A stretch of DNA of 64,000 nt from an uncultured Chloroflexia bacterium. Lineage in GTDB: Bacteria; Chloroflexota; Limnocylindria; Limnocylindrales; CSP1-4. A model generated the notes under the pieces. That model was not told the origin of the DNA, made no database searches, and worked only from the letters and a program-made list of their open reading frames with translations. The position numbers were made by a program, and so were the translations under genes. This document shows, piece after piece, positions 1-64,000 of the stretch. Numbering within the stretch: the first letter of the stretch is position 1; every line of letters starts with the position of its first letter. Where the stretch lies: contig CAVVCZ010000004.1 of assembly GCA_963746845.1 (NCBI GenBank), forward strand, positions 1,350,407 through 1,414,406, read 5' to 3'.

Positions 1-252
1 GGCCTCGGCCTCGAGCCACCCGCCGTGATCGGCGGCGAGCGAGAAGTGCCGGACCACGTCCAGGTAGGACCGCGTGTGCGCCCAGAGCAGCTCCTCGTCC
101 GGCGCGGGCTCCGGCGCCAGGCCGGGTTCGGCCCCGATCTCCCGGAGCAGCTCGATCCCCGGCCCGAACCGCCGCGGCGTCAGCGGGTGCGAGGGCCCGA
201 AGTCGTAGTCGAGCGAGCGAGGTCCGAACACGAGGAGCGGCTGATCGGGCAC
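1..252 (-). CDS. acuC: Acetoin utilization protein AcuC / histone deacetylase family (5' part, runs off window)
   Basis: Manual translation, not in ORF track: VPDQPLLVFGPRSLDYDFGPSHPLTPRRF...APDEELLWAHTRSYL. Carries the YxFGxxHPxxPxR and ELxxxHxxxY HDAC-family motifs. Alternative GTG start at 261. Confidence 0.8.
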   Translation of the reverse strand, partial: MPDQPLLVFGPRSLDYDFGPSHPLTPRRFGPGIELLREIGAEPGLAPEPAPDEELLWAHTRSYLDVVRHFSLAADHGGWLEAEA

Positions 253-271
253 GAGTGGCACGATACCGGCG

Positions 272-688
272 ATGGAACGCGTCTACACCACGCCGCTCCT
301 CGACAAGCTCGGGATCCGGCCCGGCATGCGGGTCGCGATCGTCGGCGACCTCGACGCCGACCCCGAGGCCCCGGTCTTCCGGTCGAGCCTGGCCGATCGG
401 ACGAGCGACGTCACCGCCGGTGCTCCGAAACCGGACTCCGATGTCGTCCTGTTGATGGCCGACACGACGGGTGAGCTCGAGGCCCTCACGGACCTCCGGC
501 GCCGGATCAAGCCGGCCGGCGCCATCTGGGTCGTGTCCCGGAAGGGCAAGGCCGCGACGCTCCGCGATGTCGAGGTGATCGCCGCCGCCCGGGACCACGA
601 TCTCGTCGACAACAAGGTCGTCGCGTTCTCGGCCGAACGAACCGCGCAGCGCCTCGTGATCCCCGTCGCCCTTCGGCCGCCTCGCTGA
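272..688 (+). CDS. DUF3052-like hypothetical protein
   Basis: TPLLDKLGIRPG...GAIWVVSRKG...LVDNKVVAFS pattern typical of this family. Confidence 0.7.
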   Translation: MERVYTTPLLDKLGIRPGMRVAIVGDLDADPEAPVFRSSLADRTSDVTAGAPKPDSDVVLLMADTTGELEALTDLRRRIKPAGAIWVVSRKGKAATLRDVEVIAAARDHDLVDNKVVAFSAERTAQRLVIPVALRPPR

Positions 689-706
689 GGCGCGTACCAT
701 CCGCGC

Positions 707-883
707 ATGGGCGATGTCCTCGTGGTCCTCATCATCGTGCTGATCCTCGTGGTCGTGTGGCGAGGCCCGAAGACGCTCCCCGGCATCGGCGCGGCGCTCG
801 GTCGAGGCGTCAAGGGCGCCCGTGACGAGGCCTCGAAGCTGGGCGAAGGCGAGACGCCGCCATCGGACGGCCCAGCGGCCTGA
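707..883 (+). CDS. tatA: Twin-arginine translocase TatA/E family subunit (58 aa)
   Basis: Manual translation MGDVLVVLIIVLILVVVWRGPKTLPGIGAALGRGVKGARDE: TM helix, GxxxLP hinge, amphipathic LGRGV helix. Below the ORF-track cutoff. Confidence 0.8.
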   Translation: MGDVLVVLIIVLILVVVWRGPKTLPGIGAALGRGVKGARDEASKLGEGETPPSDGPAA

Positions 884-904
884 CGAGGCCCGTCGGCCGG
901 GCGA

Positions 905-2693
905 TCAGCCTTCGGCAGCCAGAGGGACCATGCGGGCGTAGCCGGCCACGGCGATCTCCCGGACGCGAGCGGCCGTCGGAGCCGCGAGCGCCTCGTCCGC
1001 GATCGCTCGAACCGTCTCGGGATCGAAGCCTGCGACCGCGGCCCGGATGGAGGCCACCGCCCGAGGCGCGACGCTCAACTCGGTGACGCCGAGGCCGGCG
1101 AAGATGCTTGCGATCAACGGGTCGGCTGCGGCCTCACCGCAGACGGCGACCGGTCGTCCGTGGGCGCGTGCGGCTCGGCAGACCATGGCGATGAGTCGCA
1201 ACACGGCCGGCTGATCGGGGGTCGCGAGATCGGCCAACGCCGGGTTCGTCCGGTCCGCCGCGATCGTGTACTGGACCAGGTCATTGGTCCCGATGCTGAA
1301 GAAGTCGACTTCCGCGGCGAGGATGTCCGCGACCAGTGCGGCGGACGGGACCTCGATCATCACGCCGAAGCGGACGTCGCGCGCGATCTCGGCCCCGGCC
1401 AGTCGCGCCGAATTCGGCTGCACGACCGAGCGCGGCGCGGGTCGCCCGGACTTCGTCGAGCGTCGACACCATCGGGATCAGGACGTGCAACTCGGTGCCC
1501 GCTGCCGCCTCCAGCAGCGCCCGCAACTGCGTCTCGAGCAGGTCCGGTCGGCGGAGGCCGAGGCGGATTCCCCGGACGCCGAGGGCCGGGTTCGCCTCCC
1601 GTTCACCGGGCTCGAACCCTGCGGGCTTGTCGCCGCCGATGTCGAGGGTCCGGAACACCACCGGCCTGCCCCCCATCGCGTCGAGGATCCGGCGGTACAC
1701 CGCCCGCTGTTCGTTCAGACCCGGCGCGATCGTCCGGCCCAGGAAGATCAGCTCGGTCCGGACGAGGCCGATCCCGTCGACGCCGGCGCGCGCCGCCTGT
1801 TCGGCCTCCGCGACCGACCCGACGTTTGCCTCGATCCGGATCCCGAGCGGGAGGGACGGGAATGCGATGGTGGCCGCGACCTGGTCCTCGTCAGGTGGGG
1901 CAATCCCCGCCTGAACCTTCGTGGTCGGCGCCGGCGACGGCAGGTCGGCCGGCTCCGGGTCGACGATCAGCCGGCCGACGCCCCCGTCGATCACCGCGGA
2001 CCGGCCATCGAGCCCGATGTGAAGCCCGGGCCCGAGCCCGAGGACGAGCGGGACGCCGAGCGCTCGGGCCACGATCGCCGCGTGGCCGGTCGGGGCGCCC
2101 GCCGCCAGGGCCAGGCCTGCAACGAGCTCCGGCCGGATGCCCGCGACCACCGAGGGATCCAGGTCCTCCGCCGCCACGATCGCACGGGTGCCATCACGAT
2201 GGTGAAGTTCGGGCCGGGTCCGCCCCGCCAGCCGGTCGAGGACCCGCCGGCCGACGTCGCGGAGGTCGGCCGCCCGCTCGCGGAAGTACGCGTCGTCGAC
2301 GCCGGCCAGCGTGTCGGCCTGCTCCGCCGCGACCCGGTCGATCGCCTCCTCCGCGGATGCGCCGCTGCGGATCGCGTCGATCGCCGGATCAACGATCCCC
2401 GGATCGCGCGCGAAGATCGCCTGGGCCTCGAAGATCGCCCCGATGTCCGCGCCGGCCCGACCGGTCGTCTCCCGGGCCAGGGTGTCGAGCTCCGCCGCCG
2501 CGGCCGCCAGGGCGTCGAGCAGCCGCCGCTCCTCGCCGGCGATGTCGTCCGGACCGGGACGCTCGCCGGCGCCCGGGCGCAGTCGTCGCGGCTTCGCGTG
2601 TCCGACCCCGTTGGAGGATCCGCCCAACCAGAGCAGGCGACCGGCGCCGCTTCCGGGCGATCCGGACTGCCCGTCGAGAACGATGCGCGGCAT
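905..2693 (-). CDS. ptsI: PEP-protein phosphotransferase (PTS enzyme I), one frameshift near 1410-1415
   Basis: TGHAAIVARALG phospho-His, GIGLVRTE, RTLDIGGDK and EANPALGVRGIR in ORF 1281-2915 (start ATG 2693). Continues as GVMIEVP, FFSIGTNDLVQY, VAVCGE in ORF 905-1423. Confidence 0.9.
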
Positions 2694-2704
2694 CGGACGC
2701 CCCG

Positions 2705-3373
2705 TCAGACCGCGACGTCGGCGACGACGCTGGCAAGGACGTCGAGCAGGAGCGCAGCGGACGTTGCCCCGGGATCCTGGTGGCCGATGCTGCGCTCGCC
2801 GAGATACGAGGCTCGGCCCTTCGTCGCAAGCATCGGGATGGTGGCCGCCGCACCGGCGGCAGCGGCGTCGCGGGCGGCACCGACGACGGCCGCCGCGTCG
2901 GCATTCCCATCCCATGCCGCGCGCGCGGCCGAGGCCGCCGGGACGAGCGCATCGAGCATCGTCTTCTCGCCCGTCGTCGACTTGCCGAGGGCGCCGATCC
3001 CGGTCGCGGCCGCCTCGAGGGCGGTGACGACGGCGAGACCGCCGGATGGCGGCGGATCGGCCGGCAACGCGGCAAGCGCGGCCGATGCCCGGAGGAAGCC
3101 GGTCCCGTAGAGCGGACCCGACGCCCCACCAACGGTGCTGATCAGGGTGCGGCCGGACAGCCGGAGCAGGTCGACCGTCGCGGTGAGGTCCGGGACGGTC
3201 GGCTCGGCCGGGGGCCGGGCGTCCAGCGCGGCCACGATCGCGCTGAAGCCGCGGTCGAGATTGATCCCGTGGTCGCCGTCGCCGATCGCCTGATCGAGAG
3301 CGGTGAGGGCCGGTGCCTGTTCATGGATTCGGTCGGCCGTGGCGCGGAGCCAGGCCTCGAGCGCGTGCAGCAT
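2705..3373 (-). CDS. dhaL: Dihydroxyacetone kinase ADP-binding subunit DhaL
   Basis: LDQAIGDGDHG, VGGASGPLYG, GEKTMLDAL, KGRASYLGERSIGHQDPGATS. Confidence 0.95.
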   Translation of the reverse strand: MLHALEAWLRATADRIHEQAPALTALDQAIGDGDHGINLDRGFSAIVAALDARPPAEPTVPDLTATVDLLRLSGRTLISTVGGASGPLYGTGFLRASAALAALPADPPPSGGLAVVTALEAAATGIGALGKSTTGEKTMLDALVPAASAARAAWDGNADAAAVVGAARDAAAAGAAATIPMLATKGRASYLGERSIGHQDPGATSAALLLDVLASVVADVAV

Positions 3374-3418
3374 CGGGGAACCCTCGACGGACAGTCGGAT
3401 GGAGTCTAGCGAGCCCCG

Positions 3419-3448
3419 GGCCGGGCCCGCCGTTCGACGGGCCCGGCC
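3419..3448. terminator. GC-rich stem-loop between dhaK and dhaL
   Basis: Perfect 11-bp inverted repeat GGCCGGGCCCG-N8-CGGGCCCGGCC. No clear U-tract, so it could be a terminator or a stabilizing hairpin. Confidence 0.5.
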
Positions 3449-3466
3449 TGAGAGGCAACGGCGTGG

Positions 3467-4489
3467 TCAGGCGCCCCAGCGGAGCGCCGCGGTGTGGACG
3501 GGAGCGTCCCACAGCCGGATGAGCTGGTCATCGAGCTTCAGGAGCGTGACCGAGAAGCCGGCCATCTCCAGGCTCGTGATGTAGTTCCCGACCAGGCTCC
3601 GCCCGATCGAGATCCCCTGGCCACCCAGGATCCGGTTGACGCTGTCGAACGCGACGTACAGCTCGATGAGCGGCGTGCCGCCCATGCCGTTGACGAACGC
3701 GAGGACCGAGTCCCCTCGGCTCAGACCGAGGTCCGAGACGATCGGCGACACGAGCCACTCGGCCATGTCGTCGACGGGCGCGAGCTTCTCGCGGCGCCGT
3801 CCGGGCTCGCCATGGATGCCGATCCCGACCTCGACCTCGTCGGGTCCGAGCTCGAAGGTCGGCGTCCCGGCGGCGGGGACGATGCAGCTCGACAGCGCGA
3901 GCCCCATCGATCGGCCCTGGCCATTGACCTTGATCGCGGTTGCGGCGACGTCCGCGAGCGACGCTCCGGACTCCGCCGCGGCACCGGCGATCTTCTCGAC
4001 GAGCACGGTCACGCCGACGCCCCGCCGGCCGGCCGTGTAGAGCGAGTCCTGGACCGCGACGTCGTCATTGGTCACGACCGAGGCCACCTCGATCTCGCCC
4101 GCGACGAGCTCCGCCGCCATCTGGAAGTTGAGCACGTCGCCGGTGTAGTTCTTGACGATGTGCAGGACCCCGGCACCTCCGTCGACGGCGCGGGTGGCCG
4201 CCTCCATCTGGTCGGGGACGGGCGAGGTGAAGATGTTGCCGGCCGCGGCGGCATCGAGCATGCCGAACCCGACGAACCCGCCGTGGAGCGGCTCGTGACC
4301 GGAACCGCCGCCGGAGATCAATCCGACCTTGCCGGGCGTCGGACCGCCGGCCCGCAGGACGACGTTGTTCGCGGCGTCGACCTTCACGACGTCGGGGTGA
4401 GCGGCCGCGAGCCCGGCGAGGCTCTCCGGCACGATGTCCTCGACCCGATTGAAGAGCTTCTTCACCCGGGTCGGAGCGCTGGTCGCCAT
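3467..4489 (-). CDS. dhaK: Dihydroxyacetone kinase substrate-binding subunit DhaK
   Basis: [47 protein letters not shown] upstream. Confidence 0.95.
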
Positions 4490-4526
4490 GGTGCTGCTCC
4501 TTCGAAACGTGAGGATGCTGAGGGGT

Positions 4527-5294
4527 TCAGGCGTCGGCCTGGGCGGTTTCGCGAACCGCGCCGCCGGGCACGGTCACCGTTCTGACGTGTCCGACGAACT
4601 CGTACAGGAACGCCCCGATGAGGCCGCCGGCGATCGGGCCGGCGATGTAGACCCAGAGCTGGTCGAGGTGGCTCTTGGCACCGATCAGGGTCCCGAGCAC
4701 GTCGGGGCCGATCTGGCGAGCCGGGTTGAGGGCGGCACCGGTGATCGGGCCGACCAGGATGATGATCCCGTACACGATGAAGCCGATCACGATGCCGGCG
4801 AAGCCGGCCGGGGCACGACCGTCCACCGCGGCTCCGAACACGGTGAAGACGAGGATCGCGGTGCCGATGACCTCGGCCAGGAGGCCGACCACGTTGCCGG
4901 CGTTCGCGTTGACGCCGACGGCGCCCAGGCCGAGCGCCTGCGGGTTGTTGCCGGTCAGGATCACGAGCGTCATGCCGGCGCCGACGAACGCGCCGACCAG
5001 CTGGGCGGCGATGTAGCTGACGGCCGTCTGGCTGTCGACCTTGCGGGTCGCCCACAGGGCGATCGTGACCGCCGGGTTGATGTGTGCGCCGCTGATGTGA
5101 CCGACCGAGTAGACGGCGGCGAAGATCGCGAACGCGAACGCGAACGAGATGGTCGAGAGCTCGGCGCTGCCGAACGGGTTCTGTCCGGTCAGGAACACGG
5201 TCAACGGGACCGAGCCCGCACCGATGAACACGAGGATGGCGGTGCCGATCGCCTCGGCGGTCAGCTTCTGGGCCAGCGTGGGTGACGACGACAT
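4527..5294 (-). CDS. MIP family channel (aquaporin/glycerol facilitator-like)
   Basis: [10 protein letters not shown] and LNPAR motifs, six hydrophobic segments, AAGGAGG RBS. Confidence 0.9.
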
Positions 5295-5312
5295 CGATCG
5301 ACCTCCTTCGGG

Positions 5313-5630
5313 TCAGGGGTGGACGGCTGCGCCGTCCGGGGACAGGGCGACGGTCGGACCGTCGGATGCCGGGGCCACGGCCGGCCCGAGCTCCTCCACC
5401 AACGCCGCGAGGGCGTCATCGGCGTCGGAGCCATCGGCGGTCAGGGTGATCTCGGTCTGTGGACGGATCGTCAGGCCGAGGAGGGCAATCAAGCTCTTGA
5501 CGTCGGCGGTTCGCTCGCCGCTCCGGAGCACGATCCGGCTCTGGAACCGGCTGGCGACCTTGACAACCTTGGCGGCCGGGCGCGCATGGAGCCCGGCGGG
5601 ATCGATCACGGTCAGGCGCAGGTCGACCAT
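5313..5630 (-). CDS. ptsH: Phosphocarrier protein HPr
   Basis: GLHARPA (His15) and DVKSLIALL (Ser46) motifs. Confidence 0.92.
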   Translation of the reverse strand: MVDLRLTVIDPAGLHARPAAKVVKVASRFQSRIVLRSGERTADVKSLIALLGLTIRPQTEITLTADGSDADDALAALVEELGPAVAPASDGPTVALSPDGAAVHP

Positions 5631-5633
5631 CGC

Positions 5634-6041
5634 TCAGGCCTCCAGCGCCTTCGGCAGGGACTGCCATTCGCGGGCCGCCTCGGCGACCGCGTCGAGGTCC
5701 GCGCCGGTGCTCGCCTGAACGCCGGCGAGGAAGGCGCCCTCGACGAGCGGACCGTCGCTGACGCGGACCCGGGACCGGACCTCGGGCTCGAGCAGTTCGA
5801 GCGCGATCTCCAGGCTCAGGAGCGCGCTCCCGAAGTCGAGCAGGACGAGGGCCCCATCCGCGCCGTCGGCCAGGACGGACCGGATCGCCGCTTCGATCCG
5901 CGGCGCCGTGGTTCCGATCCGGCCGTCGTCGGTACCGCCGGCCAGGGCGATCGGGACCTCCGGTCCGCCGAACTGGGCGACGATCGCCCGCAGCCCTTCG
6001 ACCAGCTGCTCGCTGTGGGATACGAGAACCAGTCCCACCAA
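5634..6041 (-). CDS. dhaM: PTS-dependent DHA kinase phosphotransferase subunit DhaM (EIIA-Man-like)
   Basis: (M)VGLVLVSHS, AGGTDDGRIGT, LLDFGSA, DGPLVEGA. TTG start at 6041 with AAGGAGG just upstream. Confidence 0.9.
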   Translation of the reverse strand: MVGLVLVSHSEQLVEGLRAIVAQFGGPEVPIALAGGTDDGRIGTTAPRIEAAIRSVLADGADGALVLLDFGSALLSLEIALELLEPEVRSRVRVSDGPLVEGAFLAGVQASTGADLDAVAEAAREWQSLPKALEA

Positions 6042-6277
6042 GAACGCCTCCTTCCGTGATCCGGGATTCGTGGTCGCCGGCATCGTCTGCCCCGACTCAT
6101 CAAGAAGAAAGCAAGAACCGGTCTGGTTCCGCGATGGATGCGGTCCGAGGTGCGTTTCGTGGTCGCTCGGGTGTTGCCCGGTTCGCGGACCCATCCCTAC
6201 ACTCGGCCGACCGGCCATCGGCCGCCGAATCGAGGATCGTCGTGCCCGTCTCCCCAGTGCAGTCGTCTGTCGCGCCG

Positions 6278-6907
6278 ATGGCGCTCGACGCCGTTGCGCT
6301 GCGCTCCGCCCTCACTCGGGTGCGTCGGACCATCGATCGGCATGCCGCGGCTCTGACCCGGCTCGACGCGGTCCTCGGCGACGGCGACCACGGCGACAAC
6401 CTGTCGATCGGGTTCCGGGCGGTGGAGGAGGTCCTGGCCGGGCTGCCGCCCGACGCACGGCCAGGGGACGTGCTGCGGGCCGTGGGCCATTGCCTGATCT
6501 CCGCCGTCGGCGGCGCTTCCGGCCCGCTCTATGGCACGGCGTTCATCGAAGCGGGGTTCCGCGCCGGGGACGTCACGGTGATCGATGGTCCCCTCGCCGC
6601 GGCAATCCTCGGTGCCGCCGCCGATGGCGTCGCTCGACGCGGCCGATGCGCGGTCGGCGACAAGACGATCCTCGACACGCTCCGACCGGCCGCGACCGCG
6701 CTCGGCGTCTCGGTCTCGGCCGGCAGCGACGCCGCGGGAGCTGCCCGCGCAACGCTGGCTGCGGCACGCGAGGGCATGCGCTCGACCCGGCCGCTCGTTG
6801 CTCGGCGCGGGATCGCGCTTCGACTCGGCGATCGGTCGATTGGTCATCTCGATCCGGGGGCGGTGTCGTGCTTCCTGATCCTGCGCGGTCTCGCCGCCCG
6901 TGACTGA
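6278..6907 (+). CDS. dhaL: Second DhaL paralogue (DAK2 domain)
   Basis: LDAVLGDGDHG, VGGASGPLYG, GDKTILD, LGDRSIGHLDPGA. Start probably ATG 6278 within ORF 6056-6907. Confidence 0.85.
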   Translation: MALDAVALRSALTRVRRTIDRHAAALTRLDAVLGDGDHGDNLSIGFRAVEEVLAGLPPDARPGDVLRAVGHCLISAVGGASGPLYGTAFIEAGFRAGDVTVIDGPLAAAILGAAADGVARRGRCAVGDKTILDTLRPAATALGVSVSAGSDAAGAARATLAAAREGMRSTRPLVARRGIALRLGDRSIGHLDPGAVSCFLILRGLAARD

Positions 6908-8549
6908 CGCCGGCGCCACGCCCGCGCAGACCACCGACCCCGCCCGTCTCGTGGCCCGGATCGCCGAGCTCGAGCAGGAGGCGAGGACCGCCTTCGACGA
7001 AGCCCAGCGCGAGGCGGACACGCTCTTCGCCCAGTACCAGCTCAGTCAGCTCGTTGCCTCGGGCGGATCCGCGGTCGACCTGGCAGGCGCGGTCCTCCTC
7101 GAGCTGACCCGGCTGGCAGCGGGCGACGAGGGCGCGATCTGGCTCGGGGACCGGCCCGGACAGGCGCTCGAGATCACGGCGCGGATCGGCTCGATCGAGC
7201 GCCTCCCGGAGCGCTTCGACGACCTCCCGGCGGCACGGCGCTGGGCGGCTCGCCACACCGACATCACGTTCGTGGTCCTCGCCGATGATCCGTCTCCGAT
7301 GATCGTGGGGATCCGGGCGTCGGATCGGCGACCGCTCGACGAGGACGGGGTTCGGGTGGCACGGCTTGCCCGGCACGAGCTGTCGGTGGCCTTCGCCGGC
7401 GCCCGCCTGCGGGAGGCCCTCGAGCGCGAGGGTCACGACCTCGCCGCGATCGTCGACGGGGCGACCGACGTGATCGTCCAGGTCGACGAGGACTGTCGGA
7501 TCACGCGCCTGAACCCAGCCGGTCAGCGAGTCCTCGGGGTGACGAACGACCAGGCCCTGGGACGACGGTGCGGTGACGCCCTGGGTTGCGAGGCCGCGGG
7601 CGGTCATCGAGCCGTCGACTGCCCGCTGGCGGAGACGATCCGGACCGGCCTCCCGATCGGCTATCGGGAGACGGCGATGCGAGCCGTGCAGGGGACGATC
7701 AAGGTCGGCGGGGGCTACTCGCCCGCGCTCTCGCGGGGCGGCGTCGTCCGTGCGACGGCGATCCTCCGCGACCTGAGCGCCGCGGAGGCGCTCGAGCAGC
7801 TCCGGGAGGGCTTCGTGGCCACGGTCAGCCACGAGCTCCGGACACCGATCGCGCTCATCCGGGGCTACGCCGAAACGCTTCTGCAGTTCGACCTCGAACC
7901 GGAGCAGCAACGGGAGTACCTCGAGCGGATCGAGGGCCTCACGACGCGCCTCGGAGAGCTGGTCAGCCAGATCCTCGACGCGACCCACCTCGACGCGGAC
8001 CCGCTCATCCTCGAACGGACCCCGGTGGCGCTCGCGGCGCTCGTCGCCCGGCTTCGTGGCGACCTGGCGCTGACCGGCGACGATCGGCGGCTCGTCACGG
8101 ACCTGCCATCCGATCTCCCGCCGATCGAGGTCGATCCGAGCCGCGTCGGGCGGATCCTGGAGAATCTCGTCGGAAACGCGCTGAAGTACGCCCCGGCCGA
8201 CTCGCCCGTCATCATCGGAGCGGAGACCCACGGCGGCTGGCTCGCGGTCCACATCGACGACGAGGGGATCGGCATCCCGGAGGCGGATCGGCCGCTCGTC
8301 GCCGAGCCCTTCCATCGGGCCTGGAACGTGCGCGAGTCCCGCATTCCGGGCACGGGCCTGGGGTTGTACATCTGCCGTCGGCTCGTCGAAGCGCACGGGG
8401 GGACGCTGACGATCGGCGATCGGCCCGACGGCCTGTCGGGGACGCGCGTCCAGTTCACCGTTCCCCTCGCGGTCGACGGGCGGGACCGGCAGCGCGCTCG
8501 CACGGCGTCGGACCAGCGTCCGGGCGCCACGGAACGGGTCGGTGGCTGA
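6900..8549 (+). CDS. Soluble sensor histidine kinase (coiled-coil, GAF-like, PAS, HisKA, HATPase)
   Basis: VSHELRTP H-box, NLVGNALKY N-box, DEGIGI, GTGLGL. PAS-like IVDGATDVIVQVDEDCRITRLNPAG. No TM segment seen. Confidence 0.92.
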   Translation: MTDAGATPAQTTDPARLVARIAELEQEARTAFDEAQREADTLFAQYQLSQLVASGGSAVDLAGAVLLELTRLAAGDEGAIWLGDRPGQALEITARIGSIERLPERFDDLPAARRWAARHTDITFVVLADDPSPMIVGIRASDRRPLDEDGVRVARLARHELSVAFAGARLREALEREGHDLAAIVDGATDVIVQVDEDCRITRLNPAGQRVLGVTNDQALGRRCGDALGCEAAGGHRAVDCPLAETIRTGLPIGYRETAMRAVQGTIKVGGGYSPALSRGGVVRATAILRDLSAAEALEQLREGFVATVSHELRTPIALIRGYAETLLQFDLEPEQQREYLERIEGLTTRLGELVSQILDATHLDADPLILERTPVALAALVARLRGDLALTGDDRRLVTDLPSDLPPIEVDPSRVGRILENLVGNALKYAPADSPVIIGAETHGGWLAVHIDDEGIGIPEADRPLVAEPFHRAWNVRESRIPGTGLGLYICRRLVEAHGGTLTIGDRPDGLSGTRVQFTVPLAVDGRDRQRARTASDQRPGATERVGG

Positions 8550-9243
8550 GCGCATCCTGATCGTCGAGGACGAGCCGGAGTTCGCCGCGCTCCTGGAGCT
8601 GTGGATCGGCCGGGCCGGCTACGAGCCGCTCGTCGCGCCGACCGGTAATGACGCCCTCCGCCGCTTCTACGAGTCCCATCCCGAGCTCGTCATCCTCGAC
8701 GTCGCGCTCCCCGGGCTCGATGGCTGGCAGGTCATCGAGCGGATCCGCGAGTTCAGCCGCGTCCCGATCATCCTCGTCACCGCGCGAAGCTCGGAGGCCG
8801 ACAAGATCCGCGGCCTCAAGCTCGGCGCCGACGACTACATCACGAAACCGCTCAGCCTGCCGGAGCTCGTCGCTCGCGTCGAGGCCGCCCTTCGTCGCGC
8901 GTCCACGCCCACGCCCGATCGGCCGCGACGACTCCAGCATCGCGACCTGATCATCGACCTCGACGAGCACCGGGCACGGCTGAGCGGCGAGGACCTGCGT
9001 CTGACGCCGACCGAGTTCCGGCTGCTGGCGTATCTGGTCGAGCACGCGGGCCAGCTCGTGACCCACCGTCAGGTCCTGTCTGCCGTCTGGGGCTCCGGGT
9101 ACGGCGCCGACGTGCATCTCCTGCGGATGACGATCCGGAACCTCCGCCTGAAGCTCGATGCGATCGCGCCAGGCGGCTCGTACATCGCCACGGAGTACGG
9201 GCTCGGCTACCGACTGACGGGGCCCGTAGACTCGTCGCCGTGA
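8542..9243 (+). CDS. OmpR/PhoB family response regulator
   Basis: ILIVEDE, ILDVALPGLDG, GADDYITKP, LTPTEFRLL, TEYGLGYRL. Confidence 0.95.
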   Translation: MAERILIVEDEPEFAALLELWIGRAGYEPLVAPTGNDALRRFYESHPELVILDVALPGLDGWQVIERIREFSRVPIILVTARSSEADKIRGLKLGADDYITKPLSLPELVARVEAALRRASTPTPDRPRRLQHRDLIIDLDEHRARLSGEDLRLTPTEFRLLAYLVEHAGQLVTHRQVLSAVWGSGYGADVHLLRMTIRNLRLKLDAIAPGGSYIATEYGLGYRLTGPVDSSP

Positions 9244-9842
9244 CCGACGACAGAGAGGCCGAGCTCGCCGCGCTGCTCGCCCGGCCCGGGCCCGGCTCGC
9301 ACCGGACGACGATCCTCATCGACGGCGTCCCGACCGAGACCCTCGCGGACCTCCCGCCGCTCCGCGATCGGCTGCTGTTCGTCGGGCTCAACCCGTCGCC
9401 GGTCAGCGTCGAGGCCGGCCACTACTTCCAGGGCAAGCTCGGCCGGGCCCTGTGGGGCCGCCTGATCCGGGCGCAGATCCTGCCGCCCGACACCGACATC
9501 GACACCGCCGACGACGCGCTCGTCGCGGCCGGCCACGGCATCACGGACCTCCACAAGCTGCCGAGTCCCCGCGACGAGGCCAGCGACGCGCTCCTGCGGG
9601 CGGGGGTCGGCCCGCTCTGGCAGAAGGTCGCGCTCTGGCGACCGGCCGCGATCGTGTTCGTCTGGAAGCGGGCCGCGGAGACGGCGGCCGGCCGGAAGCT
9701 CGATGAGCCGTGGGGCCAGCTCGAGGGCGTCGCCCTCGCCGGCCGGCCGTGCTTCCTGATGCCGGGCGCCTACGCGCCGGTCGAACAGGTCGATGCGGGG
9801 CTCAACCTGATCCGGAACCTCGGGGCGTCCCTGCCCCGCTGA
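9240..9842 (+). CDS. Mismatch-specific uracil-DNA glycosylase (Mug/TDG family)
   Basis: LFVGLNPSPVSVEAGHYFQG motif 1 and GHGITDL. Confidence 0.75.
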   Translation: MTDDREAELAALLARPGPGSHRTTILIDGVPTETLADLPPLRDRLLFVGLNPSPVSVEAGHYFQGKLGRALWGRLIRAQILPPDTDIDTADDALVAAGHGITDLHKLPSPRDEASDALLRAGVGPLWQKVALWRPAAIVFVWKRAAETAAGRKLDEPWGQLEGVALAGRPCFLMPGAYAPVEQVDAGLNLIRNLGASLPR

Positions 9843-10809
9843 TTCGGAGCCGGCCGGTTCCGGGCGCATCGATCGTCACGGTCGCGCCGGCGTCCCCGGG
9901 GAGGCGGTCGCCGTCGACGAGCTCGACCGTCTGGTACGGGAGGTGCGCTCCGGCTCCGGGTGCCGCGAGGATCGGGACCTCGCACGGGATCGCCAGCATC
10001 TCGGCGCCGGCGGCATGATCCGGATCGGGGCTGGTGAGGAGGATCGCGCGAAGGACGCCGCCGCGGCGATCGATCGTCTCCTCGATCGTGCGGATCGCCG
10101 CCTCTGACGGGTCGCCCGGGTCGACGACGATGACCTCCCGGCGGCCGAGCACGGTCGTCTCGCATCCTCGACCGGGCAGCCCACCGGCGCCCCCGAAGGC
10201 GAGGCGGACGATCCACTCCTCCTCCGCGGTGACCACCGGCGGGGCGACAGGCTCGAAGCGGATCCGCTCGGCCACGTCGCCGGCAGATCGTGCGCGGATC
10301 TCGAGCAGACGCTGGAGGACGGAGGTCGTCGGGACCCACATCTCGATCTCGCCCGCGCTCAGTCGCCGGAAGGCGGCCGACGGGGTGAGCCACGCGTGCC
10401 CGGCGACCTCTCCCGGTGAGAAGTCGGTCTCGGCGCCATCGGGCAGATCCGCGACGAAGAACCACGTCGAGAACCGGCGAGGCATGAACACCGGCGTCGT
10501 GAAGTGCGCGATCGGAACGAGGGCGGCGGCATCACCGAGGTGGACGCCGATCTCCTCCTGGACCTCCCGGATCGCGGCTCGTCGGAGGGCGGCAGACTCG
10601 ACGGCCGAGACGTTACCGCCGAGGTCGTCGGAACCCGGCTCCCCGACCGCGTCGTCCGGATCGACCTTCCCACCGGGGAAGACATGGAGGCCGGGCCCGA
10701 ACGCCATCGACGCCGGGCGCTCGATCAGGAGGACCTCGGGCTCGGTACCCGGACCGGGTCGGACGAGGACGACGGTCGCCGCGGCTCTCGGTTCGGCCGG
10801 CGTGCTCAG
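9802..10809 (-). CDS. NUDIX hydrolase fused to truncated metallo-beta-lactamase-like domain
   Basis: [11 protein letters not shown]...VFPGGKVD...[10 protein letters not shown] Nudix box, then VVDPGD and [13 protein letters not shown]. The frame extends upstream of ATG 10707 to a CTG at 10809. Confidence 0.75.
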
Positions 10810-12857
10810 GAACCAACCGCCCGGAGCTCGGCGCCGAGGGCCACCGGCTCGGTGACCGGCAGCCGGCAGGCGAAGTCGCGGCAGACATACGCCGTCGGTC
10901 GCCCATCGATCATCGTCCGATCCGCCAGCAAGGGGATCGCGGAGCGATCCGGATCGGTGCTGATCGCGACCGCGAGGTTCGGTGGCTCGCCTTCGCGCGC
11001 CGTGGCCAGGAGCGCGCGCGTGGCCGGGTCGGCGACGTCGCCGACGATCGCGAGCTCGATGATCCCGGCGGTCTCGAGGGCCGCGCCCGAGAGCCAGTTC
11101 GCGAAGCCGGTCGGATAGCGGCCGAGGTACGCCGTGACGCTCGCGAGCGCGCGCTCCGCGGCGGCGCGGTACCGCGGCTCGCCGGTCAGAGCGCCGAGCC
11201 GGAGGAGGACACGCGTCGCCATCGAGCCGCCCGACGGCGTCGCGTTGTCCTGGGGGTCCTTCGGCCGGGTCACGAGCGTCTCGTGGTCGTCGGCGGTGTC
11301 GAAGAAGCCGCCGGCCTGGTCGACGAAGTGGTCCAGGATCGCATCCGCGAGCTCACGCGCGGCGACGAACCATCGTTCGTCGAACGTCGCGTCGTACAGG
11401 GCGAGGAGCCCGTCCGCAACGTCCGCGTAGTCTTCGAGGACGCCCTCGCCGCTCGATCGGCCGTCCTTCCACGAGCGACCGAGCCGGCCGTCCGGCCGGC
11501 GGAGACCGGCGAGGATCGCGTCGGCGGCGGCGATCGCCGCGTCGCGATAGCGCGTCGCGGCGTCGGGATCGGCGTCCGCGAGGAGCCGTGCACCATCGGC
11601 GAACGCCCCGATCGCGAGGCCGTTCCAGGCGGCCAGCGCCTTGTCGTCGCGCGCGGGCTGGGGACGCGCCGCCCGGATGGCGAGCAGACGCGCCCGGGCA
11701 TCCGCGAGGTCCGCTTCCCGCGCCGTGTTGATCGAGCCGTCCTCCCCGACGGCGGGGTGGAGCCGCGACAGGATCGTCCGGCCCTCCCAGTTCCCGGCGT
11801 CGCGAACGCCGTACGTCGTCGCGAACGCCCCGGCGTCGGGACCGAGTGCGGCGGCGATCTCGCGCGCGGTCCAGGTGAACGTCGCCCCCTCGACCCCGTT
11901 CGTGTCCGCGTCCTGGCTCGCGGCGAAGGTCCCGTCGTCCCGTCGCAGCTCGCGGAGCAGGTACTCGAGCACGCCGATCGCGACGTCGCGGTACCGGTCG
12001 AACCCGAAGATCGCCCAGGCCCGCAGGTAGGTCCTCGCGAGCTGGGCGTTGTCGTAGAGCATCTGCTCGAAGTGCGGCACGAGCCAGATCGGGTCGGTCG
12101 CGTAGCGATGGAAGCCGCCGCCGAGCTGGTCGTGGATCCCGCCGTCGGCCATCCGGTCGAGCGTATAGCGGACCATCGCCGCCGACGCCGGATGCCCGGT
12201 CGCGACCCGGCCCATGAGGAAGTCGAGCGTCATCGGCTGGGGGAACTTCGGCGCGCCGCCCCACGACCCGTTGAGGCTGTCGAACCGCCGGCGGAGCTCA
12301 TCCTCGGCCTCGGCCAGGAGGGACTCCGTCGGCGCGGCACCGCCGACGGGGAGCTGGTTCTGGCGGACGAGCGCCTCGACGAGCTTCTTCCCGGACGCGA
12401 CGACCGCCCGCCGGTCCTCGCGCCACGCCCGGGCCGTGCCGGCGAGGACCTGGCGGAAGGCGGGCAGCCCGTGGTGGGGCTCTGGCGGGAAGTACGTCCC
12501 GCCGTAGAACGGCTGCCCGTCCGGGGTCAGGAAGACGCTCATCGGCCAGCCGCCCCCACCGGTCAGCGCCTGGACGGCGCCCATGTAGACCTGGTCGAGG
12601 TCGGGCCGCTCCTCGCGGTCGACCTTGATCGCGACGAAGTCCCGGTTCAGGTCGGCGGCCGTGTCCGCGTCCTCGAAGCTCTCGCGCTCCATGACGTGGC
12701 ACCAGTGGCACGCCGCGTAGCCGATCGACAGGAAGATCGGCTTGTCCTCCGCCTTCGCCTTCGCCAGCGCCTCCGGTCCCCACGGGTACCAGTCGACCGG
12801 GTTGTGCGCGTGCTGGAGGAGGTACGGGCTCGTCTCGCCGGCGAGTCGGTTGGGCAT
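10806..12857 (-). CDS. yyaL: Thioredoxin-domain protein YyaL/SSP411 family
   Basis: [64 protein letters not shown]. Confidence 0.92.
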
Positions 12858-12882
12858 GTGCTGATGGTAGGCGCCACGTGGC

Positions 12883-13419
12883 TCAAGCCTGCGGCCGTGC
12901 CTCCGCGCGCAGCTTCGCGAGGTAGGCGGACGCCCCTGCGTAGTCGGGCCAGGTCGATCGGCGCGGCGAGCCATACGGCGCCGGGCGCTCGGCCAGGAGG
13001 TGACCACCGGGGCCGGCAACCGCCAGACCGCGTGGTCCTGCGGCCGTCAACAGAGCGCGGTCCGCCGTGTACAACGTCGCGTCCATCACCTCTGCCAGCG
13101 CCAGGTAGACCGCGTCGTACGCGGTCAGTGCGAGACGGTCGGCCCGATCGAGCGCCAGGAGGACCAATGCCCGGTCCACCTCCACCGTCGTCAGTCCGAG
13201 CTCATCGATCCCGTGGATCGCTTCGATCACCGCGCGCGACGGGAGGTGATGGCGACGGAGCAGGCTGTTGGTGACCTCGAGCCAGAACGGCGACGGCACG
13301 AGAATCTCGACGCGCGCGGTGCGCCACGTTCGCAGATGACTGATCACGTCGGTCGCGGCCGGCTCCTTCAGGACGAGCGAGAGAAGGACCGATGCGTCGA
13401 CGACGACCCGCTCGCTCAT
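12883..13419 (-). CDS. vapC: VapC-like PIN-domain toxin
   Basis: [41 protein letters not shown] overlap with the antitoxin. Confidence 0.88.
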
Positions 13420-13757
13420 TCGTCGACCGCCGGCCGGGCCGAGCGAATCGCCTCCTCGATCTGATCCGCGCGCCGCTCGCGTTCCTGCCGGAGCCACTCG
13501 GCCTCCGTCAGGCCATCGTTCGGCGGCGGGTACTCGGCAGCGAGCCGCACGCTCAACGCCTCGAGGCGGTCCAGCGCCGCGAGCGACCGGGCGATCCGCG
13601 CCTCCTTCTCCTCGTCGAAGCGGCGTCCGTCCTCGGGCGACACCAGCCACGCGATCGGTCGATGGTCGCGCTCGATCAGGATCCGCTCGCCGGCCGACGC
13701 CGCGTCCAGGATCTCGCCGAGGCGTTTGCGCATGTCCGTCGGCGTCACGACTCTCAT
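13416..13757 (-). CDS. Phd/YefM family antitoxin
   Basis: MRVVTPTDMRKRLGEILDAASAGERILIERDHRPIAWLVS is a Phd-type N-terminus. Lies directly upstream of the PIN gene. Confidence 0.85.
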   Translation of the reverse strand: MRVVTPTDMRKRLGEILDAASAGERILIERDHRPIAWLVSPEDGRRFDEEKEARIARSLAALDRLEALSVRLAAEYPPPNDGLTEAEWLRQERERRADQIEEAIRSARPAVDE

Positions 13758-13761
13758 GGTC

Positions 13762-13793
13762 GACCATGATGGTGGCCATCATGGTCACGTCAA
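13762..13793 (-). promoter_or_regulatory. TA promoter with autoregulatory operator
   Basis: Perfect palindrome GACCATGATGG-TGG-CCATCATGGTC (13762-13786) between TTGACG (13788-13793, minus) and the antitoxin ATG. Confidence 0.75.
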
Positions 13794-13904
13794 GGTGATG
13801 CCCTGTCAGGACCAAGCCGCCCCGTAGACGGCACTCGCCGCTCCTTCAGCACGAAATCGATCCCTCACAGAGATCACAGGCCGGCCGGTGACTACGATGG
13901 GCGC

Positions 13905-14789
13905 ATGCGTTACGGACTCTGCCTGCCCAACTTCACCACCCTCGGTTCGACCGAGGCAATCGATGCGGCAGCCGACGCCGCCGACCGCCTCGGGTTCGAG
14001 TCCGTCTGGACCACCGACCACGTGCTCGTCGACCGCGGCGGCGACTCCGCCGACTACCGGACGAACTTCGACGCGATCGAGACGCTGGCCTGGGTCGGCG
14101 CGAAGCACCCGGGTCTGGGCCTCGGGACGAGCGTCCTGGTCGTGCCGCAGCGGAACGCCGTCGTCCTCGCGAAGGAGCTGGCAACGCTCGATGCGCTGTC
14201 GAGCGGGCGGCTGACCGTCGGGGTCGGCGTCGGCTGGAACGAGAAGGAGTTCGGCAACATCGGCGTGGCCGACCAGTTCCACGTCCGGGGCGCCTACCTG
14301 GACGAGACGATCGCCCTCTGGCGGCACCTCTGGTCCGGCTCCAGCGAGCCGTTCGCGGGCCGGTTCTTCCACCTCGACGACTTCATCTTCGGCCCGCTCC
14401 CGTCGCAGCGATCGAGCCTGCCGATCTGGATCGGCGCCCGGACGGAGCCCGCCCTCGCCCGGGTCGGTCGCGTTGGCGACGGCTACCACTCGTCCGCGAC
14501 GTCACCCGAGGCCTACGCGAAGCGCATCCCGACGATCCGCGAGGCGGCCCACGCCGCCGGCCGCCCGATGCCGAAGCTGACGGCCCGCGTCCGCGTCTCC
14601 TTCGACGAGCCGGCGCAGTCCGCGGAGGCTCGCCCCTACTCGATCCGCGGCAACCCCGACGAGATGCGCGCCGAGATCCAGAAGTGGGACGACCTGAACG
14701 TCGAGCTGCTCGCCCTCTGGTTCAGCGCCGAAACGCCCGACGCCCAGCTCGCCGCGATCGAGCGGTTCATGAAGGACGTCGCCGAGTAG
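13905..14789 (+). CDS. LLM class (probably F420-dependent) oxidoreductase
   Basis: GFESVWTTDH, LGTSVLVVPQRNAVVLAKELATLDALSSGRLTVGVGVGW. Confidence 0.9.
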   Translation: MRYGLCLPNFTTLGSTEAIDAAADAADRLGFESVWTTDHVLVDRGGDSADYRTNFDAIETLAWVGAKHPGLGLGTSVLVVPQRNAVVLAKELATLDALSSGRLTVGVGVGWNEKEFGNIGVADQFHVRGAYLDETIALWRHLWSGSSEPFAGRFFHLDDFIFGPLPSQRSSLPIWIGARTEPALARVGRVGDGYHSSATSPEAYAKRIPTIREAAHAAGRPMPKLTARVRVSFDEPAQSAEARPYSIRGNPDEMRAEIQKWDDLNVELLALWFSAETPDAQLAAIERFMKDVAE

Positions 14790-15034
14790 CGTCATGACGC
14801 CCGGCGGATCTGGCGACACTTTCGCTCCTCGACCCCGGTCAGGGCGTCTGCCCGCAGGCCATCGGTGCAGCCCGGACGACGAGATCGGATATCGCCGCTG
14901 CTCAGGCGGCGAGTACGTCGGTCTTCCGCTGATCTGCTGGGAGACTACCCAACACGAGGTCGACTCGGCGGCGCGGGCCGGCGCCGATCCACGCATCGTC
15001 GAATGGGCAGGGCTGTATCTCGCCGACCGCGCTT

Positions 15035-16992
15035 CTATCGCTTGAGGTCAGTCTCGTCCAATCGTCGAAAGCCGTTCTGAACGAGGTAGTCGAACGTCTC
15101 ATCGAGGACCTTCGTCGGTGGAACGAACACGACGGTGGCATCTCGCCCTCTCGTGAGCAAGACTCGATACGAGTTCAGTCGCAACTGGTAAGGATCCCGG
15201 ACCCTCGCCGCGGATTGATAGCCGCGCGCAAAGGCGTTCGACCAACGTCCGTTCTTGCGGATCAGGTCATTTCCCCAGGCGAGCAGGACTGCGTCGAGCT
15301 CCAAACCCTGGCATCCAAACTCCGTCACGCACTCACGCAGCTCGCGGCATGAGCGCGCGGACGGGCTATCCTCCCCATCGGCGAACCAGGGCCCGTACCG
15401 AACGCGCTTGGTTGACTGGAAGTCATTCGGAATGCCGAACCTGGGCAGCAGGGAGTCTTTCGAGGACGCAATCAGCCCGAATCGAGCTTCCGGGTCGCCG
15501 GCGTAGCGCTCACGGAGGTATGCCTTCGCCTCGCCGAGATCGCGGGTAATTCGGAGGTGGTAGCCGCCCGCATCCAGGCGCCGCGCCACGGCCGCGGGCT
15601 CCTGGTCATGGGGCTCCTCGAGCAGAGCCTGAACGAAGCGATGGACCTCCGTCGCGAGGTGGAAACGCAACTCCTCGGTCAGGTGTAGCCGCTCCGCGAT
15701 CGAGACGCCAGCGAGCCCGTCGAAGACTGGCGCCACGTCTGGCGGAACGTGGACGGACCACTCCTGTCGGCGGCTCGAGCCCTGGACCGCTGACCGCCAT
15801 TGGCCGATGCCGGCCTCCTCTCCAACATGAATTCTTGCCCGGCACCGACGAGACCCACGACGACACACCACTCCGGGATGCGGTCCGCGAATGCGATGAA
15901 AGCTTCCGGCTCAGATCGACCTTCACCCGCGCCGCCATGCTTTCGGGCGACCTGCGCCGCGTCGAAAGCACGCTGGGCCTCATCAAAGATGAGGACGTGT
16001 TCCGGAGGGACTAGGTCAGGCTTGCCCGAATACCGGGCAACGTAGTCCTTGACGTCTCGGACGAACGCTTTGCCGCCCCCACCGGCACCGCGAAGCTCGT
16101 ATTGCAGGACCTGGATCAGCGGGCCATTTCCGGAGAGGTACACGGCCGGCGCGGACGGTTTGCCTTCGGACCGCGCGACGGCGAGGTCATCAAGGAAGCG
16201 AGCGTGGGCGAGTTGCAGACCCACGAGCGTCTTGCCGGTGCCCGGCAAGCCCGTGAGGAGAACAAGGCGTCGCGTCCTCGTCGCCGCCGCTTCTCGCACA
16301 ACTGCCGCGATGTAGTCCAGCGTCGGTTGAGTCGTTTCTGCGGCATATGTGACCCGTCGGATCTGCCCGTCCTCAAGGAGCTCACGAGCGGCTTCGACGA
16401 GCGATGGGAGTGGCCGATACGCAGCCGGATCGAGGAACCGATCGACTGAAACGGGCGAGCCCGGGAATCGCAGCTGAAGCTCGGACGCAAGACCGTCAAG
16501 CGCATCTGGTCCGATCACATCAACACCTGCGTCCGACCCTTGTCTCCCGGCGCCTCTCATGAGGACGAGCCCTGACGCGACCTCGCGCTTCGCGCATTCG
16601 CTGTGATATGCGCGAAGGTCACGCGCATAGGCAGCCGCCTGATCGATATCCACGCGCTCGGCGACAGCCTTGCCTTTGAGCTCAAGCACCAGGACTGCTC
16701 CACCCAGGAGCAACAGCACGTCGGGCCGCCGCGACTCCATCGGCAGTTGGTATTCGAGGATCGCCGAATAGCCTTCGTCGGCGACTGCGAAGCGGGCGGC
16801 GAGCTCCGCGGCTTCTCGTTGGAGCGGCGGGATTGAGTCGTCCCAGGCACGGACCTGCTGGGGGCTCGCGTCCGGGATGAACGCGACCAGCGCTTCGCTC
16901 ACATCCTCGGCTGGCGCCTCGCGGAACCGACGCAACGTCGACGACCAGCCGGCGTGCTCGGATCGCTCAGGGTAGGGTCGTTCCCCCGACAC
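15035..16992 (-). CDS. Nuclease + Schlafen group 3-type helicase (DUF2075-like), frameshift near 15830
   Basis: RRPDVLLL..VLELKG nuclease-like N-terminus, GLPGTGKT and LIFDEAQR in ORF 15679-16992. Continues as IHVGEEAG...CQGLELD...YRVLLTRGR in ORF 15035-15871. Confidence 0.8.
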
Positions 16993-17032
16993 CTCGCCAG
17001 GGTATCAACGTAACCAGCCGACGTTCGGTCGA

Positions 17033-18358
17033 CTACCTCGGCCGGGCGCTCGTCGTGATCGCGCCGGCCGAGCGGCCCTCCGGGTCGATCGCGCCGATGT
17101 CGGCCGCGGCCAGCGACACCGAGCGCACCCGGCGCTGCGACGGATGCAGCCGACGCAGCCAGACCCAGCCGCCGATCCCGCAGGCCAGGCTGAGCAACGC
17201 GCCGATCAACAGCGACAGCTGGACGCTCCACGCGGACGCGATCGCGCCCATCAGCAGCCCGCCGGCCGGCACGGAGCCCGCGAAGACCGTCGTGTAGACG
17301 CTCATCACCCGGCCCCGCAGCTGGTCGGGGACGCTCAGCTGGATCGTCGTGTTCGCCGTCACCGCCATCGCGATGCCGCCCGCGCCGGCGATGACCATCG
17401 CGAGGAGCGACAGCGGGAAGAACGTCGAGGCGGCGAGGATGACCGATCCGAGGCCCAGGGCGATCGCCCCGGTCGCGATCACGGTCGGACTCGGGCGCCG
17501 GGTGAAGGCAACCCACAGGGCGGCGACCGTCGAGCCGAGGCCGGACGCGGCCATCAGGAAGCCGTAGCCCGACGCCCCGACGTTCAGCACCGAGTCGGCG
17601 AGCGGCGGCACGAGGATCTGGAAGTTCATGCCGAACGTTGCGACCAGGCCGACGATCGTGACGGAGAGAAGGACGATCGGGGTCGACCGGACGAAGTGGG
17701 CGCCTTCGCGAAGGCTCTCGATCACCGCGCTGGCCGACCGCGGACGAGCGATCGGCGGGGCGGGTCGGAGCTCACTGTCGCGCATCGCGACGTACGCGAC
17801 GATCACCGCGATGAAGCTGATCCCGTTGATCAGGAAGGCGATCGAGGTGCCGAACGCCCCGATCAGGAGACCGGCGGCGGCCGGCCCGAGGACCCGCGAG
17901 GCGTTGAACAGCGCGGAGTTCAACCCGACGGCGTTGGCCATGTCTTCTCGACCGACCATCTCGACGGCGAACGACTGGCGGGTCGGCATGTCGACGGCGT
18001 TCGACACGCCAAGCAATGCGCCGAGGACCATCACCATCCAGACCTCGACGACCCCGGTCGCGGTCAGCGCGAACAAGGCGAATGCAAGAACCATCGCGAC
18101 GGTTTGGGTGACGATCAGCGTCTTTCGCTTCGGCAGCTGGTCGGCGATCACCCCACCGAACAGCCCGAAGATGATCACGGGTCCGAACTGGGCGACCGAC
18201 ACGAGTCCGAGCCAGAGCGGATCGTGGGTCAGCTGCAGGACGAGCCAGCCCTGGGCGACCTGCTGCATCCACGTCCCGACGAGGGAGATGGCCTGCCCGG
18301 CGAAGAACAGCCGGTAGTTGCGGTGCCGGAATGCCCGCGCGCCCTCGAACTCCCTCAT
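17033..18358 (-). CDS. MFS transporter
   Basis: FRHRNYRLFFAGQAISLVGTWMQ, GGVIADQLPKR, LRGRVMS. About 12 TM segments. Confidence 0.92.
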   Translation of the reverse strand: MREFEGARAFRHRNYRLFFAGQAISLVGTWMQQVAQGWLVLQLTHDPLWLGLVSVAQFGPVIIFGLFGGVIADQLPKRKTLIVTQTVAMVLAFALFALTATGVVEVWMVMVLGALLGVSNAVDMPTRQSFAVEMVGREDMANAVGLNSALFNASRVLGPAAAGLLIGAFGTSIAFLINGISFIAVIVAYVAMRDSELRPAPPIARPRSASAVIESLREGAHFVRSTPIVLLSVTIVGLVATFGMNFQILVPPLADSVLNVGASGYGFLMAASGLGSTVAALWVAFTRRPSPTVIATGAIALGLGSVILAASTFFPLSLLAMVIAGAGGIAMAVTANTTIQLSVPDQLRGRVMSVYTTVFAGSVPAGGLLMGAIASAWSVQLSLLIGALLSLACGIGGWVWLRRLHPSQRRVRSVSLAAADIGAIDPEGRSAGAITTSARPR

Positions 18359-18870
18359 CCGCGCCCTCGCGCGGGGCCGTCGTGCACGTGGTGGGCGGGC
18401 TCGCGGCCCGTCACGAGCTCGTCGATGTGCTCGAGCAGGTGGGCGCGACGCCGCTCGGCGTCTGTGATCATCGCGGTGAGTCGATCGGACTTCGCCTGGA
18501 GCGACTCGATCTGCCGATCGACCCGGGCCAGCGCATCGTCGACGATCGCCCGTCGCTCGGCGAGGTCCGACGTGGTCCGGAAGCGGTCGCGGTTGCGGGT
18601 CCGCGCCGCCTCGTCCTCGAGCATCCGGCTGATCTCGGCGAGGCTGAAGCCGGCTTCGTCGCGGAGGTCCTTGATGAACCGCAGCCGCTCGACGTCGTAC
18701 TCGTCGTAGAGCCGATAGTCACCGTCGCTCCGCGCGGCCGGCGTCAGCAGCCCGATCTCCTCGTAATAGCGGATTGTCCGGGCCGTCAGACCAAGGGTCG
18801 CGGCAACTTCCTGGATCCGGAGGAGCTTCTCGGTCGTCAATGCGGCTGTCGGGTCGTCGAGGTGGCTCAC
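18355..18870 (-). CDS. MerR family transcriptional regulator
   Basis: IQEVAATLGLTARTIRYYEEIGLL...YRLY...GFSLAEI. Confidence 0.92.
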   Translation of the reverse strand: MSHLDDPTAALTTEKLLRIQEVAATLGLTARTIRYYEEIGLLTPAARSDGDYRLYDEYDVERLRFIKDLRDEAGFSLAEISRMLEDEAARTRNRDRFRTTSDLAERRAIVDDALARVDRQIESLQAKSDRLTAMITDAERRRAHLLEHIDELVTGREPAHHVHDGPARGRG

Positions 18871-18877
18871 GGCGCTC

Positions 18878-18909
18878 AGGATACCCGACCTTGCCGTTTA
18901 CGTAAAGGT
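18878..18909 (-). promoter_or_regulatory. MerR-type operator and -10 box
   Basis: Dyad ACCTT-GC-CGT-TT-ACG-TA-AAGGT (18888-18909). TATCCT on the minus strand (18878-18883) lies 7 nt before the GTG start. Confidence 0.65.
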
Positions 18910-19084
18910 TAGGCCGACACGATGATTGAACGGTTCTGGCCCGGCGAACGTCCTGGTTGGTGCAGGAAGGCACCGAGAACGCGGAGTGAACCTCCGACGA
19001 ACGCAGGATGAATAGCTTGTTGCTATGGTCGCGGTCCGCCAACGGGTCTATCGTCGAGTGCTCAGGGCATCGATGGACGGCGTG

Positions 19085-20836
19085 ATGAAGGTTCGGCGTA
19101 TCGGGCGGATCGGGCTCGTCGCCGCGGTGGCTCTGCTCCTGGTCGGGGCAGGTCCGGTCGCCGCGCGGACCGACGCGACCCGCGCTGCCCCGAAGGTCGT
19201 CCTGATCGTCGGCCCTGCGGGCGCCTCGACCCCCTACTACCGGCGTCTCGCCGACGAGACCGCGGTCGCTGCGGCGAAGCTGACTCCCAACGTCGTCAAG
19301 GTCTACTCGCCCGACGCGACGTGGGAACGGGTGCAGGCCGCGCTCGAGGGCGCCTCAGTCGTCGTGTACCTCGGTCACGGCAACGGCTGGCCGAGCATCT
19401 ACCGCTCGGCCCTCTATCCGCCGACCCAGAACGGCTTCGGGCTCAACCCGCACGCCGGCGCCGCGGACTCCCACCAGTACTTCGGGGAGGACCGGATCGG
19501 CTCGGAGATCCACCTCGCGCCGAATGCGCTCGTCGTGTTCAGCCACCTCTGCTATGCGAGTGGGAACACGGAGCCGGGCCTCGCCGAGGGCACGCTCGAC
19601 CAGGCCGAGCAGCGGGTCGACAACTACGCCGCGGGCTTCTTCCGGGCGGGCGCCGGGGCGGTGATCGCCGACGCGTACCTGTCCCCCTCGTACTACGTGA
19701 CGTCCGTCCTCAGCGGCCGCTCGACGGTCGACTCGATCTGGCGTCGGGCACCGAACAAGAACGACCACTTCCTGGCCTTCAACAGCGTCCGGACGAAGGG
19801 CGCGATCGCGGAGATGGACCCGGACAGCGTGTCATCGGGGTTCCACCGCTCGCTCGTCACGAAGCCGGGACTCGCGAGCGCCGTCGTCCTCGGCGGGGCG
19901 ATCCCGCGCCAGCTCGTCGTCCAGCCGGAGGTCGAGCCGTCGCTGATCGGGCTCGGCGTGACGTTCGGCGCGCCCGACCTGACCACGCCGCCGACCGCCG
20001 GCTCGGCAACGACCCTCGTGCTCCCGATCGCCCGCGACGCGGTCGGGCTGCTCCCGTCGAAGCTGATGATCGGGACGCGCTGGGACCGCCTCGACGCGCC
20101 ATCGGGCGATCCCGTCGTGGCCCCCGGGGCCCCGGCCCCGACCCCGGCCGCCGGCACCTCCGCCGGGACGACCAACGACGACCCCGGCACGACGGCCACG
20201 ACCGATGGCCAGGGTCTGGACCTCGTCGCCCCGGAGGTCCCGGGCGAGGTGGTCGCGCCGGTCCGGGCCAAGCTCGTCGCCGGCGGCGGCATCAGCGTCC
20301 CCGTCCGCGTTCCGGCCACGCCGGGTCTGTACCGGCTCGTCGCGACGCTCCACCAGTCCGACGGTCTCGCCTTCGACGCCGCGACCCAGGCGCTCCTGCC
20401 GGCGCTCGTCGTCCGGGTGACCGGTCCGAGCACCGCGGTCTATGGGGTCCCGCCGACCGCGAACGCGCGGGCCGGGCAGCCGTTCACCCTGTCGGTGGAC
20501 GTGACGAACCTCGGAACCAGCGCGTGGGGCCATCCCGCGTCGGTCCCGATGATCGGCGAGGCCGAGCTCGTGCCCGCGTCGCGGGCCACGCTCGTCGCCC
20601 GCTGGATCGCGCTGACGACGGCGCTGTCGAGTGGCGATCCGGCCGGCGCCACGGCGAGCTCGATCCTGCCGGCGGGTCTCGCCCCGGGCGCAACGACGAC
20701 CGCGGCGTTCAACCTCACCGCGCCGGCGGTGCCGGGCGACTACCTGGTCGTCCTCGACGTCGTCGATCCGGTCGCCGGGTCGCTCGCCTCGCTCGGCGTT
20801 CCGCCGGGCATCGTCCGGGTGACCGTCGGGACCTGA
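19085..20836 (+). CDS. Secreted protein with caspase/gingipain-like (clan CD) domain and Ig-like C-terminal domains
   Basis: Signal peptide MKVRRIGRIGLVAAVALLLVGAGPVAA. Motifs VVYLGHGNG and VVFSHLCYASG. Beta-rich C-terminus. Start uncertain between 19025 and 19085. Confidence 0.65.
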   Translation: MKVRRIGRIGLVAAVALLLVGAGPVAARTDATRAAPKVVLIVGPAGASTPYYRRLADETAVAAAKLTPNVVKVYSPDATWERVQAALEGASVVVYLGHGNGWPSIYRSALYPPTQNGFGLNPHAGAADSHQYFGEDRIGSEIHLAPNALVVFSHLCYASGNTEPGLAEGTLDQAEQRVDNYAAGFFRAGAGAVIADAYLSPSYYVTSVLSGRSTVDSIWRRAPNKNDHFLAFNSVRTKGAIAEMDPDSVSSGFHRSLVTKPGLASAVVLGGAIPRQLVVQPEVEPSLIGLGVTFGAPDLTTPPTAGSATTLVLPIARDAVGLLPSKLMIGTRWDRLDAPSGDPVVAPGAPAPTPAAGTSAGTTNDDPGTTATTDGQGLDLVAPEVPGEVVAPVRAKLVAGGGISVPVRVPATPGLYRLVATLHQSDGLAFDAATQALLPALVVRVTGPSTAVYGVPPTANARAGQPFTLSVDVTNLGTSAWGHPASVPMIGEAELVPASRATLVARWIALTTALSSGDPAGATASSILPAGLAPGATTTAAFNLTAPAVPGDYLVVLDVVDPVAGSLASLGVPPGIVRVTVGT

Positions 20837-20873
20837 CGCGCCCACGCGGCGGTTGCGCGGTACCCTCCGTGGC

Positions 20874-21545
20874 ATGGAGGTCCGCACCGTCGAAGGGTTC
20901 CTGCCAAGCGTCCACGGGTTCCACTTCGCGAACGCCTGGCCGCACGGCCCGACGGTCCGGTTCGGGCCGTTCGACCCGCGGATCGTGGGCGTGGGCGATG
21001 CCGCGGACGGCCTGTGCGGCGGGATGGTCTACGCGACCGCCGACCTGTTCCTCGCCGGGGTGCCGGTGCCGGCGGATCGGGAGCCGTTCCCGAACGGATC
21101 GCCCCGGTTCAAGGCGATCGTCCGGCGCCAGGTCGAGTCCCTGGCATGGCTCACGGTCCCCGTCCGGTACTGGCTCCGCTCGGCCGTCGGTGGCCGGTTC
21201 GGCGGCGATCGCGCGCGATCCACGGTCGATCACGAATGGCCGATCGCGAAGCGCCAGCTGGATGCCGGGCACCTGGTCCTGATCGGGCTGATCCGGGTGT
21301 CGTCGGTGGATCCGCGTGCATTGACGTTGAACCACCAGGTGATGGCCTTTGGCTACGCTGAGGACGGGCGGGGGGTGACCCTGAACCTGTACGACCCGAA
21401 CTGGCCCGACCGCGACGACGTGACGATCACGATCCACCTCGACCCGGCGTTCCGCCCGACCGGGATGAGCCAGTCGACCGGCGAGCCGCTCCTCGGCTGG
21501 TTCGTCCTCCCCTACTCGCCGGCCGAGCCCCGCGCCTGGCGCTGA
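20874..21545 (+). CDS. Hypothetical protein with papain-like Cys-His-Asp motifs
   Basis: GLCGGM, NHQVMAFGY, LYDPNWP. TACCCT lies 7 nt before ATG 20874. Confidence 0.65.
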   Translation: MEVRTVEGFLPSVHGFHFANAWPHGPTVRFGPFDPRIVGVGDAADGLCGGMVYATADLFLAGVPVPADREPFPNGSPRFKAIVRRQVESLAWLTVPVRYWLRSAVGGRFGGDRARSTVDHEWPIAKRQLDAGHLVLIGLIRVSSVDPRALTLNHQVMAFGYAEDGRGVTLNLYDPNWPDRDDVTITIHLDPAFRPTGMSQSTGEPLLGWFVLPYSPAEPRAWR

Positions 21546-21576
21546 CCGGGGCGCGCGTCGCGCTCGGCAGCGACCC

Positions 21577-24351
21577 TTATGTCAGCGGCGGCAGCTCCTG
21601 GGCGTCGGTCTGGGCCGGGGCGAACAGGTCGCCGACCCGCTCCACCCGCTCGACGATCGTCCGGATCGTCCACCGATCGGGCCGCAACTCCGGGTCGTCG
21701 AGCTCGTCCCACGCGATCGGCGCCGATACCGGCGCCCCGTCGGCGGGCCGGACGGCGTACGGGGAGACAAGCGTCTTGATCGGCTGGTTCTGGGTGTAGT
21801 CGAGACGCGCCTTGCCGCCCCGGGCGCCCTTGGCCCACTCCCACGACACGAGGTCCGGGACGGTCGCGCCGATCGCCCGGCTCAGCCCCTCGACCCAGTC
21901 GCTGGTGTCGCCGAACGTGTACCTGGGCTCGATCGGGATCCAGACCTGGATGCCGCGCTTGCCGGTGGTCTTCGGGTAGCCCCGGACGCCGAGATGCTCG
22001 AGCGCGGTCCGGTACAGCCGCGCGAGGACGAGGGTCTCCTCGAGCGTCGTCTTCGTCCCCGGGTCGATGTCGATCAGGGCGAACGTCGGCCGGAACGGCT
22101 CCTCGAGGCGGGCGGTCCAGGCGTGGACCTCGAACGCGGCCTGGTTGCCCAGCCAGCACATCGTCGCGACGCGGTCCGCGATGAGGTGCTCGTTCGCCTC
22201 ACGATCGTCGACGCCGACCTCGCGCCAGCGGCGGAGCCAGCCGGGCGCCGACGCCGGGATGTCCTTCTGCCAGAAGCTGGGGCCGTGGGCTCCGTTCGGG
22301 AAGCGCTGGAGATTGAGCGGGCGCTCGGCGAGGTGCGGGAGCATCGTCGGGGCGATGCGGGCGAAGTACCGGATCAGGTCGCGCTTCGTGACCGCGCCAT
22401 CCACGGGATCCGCCGGGTCCGGCCCGAACAGGACCTTGTCGAGGTTCGTGAGCTTCAGGTCCTCGCCGCGCTCACCGCCGACATGCCACGTGCCCTCGCC
22501 GGGCATCGCGGCGAGCCGCTCCAGCTCGTCGGGCGTCGCGGTCCACGGGAGGCCGCCCGGCCCGGCGCTCGACGTCGACGAGGCGGCGCGGCGCTTCGCG
22601 GGCGTCTTCGGCATGGGGCCATCGTCGCGCGGATCGGCCGGCGGCGCCTCCGCCGCGGCCTCCGCGACCGCACGCGCCGACGAGACGGCGTCCTCCCGGA
22701 CGACGAGCCGCGGGTCCCGCCCCTCCTCGATCCCCTTGAACGAGGTCTGGCGGACATGGCCATCCCGGGTCCAGCCGCCGAGCTCGGCGCGGATCACGAG
22801 CTCCGGCCGAATCCAGGTGATGCCGCCGAGGTCGCCGCCCCAGCGTCCGCGGTAGTCGCGCGGCGGCGGCGGGTCGAACGGCGGCGCGTCGGCGGCGAGT
22901 GGCGCCATCGCGGCGAGCAGCCGCTTCCGGGTCGTCGCGGTGAACCCCGATCCGACCTTGCCGGCGAACCGCAGCTTCCCGTCCTCATACACGCCGACGG
23001 CCACGGCGCCCAGGTCCCGGGCGTTGCCCTCGCCCGGCGTCCAGCCGCCGACGACGAGCTCCTGCTCCGGCCGGATCTTCAGCTTCAGCCAGGCGGGCGT
23101 CCGCCGGCCCGGCTCGTACCGGGATCGCCGGAGCTTCGCGACGATCCCCTCGAGGCCGTTCTGCCGGGCCGCCTCCATGAACGCCTCACCCTCGCCGACG
23201 ACGTGGGCCGCGAACCGGACCCGCGGCGTCTCCCGGAGGACCGACCGGAGCAGCCGCTTGCGGTCCTCGAGCGGGACGTTGAGCAGCGAGCGACCGTCGA
23301 GGTGGAGGAGGTCGAACACCTGGTAGACGAGCGGACCGACCGGCGCCTGGCCCGCCGGGCCGGCACCATCGCCCCGCCCCGATCCGGCCCGGCGCTCGCT
23401 GATCCGCTCCTGGAGCAGGGAGAAGTCCGGCCGGCCCTCCTCGTCGAGGGCGACGACCTCGCCGTCGACGATCGCCTCCTTGGCGTCGATCCACGTCGGC
23501 GGAGTCAGGAGCTTCGGGAAGTACGTCTCGGCGTCCTTCAGGTTCCGGGTCCAGAGCTTGACCTTGCCGTCGCGGACGACCGCCTCGACCCGGTACCCGT
23601 CCCACTTGATCTCGTACAGCCAGTCGGGATCGCTGAACGCCTTGCCGGCGAGCGTCGCCGCCATCGGCTCGATCCGGTCGGGCATCGACGTCTCGCGGGC
23701 CCCCGCCAGGTCGATCCCGGCCACGGCCGCGGGCTGCTCGCTCACCCACAGTGCGTCGCGGTTCGCCTGGACTTCGTCGTTCGTGCGGCCGGTCTTGACG
23801 CTCTGCGGGTGATCCTCGGCGTCCCAGCCGGCCGCCGCGTCGGCGTCGCGCTTCTTGATCAGGAGCCACTGCTCGCTGTCATCCTCGAAGGCGGTGGAGG
23901 GAGCGCTGCCCGGTCGGCGGCTCGTCCGGACGATCGTGAACCGGCCGCGGACCTTCGTCCCGTGGAGGACGAACTTCAGCTCGCCGTTCTCGACCGCGGC
24001 CCGCGGGTCGGGGGTCTCCGCCTCCGGCTCCCAGGTCCCCCAGTCCCAGACGATCACATCGCCGGCGCCGTACTGCTTCCGCGGGATCACGCCCTCGAAA
24101 TCGAAGTACTCGATCGGGTGGTCCTCGACGTGGACGGCCATGCGGCGGACCGTCGAGTCGAGGGTCAGGCCCTTCGGCACAGCCCAGCTGACGAGGACCC
24201 CCTCGATCTCGAGCCGGAAGTCGTAGTGGAGCCGGGTTGCGCGATGGCGCTGGATGACGAACCGGCCCGTACCGGTGGGCGGCGCCGTCGCCCCGGCGGG
24301 CTCGGGCGTCTGGTTGAAGTCGCGCTTGGCGCGATAGTGCTCGAGCGGCAT
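21577..24351 (-). CDS. ligD: NHEJ DNA ligase D (phosphoesterase-ligase-polymerase)
   Basis: HRATRLHYDFRLE (PE), YEIKWDGYR and EGIVAK (LIG), IDIDPG, KTTGKRG and LDYTQN (POL). Confidence 0.95.
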   Translation of the reverse strand: MPLEHYRAKRDFNQTPEPAGATAPPTGTGRFVIQRHRATRLHYDFRLEIEGVLVSWAVPKGLTLDSTVRRMAVHVEDHPIEYFDFEGVIPRKQYGAGDVIVWDWGTWEPEAETPDPRAAVENGELKFVLHGTKVRGRFTIVRTSRRPGSAPSTAFEDDSEQWLLIKKRDADAAAGWDAEDHPQSVKTGRTNDEVQANRDALWVSEQPAAVAGIDLAGARETSMPDRIEPMAATLAGKAFSDPDWLYEIKWDGYRVEAVVRDGKVKLWTRNLKDAETYFPKLLTPPTWIDAKEAIVDGEVVALDEEGRPDFSLLQERISERRAGSGRGDGAGPAGQAPVGPLVYQVFDLLHLDGRSLLNVPLEDRKRLLRSVLRETPRVRFAAHVVGEGEAFMEAARQNGLEGIVAKLRRSRYEPGRRTPAWLKLKIRPEQELVVGGWTPGEGNARDLGAVAVGVYEDGKLRFAGKVGSGFTATTRKRLLAAMAPLAADAPPFDPPPPRDYRGRWGGDLGGITWIRPELVIRAELGGWTRDGHVRQTSFKGIEEGRDPRLVVREDAVSSARAVAEAAAEAPPADPRDDGPMPKTPAKRRAASSTSSAGPGGLPWTATPDELERLAAMPGEGTWHVGGERGEDLKLTNLDKVLFGPDPADPVDGAVTKRDLIRYFARIAPTMLPHLAERPLNLQRFPNGAHGPSFWQKDIPASAPGWLRRWREVGVDDREANEHLIADRVATMCWLGNQAAFEVHAWTARLEEPFRPTFALIDIDPGTKTTLEETLVLARLYRTALEHLGVRGYPKTTGKRGIQVWIPIEPRYTFGDTSDWVEGLSRAIGATVPDLVSWEWAKGARGGKARLDYTQNQPIKTLVSPYAVRPADGAPVSAPIAWDELDDPELRPDRWTIRTIVERVERVGDLFAPAQTDAQELPPLT

Positions 24352-24382
24352 CGCGCCGGTCGCTCTCCCGCGGTCGCGGTCG

Positions 24383-25330
24383 TCAGGCGGTCTTGCGCTT
24401 CCGCTTCGCCGGGGCGGCGGTCTCGGCGTCGGCCTCGTCGTCCGCGGTCGAGCGCTTGCCACGGCTCGCGGGCGTGGCCGGCTCGGCCTTGTCCGCGCGG
24501 GCCTTCTTTGCCTCGGCGACGCTGACCGGCTTCTCGCCGGCGCGGGCGGCCTTGGCTGCGTTCACGGACGCCTCGAGGGCGGCCATCAGGTCGACGAGCT
24601 TGCCGGTCTCTTCGGCCGGCTCGGGCGCCTTGACCTCGTGGCCCTCGATCTTCGACTCGATGACCTGCATCAGCGCGTCGCGGTACTCGTCCTTGTACTC
24701 CGCGGGGTCGAACGCGCCGGTCATCGCCGACACGAGCTGGCGCGCCATCGCGATCTCGGCGGGCTTGAACTCGTACTCCTCGTCGGGCAGGTCGAGCTCC
24801 TTGGTCGAGCGGACCTCGTCGGGCCAGTGGAGCGTCGTGAGGAGCATCGTGTCGCCGAACGGATCGAGCGAGGCGAGCGCCTCGCGGTCCTTGATCACGA
24901 CCTTGCAGATCGCGGTCAGGCCTTCCTCCTGGAGGACGGAGCGGAGGAGGTAGAACGGCTTCCGGCCGATCTTGTCGGGCTCGATGTAGTAGGCCTGCTT
25001 GACGAAGCGCGTGTTCGAGTCGTCCGTGTCGGCCTTCGTGAACTGCTCGATCTCGATCGATCGGACCGTCTTCAGCGGGACCTTCTCGAGGTCCTCGTCC
25101 GTGATGACGACGTATTCACCGGGCGAGTACTCGTAGCCCTTGACGGTGTCGGCACGCGAGATCGGCTCGTCCTCGACCGGACACCACGTCTTCATCTGGA
25201 TCCGCGACAGGTCCTTCTCATGGAGCATGTTGAAGCGGATCGTGTAGTCGGATTCGGTCGCCAGGTAGAGCTTGACCGGAATGGTCACCAGCCCGAACTG
25301 GATGGCCCCCTTCCACATCGCGCGCGCCAC
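24383..25330 (-). CDS. ku: Ku protein
   Basis: RAMWKGAIQFGLVTIPVKLY, VKGYEY, VDLMAALEAS, basic C-terminal tail. Adjacent to ligD. Confidence 0.95.
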   Translation of the reverse strand: MARAMWKGAIQFGLVTIPVKLYLATESDYTIRFNMLHEKDLSRIQMKTWCPVEDEPISRADTVKGYEYSPGEYVVITDEDLEKVPLKTVRSIEIEQFTKADTDDSNTRFVKQAYYIEPDKIGRKPFYLLRSVLQEEGLTAICKVVIKDREALASLDPFGDTMLLTTLHWPDEVRSTKELDLPDEEYEFKPAEIAMARQLVSAMTGAFDPAEYKDEYRDALMQVIESKIEGHEVKAPEPAEETGKLVDLMAALEASVNAAKAARAGEKPVSVAEAKKARADKAEPATPASRGKRSTADDEADAETAAPAKRKRKTA

Positions 25331-25444
25331 GGGCAGGTCCTCGTACGGTCCATCGAACCGGATCGACCCTCGTGCGGGCACGACCGGTTCCGCATGATAT
25401 CGCGCCCCTGCAACCCGACCGCCTCACACGGACGGGCCGCGGCA

Positions 25445-27901
25445 TCAACGGAGGATGACGAACCCGTCGACGTCGACTCGGCCGTTGCCGGTCAGGCGCA
25501 GCTCGATCGTATGGGTGCCGAGCGTGGGGAAGAGCGTTGCGAACTTGATCAGCCGGCTCTTGCCCGACGACGCCTTGAAGCTGACCGTGGCGCGCCAGAC
25601 GCCGTCGATGTAGACCGCGGCGCTCCCCCGGGTTGTCCCGACCGGGGCGACGACCGCGACCCCGCGGCCGCTGAACGTCGTCCGGACGCGGGCGGCCGAG
25701 CTCGTCGCGTAGGTCGTCGTGCCACCGGACGCTCCCGAGTAGGTGGACTTGTGCCAGGTCCCGCTGTAGCTCACGGCGGCGGCGCGATCCTGGATCAGGA
25801 CGCTCGTGACATTGAGCCCGGACGCCCACGCGCTCCAGTTCCCGGCGACATCCCGGGCACGGACGCGATAGCGATAGGCATGGCCGAGCGTCTGCGATCC
25901 GGCGGTCGCCCGAACGCTCGCGCTCGTGGAGCCGACCGTCGTCCACGCCCCACCGTCGACGCTTCGCTGCAGCTCGTAGCCGCCGATCGCGCTCGTCGGA
26001 TCCGTGGCCGGCGCCCAGCCGATGCTGGTCGGGACGGTCGTGGTCCCGAGCGCGGCGTTCGTCCTGGCCGCGGTCGAGGGCGGCTGAGCGGTGGGGCTGT
26101 CGGTCTCGATCACGACGTGGGCCGTCGTCGTGTGGACCCGGCCGTGCTCGTTGCCGGACACCTCGACGTCGTACGTGCCGGCCGACAGACCGGCCGGGAC
26201 GGTGACCGCCAGGGTGGAGGCGACGCCCGCCGTCCCGAACGGGGCCGTCACGTCGAAGCTCCAGCGGAACCCGGACGGCGAGCCGGACACGGACAGGACG
26301 ATCCGCTCGAACGAGGTCGCGCTGCGCGCGATCGTGATCGGGAAGCGGGCGACCCCGCCGTTGCCGCCGACCACCGGGGCCGGGCCCGCCGCTAGGCTGA
26401 AGTCGCCGCGCGGCCCGATGCCGTGGACGTCGAGCAGCCGTTCGTGCGTGCTGTCCGGATCGGTCGACGTCCGCCAGTTGGTCGTGCCGAAGTAGATCAG
26501 CGCCTCGCGAACCTCCGCGGGGGTCAGACCGGGCCGGCTCGCCTTCAGAAGGGCCACGGCGCCGGTCACATGTGGGGCCGCCATCGACGTGCCGGAGCTG
26601 TAGCCGTACCCGCCCGGCACGGTCGACAGGATGCACTTGCCCGGCGCGATCAGGTCGACGTCGGAGCCGTAGTTGCTGAAGTCCGCGAACGTGTCGTCGA
26701 CGTCGTAGGTCCCCCACGAGAGGCACTTGTGGCCGCCCTTGCCGCCGGACCGCCCGTCCGTGTCGGCGAGCGCGGAGACCGTGATGACCTCGTTGTAGGC
26801 GGCCGGAACGCGGTTCGACGCGCTGGCGTGGTCGTTGCCGGCCGCCGCGACGACCGTGACGCCGCTCCCGACGATCCGGCAGATCGCCTGGTGGAGGATG
26901 TCCTTGTTCACGGTCCCGCAGTGAACGTCGTCGCTGCCGGCCTTCGCGACGCTCATGTTCACGGCCTCGAACAGCGGCCGCGACGAGTCGTTCGGGTCGT
27001 GCTGGGCGGCGATCCAGTCGAGCCCGCAGACGTACCAGCTGAGCAGACCGGCCCCGCCGTCGTCGAGGATCTTCACGGCCCACAGGCGGACCCCCGGCGC
27101 GACCCCAACGACGCCGAAGCCGTTGTCCAGCGCGCCGATCGTCCCGGCGACGTGCGTCCCGTGGCCCTCGACATCGCGCCACGCCGTCCGGTCGCTCGTC
27201 GAGCAGTTGTAGCCGCCGGCGACGTTCAGGTCGGCGACGCGAGAGATCCCCGTGTCGACGACCGCGACGTCCGCGTCAACCCGATCGTCCAGCCCGTCGA
27301 TGCTCGCAATGGTCGAAACCTTGTCGTTGATCCGGGCGATGCCCGTCGGGATCGACTGTGCCTCCATCTGGATCGCCTCGTCGGCGACGATCATCGCGAC
27401 CGACGGGTCGCGGCTGAGCGCCTTCAGCTGGGCGCGGTCCAGCTTCGCCGAGTAGCCGCGGAGCGTGTTGCGGAACGTCCGGTCCGACTTGAAGCCCTGG
27501 CTCCGGCCCTGGCGATCCGCCGTCGCGACGGCATCGGTGCCGGACTTCAGGACGACGATCCAGCGGTTCGTCGGGTCGGCGGCGAGGTCGACCGCCGGGC
27601 CGGCCGGACGGTCCTTCGCGGCCGGGGCGGGGACGACAAGCGCCGGCGTCGTGGCGCTCGGCGCCGGGTCGGCGGGGGCCGGTGCGGCCGGATCCGCGGG
27701 CGCGGGATCGGCGCCGGGGTCGGTCGGCTCTGGCGTCGGAGCGGGATCCGTGGAGGAGATGGGCTGGCTCGGTCCGGGGTCCGACGACGGTTCGGGCTCG
27801 ATGATCGGTGCGGGGGATCCGACCGGCTCGCCGGCAAGGGCCGCCCCGACAGACGAAAGGAGCAGGGTGAGGGCGGCGAACGAGGCGAGGGCTCGGCGCA
27901 T
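25445..27901 (-). CDS. Secreted S8 (subtilisin-like) serine peptidase with I9 prodomain and C-terminal Ig/FN3-like domains
   Basis: Signal peptide, VAVVDTG, GHGTHVAG, AAAGN, GTSMAAPHV. Confidence 0.92.
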   Translation of the reverse strand: MRRALASFAALTLLLSSVGAALAGEPVGSPAPIIEPEPSSDPGPSQPISSTDPAPTPEPTDPGADPAPADPAAPAPADPAPSATTPALVVPAPAAKDRPAGPAVDLAADPTNRWIVVLKSGTDAVATADRQGRSQGFKSDRTFRNTLRGYSAKLDRAQLKALSRDPSVAMIVADEAIQMEAQSIPTGIARINDKVSTIASIDGLDDRVDADVAVVDTGISRVADLNVAGGYNCSTSDRTAWRDVEGHGTHVAGTIGALDNGFGVVGVAPGVRLWAVKILDDGGAGLLSWYVCGLDWIAAQHDPNDSSRPLFEAVNMSVAKAGSDDVHCGTVNKDILHQAICRIVGSGVTVVAAAGNDHASASNRVPAAYNEVITVSALADTDGRSGGKGGHKCLSWGTYDVDDTFADFSNYGSDVDLIAPGKCILSTVPGGYGYSSGTSMAAPHVTGAVALLKASRPGLTPAEVREALIYFGTTNWRTSTDPDSTHERLLDVHGIGPRGDFSLAAGPAPVVGGNGGVARFPITIARSATSFERIVLSVSGSPSGFRWSFDVTAPFGTAGVASTLAVTVPAGLSAGTYDVEVSGNEHGRVHTTTAHVVIETDSPTAQPPSTAARTNAALGTTTVPTSIGWAPATDPTSAIGGYELQRSVDGGAWTTVGSTSASVRATAGSQTLGHAYRYRVRARDVAGNWSAWASGLNVTSVLIQDRAAAVSYSGTWHKSTYSGASGGTTTYATSSAARVRTTFSGRGVAVVAPVGTTRGSAAVYIDGVWRATVSFKASSGKSRLIKFATLFPTLGTHTIELRLTGNGRVDVDGFVILR

Positions 27902-27991
27902 GGGGGAGATCTCCGGCGTCTGGCGGCATGCCGCAAGTCGCACGGGTATTGTCTCGCATGTCGCGAGCGTGCCCGCACTACCCCCAGCGTG

Positions 27992-28096
27992 CCTCCCCGG
28001 ACGACGAAGGGCAATGACGAGGTGGTCCCACGTCGGGGTGGCTCACCAGTCCTGACCGCACCGGACCCTCCGGCACCCACCACGACCCGATCGGCC
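27992..28096 (-). repeat. Intergenic element, copy A (homologous to 48495-48646)
   Basis: Shares exact 12-mers CCTCCCCGGACG (27992-28003) and CGCACCGGACCC (28057-28068), plus GCTCACCAGTCCTG vs GCTCCCCATCCTG, in the same order. Confidence 0.55.
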
Positions 28097-28098
28097 GC

Positions 28099-29364
28099 TC
28101 AGTGGAGCGTGCCCGCCCGTGCCGTCCGGATCTCGTTCTCCGCCTCCGCCACACGGCAGACGATCGCCTCGCGGAGCCGATCGAGGGCCTGCTGCACGCC
28201 GGCCGCACTGTTCGCGATCGAGGTCAGGGTGGCCTTGATCCCCTTGAGCGCATCGAGCTCGGCGCGGACCGCGACCAGGACGGTCCGGACGGCCTCGACA
28301 TCGACCTCGGCCTCGATCTCGCGGAGGCCGGCGATCGCCAGCAGCTTCGCGAGCCGCAAGGCCGCCTCGAGGACCGCGACGTCCGGCTCGGACGGGTCGA
28401 CGACGCAGTACACGTCACCGGCACGCACGTCGAACGGGGCGATACCCGATGGGGCATGGGCCGGGCTGAAGACGACGAGACCGACGGCGGCGGCGCGGTT
28501 CTCCTTCGCCTCGCGCAGCTCGTCGCGGATCGACCGGACCGACATCGCCCGGTCCTTCGCCTCGATCACGACCCGCACGTCCGCACCGCCGGTCCGCTCC
28601 GGGTTCACCGTGACGACGAAGTCGCCCTTCTTCGATCGGAGCACCTCGCCGGGCACGCCACCGGTCCGGTCGACCAGGTCGCCGCCGCCGCGGGTGATCT
28701 CGGCCAGGAGGACCTCGAGGGTGTCCTCGAAATCGGCACCCTTCGCGGCGGACCGGGCCCGCTCGACGCCACGCGCCGCGGCTGCCGCCTCGATCGCGGT
28801 GAGACGCTCATGGAGCCGCTCGAACCCGGCCGTCACCTCGGACCGGAACTGGTGCATCGGGGAGTGCTGACGGGTCGGGTCCAGGAGGACAGCGAGCTTC
28901 GAGGCGTCCCCGTCGAAATACGTGCCGAGGAGCGTCTGCATCCGGCCGATCGCGCTGTCGCGCTTCGTCTCATCGAACAGATCCGCCACGAAGCCGCGGA
29001 GCTGGCCGCGATCGCCGAGGAACTTCTCGAGCGTCCGCGGCAGACGACCGTCGCCGTCCGCGAAGTTCATGCGGAGGACCCCCTCGAGCGCCTCGACCGC
29101 CCGCCCGTTCGCCTGCTCGTTGGCGTGGACCAGCTTCTCGAACTCGTCGCGGACCATGTCGACGTCCATGGAGACGGCGACGTCCTGGATCGCCAGGAGG
29201 CCGACCTTCAGGGCGCGTTCGACGACGGCCGGTCGATCCGCCGGCTCGCGCCCGGCGAGCACGGCGGCAAGTGCCGGGTCGCGGATGACGAGGCGCTCGA
29301 TGACGATCCGTTCGCCATCGACACGAATCTCCGTGGTCGGGAGCGGGAGGATGCGGGCTTCCAT
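28099..29364 (-). CDS. Coiled-coil protein with C-terminal PD-(D/E)XK nuclease-like domain (DUF2130/RmuC-like)
   Basis: KGADFED, KGDFVV and VIEAKDR motifs following a helical region. Confidence 0.65.
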   Translation of the reverse strand: MEARILPLPTTEIRVDGERIVIERLVIRDPALAAVLAGREPADRPAVVERALKVGLLAIQDVAVSMDVDMVRDEFEKLVHANEQANGRAVEALEGVLRMNFADGDGRLPRTLEKFLGDRGQLRGFVADLFDETKRDSAIGRMQTLLGTYFDGDASKLAVLLDPTRQHSPMHQFRSEVTAGFERLHERLTAIEAAAAARGVERARSAAKGADFEDTLEVLLAEITRGGGDLVDRTGGVPGEVLRSKKGDFVVTVNPERTGGADVRVVIEAKDRAMSVRSIRDELREAKENRAAAVGLVVFSPAHAPSGIAPFDVRAGDVYCVVDPSEPDVAVLEAALRLAKLLAIAGLREIEAEVDVEAVRTVLVAVRAELDALKGIKATLTSIANSAAGVQQALDRLREAIVCRVAEAENEIRTARAGTLH

Positions 29365-29401
29365 GGCGACATCCTCGACCGCCCGCGTGACACCTAGGCT
29401 G

Positions 29402-30256
29402 TCACGACCCTCGAGCGGGCTCGTCCGACCGCCGGATCGTCGCCTCGATCAGGCCGTGCGGCTCGGTGGTCGACACATAGACCTCGCGGTCGTTGGCGAT
29501 CCCGAACGGACGCAGATCGACGGTCCAGTGATGGAGGTTCGGCAGCGACATCGAGACGTCCGCCACCTCGGGATGTCGCTCGAGGATCGCCTTGCCGATG
29601 ATCCAGATCGACGCCTGGACCGATACGGAATGGTGATCCGCGAAGACCTCGAGGAACGTGGACCGGATCGCGTCGTACGAGCGGTCGTAGTCGACGACCG
29701 CGCTCGCTTCGTATGCCCAGGTCGCGGTCACCGTCGTCGCCATGATCCGGTCCTCGGTCTCCGCGAGCGTCGTGAACCGGTCGCGCGGAAAGCCGGAGAA
29801 GGCCGATCGGGTCGTCTTCATCACGATGAGGTCCGCGATGCCCGCCCGCACGTCGAATCCCGGGCGTCCCACGGACACGACGGTCGTCCGCGTCTCGGAG
29901 CCGTCCCGGGTGAACGCGTCCGGGGCCGGCCCGATCGGACGCCACGCGTGCTCCTGGATCGAGACGCGAACCACCTGGACCTCGCTGCCGGCGTCCAGGA
30001 AGTGCCGCCCGAGCACGAGCCCGAAGTCCTCGATCGACCCCGTCAGGCCCTCGCCCGCGAGCGCGTACGCCGTGTTCTTCATCGTGTCGGTGGCGATCAC
30101 GGCCGAGTTGTCGCCCTGGTCGTACGACGCGGCGAAGTCGCCCTCGAGCGCGATCGCGATCGTCAGGTCGCGGACGCGGTGGGGCGTCTCGCCGCGGACC
30201 ACCTTGACGAGGCGGATCGCGGACTTGCCGTACGAGTTCGGGCCGACCTCGATCAC
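29402..30256 (-). CDS. pucL: Cofactor-independent urate oxidase (uricase)
   Basis: [48 protein letters not shown] start overlaps the uraD stop. Confidence 0.93.
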
Positions 30257-30765
30257 GCCTCGACCCCAGCCATGGACGGCGCCTTCCGGAACCGGTCGCG
30301 CGCGATCGCGACGACGTCGTGCAGCGCGCGTCGGATCTCGGTGTCGCGGTCGGCGTCGAGCGCCCGCTCGATGACGGGCACGAGCTCGGCCCGGCTCCGG
30401 GCGTCGACGAACACGCAGAAGCGGAACCCGAAGCGTGCCTCGTAGGCGACGTTCAGCCGCTCGAGGTCGGCGATCGCCTCGAGCGTGTCGCGGTCGTAGC
30501 CCTGCTCGCGGTAGCTCGCGGACGAGACGGACGCCGGCGGCGCGCCGAGACGCGGATGGGCGTCGATCAGCTCGAGCTGCTCGGGCTCCGGCATCGCCGC
30601 GGCGATCGCGTCGGCGCGGGCAAAGAGCGTGGACTCGGTGCGGAACGGGCGCGCGGCGGCGAGCCGGTCCAGGAACCGTGGCGCCCCCTCGAACCACGGC
30701 GCCGCGGCCGCGACGAACGCGTCATCGGGGAGCGCGTCGAGGATGGCCACGTCGGGCGTGTCCAC
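30253..30765 (-). CDS. uraD: OHCU decarboxylase
   Basis: [37 protein letters not shown]. Confidence 0.9.
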
Positions 30766-31104
30766 TCAGCTGCCGCGGTACGTCGTCATCGCGTAGGGCG
30801 CGAGGAGCAGCGGCACGTGATAGCTCCGGTTCGTGTCCGCGATCCGGACGTCGACCGCCACCTTCGTGAAGAACGTGCCGTCCTCGCGGGCCACGTCGAA
30901 CTCGAGGCGATAGTCGCCCGCGAGGAGCGGCCGCTCGAGGAGATCGCGCACCCGGCCATCGCCATCGGTCAGGGCCTGGGTCATCCGGATCGGCCCGTCG
31001 GCGACGTCGAGCCGCGACAGGGTGACGCGCACGCCCGTCGCCGGCGTGCCGCGCTCGGTGTCGAGGACGTGGGTCGAGATCGTGGGCCGGGCGGCATCCG
31101 CCAC
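30766..31104 (-). CDS. uraH: 5-hydroxyisourate hydrolase (transthyretin-like)
   Basis: [30 protein letters not shown] and C-terminal YRGS. Confidence 0.93.
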
Positions 31105-31119
31105 CGCTATCCTCCCTGC

Positions 31120-31542
31120 ATGGCAACGCTCGAGATCGAGGTCGGCGACCTCCACTTTAGCGCCCGCTGGGAGCCGGCCGCGCCGCAGACGATCGAGGCG
31201 ATCCGGCGGATGCTGCCGATCACGTCGAACCTGATCCACTGCCGCTGGAGCGGCGAGTCGACGTGGATCCCGTACGGCGACTTCCGGCCGGGGATCGACT
31301 ACGAGAACCACACCTCGCACCCCGCGCCGGGCATGCTCGCGATGTACCCGGGCGGCATCAGCGAGTGCGAGATCTTCTTCCCGTACGGGGCGTGCACGAC
31401 GTCGTCGAAGGTCGGCCAACTCGCCGCGAACCACTTCGCGACGATCGTCCCGGACGACGGCTGGGCCGACCGACTGCGGGAGGTCGGGCGGCGCTGCCTG
31501 TGGGACGGCGCCCAGGCGATCACGATCCGCGAGGTCGGCTGA
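31120..31542 (+). CDS. DUF3830-like protein (cyclophilin-like fold)
   Basis: [47 protein letters not shown]. Confidence 0.8.
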
Positions 31543-31640
31543 GGCCTCGCCCGGTCGTCGCTCGCGCTCGTGCAGCCTCCGGCTGCTCAGGCGCCAGACG
31601 CCTGATCCGACGGCCGGCCCCCGGCTCGGGCTCCAGACCG

Positions 31641-31745
31641 TGCATCCGGCGCATCAACGGACGGCCGAACCGCGGTTTCGAGCGCGTGGCGCCCGATCCG
31701 ACGCACGGACCGGACCGCCGGGCGCCGTTTGACGCGCCCGGCGCA
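31641..31745. repeat. Degenerate intergenic inverted repeat
   Basis: TGCATCCGGCGCATCAACGGACGGCCG (31641-31667) resembles the reverse complement of 31719-31745. Confidence 0.4.
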
Positions 31746-31816
31746 TGACGAGCGAACCATCCTGCAGCCCGCCGGTGGCGCGGGGCTGACGCGCGCCGCA
31801 CCGCTATCCTCGCGGG

Positions 31817-33241
31817 GTGACGAGCGTCGAGTCGGTCGGTCCGGACCTGCTCGTCCGCGGCGGGACCGTCGTGACGGCGGGCGGCTCGCGGCGGGCCGAC
31901 GTCGCCGTGCGGGGTGGGTCGATCGTCGCCGTCGAACCAGACCTCGCAGGGCTGGTCGTGTCGGCGAGCGAGGTCGTCGACGCCCGCGGGATGCTCGTCC
32001 TGCCGGGCTGCGTCGACGTCCACACGCACACGCGGGTCGCGTCGGACGCGGAGCCGGATCGGTTCTTCCGCGACTCGCTCGCGGCCGCCTTCGGCGGGAC
32101 GACCACGTTCCTCGCGTTCAACAACCCCGGGACCGGGTCCTCGCCGGCCGCGCACCGATCCATCGCACGTGGCATCGACGAGTTCCGACTGGCCACGGCC
32201 AATGACAGTGCGGTCGACTACGCCCTGAGCCCGGCGATCCTCGGCGGGATGGACGACCCGCTGGCGGAGCTGCCGGCGATGGTCGACGCGGGCGTCCCGA
32301 CCGCGAAGGCGTTCATGGTCTTCGACTTCCGACTGGCCGACCGCTCGATCTTCGAGGCGATGCGGATCCTGGGCGAGCACGGCGGGATGCTCGAGGTTCA
32401 CTGCGAGGACCCGGTCCTGATCGATGCCGCCGTCGCGTCAGCGCTTCAGCATGGTGATACGGCACCACATCACCATGCTGCCACGCGATCGACCGAGGCG
32501 GAGGCGGTCGCCACGTACCGCGCCATGGCATTCGCCCGGGCCGCCGATGCGCCGGTCCACGTCGTCCATCTCTCGTGCGCGGACGCACTCCGGCACGTGG
32601 CGGAGGCACGCGCGAGCGGCGTCCGCGCGACCGCGGAGACGTGCCCCCACTACCTCGCGCTGACCAATTCGCGGTACGCCGAGACCGATCCGGTCGAGTG
32701 CGCAAAGAGCGTCATCTCACCGCCCCTCCGCGCGGCCGGCGACCGGGACGCCCTGTGGTCCGGGCTGGCCACCGACGAGCTCTCGCTGGTCGCCACGGAC
32801 CACGTGCCAGATCGCGTCGCCGTCGAGAAGGGCGAAGCGGCCCGCGGCGTGCCGTTCGACCAGATCAGCAACGGCGCGCCGGGGATCGAGACGATGCTCG
32901 CCGTCGTGTACGGCCTCGGCGTCGCCACCGGCAGGATCTCCGTCGAGCGGATGGTCGACCTCCTGGCGACGACCCCGGCCCGTCGGTTCGGCCTGGAACG
33001 GAAGGGGGCGATCGCGCCGGGGCGCGACGCGGACCTCGTCCTCTTCGACCCTACCGTCACGCGGACGATCCGCCAGGCCGACTTGCACCACACGAGCGAC
33101 TTCACACCGTACGAGGGCCTCACGGTGCCCGGCGCCGTCCGGACCACGTGGGTCCGCGGACGGGCCGTCGTCCGCGACAGGCACGCGACCGGCGACCGGG
33201 GATGGGGCCAGTTCGTCGAACGGGGAGCGGTCGCAACGTGA
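31817..33241 (+). CDS. Cyclic amidohydrolase (dihydropyrimidinase/hydantoinase/allantoinase family)
   Basis: DVHTH, AKAFM, VHCED, VVHLS, ETCPHYL, SPPLR, ATDH, DADLVLFDP. Confidence 0.88.
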   Translation: MTSVESVGPDLLVRGGTVVTAGGSRRADVAVRGGSIVAVEPDLAGLVVSASEVVDARGMLVLPGCVDVHTHTRVASDAEPDRFFRDSLAAAFGGTTTFLAFNNPGTGSSPAAHRSIARGIDEFRLATANDSAVDYALSPAILGGMDDPLAELPAMVDAGVPTAKAFMVFDFRLADRSIFEAMRILGEHGGMLEVHCEDPVLIDAAVASALQHGDTAPHHHAATRSTEAEAVATYRAMAFARAADAPVHVVHLSCADALRHVAEARASGVRATAETCPHYLALTNSRYAETDPVECAKSVISPPLRAAGDRDALWSGLATDELSLVATDHVPDRVAVEKGEAARGVPFDQISNGAPGIETMLAVVYGLGVATGRISVERMVDLLATTPARRFGLERKGAIAPGRDADLVLFDPTVTRTIRQADLHHTSDFTPYEGLTVPGAVRTTWVRGRAVVRDRHATGDRGWGQFVERGAVAT

Positions 33242-33684
33242 TCGACCGGATCCGCGTCTTGCTGGCCCGGGGCCCGGGCCCGACGGACGAGGACGACACC
33301 CGGATCCGCGCCGAGGGCCACCCCGGTCGCGGCACGGTCGTCGCGGTGGAGCCCACGGGTCGAAGCCGCGGCGACCGGCGCGAGGTCGCGTTGACGCTGG
33401 ACGTCTTCCTCGGGCGATCGCGGACCTTCCGGGTCGAGATCCGGCCATGGGTGACCGCGGCGGAGCTGGCTCGCCTCCGACCCGGGGACGCCGTGCCCGT
33501 CGCCGCCGACCAGGCCGAGCCCGGCCACGTCGTCCTCGCCTTCGACATGGACGACGTCCGCTCGATCGCGGGGCTGGGACCCTTCGCCGGCGGCCCCGGT
33601 GGCCCTGGCGGGGTCGTGGCACCGGCCGGAACGGCCGGCCGGTCGCCGATCAGTCCGGGAGGCGAACCGGCAGACGACCGGTGA
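33238..33684 (+). CDS. Hypothetical protein (OB-fold-like)
   Basis: GTGA overlap with the amidohydrolase. GRGTVVAVEPTG...LRPGDAVPVAAD. The 3' end overlaps the convergent GH3 gene. Confidence 0.5.
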   Translation: MIDRIRVLLARGPGPTDEDDTRIRAEGHPGRGTVVAVEPTGRSRGDRREVALTLDVFLGRSRTFRVEIRPWVTAAELARLRPGDAVPVAADQAEPGHVVLAFDMDDVRSIAGLGPFAGGPGGPGGVVAPAGTAGRSPISPGGEPADDR

Positions 33685-35218
33685 TCGGGGCCGCTCCGAC
33701 GAGGGCCGCCGCCAGCGCCCGGAGCGTCGGCGGCTGGATGCCGTAGGTCGCGACGACCGTGCCCACTGACGGATACGCGATCGCATCCCACGGCCCGCGC
33801 AGGGCGACGGCGATCACCGGGCGGCCGCTCGCGACGAGCGCCTGCGCCAGGTCGCCGACCGAGGCCTGACCGAGCGCGTCCACCGTCCCGAGCACGACGA
33901 CATCGACGCCGGCGGCACGGCCCACGAGGGCGTCGACATCGGCGGACGCGAGGTCGGCCTCGACGACCACGCCCTCGACGCCCGGCAGACGTTCCCGGAG
34001 CGCCGCGGCGAGGCCGCCCGGCGGCAGCCACGACGTCGTGTCCGCGGGGGTGAGATCGCGCGGCCGGGGCTCGATGACCAGCGCCCGCATGCCCGCGTGC
34101 GGGACGATCGGGAGCAGGCCGTCGCGATCGCGGATCCGCGTGATCGACCGTCGCGCGAGCTCGTCGGCCAGGGCGCGATGCGGCTTCGAGCCGGCGACGT
34201 CGACCGCAGGAGCGCGGTGCCCGGCCAGCCAGTGGCGCAGCCCCGCCAATCGGGCGGCCGTCGCCGCGACCTCGGCTGGTCGGAGCGCCTCGTTCGCGGC
34301 CGCGGCGGCGAGACCCGCCTCCACCCGCGCCTGCGCCGCCGGGTCCGGCCCACACAGCAGCAGGTCCGTGCCGGCCCGGAGCGCCGCGGCCACGTCGACG
34401 CCGGACCCACCGGCGCTGATCGCGCCCATGTCGAGCGCATCGCTCACGGTGACCCCGCCGAACCCCAGCTCGCCACGCAGCACGTCGCGCAGGACGGCGT
34501 CCGACAGGGTCGCCGGCAGGTCCCGCCGGCCGGTGAGCGACGGGACCGCCAGGTGGCCGGCCATCGCGAGCAGCGCACCGGCCTCGATCCCCGCCCGGAA
34601 CGGGACGAGCTCGCGCTCGAGGAGCTCCGCCCGCGACCGTTCGATCACGGGCAGCTCGTGGTGGGTGTCGCCGCCCGGGTCGCCGTGCCCGGGCAGGTGC
34701 TTGACCGTGGCCGCGACGCCGGCCGACTGGAGCCCACGGACCATCGCCGCGGCCAGCCGTCCAACCGCCACCGGCCCGTCGCCGAACGAGCGGATCCCGA
34801 CCACCGGGTTGCGCGGGTTCGTCGCGAGATCGCAGTCGGGCGCGTAGACGACCGTGACGCCCATCGCCCGGAGCTCCGCCCCGATCGCCGCCCCGACCCG
34901 CTCCGCAAGGTCCGGATCGCCGGCCGCCCCGAGCGCCATGGCGCCCGCGAACGGCGTCGCCCCGTCGCCCATCGCGTGGAGCTGGCCGGTCTCGTGGTCG
35001 GCCGCGACCAGCATCGCCGGCCGCCCGAGACGCGCCGCCGCGGCCTGGAGCTCGTCGGTGAGGGCCCGGACCTCCGTCGGGGACCCGATGTTCAGGTGCC
35101 GGTACAGGGTGACGCCGGCCGCGCGCGCCGCGAGCGCCTCGGCGGCGGCGGGCTCGATCGCGTGTCCGTCGAACGACAGGAGCAGCCGCTCACGCCGGTC
35201 GAACGCCCCGACGGCCAC
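33650..35218 (-). CDS. GH3 beta-N-acetylhexosaminidase (NagZ-like)
   Basis: KHLPGHGDPGGDTH signature, VSDALDMGAI, RSFG. Confidence 0.88.
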   Translation of the reverse strand: MAVGAFDRRERLLLSFDGHAIEPAAAEALAARAAGVTLYRHLNIGSPTEVRALTDELQAAAARLGRPAMLVAADHETGQLHAMGDGATPFAGAMALGAAGDPDLAERVGAAIGAELRAMGVTVVYAPDCDLATNPRNPVVGIRSFGDGPVAVGRLAAAMVRGLQSAGVAATVKHLPGHGDPGGDTHHELPVIERSRAELLERELVPFRAGIEAGALLAMAGHLAVPSLTGRRDLPATLSDAVLRDVLRGELGFGGVTVSDALDMGAISAGGSGVDVAAALRAGTDLLLCGPDPAAQARVEAGLAAAAANEALRPAEVAATAARLAGLRHWLAGHRAPAVDVAGSKPHRALADELARRSITRIRDRDGLLPIVPHAGMRALVIEPRPRDLTPADTTSWLPPGGLAAALRERLPGVEGVVVEADLASADVDALVGRAAGVDVVVLGTVDALGQASVGDLAQALVASGRPVIAVALRGPWDAIAYPSVGTVVATYGIQPPTLRALAAALVGAAPITGRLPVRLPD

Positions 35219-35219
35219 C

Positions 35220-36119
35220 TCAGCCCTTGACCGCGCCGGACAGCCCGCGAACGAAGTAGCGCTGGACGACGACGAAGAACAACAGGATCGGGATCACCGT
35301 CATCGTCACGCCGGCAGCGATCGAACGGGAGTCGGAGGCGAAGAAGCTCTGGAGCGCCGCCAGGCCCACCGGCAACGTCAGCCCGTCCGCCGTGTGGAGC
35401 ATCAGCGACGGCCACAGGAAGTCGTTCCACGACGTCACGAACGTGAAGATCGCAACTGCCGCCAGCGACGGTCGGACGATCGGCAGCAGGATCTGCCACC
35501 ACACCCGCCACTCCCCCGCGCCGTCGACCCGTGCGGCGTCGATCAGGTCGTTGGGCACGCCTCGGAACGCCTGGCGGAGCAGGAAGATGTTGAACGCGCT
35601 GACGATGTTCGGGAAGATCAGAGCCGGCAGCGTGTCGTAGTAGTGGAAGACATTCACCGCCAGGACGAAGCTCGGGATGTAGGTGAGCTGCGCCGGCACG
35701 ATGAGCGTCGCGAGGAGCAGGTAGAAGATCGCGTCACGCCCCCGGAAGCGCATCTTCGCCAGCGGATAGGCGGCCATCGCCGCGACGAGCACGTTCAGCG
35801 CGCCGGTCGCGACCGACACGAAGACGCTGTTGAGGAAGAACCGCGGAATCGGCAGCGCGTCGAGGACGTGCCCGTAGTTGGCGAGCGTCGGGTGGGCCGG
35901 CAGGAACTGGGGCGGGACCGAGGTGATCGGATCGGTCGGCCCCTTCAGCGACGTCAGCAGCATCCAGACGAACGGGAACACGGTGATCACCGCCACCGCC
36001 GTCAGGACGATGTACCACAGCCCGCTCGAGACGATCTGACGACCGCGCTTGCGGCTGAGGTTCCGACGTCGCAGCACGAGCGTCGGCTCGGCCAGATCGG
36101 CCATCTCGGCATGACTCAT
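35220..36119 (-). CDS. Carbohydrate ABC transporter permease
   Basis: LIDAARVDGAG EAA loop, SWNDFLWP. ATGA overlap at 36116-36119. Confidence 0.92.
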   Translation of the reverse strand: MSHAEMADLAEPTLVLRRRNLSRKRGRQIVSSGLWYIVLTAVAVITVFPFVWMLLTSLKGPTDPITSVPPQFLPAHPTLANYGHVLDALPIPRFFLNSVFVSVATGALNVLVAAMAAYPLAKMRFRGRDAIFYLLLATLIVPAQLTYIPSFVLAVNVFHYYDTLPALIFPNIVSAFNIFLLRQAFRGVPNDLIDAARVDGAGEWRVWWQILLPIVRPSLAAVAIFTFVTSWNDFLWPSLMLHTADGLTLPVGLAALQSFFASDSRSIAAGVTMTVIPILLFFVVVQRYFVRGLSGAVKG

Positions 36120-36991
36120 GCGTCGCTCTGGCCCCGCTCCAGGATCCGGACGTTGACGATCGAGAAGAGCAGCGTGATGACCAGGAGCGAGATCGCGATC
36201 GCGGACGCATACCCCGCGTGCTGGAGCACGAACGCCTGGCGCCAGAGGTAGAAGACCATGGTGACCCCGCTGTCGAGGAAGCCGCCGGTCTGGTTCGTCA
36301 GGACGTAGATCTCGTCGAAGACCTTCAGCGCCGCCAGGCTCGAGATCACGGCCACGAACACGATCTGCGGCCGGAGCCCGGGCAGGCTGATGTGCCAGTG
36401 CTTCTGGAAGTCGTTGCAGCCGTCGATCCGGGCTGCGTCGTACAGCTCCTCGGGGATGTTCTGGAGCCCGGCCAGGAAGATGACGGCGTAGTAGCCGAAG
36501 CCGGCCCAGATCGTGAGCAGCATCGCGATCGGCAGCACGAACTCCGGTGTCGTGAGCCATTGGACCGGCCGGTCGATGATCCCGGTGGTCAGCAGGATGC
36601 TGTTGATCAAACCGTTCCGCTGGAACAGCCATTGCCAGGTGAGGCCGATGGCAATGCTCCCGCTGACCGCGGGAACGAAGTACAGCGCGCGGTAGATGTG
36701 AATCCCCCGCAGCCGGCGGTTCACGACGATCGCCAGGACGATCGACAGCGCGATGATGATCGGGGTGACGATCAGGTAGACGAATGAGTGCGTCAGAGCC
36801 AGCCAGAACGTCGGGTCGGCGATGAGCTGCTGGTAGTTGGCGAGCCCCACGGGGACGGGCGGCCGGACGATGTCGAAGTCGGTGAAGCTGTAGTAGATGA
36901 CCGCCACGATCGGATAGACCACGAAGATGCCCAGCAGCGCCAGTGCCGGCAGCAGGAAGACGTATGGCGTCGCGCGGAATCGGCGGGTCAT
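36116..36991 (-). CDS. Carbohydrate ABC transporter permease
   Basis: LAGLQNIPEELYDAARIDGC, FDEIYVLT. Confidence 0.92.
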   Translation of the reverse strand: MTRRFRATPYVFLLPALALLGIFVVYPIVAVIYYSFTDFDIVRPPVPVGLANYQQLIADPTFWLALTHSFVYLIVTPIIIALSIVLAIVVNRRLRGIHIYRALYFVPAVSGSIAIGLTWQWLFQRNGLINSILLTTGIIDRPVQWLTTPEFVLPIAMLLTIWAGFGYYAVIFLAGLQNIPEELYDAARIDGCNDFQKHWHISLPGLRPQIVFVAVISSLAALKVFDEIYVLTNQTGGFLDSGVTMVFYLWRQAFVLQHAGYASAIAISLLVITLLFSIVNVRILERGQSDA

Positions 36992-37015
36992 CGGTCGATC
37001 CTGACCAGAAAGTGG

Positions 37016-37047
37016 GCGGCCCGCTCGTGGGGGAGCGAGCGGGCCGC
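37016..37047 (-). terminator. Stem-loop after the solute-binding protein gene
   Basis: 12-bp perfect stem GCGGCCCGCTCG-N8-CGAGCGGGCCGC, then CCACTTTCT on the minus strand. Confidence 0.6.
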
Positions 37048-37065
37048 TTCAGGAGTGGGCTACGG

Positions 37066-38481
37066 CTACTTGATCAGCGCCTGCGACTTGGTGACCGCGT
37101 CGTTCAATGCGTCCTGGGCGCTCATCTTGCCGGCCAGGGCCTGCTCGATGTCGCTCAGGACGATGTTGTTGACGTCGGCCTTGTGCGGGACGGTCGGGAC
37201 GATGTCCGCGTACTTGGACACGATGTCCTTGGCGAGCGGCTTGGCTGCATCCTCGATCGCGGTCGGAGCTGCCGAGAAGAACGGATCGTCGTACGCCGCC
37301 GCGGAGGACGGGTAGATCGACACGATCTTCGCGAACGCGACCATGCTCCGCGGGTTCGTGAAGAACTGGGCGAGGGCGATCGACGCGTTCGGGAACTTGG
37401 TGTCGGCCTTGACGGAGATCCCCATCGAGCCCTTGCCGACCACGCCTGACTTCCCGACCGGCGCCGGAACGACGGCCAGGTTGCCGTAGAGCGTCGGGTT
37501 GTCGGACTTCACGACGCGGATCAGGTTCGGGGACGTCTGCCAGAAGGGCGAGGCCCCACTGGAGAAGGTCGCCAGGCCGAGCCGGTCGATCGGGGCAGTG
37601 ACGATGTCCGTGTCGAGCACGCCCTTCTTGTACATGTCGACGTACATCTGGAGCCACGCGACGGCGTCGGGCGTGTTGAAGGTGAAGGTCTTGCCGTCAT
37701 CGCTGATGATCTTGACGTTGCCCTCGTAGACCATCTGCGCCAGGAGGTCGTTGACCGACAGGCGGATGGTGCAGACCGTCTTGGCCTTGGCCAGGATCGT
37801 GTCGCAGACGGCCGGAAGGCCGTCGATCGTCTTCGGGAAGTCCGTGGCGGTCAAACCCGCCTCCGTCTCGTAGACCTCCTTGTTGATCAGCTCCGTGGCG
37901 ATGCTCTGGTACCACGGGAACTGGAAGTTCTTGCCATCGACGAGCTGCGACTTCCAGAGGCCCGGGAAGTAGATGCTCTGGACCTCAGCCGGAACCTTGT
38001 CGTCCAGCGACAGGAGCAGGCCCTTCGACGCGTAGTCGGAGACCCAGCCCTCACCGACCGAGAGGTTGATGACGTCCGGGGCGTTGCCGGCGTTGAACGC
38101 GTTGTTCAGGTCCTGCTGGAACGTCCCCTGGTGGTCATGCCAGTCGACCGTCACGCCCGGGTACGTCTTCTGGAAGCGGTCGATCGTGTCCTTGATGTAC
38201 TGGTCGAAGGTCGGCGACAGGTAGTAGGTCCAGAAGCCGATCGTGGCGTTGGGCTCGATGTTCTTGATCACGGCCTCGGCCGGATCGACGGCGAGCGCCG
38301 CCTCCGACGGGGATGCCGCCGCGCTGGGAGCCGAGCTCGCGCCCCCGGACGCGGCTGCGCTCGGGCTCGCGGCGCCGGTCGTCGGACTGGCGCTGGAGGG
38401 GGACGGCGTGGCCGTCGAGCCGCATCCGACGACCAGCAAGGCTGTCGACAGGCCAATGGTGAGAGTTCGCTTCAGGTGCAC
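37066..38481 (-). CDS. Sugar ABC transporter solute-binding lipoprotein
   Basis: Lipobox LVVGC, Ser/Ala linker, AGNAPDVINL, FPWY. GAGGAGG RBS. Confidence 0.9.
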   Translation of the reverse strand: MHLKRTLTIGLSTALLVVGCGSTATPSPSSASPTTGAASPSAAASGGASSAPSAAASPSEAALAVDPAEAVIKNIEPNATIGFWTYYLSPTFDQYIKDTIDRFQKTYPGVTVDWHDHQGTFQQDLNNAFNAGNAPDVINLSVGEGWVSDYASKGLLLSLDDKVPAEVQSIYFPGLWKSQLVDGKNFQFPWYQSIATELINKEVYETEAGLTATDFPKTIDGLPAVCDTILAKAKTVCTIRLSVNDLLAQMVYEGNVKIISDDGKTFTFNTPDAVAWLQMYVDMYKKGVLDTDIVTAPIDRLGLATFSSGASPFWQTSPNLIRVVKSDNPTLYGNLAVVPAPVGKSGVVGKGSMGISVKADTKFPNASIALAQFFTNPRSMVAFAKIVSIYPSSAAAYDDPFFSAAPTAIEDAAKPLAKDIVSKYADIVPTVPHKADVNNIVLSDIEQALAGKMSAQDALNDAVTKSQALIK

Positions 38482-38569
38482 CGGTTATCTCCTCCTCGGT
38501 TCACTCCACAACGTGTCAAGTGGCCGCAGCTGCGGTCCACGCCCTCGACCCGCGACCACGCGCGGGTCC

Positions 38570-39595
38570 TCAACCCACGGCTTCGCGTGCGACCACCTCC
38601 TTCGCGACCGGATCGAGCAGGGCGATCGCGCCCCGCGTCCCGATGTCGTGGTCAGGTCCGGCAAGGCGGACCTCCGTCTCGGCGAGCAGCTCCGAGGCGA
38701 ACGCCGACGGCGCGGCGATCCGGGCAAGCCCGGACCGGACACGCTCGAGCAGCGGTGCGCCCGCCCGGCTGATTCCCCCGCCGATCACGACGAGCTCGAC
38801 GTCATAGGCGAGGACGAGCTCGTGGACGATGCGGGCGATCGCCGCGGCAGCCGCGTCGACCAGTCGGGCCGCCAGCCCGTCGCCGGTCTCGGCTGCCGCG
38901 AAGACGTCCGCGGCGGTCGGTTCCGAACCGTTGGTACGGGATCCGAGCGAGGTGGGTTCATCCGCCTCGATCGCGGCACTCGCCGCGCGGGCGATCCCCG
39001 CCCCGCCCGCGATCGTCTCGAAGCACCCGCGCAGGCCGCAGGCGCAATCCGCGCCGTCGGGGTCGAGGACGACGTGGCCGATCTCGCCGGCCATCCCGCG
39101 GACCCCGCGATGGAGCCGTCCGTCGAGGACGACGCCGGCCGAGATCCCGGTCCCGATCCCGAGGAAGATCAGGTCGTCGACGCGGCTGTAGCGGGCGTCG
39201 CGATGGAGCCCGACGGCGGCCGCGCGAACGTCGTTCTCGACGACGCACGGAACGCCGAGCGCGGCCTCGAGGCGCCGGCCGAGCGGCAGGTGCTGCCAGC
39301 CCAGGTTGACCGCGAAGGTGACGTCGCCGGTCGCGATGTCGACGCGGCCCGGCACGCCGAGCCCGACGGCGGCGACGTCGGCCATGGTGGCGCCCGCCTC
39401 GGCGACGGCATCGCGGATGACGCTGGTGATCTGGGCGATCGCCTCCTCCGGCTCGGACGACGCGGCCGCGACGGAGCGGCGGGCGAGGACCGCGTCGGTG
39501 TCGTCGACGACGAGGACCGCGACCTTGCTCCCGCCGATGTCGACGCCGACGCGGAGGGTGCCGGCCGATCCCGCCGGCCGGATCGGGGTCGTCAC
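38570..39595 (-). CDS. ROK family sugar kinase
   Basis: VGVDIGGSK, VENDVRAAA, GEIGH, CACGLRGCFE. No HTH. GTGA overlap with the regulator. Confidence 0.88.
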   Translation of the reverse strand: MTTPIRPAGSAGTLRVGVDIGGSKVAVLVVDDTDAVLARRSVAAASSEPEEAIAQITSVIRDAVAEAGATMADVAAVGLGVPGRVDIATGDVTFAVNLGWQHLPLGRRLEAALGVPCVVENDVRAAAVGLHRDARYSRVDDLIFLGIGTGISAGVVLDGRLHRGVRGMAGEIGHVVLDPDGADCACGLRGCFETIAGGAGIARAASAAIEADEPTSLGSRTNGSEPTAADVFAAAETGDGLAARLVDAAAAAIARIVHELVLAYDVELVVIGGGISRAGAPLLERVRSGLARIAAPSAFASELLAETEVRLAGPDHDIGTRGAIALLDPVAKEVVAREAVG

Positions 39596-40755
39596 CGGAC
39601 GAGGCTCAGCCCGAGCTCGCGGGCGACGAGAAGCGACGATGCGCCCCGGATGACGACGTTGGTCGTCGGCCGCCCGACCTGGATGTCGAGCGTGTCGGCC
39701 AGGAGCGCGAGCGCGCCGCCGGCGGCCTGGCGGCGGACGGCGGCCAGCCAACGGTCGCCGAGCTCCGTGACCGGGCCGAGGAGGACGATCCGCTCGATGT
39801 CCAGCGCGCCCGTCAGGGCGGCGATCGACCGGCCGAGGGCCTTGCCCGCGTCCTCGACGATCTCGACCGCCCAGGCCTCGCCTGCGTCCGCGGCGACGCG
39901 GACGGCAGCGAGGTCGGTCGGGTCGCCCGTCGCGGCCGTCGCCCGGGCCTCGATGGCGCGCATGCCCGCGATCGTCTCGAGGCAGCCCGTCCGCCCGCAG
40001 CGGCACAACGCGCCATCGTCGTCGACGACGATGTGGCCGATCTCGCCGGCACCGGAGCCGTCGCCCTGGAAGAGCGCTCCGCGGAGGATCAGCCCGGCCC
40101 CGACGCCGCGCCCGACGCGGATCGCGATCAGGTTCGGGACGCGCCCGCCACCCGCGAACGTGTACTCGGCGAGGGCCGCTGCCTGCGAGTCGTTGGCGAC
40201 GTTGACCGGGACGTCGTAGCGGTCGCGGACCATCGCCCCGAGCGGCAGGTCGCGCCAGTCGAGGTTGACCGCGCGCCGGATCGTGCCGGTCCGGCTGTCG
40301 ACGAGACCGGGCGTCCCGATGCCGATCCCGAGGAGCGGGGCGGCAATGCCGTCGAGCAGCTCGTCGAGGAGGACGTAGACCAGCTGCACGGCGTCATCGC
40401 CGTCCCTGCCGGCGACCGGCAGCTCCACGGTGCGGCGGATCTCGCCGCGGAGGTTGACGAGGGATCCGGCGAACTGCTCCTCGCCCAGGTCGAGCCCGAC
40501 GACGAGGCGGGCGTCCTGGTCGACCTCGAGGAGGATCGGGGCCTTGCCACCGCTCGACGGCCCGCGACCGATCTCGCGGACGACGCCGTCGTCGATCAGG
40601 CCGGTGACGACGTCCGAGACGGTCGTGCGGGTCAGGCCGGTCTGACGGGCGACGTCGGCGCGGCTGATCGGCCCGAGGTCGTAGACCGTGCGGACCACGA
40701 GTCGCTCGTTGTGGTCGCGGGTCTGCTGGTGGGTGGCCTTGGTCGGAAGCGCCAT
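39592..40755 (-). CDS. ROK family transcriptional repressor (NagC/XylR-like)
   Basis: ISRADVARQTGLTRTTVS HTH, GEIGH, CRCGRTGCLE. Start ATG 40755. Confidence 0.92.
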   Translation of the reverse strand: MALPTKATHQQTRDHNERLVVRTVYDLGPISRADVARQTGLTRTTVSDVVTGLIDDGVVREIGRGPSSGGKAPILLEVDQDARLVVGLDLGEEQFAGSLVNLRGEIRRTVELPVAGRDGDDAVQLVYVLLDELLDGIAAPLLGIGIGTPGLVDSRTGTIRRAVNLDWRDLPLGAMVRDRYDVPVNVANDSQAAALAEYTFAGGGRVPNLIAIRVGRGVGAGLILRGALFQGDGSGAGEIGHIVVDDDGALCRCGRTGCLETIAGMRAIEARATAATGDPTDLAAVRVAADAGEAWAVEIVEDAGKALGRSIAALTGALDIERIVLLGPVTELGDRWLAAVRRQAAGGALALLADTLDIQVGRPTTNVVIRGASSLLVARELGLSLVR

Positions 40756-40805
40756 GCGGTCGCCGGGCCCTCGCACACCGGACGGCGACCGCTCCTCCGC
40801 GACCG

Positions 40806-40870
40806 ACTTCGTCCAGTCGGTGGACAAAGTAGACGTGGGTCGCGGACTTTGTCAAGACGGTGGACGAAGT
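40806..40870 (-). promoter_or_regulatory. Promoter with two tandem 25-bp ROK operators
   Basis: ACTTCGTCCAGTCGGTGGACAAAGT (40806-40830) and ACTTTGTCAAGACGGTGGACGAAGT (40846-40870). They overlap TTGACA-N18-TACTTT on the minus strand. Confidence 0.85.
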
Positions 40871-40886
40871 TCGGCCGGCGTGCCCC

Positions 40887-42086
40887 TCAGGCGGGCCGCG
40901 ATGCGGCGTGAAGACGAACCGCGGCTCCCACGCCCTTGAGCTCGACCGGGCCGATCTCGCGGAACGCGATCTCCACCCCGCCGGCCGCGTCGACGACTTC
41001 CTGGCTCACGAGCACCTCACCGGGCCGGGCGTACTCGGCGATCCGGGCGGCGAGGTTGACCGTCTGGCCGTAGTAGTCGCCCTCCTGGAAGATCAGCGGA
41101 CCCGCGTGGAGGCCGACATGTGCCGGCGGCAGCCCGGCCTCGGCCACGCCCCCCACCATCTCCACGGCCGCGACGACTCCCGGCCCGGGGTTCGGGAAGT
41201 AGAACATCACTCCGTCGCCCAGCCACTTCACGGCCCTGCCGCCGTACTTGATCGATGTTCGCTGCACCAGCCCACCGAGCGTGTCGGCCAGCTGGGCCGC
41301 GGCGGCGTCGCCGTGCTCGTGGGTCAGCCGCGTGTACCCGGTGATATCGAGGAAGCACATCGCCGGCGGGTGATCGAGACGGCTATGCAGGCCGGCCCCG
41401 ACGAGGGTGGTCTCGAGGCCGTTGATGATGTTGGACGTCCACGTCTTCGTCTGCTGCAGTCGGTACATCTCGATCACGGCCCGTTCCGAGAGGTCGTTCA
41501 TTCGGGTGACGAAGTCCGCCCCGGCGACGGCATCCGGGCGCTCCCCCGCCGTGGTGGCAGGCGCCATCACCTCGGAGTTCCACCAGGCGGACTCCGACTC
41601 GGCCAGCCGGCGCAGGCTGTCGCCGGTCGCTCGCAACAGCCGCTGGATGGCGATCGGGCTGAAGCCGGCGTCGACCTGGAACTCGATGAACTCGGCATAG
41701 GGCATCTCGCCTTCGCGAACGCGATCCTCGGGCAGCGCCAGGCTCGATCCGGTGGCTTCGCGGATGAGCATCAGGAGCTCGATCGGCACCCCGGTCCGCT
41801 CGGCGAGCTGCGCGAACGTGACCCCGCCGAGCGCCGAGAACCGCTCGAAGGCCGGCGCGTCGAGGAAAGCGAGCGAGACCTGTCCGCTGCGGATCGCCGT
41901 CCCCAGGCCGTCCGGCGAGATCCCGGCAGCCTGGAGGCTTCCGACCAGCCCCGCACGGCGCACGTCGCCGGGTGTGAAGCGCCCTTCGCCGTCGGGCTCG
42001 AGGATGCCCAACTCGACGAGTCGATGCAGGTCCTCGACGCTGAGGCCCGCCCGCTCGGCCGCCACGCCGATCTCGTACCGCTCCAC
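40887..42086 (-). CDS. Class III adenylate cyclase with N-terminal MerR-like HTH/regulatory region
   Basis: CFLDITGYT, KWLGDGVM, DYYGQTVNLAARI. The Lys/Asp pair indicates ATP specificity. Confidence 0.88.
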   Translation of the reverse strand: MERYEIGVAAERAGLSVEDLHRLVELGILEPDGEGRFTPGDVRRAGLVGSLQAAGISPDGLGTAIRSGQVSLAFLDAPAFERFSALGGVTFAQLAERTGVPIELLMLIREATGSSLALPEDRVREGEMPYAEFIEFQVDAGFSPIAIQRLLRATGDSLRRLAESESAWWNSEVMAPATTAGERPDAVAGADFVTRMNDLSERAVIEMYRLQQTKTWTSNIINGLETTLVGAGLHSRLDHPPAMCFLDITGYTRLTHEHGDAAAAQLADTLGGLVQRTSIKYGGRAVKWLGDGVMFYFPNPGPGVVAAVEMVGGVAEAGLPPAHVGLHAGPLIFQEGDYYGQTVNLAARIAEYARPGEVLVSQEVVDAAGGVEIAFREIGPVELKGVGAAVRLHAASRPA

Positions 42087-42232
42087 GAGCCGTACTGTAG
42101 CGGTGGAGCGCCGGACGAGGACCGCATGAGATTTCGAGTCAAGGACGGGAGCGCGAGACGGGACTCGTACCGCGACACGCTGCCGGGGACGTCCTTATCA
42201 CGTCAGCGCCGCAGCGTGAAGACGCCTTCGCC

Positions 42233-42523
42233 CTACATCGGCGACGCGTCGTAGACCCGGACGGTCGTGGTATACGGGCAACCCTCGAGCAAGGCTGTCG
42301 CCTCGTGGACGCTCTCCGCCGAGACGATGGCGTAGCCGGTCGCGGCCCCGTCGGCGAGTTCGAGCTCCCGAGCGCCCGATCTCGTCACCTCGAAGCCTGC
42401 CCCGAACGGATTGCCGCTGTCGACGAACCGGTCGCCGACCGCGGCGAACCAGGTCTGCCACGCTGCCATGACCTCGGGCTTCGGCTCCCAGCGATCGTGG
42501 AAGAGGATCAGGAACTTCTTCAT
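42233..42523 (-). CDS. YCII-like protein
   Basis: MKKFLILF, WQTWF, DSGNPF, TGYAIVSAES, LEGCP. Confidence 0.7.
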   Translation of the reverse strand: MKKFLILFHDRWEPKPEVMAAWQTWFAAVGDRFVDSGNPFGAGFEVTRSGARELELADGAATGYAIVSAESVHEATALLEGCPYTTTVRVYDASPM

Positions 42524-42876
42524 GGGGTCTCCTTCTCAAGCCGTGGATCGGTGGCCAGGTATTGCTCGTAGTTCTCGAGGCTCGCTTCGTCCGTTCCCCA
42601 GTAGGCGTGGAACTCGCCGAGCCACGCCTGCAGGCGCACGATCGGTGCCCGCCGGAGCACCAGGTACGTCGTGCGACCCAACTTGCGGCGCTCGACAAGA
42701 CCGGCTTCGTTGAGCACTCGTACGTGCTTGTTGATGGCGGGTAGAGAGAGGCCGCGTAGCTGTGCGAGCCGGCTGATGGAGTCGGGGTGAAGGGCGATCA
42801 TCCGAACGATCTCGCGCCGATGACGGTTGGCGAGAGCCGTGAGCGGGCGATCCAGGTCGTCCGGGGCCTCCGCCAT
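42520..42876 (-). CDS. ArsR/SmtB family transcriptional regulator
   Basis: ALANRHRREI, SLPAINKHVRVLNEAGLV. Confidence 0.88.
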   Translation of the reverse strand: MAEAPDDLDRPLTALANRHRREIVRMIALHPDSISRLAQLRGLSLPAINKHVRVLNEAGLVERRKLGRTTYLVLRRAPIVRLQAWLGEFHAYWGTDEASLENYEQYLATDPRLEKETP

Positions 42877-42892
42877 CCTCGAACCTCTCTCG

Positions 42893-42940
42893 ACAGTTCA
42901 CCGATCGGTTAACTGTAGGCGTCCCGCGAGTTCACGTCAA
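42893..42940 (-). promoter_or_regulatory. ArsR promoter and operator
   Basis: TTGACG-N17-TACAGT on the minus strand, overlapping the dyad ACAGTTCACCGATCGGTTAACTGT (42893-42916). Confidence 0.8.
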
Positions 42941-42970
42941 GGCGGACGGCTGGGGTCGCCCCAGCCACCG

Positions 42971-44548
42971 TCAGTCCAGGAGCTCGCCCGCCCGGATCGT
43001 CAGGAACTCCCGGAAGTCGTCGTCGAGCACGAGGTCGTCGAGAATCTCGGCCGCCTCGGCGAGCCGATCGGCCTCGACCCCGCCGCCGGCCTGGAGCGAC
43101 TCGAGCGCGTCGTCGCGGAACGTGGTGTACAGACCGCCCGTCAGCGACCGGCCGTCCTCCAGACGTGTGCCCGCGGTCCGCCACTGCCAGAGCTGCGACC
43201 GGCTGATCTCCGCGGTCGCGGCGTCCTCCATCAGGTTGTTGATCGCCGCGGCACCATTCCCCCCGAGCCACGCCGCCAGGTATTGCAGGGCGACCGACAC
43301 GTTCAGGCGGACCCCCGCCTCGGTCACGCGGCCGCCGGGCACGCGGAAGTCGAGCAGGTCCGCGGGCGCGACCGCGACGGGCTCCCCACGGCGACGCGAC
43401 AGCTGGTTCGGCCGGTCGCCGAGAACCTCGTTGAAGATCTCCGTCGCGAGCGGCACGAGGTCCGGGTGGGCGACCCACGTCCCGTCGAAGCCGTCGCCGG
43501 ACTCGCGCTCCTTGTCATCGCGGACACGGGCCATCGCGGTGGCGTTGACCTCCGCGTCGCGACGCGACGGGATGAACGCCGCCATCCCGCCGATCGCATG
43601 TGCGCCCCGGCGGTGGCATGTCCGGACGAGCAGCTCCGTGTAGGCGCGCATGAAGGGCGTGGTCATCGTCAGCTGGGCGCGTTCCGGCAGGACGCGATCC
43701 GGGCGCGTCCGGAACGTCTTGATGCAGCTGAACAGGTAGTCCCAGCGCCCCGCGTTCAGGCCGGTCGCATGCGGGCCGAGGGCATGCAGGATCTCGTCCA
43801 TCTGGAACGCCGCGTGGATCGTCTCGATCAGGACCGTCGCCCGCGTCGCGCCGGCCGGCAGACCGAGCCGCGCCTCCGACCAGTCGAACACGTCGGACCA
43901 CAGGGCGGCCTCGGTCGCCGCCTGGAGCTTCGGCAGGTAGTAATACGGCGCGACGCCGCGCCGCACCCGCTCGCCGCCGTTGTGGAACAGGTCGAGGCCC
44001 GCGTCGAACAGGGACGCGCTCATCGGCCGGCCGTCGACGAGGACGTGGCGCTCCTCGAGATGCCAGCCGCGGGGCCGGACGACGAGGGTCGCGATCTCGT
44101 CGTTCAACCGGTACAGCTTGCCCTCCGGGCTGTCGAACCGGAGATCGTGGCGGACGGCCGAGCGGATCGCGATCTGGCCGCCGACGACGTTCGCCCAGCC
44201 CGGGCTCAGCGAGTCCTCGAGGTCGGCCATGAAGACGCGGGCGCCGGAGTTGAGGGCGTTGATCATCATCTTCGGCTCGGCCGGGCCGGTGATCTCGACC
44301 CGTCGATCGGCGAGCGCGGGCGGGGCCGGCGGGACGGTCCAGTCGCCGGTCCGGATGTCGGCGGTCGCCGGATCGACGTCGAGGTCCGCGCCGGCGTCGA
44401 TCGCGGCCTGACGGTCGCGACGGGCCCCGAGGAGCGCCTCGCGGCGCGGCCCGAACCGGGTCTCGAGGTCGGCGAGGAAGGCGAGCGCAGCGGGCGTGAG
44501 GATCTCGTCCGTGCCCGCCGCGGGGCGTGGGGCAGCGATCTCGATCAC
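42971..44548 (-). CDS. aceB: Malate synthase A
   Basis: [58 protein letters not shown]. Start approximate. Confidence 0.95.
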
Positions 44549-44570
44549 GAGCGGTGACTCCGCGGCACGG

Positions 44571-44750
44571 TCATTCGGGGCCGATGTGGTAGCCGAGCCG
44601 GCGGGGGACCCGGGACAGCTCGGCCACGAGGCGCGGGATCGGGCGATCCGCTTCCTCGTCCGCCTCACGGCGGGCGGCCGCATCGCGGAAGACCCGCGCG
44701 CCGACGCCCCGGAACGGCTCCGGCGGGAATGCGCGCGGGGTCGCGCTCAC
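44571..44750 (-). CDS. Small hypothetical protein (59 aa)
   Basis: GTGA-coupled to the FAD subunit stop. [36 protein letters not shown]... Confidence 0.4.
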
Positions 44751-45637
44751 CAGCCCCCCGCCTCCCGGATCATCCGATGGAGTGACCGGGCCGCGACGAC
44801 GCGCCGATAGTCGGCGGTCGAACGGACGTCGTCGATCGGGTGGATCTCGGCCGCCAGCGCCTCGGCGGCGGCGTCGGCGGTCTCGGGGCTGGGCGGGGCC
44901 CCTTCGAGGACCCGCTCCGTGGCCGGAGCCCGGATCGGACGGTCGGCCACCGAACCCAGGGCGAGCCGGACGTCGTGCCAGGCACCGTTCCGGACCGGGA
45001 CGCCGGCGGCGGACGCGTCCTCCCGCCACGACAGGGCGAGCACGACCTTGCTGATCGCCTGGGCCCGCCGCGTCCCGATCTTGCGGAACCGGGTCTCGCG
45101 ACCGCCGGACAGCGGGATCCGGACCCGCAGGATCAGCTCGTCCGGGGCGAGGGCGGTCCGCCGGTAGGCCACCCAGAACGCCCCGGCGGGGATCGTCCGC
45201 TCCCCGCGCGGTCCGCCGACGACGAACGCGGCGTCCATGGCGAGGAGCACCGGCAGGGTGTCGCCAGCGGGCGACGCGTTGGCGGCGTTCCCGCCGAGCG
45301 TCCCGCGGTTCTGGATCTGGGCCGCGCCGATCGTCGCGGCAGCCTCGACGAGCGCCGGCAGGTGCTCGCGACAGACGCCGGATCGGCGGATCTCGGTGTA
45401 GGTCGTCCGGGCGCCCAGCACCATCGCATCGCCGTCCACCGAGATCCCGCGCAGCTCTCCGAGACGCGACAGGTCGAGCATCCGGCGCGGCGGCTCGCCG
45501 ATCTCGCCCGTGATCCGGACCATCACATCGGTCCCGCCCGCGATCGGGGTGATCGGCTCGTCGGCGGTCGCGCCGGCGAGGATCGTCCAGGCCTCGACGA
45601 GCGACGCCGGCGTCTCGATCGGTGGTTCGACGGGCAC
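44747..45637 (-). CDS. Xanthine dehydrogenase family FAD-binding subunit
   Basis: IAGGTDV, TIGAAQIQNRGTLGGN, NASPAGD, PIDDVRSTADYR. Confidence 0.9.
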   Translation of the reverse strand: MPVEPPIETPASLVEAWTILAGATADEPITPIAGGTDVMVRITGEIGEPPRRMLDLSRLGELRGISVDGDAMVLGARTTYTEIRRSGVCREHLPALVEAAATIGAAQIQNRGTLGGNAANASPAGDTLPVLLAMDAAFVVGGPRGERTIPAGAFWVAYRRTALAPDELILRVRIPLSGGRETRFRKIGTRRAQAISKVVLALSWREDASAAGVPVRNGAWHDVRLALGSVADRPIRAPATERVLEGAPPSPETADAAAEALAAEIHPIDDVRSTADYRRVVAARSLHRMIREAGGW

Positions 45638-45640
45638 CGG

Positions 45641-46114
45641 TCAGCGCCCGCCGGCCGCGATCGCGATCGCCTCGACGATCTTCGTGTAGCCCGTGCACCG
45701 GCAGAGGTTGCCCGCGATCGACTCGCGGATCGCACCCTCGTCGGTGCCGCCGCCCGCGTTGAGGTACGCCCGCGCCGCCATCAGCATCCCCGGCGTGCAG
45801 ATCCCGCACTGCGCGCCACCCGCCTCGAGGAAGGCCGACTGGAGCGGATCGAGGACGGGGCCTTCCGGCGACGGCTGGGCGAGTCCCTCGACGGTCGCGA
45901 CCGCGGCGCCGTCGACCTGGCAGACCGGGACGAGGCAGGAGTCGACCGGGGCCCCGTCGAGGAGGACGGTACACGCGCCGCACTCGCCCTCGCCGCAGCC
46001 CTCCTTGGTGCCCGTCAGCCCCAGGTCCTCGCGCAGGACGTCGAGGAGACGCCGCATCCCGGGCGCCTCGACCTCGATCGGCTCCGTGTTCACCGTGAAC
46101 CGCCAGGTCATCAC
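45641..46114 (-). CDS. Xanthine dehydrogenase family 2Fe-2S subunit
   Basis: GTKEGCGEGECGACT, QCGICTPG, NLCRCTGY. Confidence 0.93.
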   Translation of the reverse strand: MMTWRFTVNTEPIEVEAPGMRRLLDVLREDLGLTGTKEGCGEGECGACTVLLDGAPVDSCLVPVCQVDGAAVATVEGLAQPSPEGPVLDPLQSAFLEAGGAQCGICTPGMLMAARAYLNAGGGTDEGAIRESIAGNLCRCTGYTKIVEAIAIAAGGR

Positions 46115-48438
46115 GCGGCGGTGACCCCGATCGCGGCGAGGATCCGCTCCGGCGACGCGGGCAGCTCATGGACCCAGACGCCGGTCGCGTCGTGGATCGC
46201 GGCCACGACCGCCGGCGCCCCGACGTCCATCGGCAGCTCGCCGACCCCCTTGGCGCCGTGCGGAGCGCCGCTGAACGGCGCCTCGACGAGGATCGTCGTG
46301 ATCCGCGGCGCATCGAGGGCGGTCGGGATGATGTACGTCGCGAGCCGATCGTTCAGGTACCGGCCGTCCCTCAGCTTGATCTCCTCGATCGTCGCGTAGC
46401 CGATCGCCTGGAGCGTGCCGCCCTCGACCTGGCCCTCGGCCAGCACGGGGTGGATGACCCGGCCGATGTCATCGGCCGCGACGACGTCCCGGACGGTGAC
46501 CTCGCCGCTGTCGAGATCGACGTCCACCGTCGCCACGCACGCTGCCCAGCCGAACGCGGGGTAGGCGTCGCCGCGGTAGGTCTCGTCGTCGAAGTGGACG
46601 TGCGGGTAGGGCTCGAACCGCTCGTCGATCCGGGTGGGTCCGTGCGCCGCGGCATCGGCGACGCGGACGTCGGCGAACGGCCGGCCGCCGTTCCGGTCCT
46701 CGACCGTCGCCCGCAGCCGGCGCGCGGCCGTGACGAGGAGCCCGCCGACCACCATCGCGGTCCGGCTCGCGACCGTCGGGCCCGAATCCGGCACGAGCGC
46801 GGTGTCCTGCGGGGCCATGTCGACCTCGTCCACCGCCAGCCCGAGCTCCGCGGCGACCAGCTGCGGAAAGATCGTCTTCGTCCCCTGCCCCATCTCGGTC
46901 GACCCGGTCAGGACGCGGACGCGGCCGTCGCCCGACAGCTCCAGCGACGCCACGCTGGCGAGCTTCACCTCGCCCGAGCCGGTGAACCCGGCTCCGTGGA
47001 ACGCGAGCGCGACGCCGACGCCCGACGCCACGCGATCGCGGCCCGTCCGCAACGGCGACCGCGGCACGTTGCCGCTCCCGGCGCGCCGCGCCCGGGCGCG
47101 CTCGGTCCGAGCGCGCACGCCCTCGAACTCGGCCGCCTCCGCGGCGCGCTCGAGGACCTCCTCGGCGGCGACGCTCTCCCGGAGGACCTGGCCGGTCGGT
47201 GTCTCGTCGCCGAGTCGGTACAGGTTCCGGCGGCGGATCTCGAGCGGGCTGATCCCGAGGGCTTCGGCCACTCGGCCGAGCTGGATCTCGGCGGCGAACT
47301 CGACCTGCGGTGCCCCGAACCCGCGGAAGGCGCCGTTCGGCGGCGTGTTGGTGCGCGTCGCCCGGGCACGGATCCGGACGTTCGGACAGCGATACGGGCC
47401 GCCGGCGTGGATCGCGCCGCGCGACAGGACGACCGGCGTCAGCGTGCAGTACGCGCCGCCATCCATCACGACCTCGATCTCCTGGGCCACCAGCGTGCCG
47501 TCCGCCTTGACGCCGGTGCGGTGGGTGACGACCGCCGGGTGCCGCTTCGTCGTCGCGGACAGGTCCTCGTGACGGTCGTAGATCATCCGGACCGGCTTGC
47601 CCGCCTTCAGCGCGAGGAGGGCGGCGTGGAGCGCGACGATCGAGGGGTACTCCTCCTTGCCGCCGAACCCGCCGCCCGTCTCGGCCTGGACGACCCGGGC
47701 CTGGTCATCCCCGAGGCGCAGGGCCCGCTTCATCGCCTTGTGGATGTAGTACGGGCACTGGAGCGAGCCGTGGACCGCGACGCCGCCGTCCTCGCGGGGC
47801 ACCGCGATCATCCCGTTGTTCTCGATGTACAGCTGTTCCTGGTGGCCGACACGGTACGTCCCCTCGATCACGAGGTCGGCGGCCGCGAACCCCGCCGCGA
47901 GGTCGCCCGTCCCGATGTCGTAGTGGGCGAAGACGTGGTCGCTCTCGAGCGGGTCGAACACGGGCGGGAGGGGCGTGGCCCGGATCGCGACGCCGCCCCG
48001 GGCGCGGCGGAGCGTCTCGCGGTCGGCCGCCGCCAGCAGGACGAGCGGCTCGGCGTGGTGCTGGATCTCGCCACCGACCGGGACGAGGACCGGCTGGTCG
48101 TCGCTGATCAGGCTGACGATGTTGTCGCCGGGGATGTCGGCGGCGGTCACGACCACGATCTTCGACCAGTCGAGGGCGGGATCGAGGTCGACGCCGTCGA
48201 AGCGGGCGTGGGCGTCGGTGGACCGGATCGTCGCGCCGTACCACGCCCCGGGGAACACGAGATCGTCGGCGTACTTCGCCTCGCCGGTCAGCTTCGCGGG
48301 TCCCTCGCGGCGGAGCGGGGCGTCGGCGCGGGCGCGACCCGGCGTGATCGTTCCGGGCGGGACGACGAGCGGGTCCGGCGCGCTCCGGCTCGGCGCGACC
48401 GGTGTCATCGTCCGGCCGGGCGGGGTCCGGATCGTCAT
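46111..48438 (-). CDS. Xanthine dehydrogenase family molybdopterin-binding subunit
   Basis: GGGFGGKEE, AFRGFG, EMGQG, GQVEGG, AKGVGELP. AAAGGAGG upstream of ATG 48438. Confidence 0.92.
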   Translation of the reverse strand: MTIRTPPGRTMTPVAPSRSAPDPLVVPPGTITPGRARADAPLRREGPAKLTGEAKYADDLVFPGAWYGATIRSTDAHARFDGVDLDPALDWSKIVVVTAADIPGDNIVSLISDDQPVLVPVGGEIQHHAEPLVLLAAADRETLRRARGGVAIRATPLPPVFDPLESDHVFAHYDIGTGDLAAGFAAADLVIEGTYRVGHQEQLYIENNGMIAVPREDGGVAVHGSLQCPYYIHKAMKRALRLGDDQARVVQAETGGGFGGKEEYPSIVALHAALLALKAGKPVRMIYDRHEDLSATTKRHPAVVTHRTGVKADGTLVAQEIEVVMDGGAYCTLTPVVLSRGAIHAGGPYRCPNVRIRARATRTNTPPNGAFRGFGAPQVEFAAEIQLGRVAEALGISPLEIRRRNLYRLGDETPTGQVLRESVAAEEVLERAAEAAEFEGVRARTERARARRAGSGNVPRSPLRTGRDRVASGVGVALAFHGAGFTGSGEVKLASVASLELSGDGRVRVLTGSTEMGQGTKTIFPQLVAAELGLAVDEVDMAPQDTALVPDSGPTVASRTAMVVGGLLVTAARRLRATVEDRNGGRPFADVRVADAAAHGPTRIDERFEPYPHVHFDDETYRGDAYPAFGWAACVATVDVDLDSGEVTVRDVVAADDIGRVIHPVLAEGQVEGGTLQAIGYATIEEIKLRDGRYLNDRLATYIIPTALDAPRITTILVEAPFSGAPHGAKGVGELPMDVGAPAVVAAIHDATGVWVHELPASPERILAAIGVTAA

Positions 48439-48494
48439 GCCGCGGCGGTCCCTCCTTTCGGTGAGCGTACCACCGGGCGACGGCCGGCCGGGGA

Positions 48495-48646
48495 CCTCCC
48501 CGGACGTCACCGGACGTCTCCGATGCCCACTGGACGGCCCCGGCGCCGCGGTGTCCACCCCGCTCCCCATCCTGCCCCCTCGCACCGGACCCGCTCGTTG
48601 CGGCATCGCACCGGCAACTGGTCCGGGGACGCCCAGGACCATCGTC
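48495..48646 (-). repeat. Intergenic element, copy B, in the leader of the XDH operon
   Basis: Exact 12-mers at 48495-48506 and 48581-48592 shared with copy A. The minus-strand RNA can form nested stems GUCCUG/CAGGAU, CCGGACC/GGUCCGG and GUUGC/GCAAC. Confidence 0.55.
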
Positions 48647-48728
48647 AGGGGGGTGGGGCGCCCTCTATCGTGGCGCTCGCTTCATCACTCGGTCCTCGCG
48701 ATCATCCAGTTCTCGGGAGCCCTCATCG

Positions 48729-49583
48729 ATGGACACCCAGACGCTCGTCATCATTGCGGTGGCGATCAACGTCGCCATCGTCGCCGTGGCGATCGTCGTG
48801 CCCTGGTTCCGGGACCGACAGGATCGTGACGCGATCGATGAGGCGACCGACGGCCCGGCCGCGGCACCGGCACCGCGTGTCGCGCCGGCCGTCGTGCCGG
48901 CGTCCCGTCCGGCCGCCCCCGCCCCCGTCGGGCTCGTCGCCGTCTCCTCGGACGACGACCCGCTCGAGGTCGGCGCCCCGTGGATTCCCGAGCGCGACAC
49001 GGGGCGCGGAGCGGGGGTGTCGAACGGCACCGGACAGTTCACGATGGACCCGGCGACGGGGCTCGACCTCGGCGCCGCGTGGACGCGCTGGCTGACCGAG
49101 GAGGACGCCCGGATCCAGCGGTTCCATCGCCCGGCGACGGTCGTCCTCGTGGAGCTGTCGGGGCTCGACCGGCTGGCCGATCGCCTCGGACCCGAGGCGG
49201 CCGCCCGGCTGATCCCGCCGATCGCGACGACCCTGCGCAAGGACGCCCGTGCCACGGATCATCTCGCGCGGCTCAGCGCGACGCGGTTCGCGGCCCTGCT
49301 CCCGGAGACGACCGAGGTCCAGGCGATCAACTATGTCGAGCGGGTCCGGGGCGCCTGCGATCTCTGGCTCGAATCGGGCGCGGTCGCCCTGCGCCTCGCC
49401 CTCGGCTGGGCGGAGATGGGGCCGGATCGAGGCGCCGAGGTCGCCGTCCTCGACGCCGAGCGCCGGCTGTTCGCCGAGCGCGAGAAGGCCCGCCGCCAGC
49501 TCGCGCGGCAGGACGACGACCCGCCGATCGAGATGCCCGTCCTGCAGGGCTCGCCGCCCGCTGCTCGCTCCGCCCAGGCCTGA
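48729..49583 (+). CDS. Membrane-anchored degenerate GGDEF-domain protein
   Basis: N-terminal TM, DPATGL, RATD-HLARL-SATRF in place of RxxD-x5-GGDEF, LLPET. Confidence 0.8.
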   Translation: MDTQTLVIIAVAINVAIVAVAIVVPWFRDRQDRDAIDEATDGPAAAPAPRVAPAVVPASRPAAPAPVGLVAVSSDDDPLEVGAPWIPERDTGRGAGVSNGTGQFTMDPATGLDLGAAWTRWLTEEDARIQRFHRPATVVLVELSGLDRLADRLGPEAAARLIPPIATTLRKDARATDHLARLSATRFAALLPETTEVQAINYVERVRGACDLWLESGAVALRLALGWAEMGPDRGAEVAVLDAERRLFAEREKARRQLARQDDDPPIEMPVLQGSPPAARSAQA

Positions 49584-49768
49584 TCGGCGCCCACATGCGC
49601 CGCCGGAACCGCCGCCGATGGGACCACCGGCGACGCCGAAAGGTACGGACGGCCCGCATCGCGAAGCCGCGCGCGGGCGGAGGATCGCCGCGCGCGGCCC
49701 GACGGCTGACGCCCGTCGATGGACTGTGGCGATCGCGCCGCCGCCATCGCGCGTTCAGAGGCGAACCT

Positions 49769-50383
49769 GTGAATCTGCATTTCGGCCGGACACCCGAGCC
49801 GGGCCCGGCGGACGACTGGACGAACGGCGCGTCGACCGACGCCGCCGAGGCGGCGGATCCGACGCCGGTGGACCCATCGATGCCCCTCGATCCCGAGCCC
49901 GATCCGACGTCGGCCGCGGTCCCGACCGCCCCGAGCGGCTGGAGCGACGCGGCGACGAGCGCCGATGGCCCGCACTACTGGGACCGCCTCCTGTCGAGCG
50001 AGCGTGACCGTGTCCGGCGCTACGGCCGGCCGGCGACGATCGTCTTCCTCGAGCTCACCGACCTGGCCGAGCTCGACGCCCAGTGGGGCGAGGATGTCGC
50101 GGCCCAGACCGTGGTCCGGATCGGCCGATGCGTGATGCAGGAGATCCGCTCCAGCGATCACGCCGCACGGATCGACGTCGCCCGCTTCGCGGTGTTCCTG
50201 CCGGAGACGACGGAGATCGACGCGATCAACTTCGTCGAGCGGGTGCGAACGGCGATCGAGCAGAACCTCGGCGAGATGGCCGGCTCGATCCACCTCGGGA
50301 TCGGCTGGGCCAGCCCGACCGACGGGGATCTCGACGCCGCGCTCGAGGTGGCCGAGCGCCGCCTCGCCGCCGACCTCCTCTAG
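49769..50383 (+). CDS. Degenerate GGDEF-domain protein
   Basis: GTG 49769 after GAGG. RYGRPATIVFLEL, RSSD-HAARI-DVARF, FLPET. Confidence 0.75.
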   Translation: MNLHFGRTPEPGPADDWTNGASTDAAEAADPTPVDPSMPLDPEPDPTSAAVPTAPSGWSDAATSADGPHYWDRLLSSERDRVRRYGRPATIVFLELTDLAELDAQWGEDVAAQTVVRIGRCVMQEIRSSDHAARIDVARFAVFLPETTEIDAINFVERVRTAIEQNLGEMAGSIHLGIGWASPTDGDLDAALEVAERRLAADLL

Positions 50384-50434
50384 GACCCGCGGAGCTCGCG
50401 GCTCCGGGTCCGTCCCGCTGCCGTTGGCCGGGAT

Positions 50435-52249
50435 CTAGGAGCTCGCGGCTCCGATGCCGCGGATCACGTAGCGGGGCACCCAGCCCTCGAGGCCCTCGGG
50501 CGTCCGGATCTGGAAGAACGCCGCGTCCTCGCCGACGACCTCGATCTCGTCCCCGCGGTCGACCCGGCCGAGCTCGGCCGTGCGCACGTCGTCGGGGCCG
50601 GCCGAGACGCGCACCTGGCGGTACCCGATCGTCCCGCGCTGGACGCCCTTCGCCGCGCGCTTCGTGAACTTCATCGCCGGGCGCTTGTTGCTGTAGGCCA
50701 GGGCCGCCCGTGCGGCGGCCGCGGCCGCCAGCGGCCGGTCGTCGTCGACCGTCGCCGGATCGGCGCTCTCGGGCGCCGCCTCGGGCACAGGCGCGGCGGC
50801 GACGGGCTCCGGCGCGGGCGCGACCTCTGGCTCGACCGGTGGGACGATCTCGGGCTCGGCGACCGCCGCCTCGGCGGCCACCGCCGCGGCGACGACCGCT
50901 TCGGTGTCGGCCGGCGCCTCGACGGAGGCCACGGGGTCGACCGGGGCGCCGGCGTCTTCCGCTGGGGCCTCGGCGGCCGGCTCGACCGGCGGGGTGATCT
51001 CGGGCTCGGCGGCGAGGATGGCCTCCGCCGCGGCGACGGCCGCGGCGGCCTCGACGGGCGTCTCGTCGGCGACGGCGACCGGATCGGGCGGTCCGTCCGG
51101 CTCGCCGGCCGCCTCAGCGGGAGCGTCGACGGGCGGGGTCGCGGAAGCCGCCGCCCCGACGGCCTCCGGCTCGAGCACGGCGACGGCGGCTGCGGCACCG
51201 GCCTCGGCCTCCTCGCGGTCCTTGCGGCGACGTCCGGCGGCGAGCATCGCCCGCGGCCCGACGACCTCGGCGAGCGCGGGCCGGCGCATGGCGGCGGCGA
51301 ACACCAGCACGCCGATCGCGGAGGTCAGGGCCCACAGCAGGATCGGCAGGAACGCCTCACGGTCGAACGGCGACGAGGTCAGGGCGGCCGCGGATCCACC
51401 GCCGCCGGGTCCGGCGACCGTGCCCGGGTCGACCGGTCCCGCGCCGCCGCCCCCGCCGAGCGGCCCGTGATCGCCATCGGCCGGCCCGTATGGCCCCAGG
51501 CCGGGAGGCCCGACCGGGGTGATCGGGCCGCCACCGACCGCGACGTTCGAGGCGCTCGGCGCCGGCGACTTCGACGGCGACGGGGCGCTCGTCGGCCTCG
51601 GCGTCGGCCTGGGCGTGGCCTGGGCCGGCTTCGCGGTCGGCTTGGGCGTGGGCTTCGGCGTGGGCCTGGGGGTCGGCCGGGGCGTGGGCTTCGGCGTGGG
51701 CTTGGGAGTCGGCTTGGGCGTGGGCTTGGGAGTCGGCTTCGGGGTCGGCGTCGGCGTGGGGACCGGGGTGGGCGTCGGGACCGTCGAGATCACGATCGTC
51801 CCGTCATTCGAGAGGCAGGCCGGCGGGTTGCCGCCCCACGACACCCGGAACCGGAACGTCCACGTTCCGACGGGCAGCGTGCGCGCGACCTGGTACTTCT
51901 GACCGGTCGTGTTGCTGCCACCGCCGACCGGGTTCATCAGCTGTCCGTTGCCGGTCGTGACCCCCGGGACCTGGAGCCGGACGCTGGTGGGCGTGCGGTT
52001 CTGGGGGTCGGTGTAGATCACCGAGAACGTGATCGTCGTCGCGGTCGTTCCCGAGGCCGGGGAGGCCTGCGGCGAGGTCAGGGTGGCGACCGGGGCCGGG
52101 CCCCCGCAGGGCGCGGCGCTGACCGACTGGATGACGTTGGACTCGGGCAGCCACGCGGGCACGCCGACCCAGCTCGCGGCGACGAGCATCGTCGCGATCA
52201 CGATCAGACGCGCAGTCGTGGACCGCGCACGCAGTGGCTTCTGCATCAT
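50435..52249 (-). CDS. Membrane protein: signal/TM, Ig-like domain, PTPK stalk, TM, low-complexity linker, C-terminal SH3b-like domain
   Basis: [20 protein letters not shown] repeats, [24 protein letters not shown], and C-terminal VSAGP...[13 protein letters not shown]...[12 protein letters not shown]. Confidence 0.75.
51590..51780 (-). repeat. Coding 12-bp tandem repeats (PTPK/PTPR)
   Basis: Repeated GGCGTGGGCTT(C/G)-like units that translate to PTPKPTPK. Confidence 0.85.
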
Positions 52250-52312
52250 GTCCCGAGCCCACCGAAGACTCCGATCCGACGGTAGATGGCGGGCTTCCGA
52301 GCGTCTTTGGGG

Positions 52313-52339
52313 CCATCGGCAGAGACACCCGGTACTTTC
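52313..52339 (-). promoter_or_regulatory. Possible sigma-28 (FliA/WhiG)-type promoter
   Basis: GAAA-N15-GCCGATGG on the minus strand vs consensus TAAA-N15-GCCGATAA, about 65 nt upstream of ATG 52249. Confidence 0.3.
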
Positions 52340-52407
52340 GGCAGGAGCACAGGGACCCGTTGAGCGCGTAGAAGTGTGGTCCGGAGCACTACGAGGACCA
52401 CGAACCG

Positions 52408-54090
52408 TTGATTGCGCCGAGCCCTGCCGCACCCGTCGCGCGGACCCGGGGCCGTATCCAGTCGATTCGAACCCGGCTCATCCTCGGGTTGCTGCTGCCG
52501 TTCGTCGTGCTCATGGGCGTCTCGACGATCCAGGCGTTCGCCGGCGGGTCGCGTGACGACCGCTTGATGGCCGTCCTCGTCCTGCTCGGCGCGGCGATCG
52601 CGCTGCCGATCGCGATGGCGCTCATCGCCAAGTCCGTCCTGCGTCAGGCCTCCGCGATCGACGCGGAGCGCTCGCTCCTCGTCGAGCTCTACGACCGGGC
52701 GCGGCTCGACGCCCTGATCGACGGGCTCACCGGGCTCGGCAACCACCGGGCGTTCCAGGACGAGCTCGCCCATCAGCTCGATGCGGTCGGCACCCAGTAC
52801 CCGGACCTCGTCCTGCTCCTCGTCGACGTCGACGACCTCAAGACCGTCAACGACAACCGCGGCCACGTCGCGGGCGACGACCTCCTCGTCGCGATGGGCT
52901 GGATCGTGGCCACGAACCTGCGCCGGACCGATCGCGCCTTCCGCGTCGGCGGTGACGAGTTCGCGATCCTGCTGCCGAACGCCGACCTCGAGATGGGGGT
53001 CGCGGTCGCCCGCCGGATCCTCGCCGCGGCCCTCGCGGGCGGCGACCCGAGCGATCCGATCGATCCGTTCTCGCTGTCGATCGGCGTGTCGGCCGTGCCG
53101 GAGCCGACCACCGACGCCCGGCTCCTCTACCGCAACGCCGACGCCGCTCTGTACTGGGGCAAGCGTCACGGCCGGACGGCCGTCGTCGCGTACGACTCAC
53201 GGCTCCACGGCGACGGGTCCGGTCCGAAGCCCGTCGCGGAGCTGGCGGCCGGGATCGAGGCGGTCATCACGTCCCGCGCGATCACGCCCGTCTACCAGCC
53301 GATCTACTCGATGGAGACCGGCCGCCCGATCGGGTACGAGGGCCTCGTCCGACCGACCGAGGAAGCGCCGTTCACCGACGCGGGCTCGATGTTCATGGCG
53401 GCCGAGGCCGCCGGGCGTACCGTCGAGCTCGACCTGCTCTGTCTCGAGATCGTCGCCGCGGGAGTCGGCGAGCTCGAGGAGGGCATCTACATCAGCGTGA
53501 ACCTGTCTCCGCGGACCCTCGAGTCCCCGCTGTTCCGGGCGGGCGAGCTCAAGGCGATCTTCCATCGGAACGGGATCCGCCTGCACCAGGTCGTGCTCGA
53601 GCTGACGGAGCGGGAGCGGGTCGAGGACCTCGACCAGCTCCGGAAGAACGTCAGCGCCTGCCGGCGGGCCGGGATGCGGATCGCCGCGGACGACGTCGGC
53701 GCCGGCAATGCCGGGCTGCGCCTGCTCAGCGAGATCAGCTTCGAGATCGTGAAGATCGACCTGTCGCTCGTCCAGGGCGGCGCGCTCCACGACCCGTCGC
53801 ATGCGGTCCTGCGGGCCCTCCAGGAGCTCGCGACGCAGTGGAAGGCGTCCGTGGTCGCCGAGGGGGTCGAGACCGCGGAGCAGCTGGCGACGATCCGCGA
53901 GGTCGGGATCGGCGCGGGGCAGGGCTACCTGCTCGGGCGGCCGGCCCCGGCGCGGGAGCCGAAGGTGCTCGACCTGGCCGGGCTGGCGGACGCCAGCGAG
54001 GCGAACCAGGCGCGGCTCGGGATCCTCGGCCCGTCCGCGGTGATCGGGCGGGAGAACCTGAGCGGCGACAAGGCCGAGCCCGCGGCCTGA
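52408..54090 (+). CDS. Two-TM GGDEF-EAL diguanylate cyclase/phosphodiesterase
   Basis: [56 protein letters not shown]. Confidence 0.93.
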
Positions 54091-54105
54091 CGGCTCGGCG
54101 CCGTC

Positions 54106-55704
54106 TCAGTCGCGCCCCCGACGCAGGGCCCGGCCGGGCGTCCGGCCCGTGTGCCGGTTGCCGTCGACGACGACGGTCCCGTTGACGATCACCGCCTCCA
54201 CCCCGACCGGGTCGCGTCGCGGGTCGTCGACCGTCGCGTCGCTCCGGATCGTGGCCGGGTCGAAGACGACGAGGTCCGCCGCGGCGCCGTCGCGGATCAC
54301 GCCGCGATCGCGCAGGCCGAGGCGGGCTGCGGCGGCGCTCGTCATCCGGCGGACCGCCTCCTCGAGCCCGAGGATCCCCTCGTCGCGGACGAACTGGCCG
54401 AGGATCCGCGGGTAGCTGCCGTACGTCCGCGGGCTCGGCTTGTCGCCGACGAACGTGCTGTCCGTGCCGACCATCCCGATCGGGTGACGCAGGAACCGCC
54501 GGATCCCGTCCGTGTGCGGCCCCGGCGTCACCTCGTTCGGGCGCAGGTTCTCCTCGAGGAGAAGGTCGCACAGGACGTCGACGGGGTCATCGCCGCGGTC
54601 GTCGATCAGCTCGCCCAGCGGGCGACCCTCCCAGCGCCGGTTCTCCGGCCGGCCGAGCTGCCCGAGCCGGACATCCCGAAGGCCGCCGGCGCCTGCATAC
54701 AGCTGGCCGCGCTTCGTCAGCTCGTCGCGGATCCGCGTCCGGACGGCCCGGTCCGCGAGCCGCTCCTTCGTCCGGGCCGGGCCGCCGTCCTGGACCCAGA
54801 TCGGGATGAGGATCAGGAGCCGCGTGCTCGCCCACTCGTACGGGTAGGCGTCGAACGTCACGTCCTGGCCGGTGGCGCGGGCGTCGTCGACGAGCTCGAG
54901 CATCTGGTCCGGGCTGCCCGGGAACGTGAGCCGGTGGTAGAAGTGGGTGATGTGGGCCGGTGCCCCGCTCCGCCGCCCGATCTCGATCGCCTCCCGGAAG
55001 GGGTCCAGGAAGCGGTCGCCGAGGCTGTACCGGACATGGGTGTGGTACATGCCGCCGAAGGCGCCGGCCTCTTCGGCCAGCGCGGCCAGCTCGTCGGTCG
55101 TCGCGTAGGCACCGGGTGGGTAGTCGAGGCCGCTGCTCAGCCCGAATGCCCCGTCCTGGAGGGCCTCGCGGACGACGGCCCGCTGCCGGGCGATCGCCGC
55201 CGCGTCCGCCGGGCGGTCGTCCCAGCCGAGGGCGGCGATCCGGACCGGCGTGTTGCCGACGAGCGTCGCGACGTTGAGGGCCTTGCCGTCGAGTCGATCG
55301 AGATAGCTCGCGACGCCGGTCCAGTCCCAGCCGATCCCCTCGGGGTCGCCGTCCAGGCCGGCGTTCATCTCGCGCAGCTGCCGGAGGTCGTCCGGCTCCA
55401 GGAACGGCGCGTAGCTCAGCCCGTCCACCCCGACGAGCTCCGTCGTGATGCCCTGGCGGACCTTGGGCTCGTGGCGCGGATCGGCGAGGATCACGAGGCC
55501 GCCGTGCGAATGGAGGTCGATGAACCCGGGCGCGACGACCTTGCCGGTGGCGTCGATCGTGCGGCCGGCGTTCGGCGTTGGGTCGTCCGCGGGGAGGAGC
55601 CGCAGTCTGTCGCCCTGGACCGCCACGCTGCCGGGCCGACCCGGCGCCCCGGTCCCGTCGACGATCGTGCCGCCCCGGATCAGGATGTCGACGCTGTCGG
55701 TCAT
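54106..55704 (-). CDS. N-acyl-D-amino acid deacylase family amidohydrolase
   Basis: IRGGTIVDGTG, PGFIDLHSH, GLSSGLDYPPG, YHTHVR, PRTYGSYPR. Confidence 0.9.
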   Translation of the reverse strand: MTDSVDILIRGGTIVDGTGAPGRPGSVAVQGDRLRLLPADDPTPNAGRTIDATGKVVAPGFIDLHSHGGLVILADPRHEPKVRQGITTELVGVDGLSYAPFLEPDDLRQLREMNAGLDGDPEGIGWDWTGVASYLDRLDGKALNVATLVGNTPVRIAALGWDDRPADAAAIARQRAVVREALQDGAFGLSSGLDYPPGAYATTDELAALAEEAGAFGGMYHTHVRYSLGDRFLDPFREAIEIGRRSGAPAHITHFYHRLTFPGSPDQMLELVDDARATGQDVTFDAYPYEWASTRLLILIPIWVQDGGPARTKERLADRAVRTRIRDELTKRGQLYAGAGGLRDVRLGQLGRPENRRWEGRPLGELIDDRGDDPVDVLCDLLLEENLRPNEVTPGPHTDGIRRFLRHPIGMVGTDSTFVGDKPSPRTYGSYPRILGQFVRDEGILGLEEAVRRMTSAAAARLGLRDRGVIRDGAAADLVVFDPATIRSDATVDDPRRDPVGVEAVIVNGTVVVDGNRHTGRTPGRALRRGRD

Positions 55705-55937
55705 GCTGGGACCCCTCGCGGCCCGGCGGAACCCGGGGTGTGCCAAACGTCGCTCGAGGCCTGGGCGTGGCGCGAGGGATCCATCCGGAGGGCGATCTTC
55801 GGAACACCCGGCGTGCCGGGTGTCGACCGATGGTGCCTGGCGGAGCCACCAGCCCTTCTCCGTTCGACCGTTGGAACATGGTCGGTTCCGCGTTCGGCGG
55901 TGATCGGGAGATGAGCGCCGTCAGTGACACTTCGCCC

Positions 55938-56582
55938 ATGACGACGCGTGAGCGGCCGGCTGATCGCGGGCGACGACGCGCTCGAGAGGACATCCGTCGC
56001 GTGGCGACCGAGGTCCGCCGGTCGCGTGTCGGCGCCGGGCTGAGCCAGCGCACAGTCGGAGCGAGCGTCGGGGTGAGCCACATGACCGTCGGTCGCTTCG
56101 AACGGAACGCGAACGGGCTCACGATCGACGTCATCGGTGGAATCTGCGCTGTTGTCGGGTTGGATCTCGTGATCCGCGCCTACCCAGGCGGGGATGCCCT
56201 CCGCGACGTCGGGCAGCTCCGCCTGCTCGACCGATTGAGCGTTCGGCGGCACCCGACGATCCGGTGGGTCACCGAAGTGCCGTTGCCGATCCCCGGCGAT
56301 CGGCGGGCGTGGGACGCGATGCTCATTGGTGACGGCTGGCGGGTTGCCGTGGAGGCCGAGACCGTCCTCGACGACCTTCAGGCACTGGAGCGGCGACTCG
56401 AGCTCAAGCGTCGGGATGGGGAGGTCGATCACGTCATCCTCCTCGTCTCCGACACTCCACGGAACCGGAACCGCTTTGCGGCGCGACAGGCCTCGCTGAG
56501 CACCGTGCCTCCGGCCGCAGCGGCGATCCTCGAAGCGCTGCGACGCGGGACGAAGCCGCCGAGCGGCACGATCTTCCTCTGA
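55938..56582 (+). CDS. XRE-family HTH protein with C-terminal PD-(D/E)XK-like domain
   Basis: GLSQRTVGASVGVSHMTVGRFE, then TEVPL..GDRRAWDAML...VAVEAET. Alternative ATG at 55911. Confidence 0.7.
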   Translation: MTTRERPADRGRRRAREDIRRVATEVRRSRVGAGLSQRTVGASVGVSHMTVGRFERNANGLTIDVIGGICAVVGLDLVIRAYPGGDALRDVGQLRLLDRLSVRRHPTIRWVTEVPLPIPGDRRAWDAMLIGDGWRVAVEAETVLDDLQALERRLELKRRDGEVDHVILLVSDTPRNRNRFAARQASLSTVPPAAAAILEALRRGTKPPSGTIFL

Positions 56583-56583
56583 T

Positions 56584-57047
56584 TCACGGCCGGGTCTCCG
56601 ACCAGGACTGGAGCTCGAGGCCGTTGCCCTCGGGGTCCGTCACGTAGACGAAGGTGACGAAGCGGCCGTCGGACGTGCCCAGCGTGACGATGTCGCCGAT
56701 CGCGCGACCGCCCTCGGCGAGCACCGGTCGCGGGCGGCCGGCACCGAGGGGACGGCGAAGGCGATGTGCTGGAACCCGGGTCGGTTCATCGCCGGCGGAA
56801 GCCCGTCGGGCATCGAGCCGAACTGGTAGATCTCGAGCGTCGGCCCGTTCGTCCGTGGCCGGGCAGCCGCAGGTGGATGCCTCGCAGCGCGGCGTCGGCG
56901 ATCCCGGTCGCGGTCTCGAGCTCCGCGCCCGTCGTAGTCGCGCTCCGGCGGCACCTCGATGCAGCCGAACAGCCGGATGTAGAAGTCCGCCAGCGCGCGC
57001 CAATCGCGGGCGATGAGATTGACGTGCCCGAACCGCGCGTCGATCAT
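56584..57047 (-). pseudogene. VOC/glyoxalase family gene with three single-base indels (possibly sequencing errors)
   Basis: MIDARFGHVNLIARDW...FGC, then AELETATGIADAALRGIHLRLPG, GPTLEIYQF...GFQHIAFAV and VYVTDPEGNGLELQSW, read across three frames. Confidence 0.7.
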
Positions 57048-58396
57048 GCCGGTCCCTCCAGGCGGCGGCCGCGAACCCATGCCGCGCGGACCATCGACGG
57101 ATCCGCCCGGAAGATCAACCGGCCGACGAGGAGCTCCGGGTCGGCGAGCCGATCCGGGTCGTCGAGGGCCGCCCCGATCGGCGCGGTCCGCGCCGGGTCG
57201 ACGGCGATCAGGTCCGCCTCCTTGCCGAGCTCGATCGATCCGATGCTGCCCTCCAGCCCGAGGGCACGAGCGCCGTCGAGGGTCGCAAGCCGCAGCCAGT
57301 CGAGCGGGCCGAGCGGCGTCGCTCCGGCGTCCCCGACGAGGGCCCGCCGAGCCTGCTGCGCGTAGGCCCCCGTCCGCATGACCCCGAACAAGGACAGCTC
57401 CGCGCCGCCCGACACGTCGGACCCGAGCCCGACCGTCAGGCCCGCGGCGAGCCGCTCGGCGAGCGGCATCACCCCCGCCCCGATGAACAGGTTCGAGGTC
57501 GGGCAGTGGGCGATCCGCGTGCCCGTCTCGGCCAGCCGGGCCTCCTCGCGCGCGGAGAGGTGGATCGCGTGGGCGAGGATCGTCCGCTCGCCGAGCCCGC
57601 CGGCGCGGTCGTAGACGTCGACGTAGTCGCGGGCGTCGGGGAACAGCCGGCCGACCTCGGCGATCTCCGCCGGGTCCTCGGACACGTGGGTCTGCCACCA
57701 GCAGCCGAGCTCCCGAGCCAGGGACGCCGACTCGGCGAGGAGCTCGGCAGTACACGAGACGGCGAACCGCGGCGTGACCGCGTACCCGAGACGGCCGTCC
57801 GCGGCCCCGTGCCAGCGCTCCGCGAGCGCGCGACTCTCGCGCATGGATCGCTCGAGGATCGCCGACGGCTCGATCGTCGGGTCGTAGGTGAGCCGATCCA
57901 TCATCACCTTGCCGAGGATCGCCCGGATCCCGTGCGCCTCGGCCGCCCGGAAGGCCGCTTCCATCGCGGCCTCGTAGACGACGCCGTACGCGACCAGGGT
58001 CGTCGTCCCGGCCGCCGCGAAGGCCCGGAAGATCGCGGGCGAGAGGCGCGCCGCGAGGCCCGAGTCCGCCCAGGCGCGCTCGGTCGGGAAGGTCAGCCGG
58101 TCGAGCCAGTCGAGGAGCGGCAGCGCGTATCCGAGGCCGACATTCGGGACCTGCGGCAGGTGGGCGTGGAGGTCAACGAGTCCCGGCAGGACCACCCAGG
58201 GCCGAAGGTCAACGGCCACCGCGAGACGGTCCGCCTCGGCTGCCGTCACGTCCCCCACCGACGCGATCCGCCCCGCCGCGTCGACCTCGATCATCCCGTC
58301 AGCGATGTCGCGCGTCTGTCCCCCGGGGAGTGGCGTGAGGATCCGGGCCCGCAACGTGAACGGCGGCGCGGCCGGCATCATCGATGGTGGCGTCAT
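57044..58396 (-). CDS. guaD: Guanine deaminase
   Basis: PGLVDLHAHLPQ, LLDWL...TFPTE, AVTPRFAVSC, QTHVSE, HCPTSN, GSDVSGG. Confidence 0.88.
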   Translation of the reverse strand: MTPPSMMPAAPPFTLRARILTPLPGGQTRDIADGMIEVDAAGRIASVGDVTAAEADRLAVAVDLRPWVVLPGLVDLHAHLPQVPNVGLGYALPLLDWLDRLTFPTERAWADSGLAARLSPAIFRAFAAAGTTTLVAYGVVYEAAMEAAFRAAEAHGIRAILGKVMMDRLTYDPTIEPSAILERSMRESRALAERWHGAADGRLGYAVTPRFAVSCTAELLAESASLARELGCWWQTHVSEDPAEIAEVGRLFPDARDYVDVYDRAGGLGERTILAHAIHLSAREEARLAETGTRIAHCPTSNLFIGAGVMPLAERLAAGLTVGLGSDVSGGAELSLFGVMRTGAYAQQARRALVGDAGATPLGPLDWLRLATLDGARALGLEGSIGSIELGKEADLIAVDPARTAPIGAALDDPDRLADPELLVGRLIFRADPSMVRAAWVRGRRLEGPA

Positions 58397-58462
58397 CGCC
58401 CCGATCATAGGTGCCGAACAGGTGGGAACGACGAGCCGGTGCCACGGACAGGCCGCCGAACC

Positions 58463-58744
58463 CTACGGGCGGGAACCCGGCACGAGGCGGACCATGAACC
58501 GGTCGTCGTCCCCGTCGATCGCCTCCACGACCGGGTGATGCGTCTCGAGCAGCCCCGCGGCCTCGTTGAGGTCCCCGTGGGAGACGACCGGGCGATCGCC
58601 CGCGACGAGCAGGGCGGTCAGGTACAGGTCTCGCATGTGGCCCTTCACGTCCGCCCTGACCCGGCCCAGCTCGGGGGCGGTCTCGACGGCCTCGATCCGG
58701 TCGCGCCGAAGCGCACGGGCGCCCGGCACCTCCGGATCGGGCAT
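58463..58744 (-). CDS. Small hypothetical protein (93 aa)
   Basis: ORF starts 6 nt after the binding-protein stop on the same strand, with GC3-rich codons. No family recognised. Confidence 0.5.
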   Translation of the reverse strand: MPDPEVPGARALRRDRIEAVETAPELGRVRADVKGHMRDLYLTALLVAGDRPVVSHGDLNEAAGLLETHHPVVEAIDGDDDRFMVRLVPGSRP

Positions 58745-58750
58745 CGCTGC

Positions 58751-59791
58751 TCAGGACCCCGACGTGAACGACGTGTCGACGAGGGAGCTCGACGAGACCG
58801 GCTTCGCCGTCAGCCCGAGCGAGGTGATGTAGGTCGCCGAGGCGTCCCAGTCGGCCGGGTCGATCGCGCCCGTCAACGGCGCGCCCGCCGCGGCACCGGC
58901 CGGCCGCCAGGCCTCGATCGTGGCCGCGAGGATCGCCTCCTGGGTGGCCCGGTCCTTGGCCAGGTCCGGCACCGCCTTGATGGACGCGTCGACGCCGACC
59001 GACGGCGTGGCCGCGATCTCGTTCATCGCCTTCAGCGTCGCCCGGATGAACCCCGCGACGGCGTCCCGCCTGCTCGAGATGGTCGAGGTCGACGCGATGA
59101 TCCCGGGGCCCGGCAGCGGCGTGATCTCGTCGACCGTGAGGACGGTCGTCTTCGTGCCGGCGAGCTCGAGCTGGACCGGCTCGTTGTTCACGAACCCGGT
59201 CGCCGCGTCGACCGCACCGGCGGCCACCGCCGCCCCCTGGCCGAAGTCCGGGTACTCGATGATCGTGACGTCGGCCGGGGTCAGCTTCGCGGACGCGAGC
59301 AGCGCCTGGAGCATGATCCAGGACGATCCGTACTTGCCCGGGATCCCGATCCGCTTGCCCTTCAGGTCGGCGGCGCTCGTGATCCCCTTCTTCGCCTGGG
59401 CGAACACGATCGACGGGAACTGGCCGTAGATCGTCGCGGTGTACCGGATCGGGATGTCCTGGCTCACCGCGGGGATCACGCTCGTCCCGTCGGCGAGGCC
59501 GAGATCCACCTGCCCCAGCCCCACCTTCGGGACGAGGTTCGCGTCGATCTCGTTCTGGAACGTGATCTTCAGCCCCTCGGCGGCGTAGTAGCCCGCCTGG
59601 TCGGCGCGATAGAACGGCGCGAACTGGACGCTCGGGATGTAGCCGAGACCGACGGTCAGGCTCACCGGCTCCGGCGCGACCGACGACGCGGCCGACGAGT
59701 ACGCGGACGGCGGCGGCGTGACGCCGGCGGAACAGGCGGCGAGGACGGCGGTGAGGGCGACGACCGTGAGCGAGAGCGACCGACGGGGCAC
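58751..59791 (-). CDS. NMT1/THI5-like ABC substrate-binding lipoprotein (RibY-like)
   Basis: Lipobox LAAC, GYIPSVQFAPFY, GTSV, DLKGKRIGIPGKYG, NNEPVQL. GGAGG RBS before GTG 59791. Confidence 0.85.
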   Translation of the reverse strand: MPRRSLSLTVVALTAVLAACSAGVTPPPSAYSSAASSVAPEPVSLTVGLGYIPSVQFAPFYRADQAGYYAAEGLKITFQNEIDANLVPKVGLGQVDLGLADGTSVIPAVSQDIPIRYTATIYGQFPSIVFAQAKKGITSAADLKGKRIGIPGKYGSSWIMLQALLASAKLTPADVTIIEYPDFGQGAAVAAGAVDAATGFVNNEPVQLELAGTKTTVLTVDEITPLPGPGIIASTSTISSRRDAVAGFIRATLKAMNEIAATPSVGVDASIKAVPDLAKDRATQEAILAATIEAWRPAGAAAGAPLTGAIDPADWDASATYITSLGLTAKPVSSSSLVDTSFTSGS

Positions 59792-59817
59792 GGGAACCTC
59801 CAGGGCTGGGCGGTGGA

Positions 59818-60615
59818 CTAGCGAAGGCCGACGAGGCGGCGTTCGGCGAGGACGACGAGGCCGTAGCAGACGATCCCCAGGAGGGCGATCGTCGCGAGCG
59901 TGGCGAACAGCAGCGGGATGTCGAACAGGCTCCCGCGGGCGAGGTTGACGAGGACGCCGAGGCCCTTGTCGGCCCCGGCCCACTCGCCGACGATCGCGCC
60001 GACGACGGCGAGCGTCACGCCGACCCGCAGACCGCCGAGGATCGACGGCAGCGCGGCGGGGATCTCGACGTCGACGAGGACGCGGCGCGGAGTGGCGCGG
60101 AGGGACCGGGCGAGCTCGAGCAGGCCGCGATCGACCGAGCGGATCCCGACCATCGTCGCGATCGCGACGGGGAAGAACACGATCAGCCCGCAGATCACGA
60201 CCTTCGCGAGGAGGCCCGGGCCGAACCACAGCGCGAGGAGCGGCGCGAGCGCGAGGATCGGCACCGCCTGGGCGGCCACGAGGTACGGCGACGCCACGCG
60301 CTCCACGGATCGCCAGCGGGCGAGCGCGTAGCCGGCGATCACCCCGGCTCCGGCGCCGGCGACGAACCCGAGGAAGACCTCCACGATCGTGGTCCAGGCG
60401 TGCGGCGCCATCGTGCCGTCCGTCCAGGCGGTGACGAACCGGGCGATGACCTGCTCCGGCGCGGGCAGGATGTAGACGGGCAGCCCGCTGACCACGACGA
60501 CGAGCTTCCAGATCACGAGGAAGGCCACGAACGCGGCGACGACCGGCCACAGACCGGCGACCGTCGCGGCGGGCCGGCCGACCGAGGGTCCGGGACGCGC
60601 GGTCACGACCGTCAC
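59818..60615 (-). CDS. ABC permease, SsuC/TauC-type (RibX-like)
   Basis: YILPAP, QAVPILALAPL, IPAALPSILGGLR, GAIVGEW, GLG. Confidence 0.88.
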   Translation of the reverse strand: MTVVTARPGPSVGRPAATVAGLWPVVAAFVAFLVIWKLVVVVSGLPVYILPAPEQVIARFVTAWTDGTMAPHAWTTIVEVFLGFVAGAGAGVIAGYALARWRSVERVASPYLVAAQAVPILALAPLLALWFGPGLLAKVVICGLIVFFPVAIATMVGIRSVDRGLLELARSLRATPRRVLVDVEIPAALPSILGGLRVGVTLAVVGAIVGEWAGADKGLGVLVNLARGSLFDIPLLFATLATIALLGIVCYGLVVLAERRLVGLR

Positions 60616-61415
60616 GCCGCCGGCTCCACGCGCTCGGGATCGGTGAGGTGGCGGCGGATCTCGGCCGCGGCGTCCGAGGCGAGGGCCCCGTCGAGGGTCG
60701 CGAGCGAGCGCGGCCGCGCTGCGTCGATCCGGATCTCCGCGGCGACGCGGCCCGGCCGGGGCGTCATGACGACGACGCGGTCGGCGACGAGGATCGCCTC
60801 GGGGATGCTGTGCGTGACGATGACGACGGTCGTGGCCGTCCGGGCCTGGAGCTTGAGCATCTCGAGGTTGAACCGCTCGCGGGTCAGGGCATCCAGGGCA
60901 CTGAACGGCTCGTCGAGCAGGAGGACCTCCGGGGCCAGCGCGAGAGACCGCGCGATCGCCGCCCGCTGGCGCATCCCGCCGGACAGCTGCACCGGGCGGC
61001 GATCCGCGGCGTCCTCGAGGCCGACGATCTCGACGAGCTCGCGGACCCGGACCGCGATCCGGTCGCGCGGCCAGCCGGCGAGCTCCAGCGGCCAGGCGAC
61101 GTTGTCGGCGACGGACCGCCACGGGAGCAGCCGCGGCTCCTGGAAGACCAGCCCGATCCGCGGGTCCGGGGCGGAGAACGCCTCTCCGTCGATGGCGACG
61201 AACCCGTTCTCGGGAATGAGCAGCCCGGCCGCGACCCGCAGGAACGTCGACTTGCCGCAGCCGTTCGGGCCGATGAGCGCGACGACCTCGCCGGCGCCGA
61301 CACCGAGCGAGAAGCCGTCGAGGGCGACGGTCGGCGGAGTCCCGCGGTCCGCGGCCGGGAACGTGACCCGGACATCGCCGGCGGTGAGGTGGCCGGGCGA
61401 CGACGGACCGCTCAC
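60612..61415 (-). CDS. ABC ATP-binding protein, SsuB/TauB-type
   Basis: GPNGCGKST, VFQEPRLLPW, LSGGMRQR, LLDEPFSALDALTR. Confidence 0.92.
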   Translation of the reverse strand: MSGPSSPGHLTAGDVRVTFPAADRGTPPTVALDGFSLGVGAGEVVALIGPNGCGKSTFLRVAAGLLIPENGFVAIDGEAFSAPDPRIGLVFQEPRLLPWRSVADNVAWPLELAGWPRDRIAVRVRELVEIVGLEDAADRRPVQLSGGMRQRAAIARSLALAPEVLLLDEPFSALDALTRERFNLEMLKLQARTATTVVIVTHSIPEAILVADRVVVMTPRPGRVAAEIRIDAARPRSLATLDGALASDAAAEIRRHLTDPERVEPAA

Positions 61416-62854
61416 GACGGGGCCTGCAGGTCACGGATGATCGGCGCGATCGCCGGGTGGAGCCGTCGGTACGCGCTGTAGGTCGCGTCGTACCGCCCCC
61501 GCCATGCCGCCCGGGGCTCGAGCCGGCGCGAGATCCTCGTCATCCCGCGGATCGCGGCCGGGAGATCGGGCCACGCGCCGACCGCCGTCGCCCCGACCAT
61601 CGCCGCACCGGCCACGGCGGTCTCGAGGACGGTCGGCACCTCGACCGTGAACCCGGTCACGTCGGCCTTGATCTGGTTCCACGTCTCGCTCCGGGCCGGA
61701 CCGCCGCAGACGCGCATCGTCCGGACCTCGGCGCCGGCCTCGAGGACGCCTTCCGCGACGTGGCGGATCGCGAACGCCGACGCCTCGAGGATCGCCCGGG
61801 TCAGATGTGCGCGCCCGTGCCCGAGCCCGAGCCCCGCGAACGCGCCGCGCGCGCTCGGATCCCACAGCGGCGAGCGCTCGCCCGAGAGATACGGGAGGAA
61901 GACGACGCCGTCGGCGCCCGGCTCGATCGTGCCCGCCTCCTCGATCAGCCGTTCGGTCGTCGCCGCGCCGCCGAGGACGTCGAGCCGGTACCAGTCGAGG
62001 GCGCGGCCGGTCGCGGCCATCGCACCCCCGACCGAGTACAGCCCGCGCAGGGGCGCGATCGTCGAGAAGGAGCCGGGGACGACGAGCGGCCGATCCCAGT
62101 ACACGCCGAAGCCGCCCGCCGACCCACCCGGGTCCATCGCGTCGCCGGCCTGGGTCATCCCCGCGCCGTGGAAGCTCGCCCATGCGTCGACGATCCCGGC
62201 AACGACCGGGATCCCCGGGCGCAGGTCCAGCGCAGTGGCGACATCCGCTCGCAGCTCGCCGACCACCGAGCCGGCACGGACCGTCGGAGCGACCCGGTCC
62301 ACGGCCAGCCCGACGCCCGCGAGCGTCGCGGCGTCCGGGAACGGCTGGTCGTCGACGAGGCTCGTCGTCGCCCGGCCCGTCAGCCGCATCGCGACGACGT
62401 CCCACGTCGCGAGGTACCAGCGGGTCGCCGCGGCCGCCGCCGGATCGTGGCGCTCCAGCCACAGCGCGGCCGGCAAGCCCGCGAGGCTCCAGCCCTGGAG
62501 CCCGGTCGCCGCTGCCAGCTCGGCGCCCTCGGCGATCGAGCGCGTGTCCTGCCAGATGATCGCCGGGTGGGTGGCCCGCCCGTCCCCATCCACCGGCACG
62601 AGCGTCGGGCCGTGGCCGTCGATCCCGATCGCACAGACCTCCCCGACATCGAGCCGGACGAGCTCGCGCACCGCGAGCCCGATCGCCCCCCACCAGGCCT
62701 CCGGATCCTGCTCGGCGCGGCCGGTCGACGGGTCGACGTCCGTGGAGTAACCGGCACGCGCCAGACCCAGCAGACGTCCGTCGAGGCCCACGAGGCCGAC
62801 CTTCACCTCGGTCGTCCCGAGATCGATCGCGAGAACGGCGGTCTCGCGGCTCAT
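61412..62854 (-). CDS. FGGY family carbohydrate kinase (xylulokinase-like)
   Basis: AIDLGTTEVK, AEQDPEAWW, IIWQDTR, LPYLSGERSP, WNQIKADV. Confidence 0.9.
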   Translation of the reverse strand: MSRETAVLAIDLGTTEVKVGLVGLDGRLLGLARAGYSTDVDPSTGRAEQDPEAWWGAIGLAVRELVRLDVGEVCAIGIDGHGPTLVPVDGDGRATHPAIIWQDTRSIAEGAELAAATGLQGWSLAGLPAALWLERHDPAAAAATRWYLATWDVVAMRLTGRATTSLVDDQPFPDAATLAGVGLAVDRVAPTVRAGSVVGELRADVATALDLRPGIPVVAGIVDAWASFHGAGMTQAGDAMDPGGSAGGFGVYWDRPLVVPGSFSTIAPLRGLYSVGGAMAATGRALDWYRLDVLGGAATTERLIEEAGTIEPGADGVVFLPYLSGERSPLWDPSARGAFAGLGLGHGRAHLTRAILEASAFAIRHVAEGVLEAGAEVRTMRVCGGPARSETWNQIKADVTGFTVEVPTVLETAVAGAAMVGATAVGAWPDLPAAIRGMTRISRRLEPRAAWRGRYDATYSAYRRLHPAIAPIIRDLQAPS

Positions 62855-63807
62855 CCGTGCGCTCCGGCGTCGCGTGGGTCCGCGTCGTCGAGCGCCAGGA
62901 CCGCCTCGGCCGTCGGCTGGTCGGTCACGAGCGTCGTCAGCATCCGGCCGCGCAGGGCGCCGAGGATCGGCCGGACCTTGGCCGCGCCACCGGCGACGCC
63001 GATCCGGACGGGGATCCGGCCCAGCTCGCGGCCATCGAACGCGATCGTCCGGGCGCGGAGCGCGTCGCACACGAACCGGCCGTCGAGGTCGTACGGGCTG
63101 ACGAGCACCTCGCCCACGGCGCCGTCGCGCTCGAGATCGGCGGCGATGTCCGGGCCGAGCGCGGCGGCGCTCCACATCGGGCCGCCGATCCCGAACGCCG
63201 CGACCTCCAGCCGCTCCCAGAGGTCGGCGATCCGGCGGACGCCGGCGTGGGCGACGAGCGAGCGCTTCGTGGCGGGGTCGTCGACGAGGCCCGGGGCGAG
63301 GAGACCGATCGGCAGTCCGCCGATCCCGTCGGCCACGCGACGGAACGGCTCGCGGGCCGGCCCGCTGAACCAGTAGCCGCCGCACAGCGGGACGACCGTC
63401 GCGCCGGTCTCGTGGAGCGGCTCGTCGGCGTCGACCGCGTCGGCGACCGCGGAGATCGATGCGCCGTCGCCGATCCCGACCACCGCACCGTCGCGGATCG
63501 CGCCCCGGAGCACCTCGGCCGCCACCCGGCCGATCATCCGCCGGCTGACCTCTTCGGGCCCGACGAGCGCCGGCGACAGGTGGACCGCGCCGAGCTCGAA
63601 CCGCTCCCGGAGCGTCTCGCCGGCGGTCGACGAGACCGCCGCCCCGTCGACGATCCGGATCTCGACGATCCCCTCGGCGCGAGCGCGCTTCAGCAGTCGC
63701 GAGACCTGCGGCCGGGTGACGCCGAGGATCTCGGCCACGCGCGATTGGGTCTCACCGAGCTCGTAGTAGAGCCGGCTCGCCTGGATGAGCTGCTGGAGAT
63801 CGGACAC
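62851..63807 (-). CDS. SorC/DeoR-type sugar-binding transcriptional regulator
   Basis: RLYYELGETQSRVAEILGVTRPQVSRLLKRAR, FGIG, GVAGGAAK, LVTD. Start GTG 63807. Confidence 0.92.
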   Translation of the reverse strand: MSDLQQLIQASRLYYELGETQSRVAEILGVTRPQVSRLLKRARAEGIVEIRIVDGAAVSSTAGETLRERFELGAVHLSPALVGPEEVSRRMIGRVAAEVLRGAIRDGAVVGIGDGASISAVADAVDADEPLHETGATVVPLCGGYWFSGPAREPFRRVADGIGGLPIGLLAPGLVDDPATKRSLVAHAGVRRIADLWERLEVAAFGIGGPMWSAAALGPDIAADLERDGAVGEVLVSPYDLDGRFVCDALRARTIAFDGRELGRIPVRIGVAGGAAKVRPILGALRGRMLTTLVTDQPTAEAVLALDDADPRDAGAHG

Positions 63808-63822
63808 GAGGCTCCCGAGACT

Positions 63823-63884
63823 GCTGCACATCTGCACGATACAGATGTGCAGCCCAGTCTGGCCGGAGCGGGCCGCACCGTCAA
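63823..63884 (-). promoter_or_regulatory. Promoter and SorC-family operator
   Basis: Perfect dyad GCTGCACATCTG-N7-CAGATGTGCAGC (63823-63853) just downstream of TTGACG-N17-CAGACT. Confidence 0.8.
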
Positions 63885-63893
63885 GCACGCGGA

Positions 63894-63920
63894 AACGGCC
63901 CGGGCGTGGCCCGGGCCGTT
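63894..63920 (-). terminator. Probable intrinsic terminator of an upstream minus-strand gene
   Basis: 12-bp stem AACGGCCCGGGC-GTG-GCCCGGGCCGTT. Confidence 0.55.
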
Positions 63921-64000
63921 CATGGTGGAGGGAGGGGTGGGATCAGCTGGGCGTGGGTCGTCGAGCCGCAGCCTCTGCTGCCAACGACGACCGCGACCAG

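Follow-up and report, generated by a model that had tools for sequence, protein, structure and literature searches.

The window, a 64,000-nucleotide stretch of the genome of an uncultured Chloroflexia bacterium, probably encodes a DhaL paralogue (DhaL2) that has turned into a signalling protein. In our model, DhaL2 would dock on a soluble histidine kinase, and an OmpR/PhoB-family response regulator would control the divergent dha operon. The original prediction had held that DhaM and DhaK determine whether DhaL2 carries ADP or ATP and that this state controls the kinase and hence the operon; taken as a whole, it is partly supported by the results described herein. A literature search found no published description of the DhaL2-kinase-regulator arrangement.

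In the window, dhaM on the minus strand is followed by a 236-nt intergenic gap and then by the DhaL2, kinase and regulator genes on the plus strand (Table 1). Reading the sequence placed the dhaM start at TTG 6041, with AAGGAGG 5 nt upstream; thus, the intergenic region spans 6042-6277, as had been predicted. An alternative DhaL2 start, GTG 6242, is preceded by GAGGA. The 8-nt overlaps proposed for the DhaL2/kinase and kinase/regulator junctions were read directly as GTGACTGA (6900-6907) and GTGGCTGA (8542-8549), respectively. The divergent dhaM-ptsH-MIP-dhaK-dhaL-ptsI operon had been described as complete. All of its genes are present, but ptsI is not intact in this assembly. Its front piece, in the open reading frame (ORF) 1281-2915, matches Pfam PEP-utilisers_N, PEP-utilizers and PEP-utilizers_C (profile positions 20-162), and its rear piece, in ORF 905-1423, matches PEP-utilizers_C profile positions 168-290. 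In the two nearest relatives ptsI is a single ORF of 591 and 559 aa. We assigned the ptsI start to ATG 2693 from the translation and from the 9-nt gap in a related locus (L035).

Table 1. Features of the dha locus in the window.
Feature	Position	Strand	Basis or remarks
ptsI (enzyme I), last gene of the divergent dha operon	905-2693	-	two frames, 1281-2693 and 905-1423; break near 1400-1420
dhaL1, canonical DhaL with TKGRASYLG	2705-3373	-	Dak2 1.3e-45; TIGR02365 207.4 bits (cut-off 138.3)
dhaK	3467-4489	-	Dak1 1.4e-124; TIGR02363 452.3 bits (cut-off 406.25)
MIP-family channel, glycerol/DHA facilitator type	4527-5294	-	PF00230 6.4e-52
HPr	5313-5630	-	PTS-HPr 2.7e-25
dhaM, EIIA-man domain only, first gene of the divergent operon	5634-6041	-	TIGR02364 120.6 bits (cut-off 98.25)
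Candidate regulator operator, hexamers at 11-nt steps	6100-6143	.	TCAAGA, GCAAGA, then degenerate TCTGGT, GATGGA
-35/-10-like pair TTGCCC-N18-TACACT upstream of dhaL2	6174-6203	+	a TTG[CT][CG]-N16-19-TAnnnT pair in 18/19 type-A regions
DhaL2, DhaL paralogue	6278-6907	+	Dak2 6.2e-45; TIGR02365 173.6 bits (cut-off 138.3)
Soluble histidine kinase	6900-8549	+	PAS_4 186-294, HisKA 302-366, HATPase_c 412-524
Kinase helix motif F..AQREAD..FAQYQLSQL, residues 32-72, predicted DhaL2 docking site	6993-7115	+	conservation and complex model
Cys/His cluster in PAS: C224, C230, H236, C241	7569-7622	+	conserved columns
OmpR/PhoB-family response regulator	8542-9243	+	Response_reg 1.8e-27, Trans_reg_C 2.7e-20

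The kinase N-terminus (185 aa) was used as a query against 401 sampled genomes of the class Candidatus Limnocylindria, which comprises uncultured soil Chloroflexota. It was found in 65 of these genomes, 55 of them at E <= 1e-13. All 50 refetched strong-hit relatives carry DhaL2, kinase and regulator genes on the same strand, with a divergent dhaM in 49, and the three genes also occur together in 30 of 30 short loci. A pattern scan run on the species collection yielded 154 confirmed loci; DhaL2 lies directly upstream of the kinase in the best 80 of the 154, four of which end at contig edges without a regulator or dhaM. This species-wide set overlaps the set of 50 relatives, and related genomes are not independent observations. 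The synteny of dhaL, kinase and regulator genes beside dha genes is thus conserved in both sets. Heuristic start calls put the kinase start inside the end of DhaL2 in 45 of 51 loci; the overlap is exactly 4 or 8 nt in 24 of the 51, and the widest gap is 137 nt. Every one of the 55 genomes hit strongly by the kinase query also has Dak1, as against 136 of the 401 overall. Ten dhaK loci from kinase-less genomes all lacked the module, indicating that it is not required for dha operons in the class.

DhaL2 is 44% identical to DhaL1 and matches E. coli DhaL with an E value of 6e-30. It retains D30/D35/D37/H38, GGASGP and GDKT and has ARRGIALRLG where other DhaLs have KGRASYLG; the predicted retention of GDGDHG and the exchange of TKGRASYLG in DhaL1 for RRGIALRLG were read in both proteins. 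Across 48 DhaL2 sequences, the Asp triad, H38, GGASGP and GDKT vary little or not at all. At the positions of E. coli R178 and Y181, R and Y occur in 81 of 81 other DhaLs, and DhaL2 has L/I and R. In a tree of 132 DhaLs, the 51 DhaL2 rows formed one clade (SH-aLRT 100) on a stem of 0.99 changes per site. DhaL2 is thus a separate, fast-evolved lineage without two residues that are invariant in all other DhaLs examined. Every DhaL2 locus also contains a second, canonical DhaL, full-length in 50 and cut by a contig end in one.

The kinase consists of N-terminal helices, a GAF region (residues ~30-178), a linker helix (158-187), a PAS region, an H-box at H311 (HELRTP) and a HATPase domain. The domains that had been proposed for it were borne out. 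No transmembrane segment was found, the highest 19-residue hydropathy mean being 1.53 as compared with 2.62 in the MIP channel. In an AF2 model of residues 1-302 (pLDDT 92.2), residues 30-178 align to the GAF domain 3cit_A (Z 12.6, rmsd 2.9, 139 residues), and PAS_4 covers the expected PAS region. The best-conserved part of the sensor is helix 32-72, with invariant columns A35, A39, D40, F43, Y46, L48, S49, Q50 and E68. All 50 DhaL2-linked loci have its motif (FAQYQLSQL), as against none of 10 weak-hit loci without DhaL2. Within the PAS cluster, all 49 sequences have C224, C230 and C241. As fourth ligand, 19 sequences have His and 31, from other lineages, have Cys at the next column; one sequence has both.

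A related kinase and regulator lie divergent from glpF-glpK, without DhaL2, in two genomes; a third such locus is cut before its neighbours. This sister kinase aligns with the window's kinase from residue 58 onward only (35% identity, E 2e-72), and it lacks the N-terminal helix and retains the Cys/His cluster. The sister regulator is 55% identical to that of the window. From the kinase's own Cys/His PAS site and the DhaL2-less sister beside glpFK, we conclude that DhaL2 need not be the sole input to the kinase and that its main signal may come in by another route.

Structure prediction placed DhaL2 on the kinase N-terminus. The model of kinase residues 1-302 with DhaL2 scored 0.69 (runs of 0.69, 0.79 and 0.65), as compared with 0.01 for the best of three controls; 0.69 was attained by 116 of 157 solved complexes as against 2 of 215 mismatched pairs, and such a score expresses likeness rather than binding. 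The runs shared at least 94% of contacts, with a partner pLDDT of at least 92. In the model the nucleotide face of DhaL2 docks on the kinase N-terminal helix, with kinase residues 32-72 facing DhaL2 residues 34, 79-94, 117-123 and 176-184. The predicted interface takes in the DhaL2-specific L/I179 and R182, and 10 of its 21 kinase residues are at least 90% conserved. Only two of the eight strictly DhaL2-specific positions fall within it (Fisher p 0.17). One of four varying contact pairs exceeded the 90th percentile of background covariation; since both sides are nearly invariant, this comparison is uninformative. Given the match between DhaL2 and E. coli DhaL, the model may have drawn on solved E. 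coli complexes, namely 4LRZ for DhaR(N)-DhaL and 3PNL for DhaK-DhaL.

Upstream of dhaM, 59-102 nt from its start, lies the candidate operator. All 19 type-A intergenic regions contain the two-hexamer motif, and 13 of them, the window's not included, add a third unit that differs from TCAAGA at no more than one position. T[CG]AGGA units with the same phasing are found in 12 of 12 loci of family f4. Genome-wide, the repeat pattern was not enriched (3 matches vs 5 for the reversed control). The phased repeats resemble targets of OmpR-family regulators and, judged by sequence, are candidate sites for the window's regulator, which fell below the cut-off of every named NCBIfam regulator. The promoter-like pair was sought in type-A intergenic regions as TTG[CT][CG]-N16-19-TAnnnT. 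A promoter scan of the intergenic region returned no site at threshold, the TTGCCC-N18-TACACT pair included.

DhaL2 might simply be a diverged catalytic isoform that shares an operon with a kinase sensing its own signal through the GAF or the Cys/His PAS. That DhaL2 passes NCBI's TIGR02365 equivalog cut-off for catalytic DhaL, which counts against a signalling role, and retains the Mg/nucleotide motifs is consistent with this, as are the absence of DhaL from the sister pair by glpFK and the presence of the Cys/His cluster in all 49 sequences and in the sister kinase. However, no locus has DhaL2 as its sole DhaL, its stem branch is long with two otherwise invariant residues lost, and in 50 of 50 loci it directly precedes the kinase rather than lying beside dhaK. 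The restriction of the helix motif to DhaL2-linked kinases and a complex model that passes its controls also argue against this explanation, which we regard as distinctly unlikely. We find it hardly credible that faulty annotation or assembly created the arrangement or that DhaL2 is a decaying pseudogene: ptsI is frameshifted in this assembly and frames break within module genes of some related assemblies (loci L015 and L025), but the open DhaL2 frame has 44 invariant columns in 48 sequences from three families of the class, and DhaL2 is present in at least 80 independent assemblies. The conservation data contradict this explanation.

Alternatively, DhaL2 may partner the kinase without acting as an ADP/ATP switch, possibly holding its nucleotide permanently and working by partner switching. 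In one variant, DhaK (with or without DHA) or DhaM~P could pull DhaL2 away from the kinase; in another, DhaL2 could serve the kinase as a constitutive structural subunit. We find this reading rather unlikely, although several results point toward it. Because the invariant R and Y are replaced, DhaL2 is possibly no longer charged by DhaM or discharged on DhaK, and if it cannot be, the ADP/ATP part of the model breaks. The modelled kinase contact uses loops around the nucleotide opening of DhaL2, and PMC9136124 describes the DhaL segment capping the nucleotide site as inserting into DhaK and DhaM; if this segment is among the interface loops, binding to the kinase and to DhaK/DhaM would be mutually exclusive. 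The module also has its own dhaM in 49 of 50 loci. Conversely, the Asp triad, GGASGP and GDKT are strictly conserved, which fits a phosphoryl site as well as it fits nucleotide binding alone.

The DhaL2-kinase-regulator arrangement would be a variation on the DhaL-DhaR principle, in which the dha operon's regulator receives the state of the DHA kinase through a DhaL-type protein. The E. coli DhaR-DhaL/DhaK mechanism is said to have been described by Bachler (2005) and Shi (2014). In both systems a long helix joins the GAF and PAS parts of a soluble receiver, the regulator gene and the dha operon diverge, and Foldseek matches of the kinase sensor include the DhaR(N) chains 4lrx_C (E 1.5e-8) and 4lrz_H (E 1.1e-7). 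At the sequence level the two sensors are only marginally related (E 0.004), and a profile alignment of kinase and DhaR starts only at kinase residue 130, with a probability of 14.8%; the predicted docking helix has no aligned counterpart in DhaR. DhaL acts as co-activator and DhaK as co-repressor of DhaR (PMC10084136). DhaR is an AAA+/HTH enhancer-binding protein, whereas a HisKA/HATPase protein and a separate OmpR-type regulator are found here. E. coli uses catalytic DhaL itself, in contrast to the dedicated paralogue with a changed motif.

Duplication of a DHA kinase subunit into a dedicated co-regulator reportedly also occurred in Lactococcus lactis, where the TetR-type DhaS works with the DhaK paralogue DhaQ (Christen et al. 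2006); there DhaK was duplicated and the receiver is a TetR repressor, whereas here DhaL was duplicated and the receiver is a histidine kinase. The window's dhaK was rejected as DhaQ, scoring 253.7 bits against the cut-off of 413.25 for TIGR02362 ('DhaKLM operon coactivator DhaQ') and passing the DhaK model instead. Accessory proteins are known to set the output of cytoplasmic or PAS histidine kinases, as PII (GlnB) does for NtrB and EIIA-Ntr (PtsN) for KdpD and PhoR. Like these small proteins, DhaL2 would take its state from a metabolic or PTS phosphoryl chain, bind the kinase and shift its kinase/phosphatase balance. Unlike them, it adopts the DhaL fold, in which an all-helical barrel tightly binds a nucleotide and holds two Mg ions; it is translationally coupled to its kinase and is predicted to dock on a helix ahead of the GAF. 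The N-terminal domain of FakA is another DhaL-fold nucleotide-binding module used beyond DHA phosphorylation (PMC9136124, PMC10848957); FakA is still a kinase, with its substrate carried by a partner protein, whereas DhaL2 appears to have been recruited for signalling.

According to our preferred signalling model, DhaL2 would be made in step with the GAF-PAS kinase, and its nucleotide-binding face, docked as modelled on the conserved N-terminal helix, would set the kinase/phosphatase balance. By analogy with E. coli, the bound nucleotide would decide whether DhaL2 binds the kinase: discharge on DhaK-DHA would leave it with ADP, and charging by DhaM~P with ATP. The direction of the effect on the kinase is likewise taken from DhaL-DhaR. 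The phosphorylated regulator would presumably bind the 11-nt phased repeats between dhaM and dhaL2 and so control the divergent dhaM-HPr-MIP-dhaK-dhaL-ptsI operon. The constant linkage of DhaL2, kinase and regulator beside dha genes suggests that an enzyme subunit became the input of a two-component switch.

According to the original prediction, DhaL2, a diverged DhaL paralogue encoded upstream of a soluble GAF-PAS histidine kinase and an OmpR-type regulator, senses the state of DHA and the PTS through that kinase. The gene layout on which this proposal was based largely stood. Direct reading of the junctions of this three-gene module confirmed the 8-nt overlaps between DhaL2 and kinase (GTGACTGA) and between kinase and regulator (GTGGCTGA). 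The limits assigned to the intergenic region were also right, because dhaM does start at its TTG codon. The divergent dha operon had been called complete; all of its genes are present, but ptsI lies in two frames in this assembly, with profile positions 20–162 of PEP-utilizers_C in ORF 1281–2915 and positions 168–290 in ORF 905–1423. In the two nearest relatives ptsI is one ORF (591 and 559 aa). The split may be a genuine frameshift or an assembly error. The G+C content of the window is 72%.

Features of the dha operon, the divergent module and the DNA between them
Feature	Position	Strand	Remarks
ptsI	905–2693	-	dha operon; two frames, break near 1400–1420
dhaL1	2705–3373	-	dha operon; canonical DhaL
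dhaK	3467–4489	-	dha operon; passes TIGR02363, fails TIGR02362; sole DhaK of the locus
MIP channel	4527–5294	-	dha operon
HPr	5313–5630	-	dha operon
dhaM	5634–6041	-	dha operon; EIIA-man domain only; TTG start at 6041 behind AAGGAGG
Repeat array TCAAGA, GCAAGA, degenerate TCTGGT, GATGGA	6100–6143		59–102 nt upstream of the dhaM start
-35/-10-like pair TTGCCC-N18-TACACT	6174–6203		precedes dhaL2; kept in 18/19 type-A regions; below promoter-scan threshold
DhaL2	6278–6907	+	divergent from the dha operon, 236-nt spacer between
Histidine kinase	6900–8549	+	549 aa; PAS, HisKA and HATPase_c (Pfam)
OmpR-type regulator	8542–9243	+	Response_reg 1.8e-27, Trans_reg_C 2.7e-20

Downstream of the module, an ORF of the UDG superfamily (PF03167, 2e-07; 9240–9842, plus strand) begins 4 nt ahead of the regulator stop codon and may therefore be co-transcribed with the module. 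Two further Dak2 genes were found in the window's own genome, at C4:872636-873130 (L003) and C5:404502-406054 (L004). The latter comes straight after a Dak1 match within a single long open frame, which probably encodes a fused ATP-dependent DHA kinase.

DhaL2 scored 153.6 bits against Dak2 (PF02734; cut-off 27), was matched by E. coli DhaL (2btd) at E 6.2e-30 and is 44% identical to DhaL1, the canonical DhaL of the dha operon. It also passes TIGR02365, the NCBI equivalog model for catalytic DhaL, with 173.6 bits (cut-off 138.3; DhaL1, 207.4). Annotation pipelines will therefore call DhaL2 an ordinary subunit, which hides the module from automated annotation. In an alignment of 48 DhaL2 orthologues, from which the sequences of loci L046, L066 and L058 were left out owing to frame problems, residues D30, D35, D37, H38, G78, G79, G82, G127, D128 and K129 were invariant, and the GGASGP and GDKT motifs were invariant or nearly so. 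The aspartates D30, D35 and D37 of DhaL bind Mg (PMC9136124, PMC10848957).

The KGRASYLG motif of catalytic DhaL had been noted as altered in DhaL2, and we found ARRG[LI]A[LMV]RLG in 50 of 51 DhaL2 sequences, one being missed by the search pattern. Positions 178 and 181 (E. coli numbering) are R and Y in all 81 comparison proteins, which were the other DhaLs of the same loci plus E. coli DhaL; DhaL2 has L or I at the former and R at the latter. A literature search found no open-text account of the role of R178 or Y181 in DhaL. Six more positions are specific to DhaL2 (R21, R28, L33, C124, I131 and C198). The two cysteines (codons 6647–6649 and 6869–6871) occur in 98% of DhaL2 sequences but in none of the 81 other DhaLs; C124 comes immediately after R120–R123, a DhaL2 loop of the predicted interface.

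A phylogeny of 132 DhaLs, which omitted fragments shorter than 170 aa and rows with stop codons, placed the 51 DhaL2 rows in one clade (SH-aLRT 100) whose stem is 0.99 changes per site long. The root of this tree is unsure because it was placed on the single, long-branched E. coli row. Gene order likewise set DhaL2 apart: it was never the sole DhaL of a locus, and where it occurred a canonical DhaL followed dhaK, DhaL2 itself standing outside the dhaKL(M) order.

The original prediction called for a neighbourhood survey, and the module proved to be conserved. Judged by the names of its homologues, the organism belongs to the class Candidatus Limnocylindria of the Chloroflexota. When 401 sampled genomes of this class were searched with kinase residues 1–185, matches were found in 65 genomes, among them that of the window and the unpublished G249; 55 matches reached E <= 1e-13, and the other 10 had E > 1e-5. 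All 30 short loci returned contained a DhaL2-like gene, the kinase and the regulator, and 29 of them a divergent dhaM, the sole exception ending at a contig end. We refetched 12–13 kb around 50 of the 54 strong-match relatives, leaving out G249 as unpublished, G389 and G395 because of frame breaks and G174 because of a contig end, as well as around all 10 weak matches. In 50 of 50 strong loci DhaL2 was found directly before the kinase and on the same strand as kinase and regulator, beside dhaK and a MIP gene; dhaM was divergent in 49, locus L084 lacking it. DhaL2 was found in none of the 10 weak-match loci. With heuristic start calls, the kinase start overlapped the DhaL2 end in 45 of 51 loci; in 24 the overlap was exactly 4 or 8 nt, and no gap exceeded the 137 nt of the widest one.

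A second scan covered one genome per species, its query being the pair of peptides best conserved in the kinase N-terminus. It returned 154 confirmed loci; among the best 80, DhaL2 was directly upstream of the kinase in all, and regulator and dhaM were both present in 76, the other four being cut by contig ends. This set overlaps the class set, and the two are therefore not independent. The records were labelled Chloroflexota or Limnocylindria throughout, apart from three MAG contigs (L096, L098 and L101) that bear the names of Verrucomicrobiia, Eisenbacteria and Methylomirabilota. Because their modules are 55–72% identical, these contigs are more likely mis-binned than products of inter-phylum transfer. 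The kinase N-terminal family is narrow, since its profile matched only 176 of 1.84 billion representative proteins at E <= 0.001, of which 41 reached E <= 1e-30.

The kinase also keeps company with DHA kinase genes: Dak1 was present in all 55 strong-match genomes compared with 136 of 401 overall, the latter count taking in six unpublished genomes. The module was absent from all 10 dhaK loci drawn from kinase-less genomes of the class; gene order was glpF-dhaK-dhaL-glpK-dhaM in eight of these, one with another MIP gene replacing glpF, and dhaK-dhaL-dhaM-HPr in the other two. In many type-B loci (L053–L083) DhaL is represented by three paralogues and dhaM by two copies. The additional canonical DhaL is found behind the dhaM of the module in 18 loci and, in 12, convergent beyond the regulator. 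This extra copy, not the one adjacent to dhaK, is the orthologue of dhaL1 in the window. The type-B arrangement looks like a dhaM, dhaL, dhaL2, kinase and regulator unit inserted beside a glpF-dhaK-dhaL-glpK-dhaM operon.

Apparent DhaL2-kinase fusions of 627–822 aa appeared in a search for longer proteins with DhaL2 and as N-terminal profile matches starting at residue 200–270. Nine over-long database proteins were read (P0121, P0123, P0127, P0131, P0149, P0271, P0289, P0291 and P0323). Six of them read as DhaL2-kinase fusions, all nine contained long out-of-frame stretches, and no clean fusion was seen among them. To judge from these sequences, the apparent fusions are gene calls across indel errors in error-prone assemblies.

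The kinase had been described as soluble with a GAF-like region, and both points held. Its hydropathy maximum was 1.53 compared with 2.62 for the MIP channel, so that no segment reaches transmembrane strength. Downstream of the sensor, the HELRTP motif is at residues 311–316, and HisKA and HATPase_c matched at 3.1e-17 and 2.8e-26, respectively. Pfam identified no domain in residues 1–180. An AF2 model of residues 1–302 built with 49 orthologues (pLDDT 92.2) contained a long helix (14–53), a second helix (58–72), a small alpha/beta domain, a linker helix (158–187) and a PAS domain (188–300). The GAF-like region was recognizable by fold, as residues 30–178 of the model aligned with the GAF domain of 3cit_A over 139 residues (Z 12.6, rmsd 2.9). 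The PAS part (186–302) matched FixL, LOV and similar domains with Z 12–13.5.

Conservation in the sensor was strongest along the long helix (F32..A35 Q36..A39 D40..F43 A44.Y46 Q47 L48 S49 Q50..A53) and at E68. The GAF and PAS cores were less conserved than this segment, and the rest of the GAF domain was rich in indels. The helix motif [FY][AS][QHA]Y[QE]LSQ was present in all 50 DhaL2-linked loci and in none of the 10 weak-match loci. A true sister system is encoded in three of the latter (L085 at 4925–10372, L090 and L092; genomes G026, G143 and G289). Alignment of its kinase with that of the window begins only at residue 58 (35% identity, E 2e-72), and its regulator is 55% identical to that of the window (range 52–57%). 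In G026 and G143, genomes of genus g5, the pair is divergent from glpF-glpK without a DhaL; the G289 locus ends before its neighbours. As the sister kinase lacks both the helix and DhaL2, the two come and go together within the kinase family. Since the sister system lies beside glpF-glpK, the family seems tied to glycerol and triose catabolism generally.

A Cys/His cluster in the PAS domain (7569–7622; kinase residues 224–241) is common to the window kinase and its glpFK-linked sister. C224, C230 and C241 were present in 49 of 49 sequences, and as fourth ligand 19 sequences had His (those of the type-A lineage) and 31 had Cys, with both present in one. The Cys/His swap at this one position suggests a metal or Fe-S site, hence a second, perhaps redox, input; judged by these residues, the cluster may be such an input to the kinase.

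We modelled the complex of DhaL2 with kinase residues 1–302, each supplied as an alignment. The score was 0.69 compared with 0.01 for the best of three controls, although part of it may be memory, since complexes of E. coli DhaL have been solved (DhaR-DhaL, 4LRZ, and DhaK-DhaL, 3PNL). Among solved complexes 116 of 157 attained this mark, as did 2 of 215 mismatched pairs. Repeated runs gave 0.69, 0.79 and 0.65, with at least 94% of contacts in agreement and a partner pLDDT of at least 92. In the predicted interface, kinase residues 32–72 face DhaL2 residues 34, 79–94, 117–123 and 176–184. Thus, the kinase would contribute its conserved helix, and DhaL2 the loops at its nucleotide opening, including L/I179 and R182; of the 21 interface residues on the kinase side, 10 show conservation of 90% or more. 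Positions specific to DhaL2 were not enriched in the interface (2 of 8, p 0.17), and covariation across it was uninformative because both sides are nearly invariant. The modelling supports a putative binding of DhaL2 to the kinase N-terminus.

The dhaM-dhaL2 intergenic DNA contains candidate sites for the regulator. Each of the 19 type-A intergenic regions, from the window and L035–L052, contains the hexamer pair [TG]CAAGA-N5-[GTA][CT]AA[GC], and 13 of these have a third unit with at most one mismatch from TCAAGA, all units being at 11-nt steps. Units of the form T[CG]AGGA with the same phasing were present in 12 of 12 loci of family f4. Direct repeats phased at 11 nt are the layout bound by OmpR/PhoB-family regulators, and this pattern makes the repeats candidate binding sites. 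A search of the window's genome with KCAAGANNNNNKCAAS yielded 3 matches compared with 5 for the reversed control and thus revealed no regulon. Since the genome shows no enrichment of this pattern, the evidence from the repeats is phylogenetic footprinting only. A sigma-70 scan of 5950–6350 found no site at threshold. The only terminator-like hairpin (6130–6114, minus strand) overlaps the repeats and probably arose by chance.

These observations fit a model in which DhaL2 acts as co-sensor for the kinase, with the divergent dha operon under the control of the regulator. What DhaL2 would report can be proposed by analogy. Two reports on E. coli describe DhaM charging ADP on DhaL and DhaK-bound DHA discharging it (PMC6643234), and a DhaR that DhaL activates and DhaK represses according to the ATP or ADP load of DhaL (PMC10084136). 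By analogy with this scheme, the nucleotide state of DhaL2 would be the signal. PEP, enzyme I and HPr would feed DhaM~P, which would charge DhaL2-bound ADP to ATP, and DhaK-DHA would discharge it. Only one of the two states would dock on the N-terminal helix of the GAF-PAS kinase, and a metal or redox site of the PAS domain would provide a second input. The near-constant presence of dhaM beside the module fits a signal of this kind, and in type-B loci the module-side dhaM is a second copy. We regard this protein-bound nucleotide switch as a tentative proposal, somewhat less probable than an even chance.

Alternatively, DhaL2 may not take part in phosphate transfer and may instead switch partners between the kinase and DhaK or DhaM. 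DhaL2 has lost the invariant R and Y of KGRASYLG, and a published account describes the DhaL segment that caps the nucleotide site as the one received by DhaK and DhaM (PMC9136124). The loss makes partner switching a rival to the nucleotide switch.

To our knowledge, control of dha operons through kinase subunits has been described only for E. coli DhaR with DhaL and DhaK and for Lactococcus DhaS with DhaQ. The principle of a DHA kinase subunit acting as co-regulator is thus known. Like DhaR, the window kinase has a soluble GAF-PAS sensor. Among the two-domain matches, Foldseek with the kinase model placed DhaR(N) at rank 12, behind bacteriophytochromes (4lrx_C, E 1.5e-8; 4lrz_H, 1.1e-7), and the tie in sequence was marginal (profile against PDB, 4lrx_C at E 0.004; hhalign probability 14.8%, E 0.0018, residues 130–231). 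The two sensors share an architecture and may or may not be specifically homologous. Unlike DhaR, which has an AAA+ central domain and an HTH output, the window kinase has HisKA and HATPase_c as its output. In contrast to Lactococcus, where DhaQ is a DhaK paralogue (TIGR02362) and DhaS is TetR-type, the regulator here is OmpR-type and no DhaK of the locus passes TIGR02362. Accessory proteins of histidine kinases are already known. Our full-text literature search turned up no account of a histidine kinase connected with a DhaL or Dak2 protein, and 'two-component' and 'histidine kinase' each occur zero times in PMC4777399. What we do not know from any earlier system is the combination with a histidine kinase and with a dedicated paralogue that has its own, predicted, docking helix.

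As the system is small and soluble, it could be studied in vitro from synthetic genes even though its hosts are uncultured. If our model is correct, the module would be a third route of dha control by kinase subunits and the first with a histidine kinase, and the DhaL fold would join the few accessory proteins by which kinase output is set. An enzyme subunit would have been duplicated and re-tooled for signalling by one motif change and one new receiver helix. If the nucleotide switch operates as well, the input of this two-component system would be the phosphorylation state of a nucleotide held by its partner, and PTS and substrate availability would be coupled directly to a His-Asp relay.
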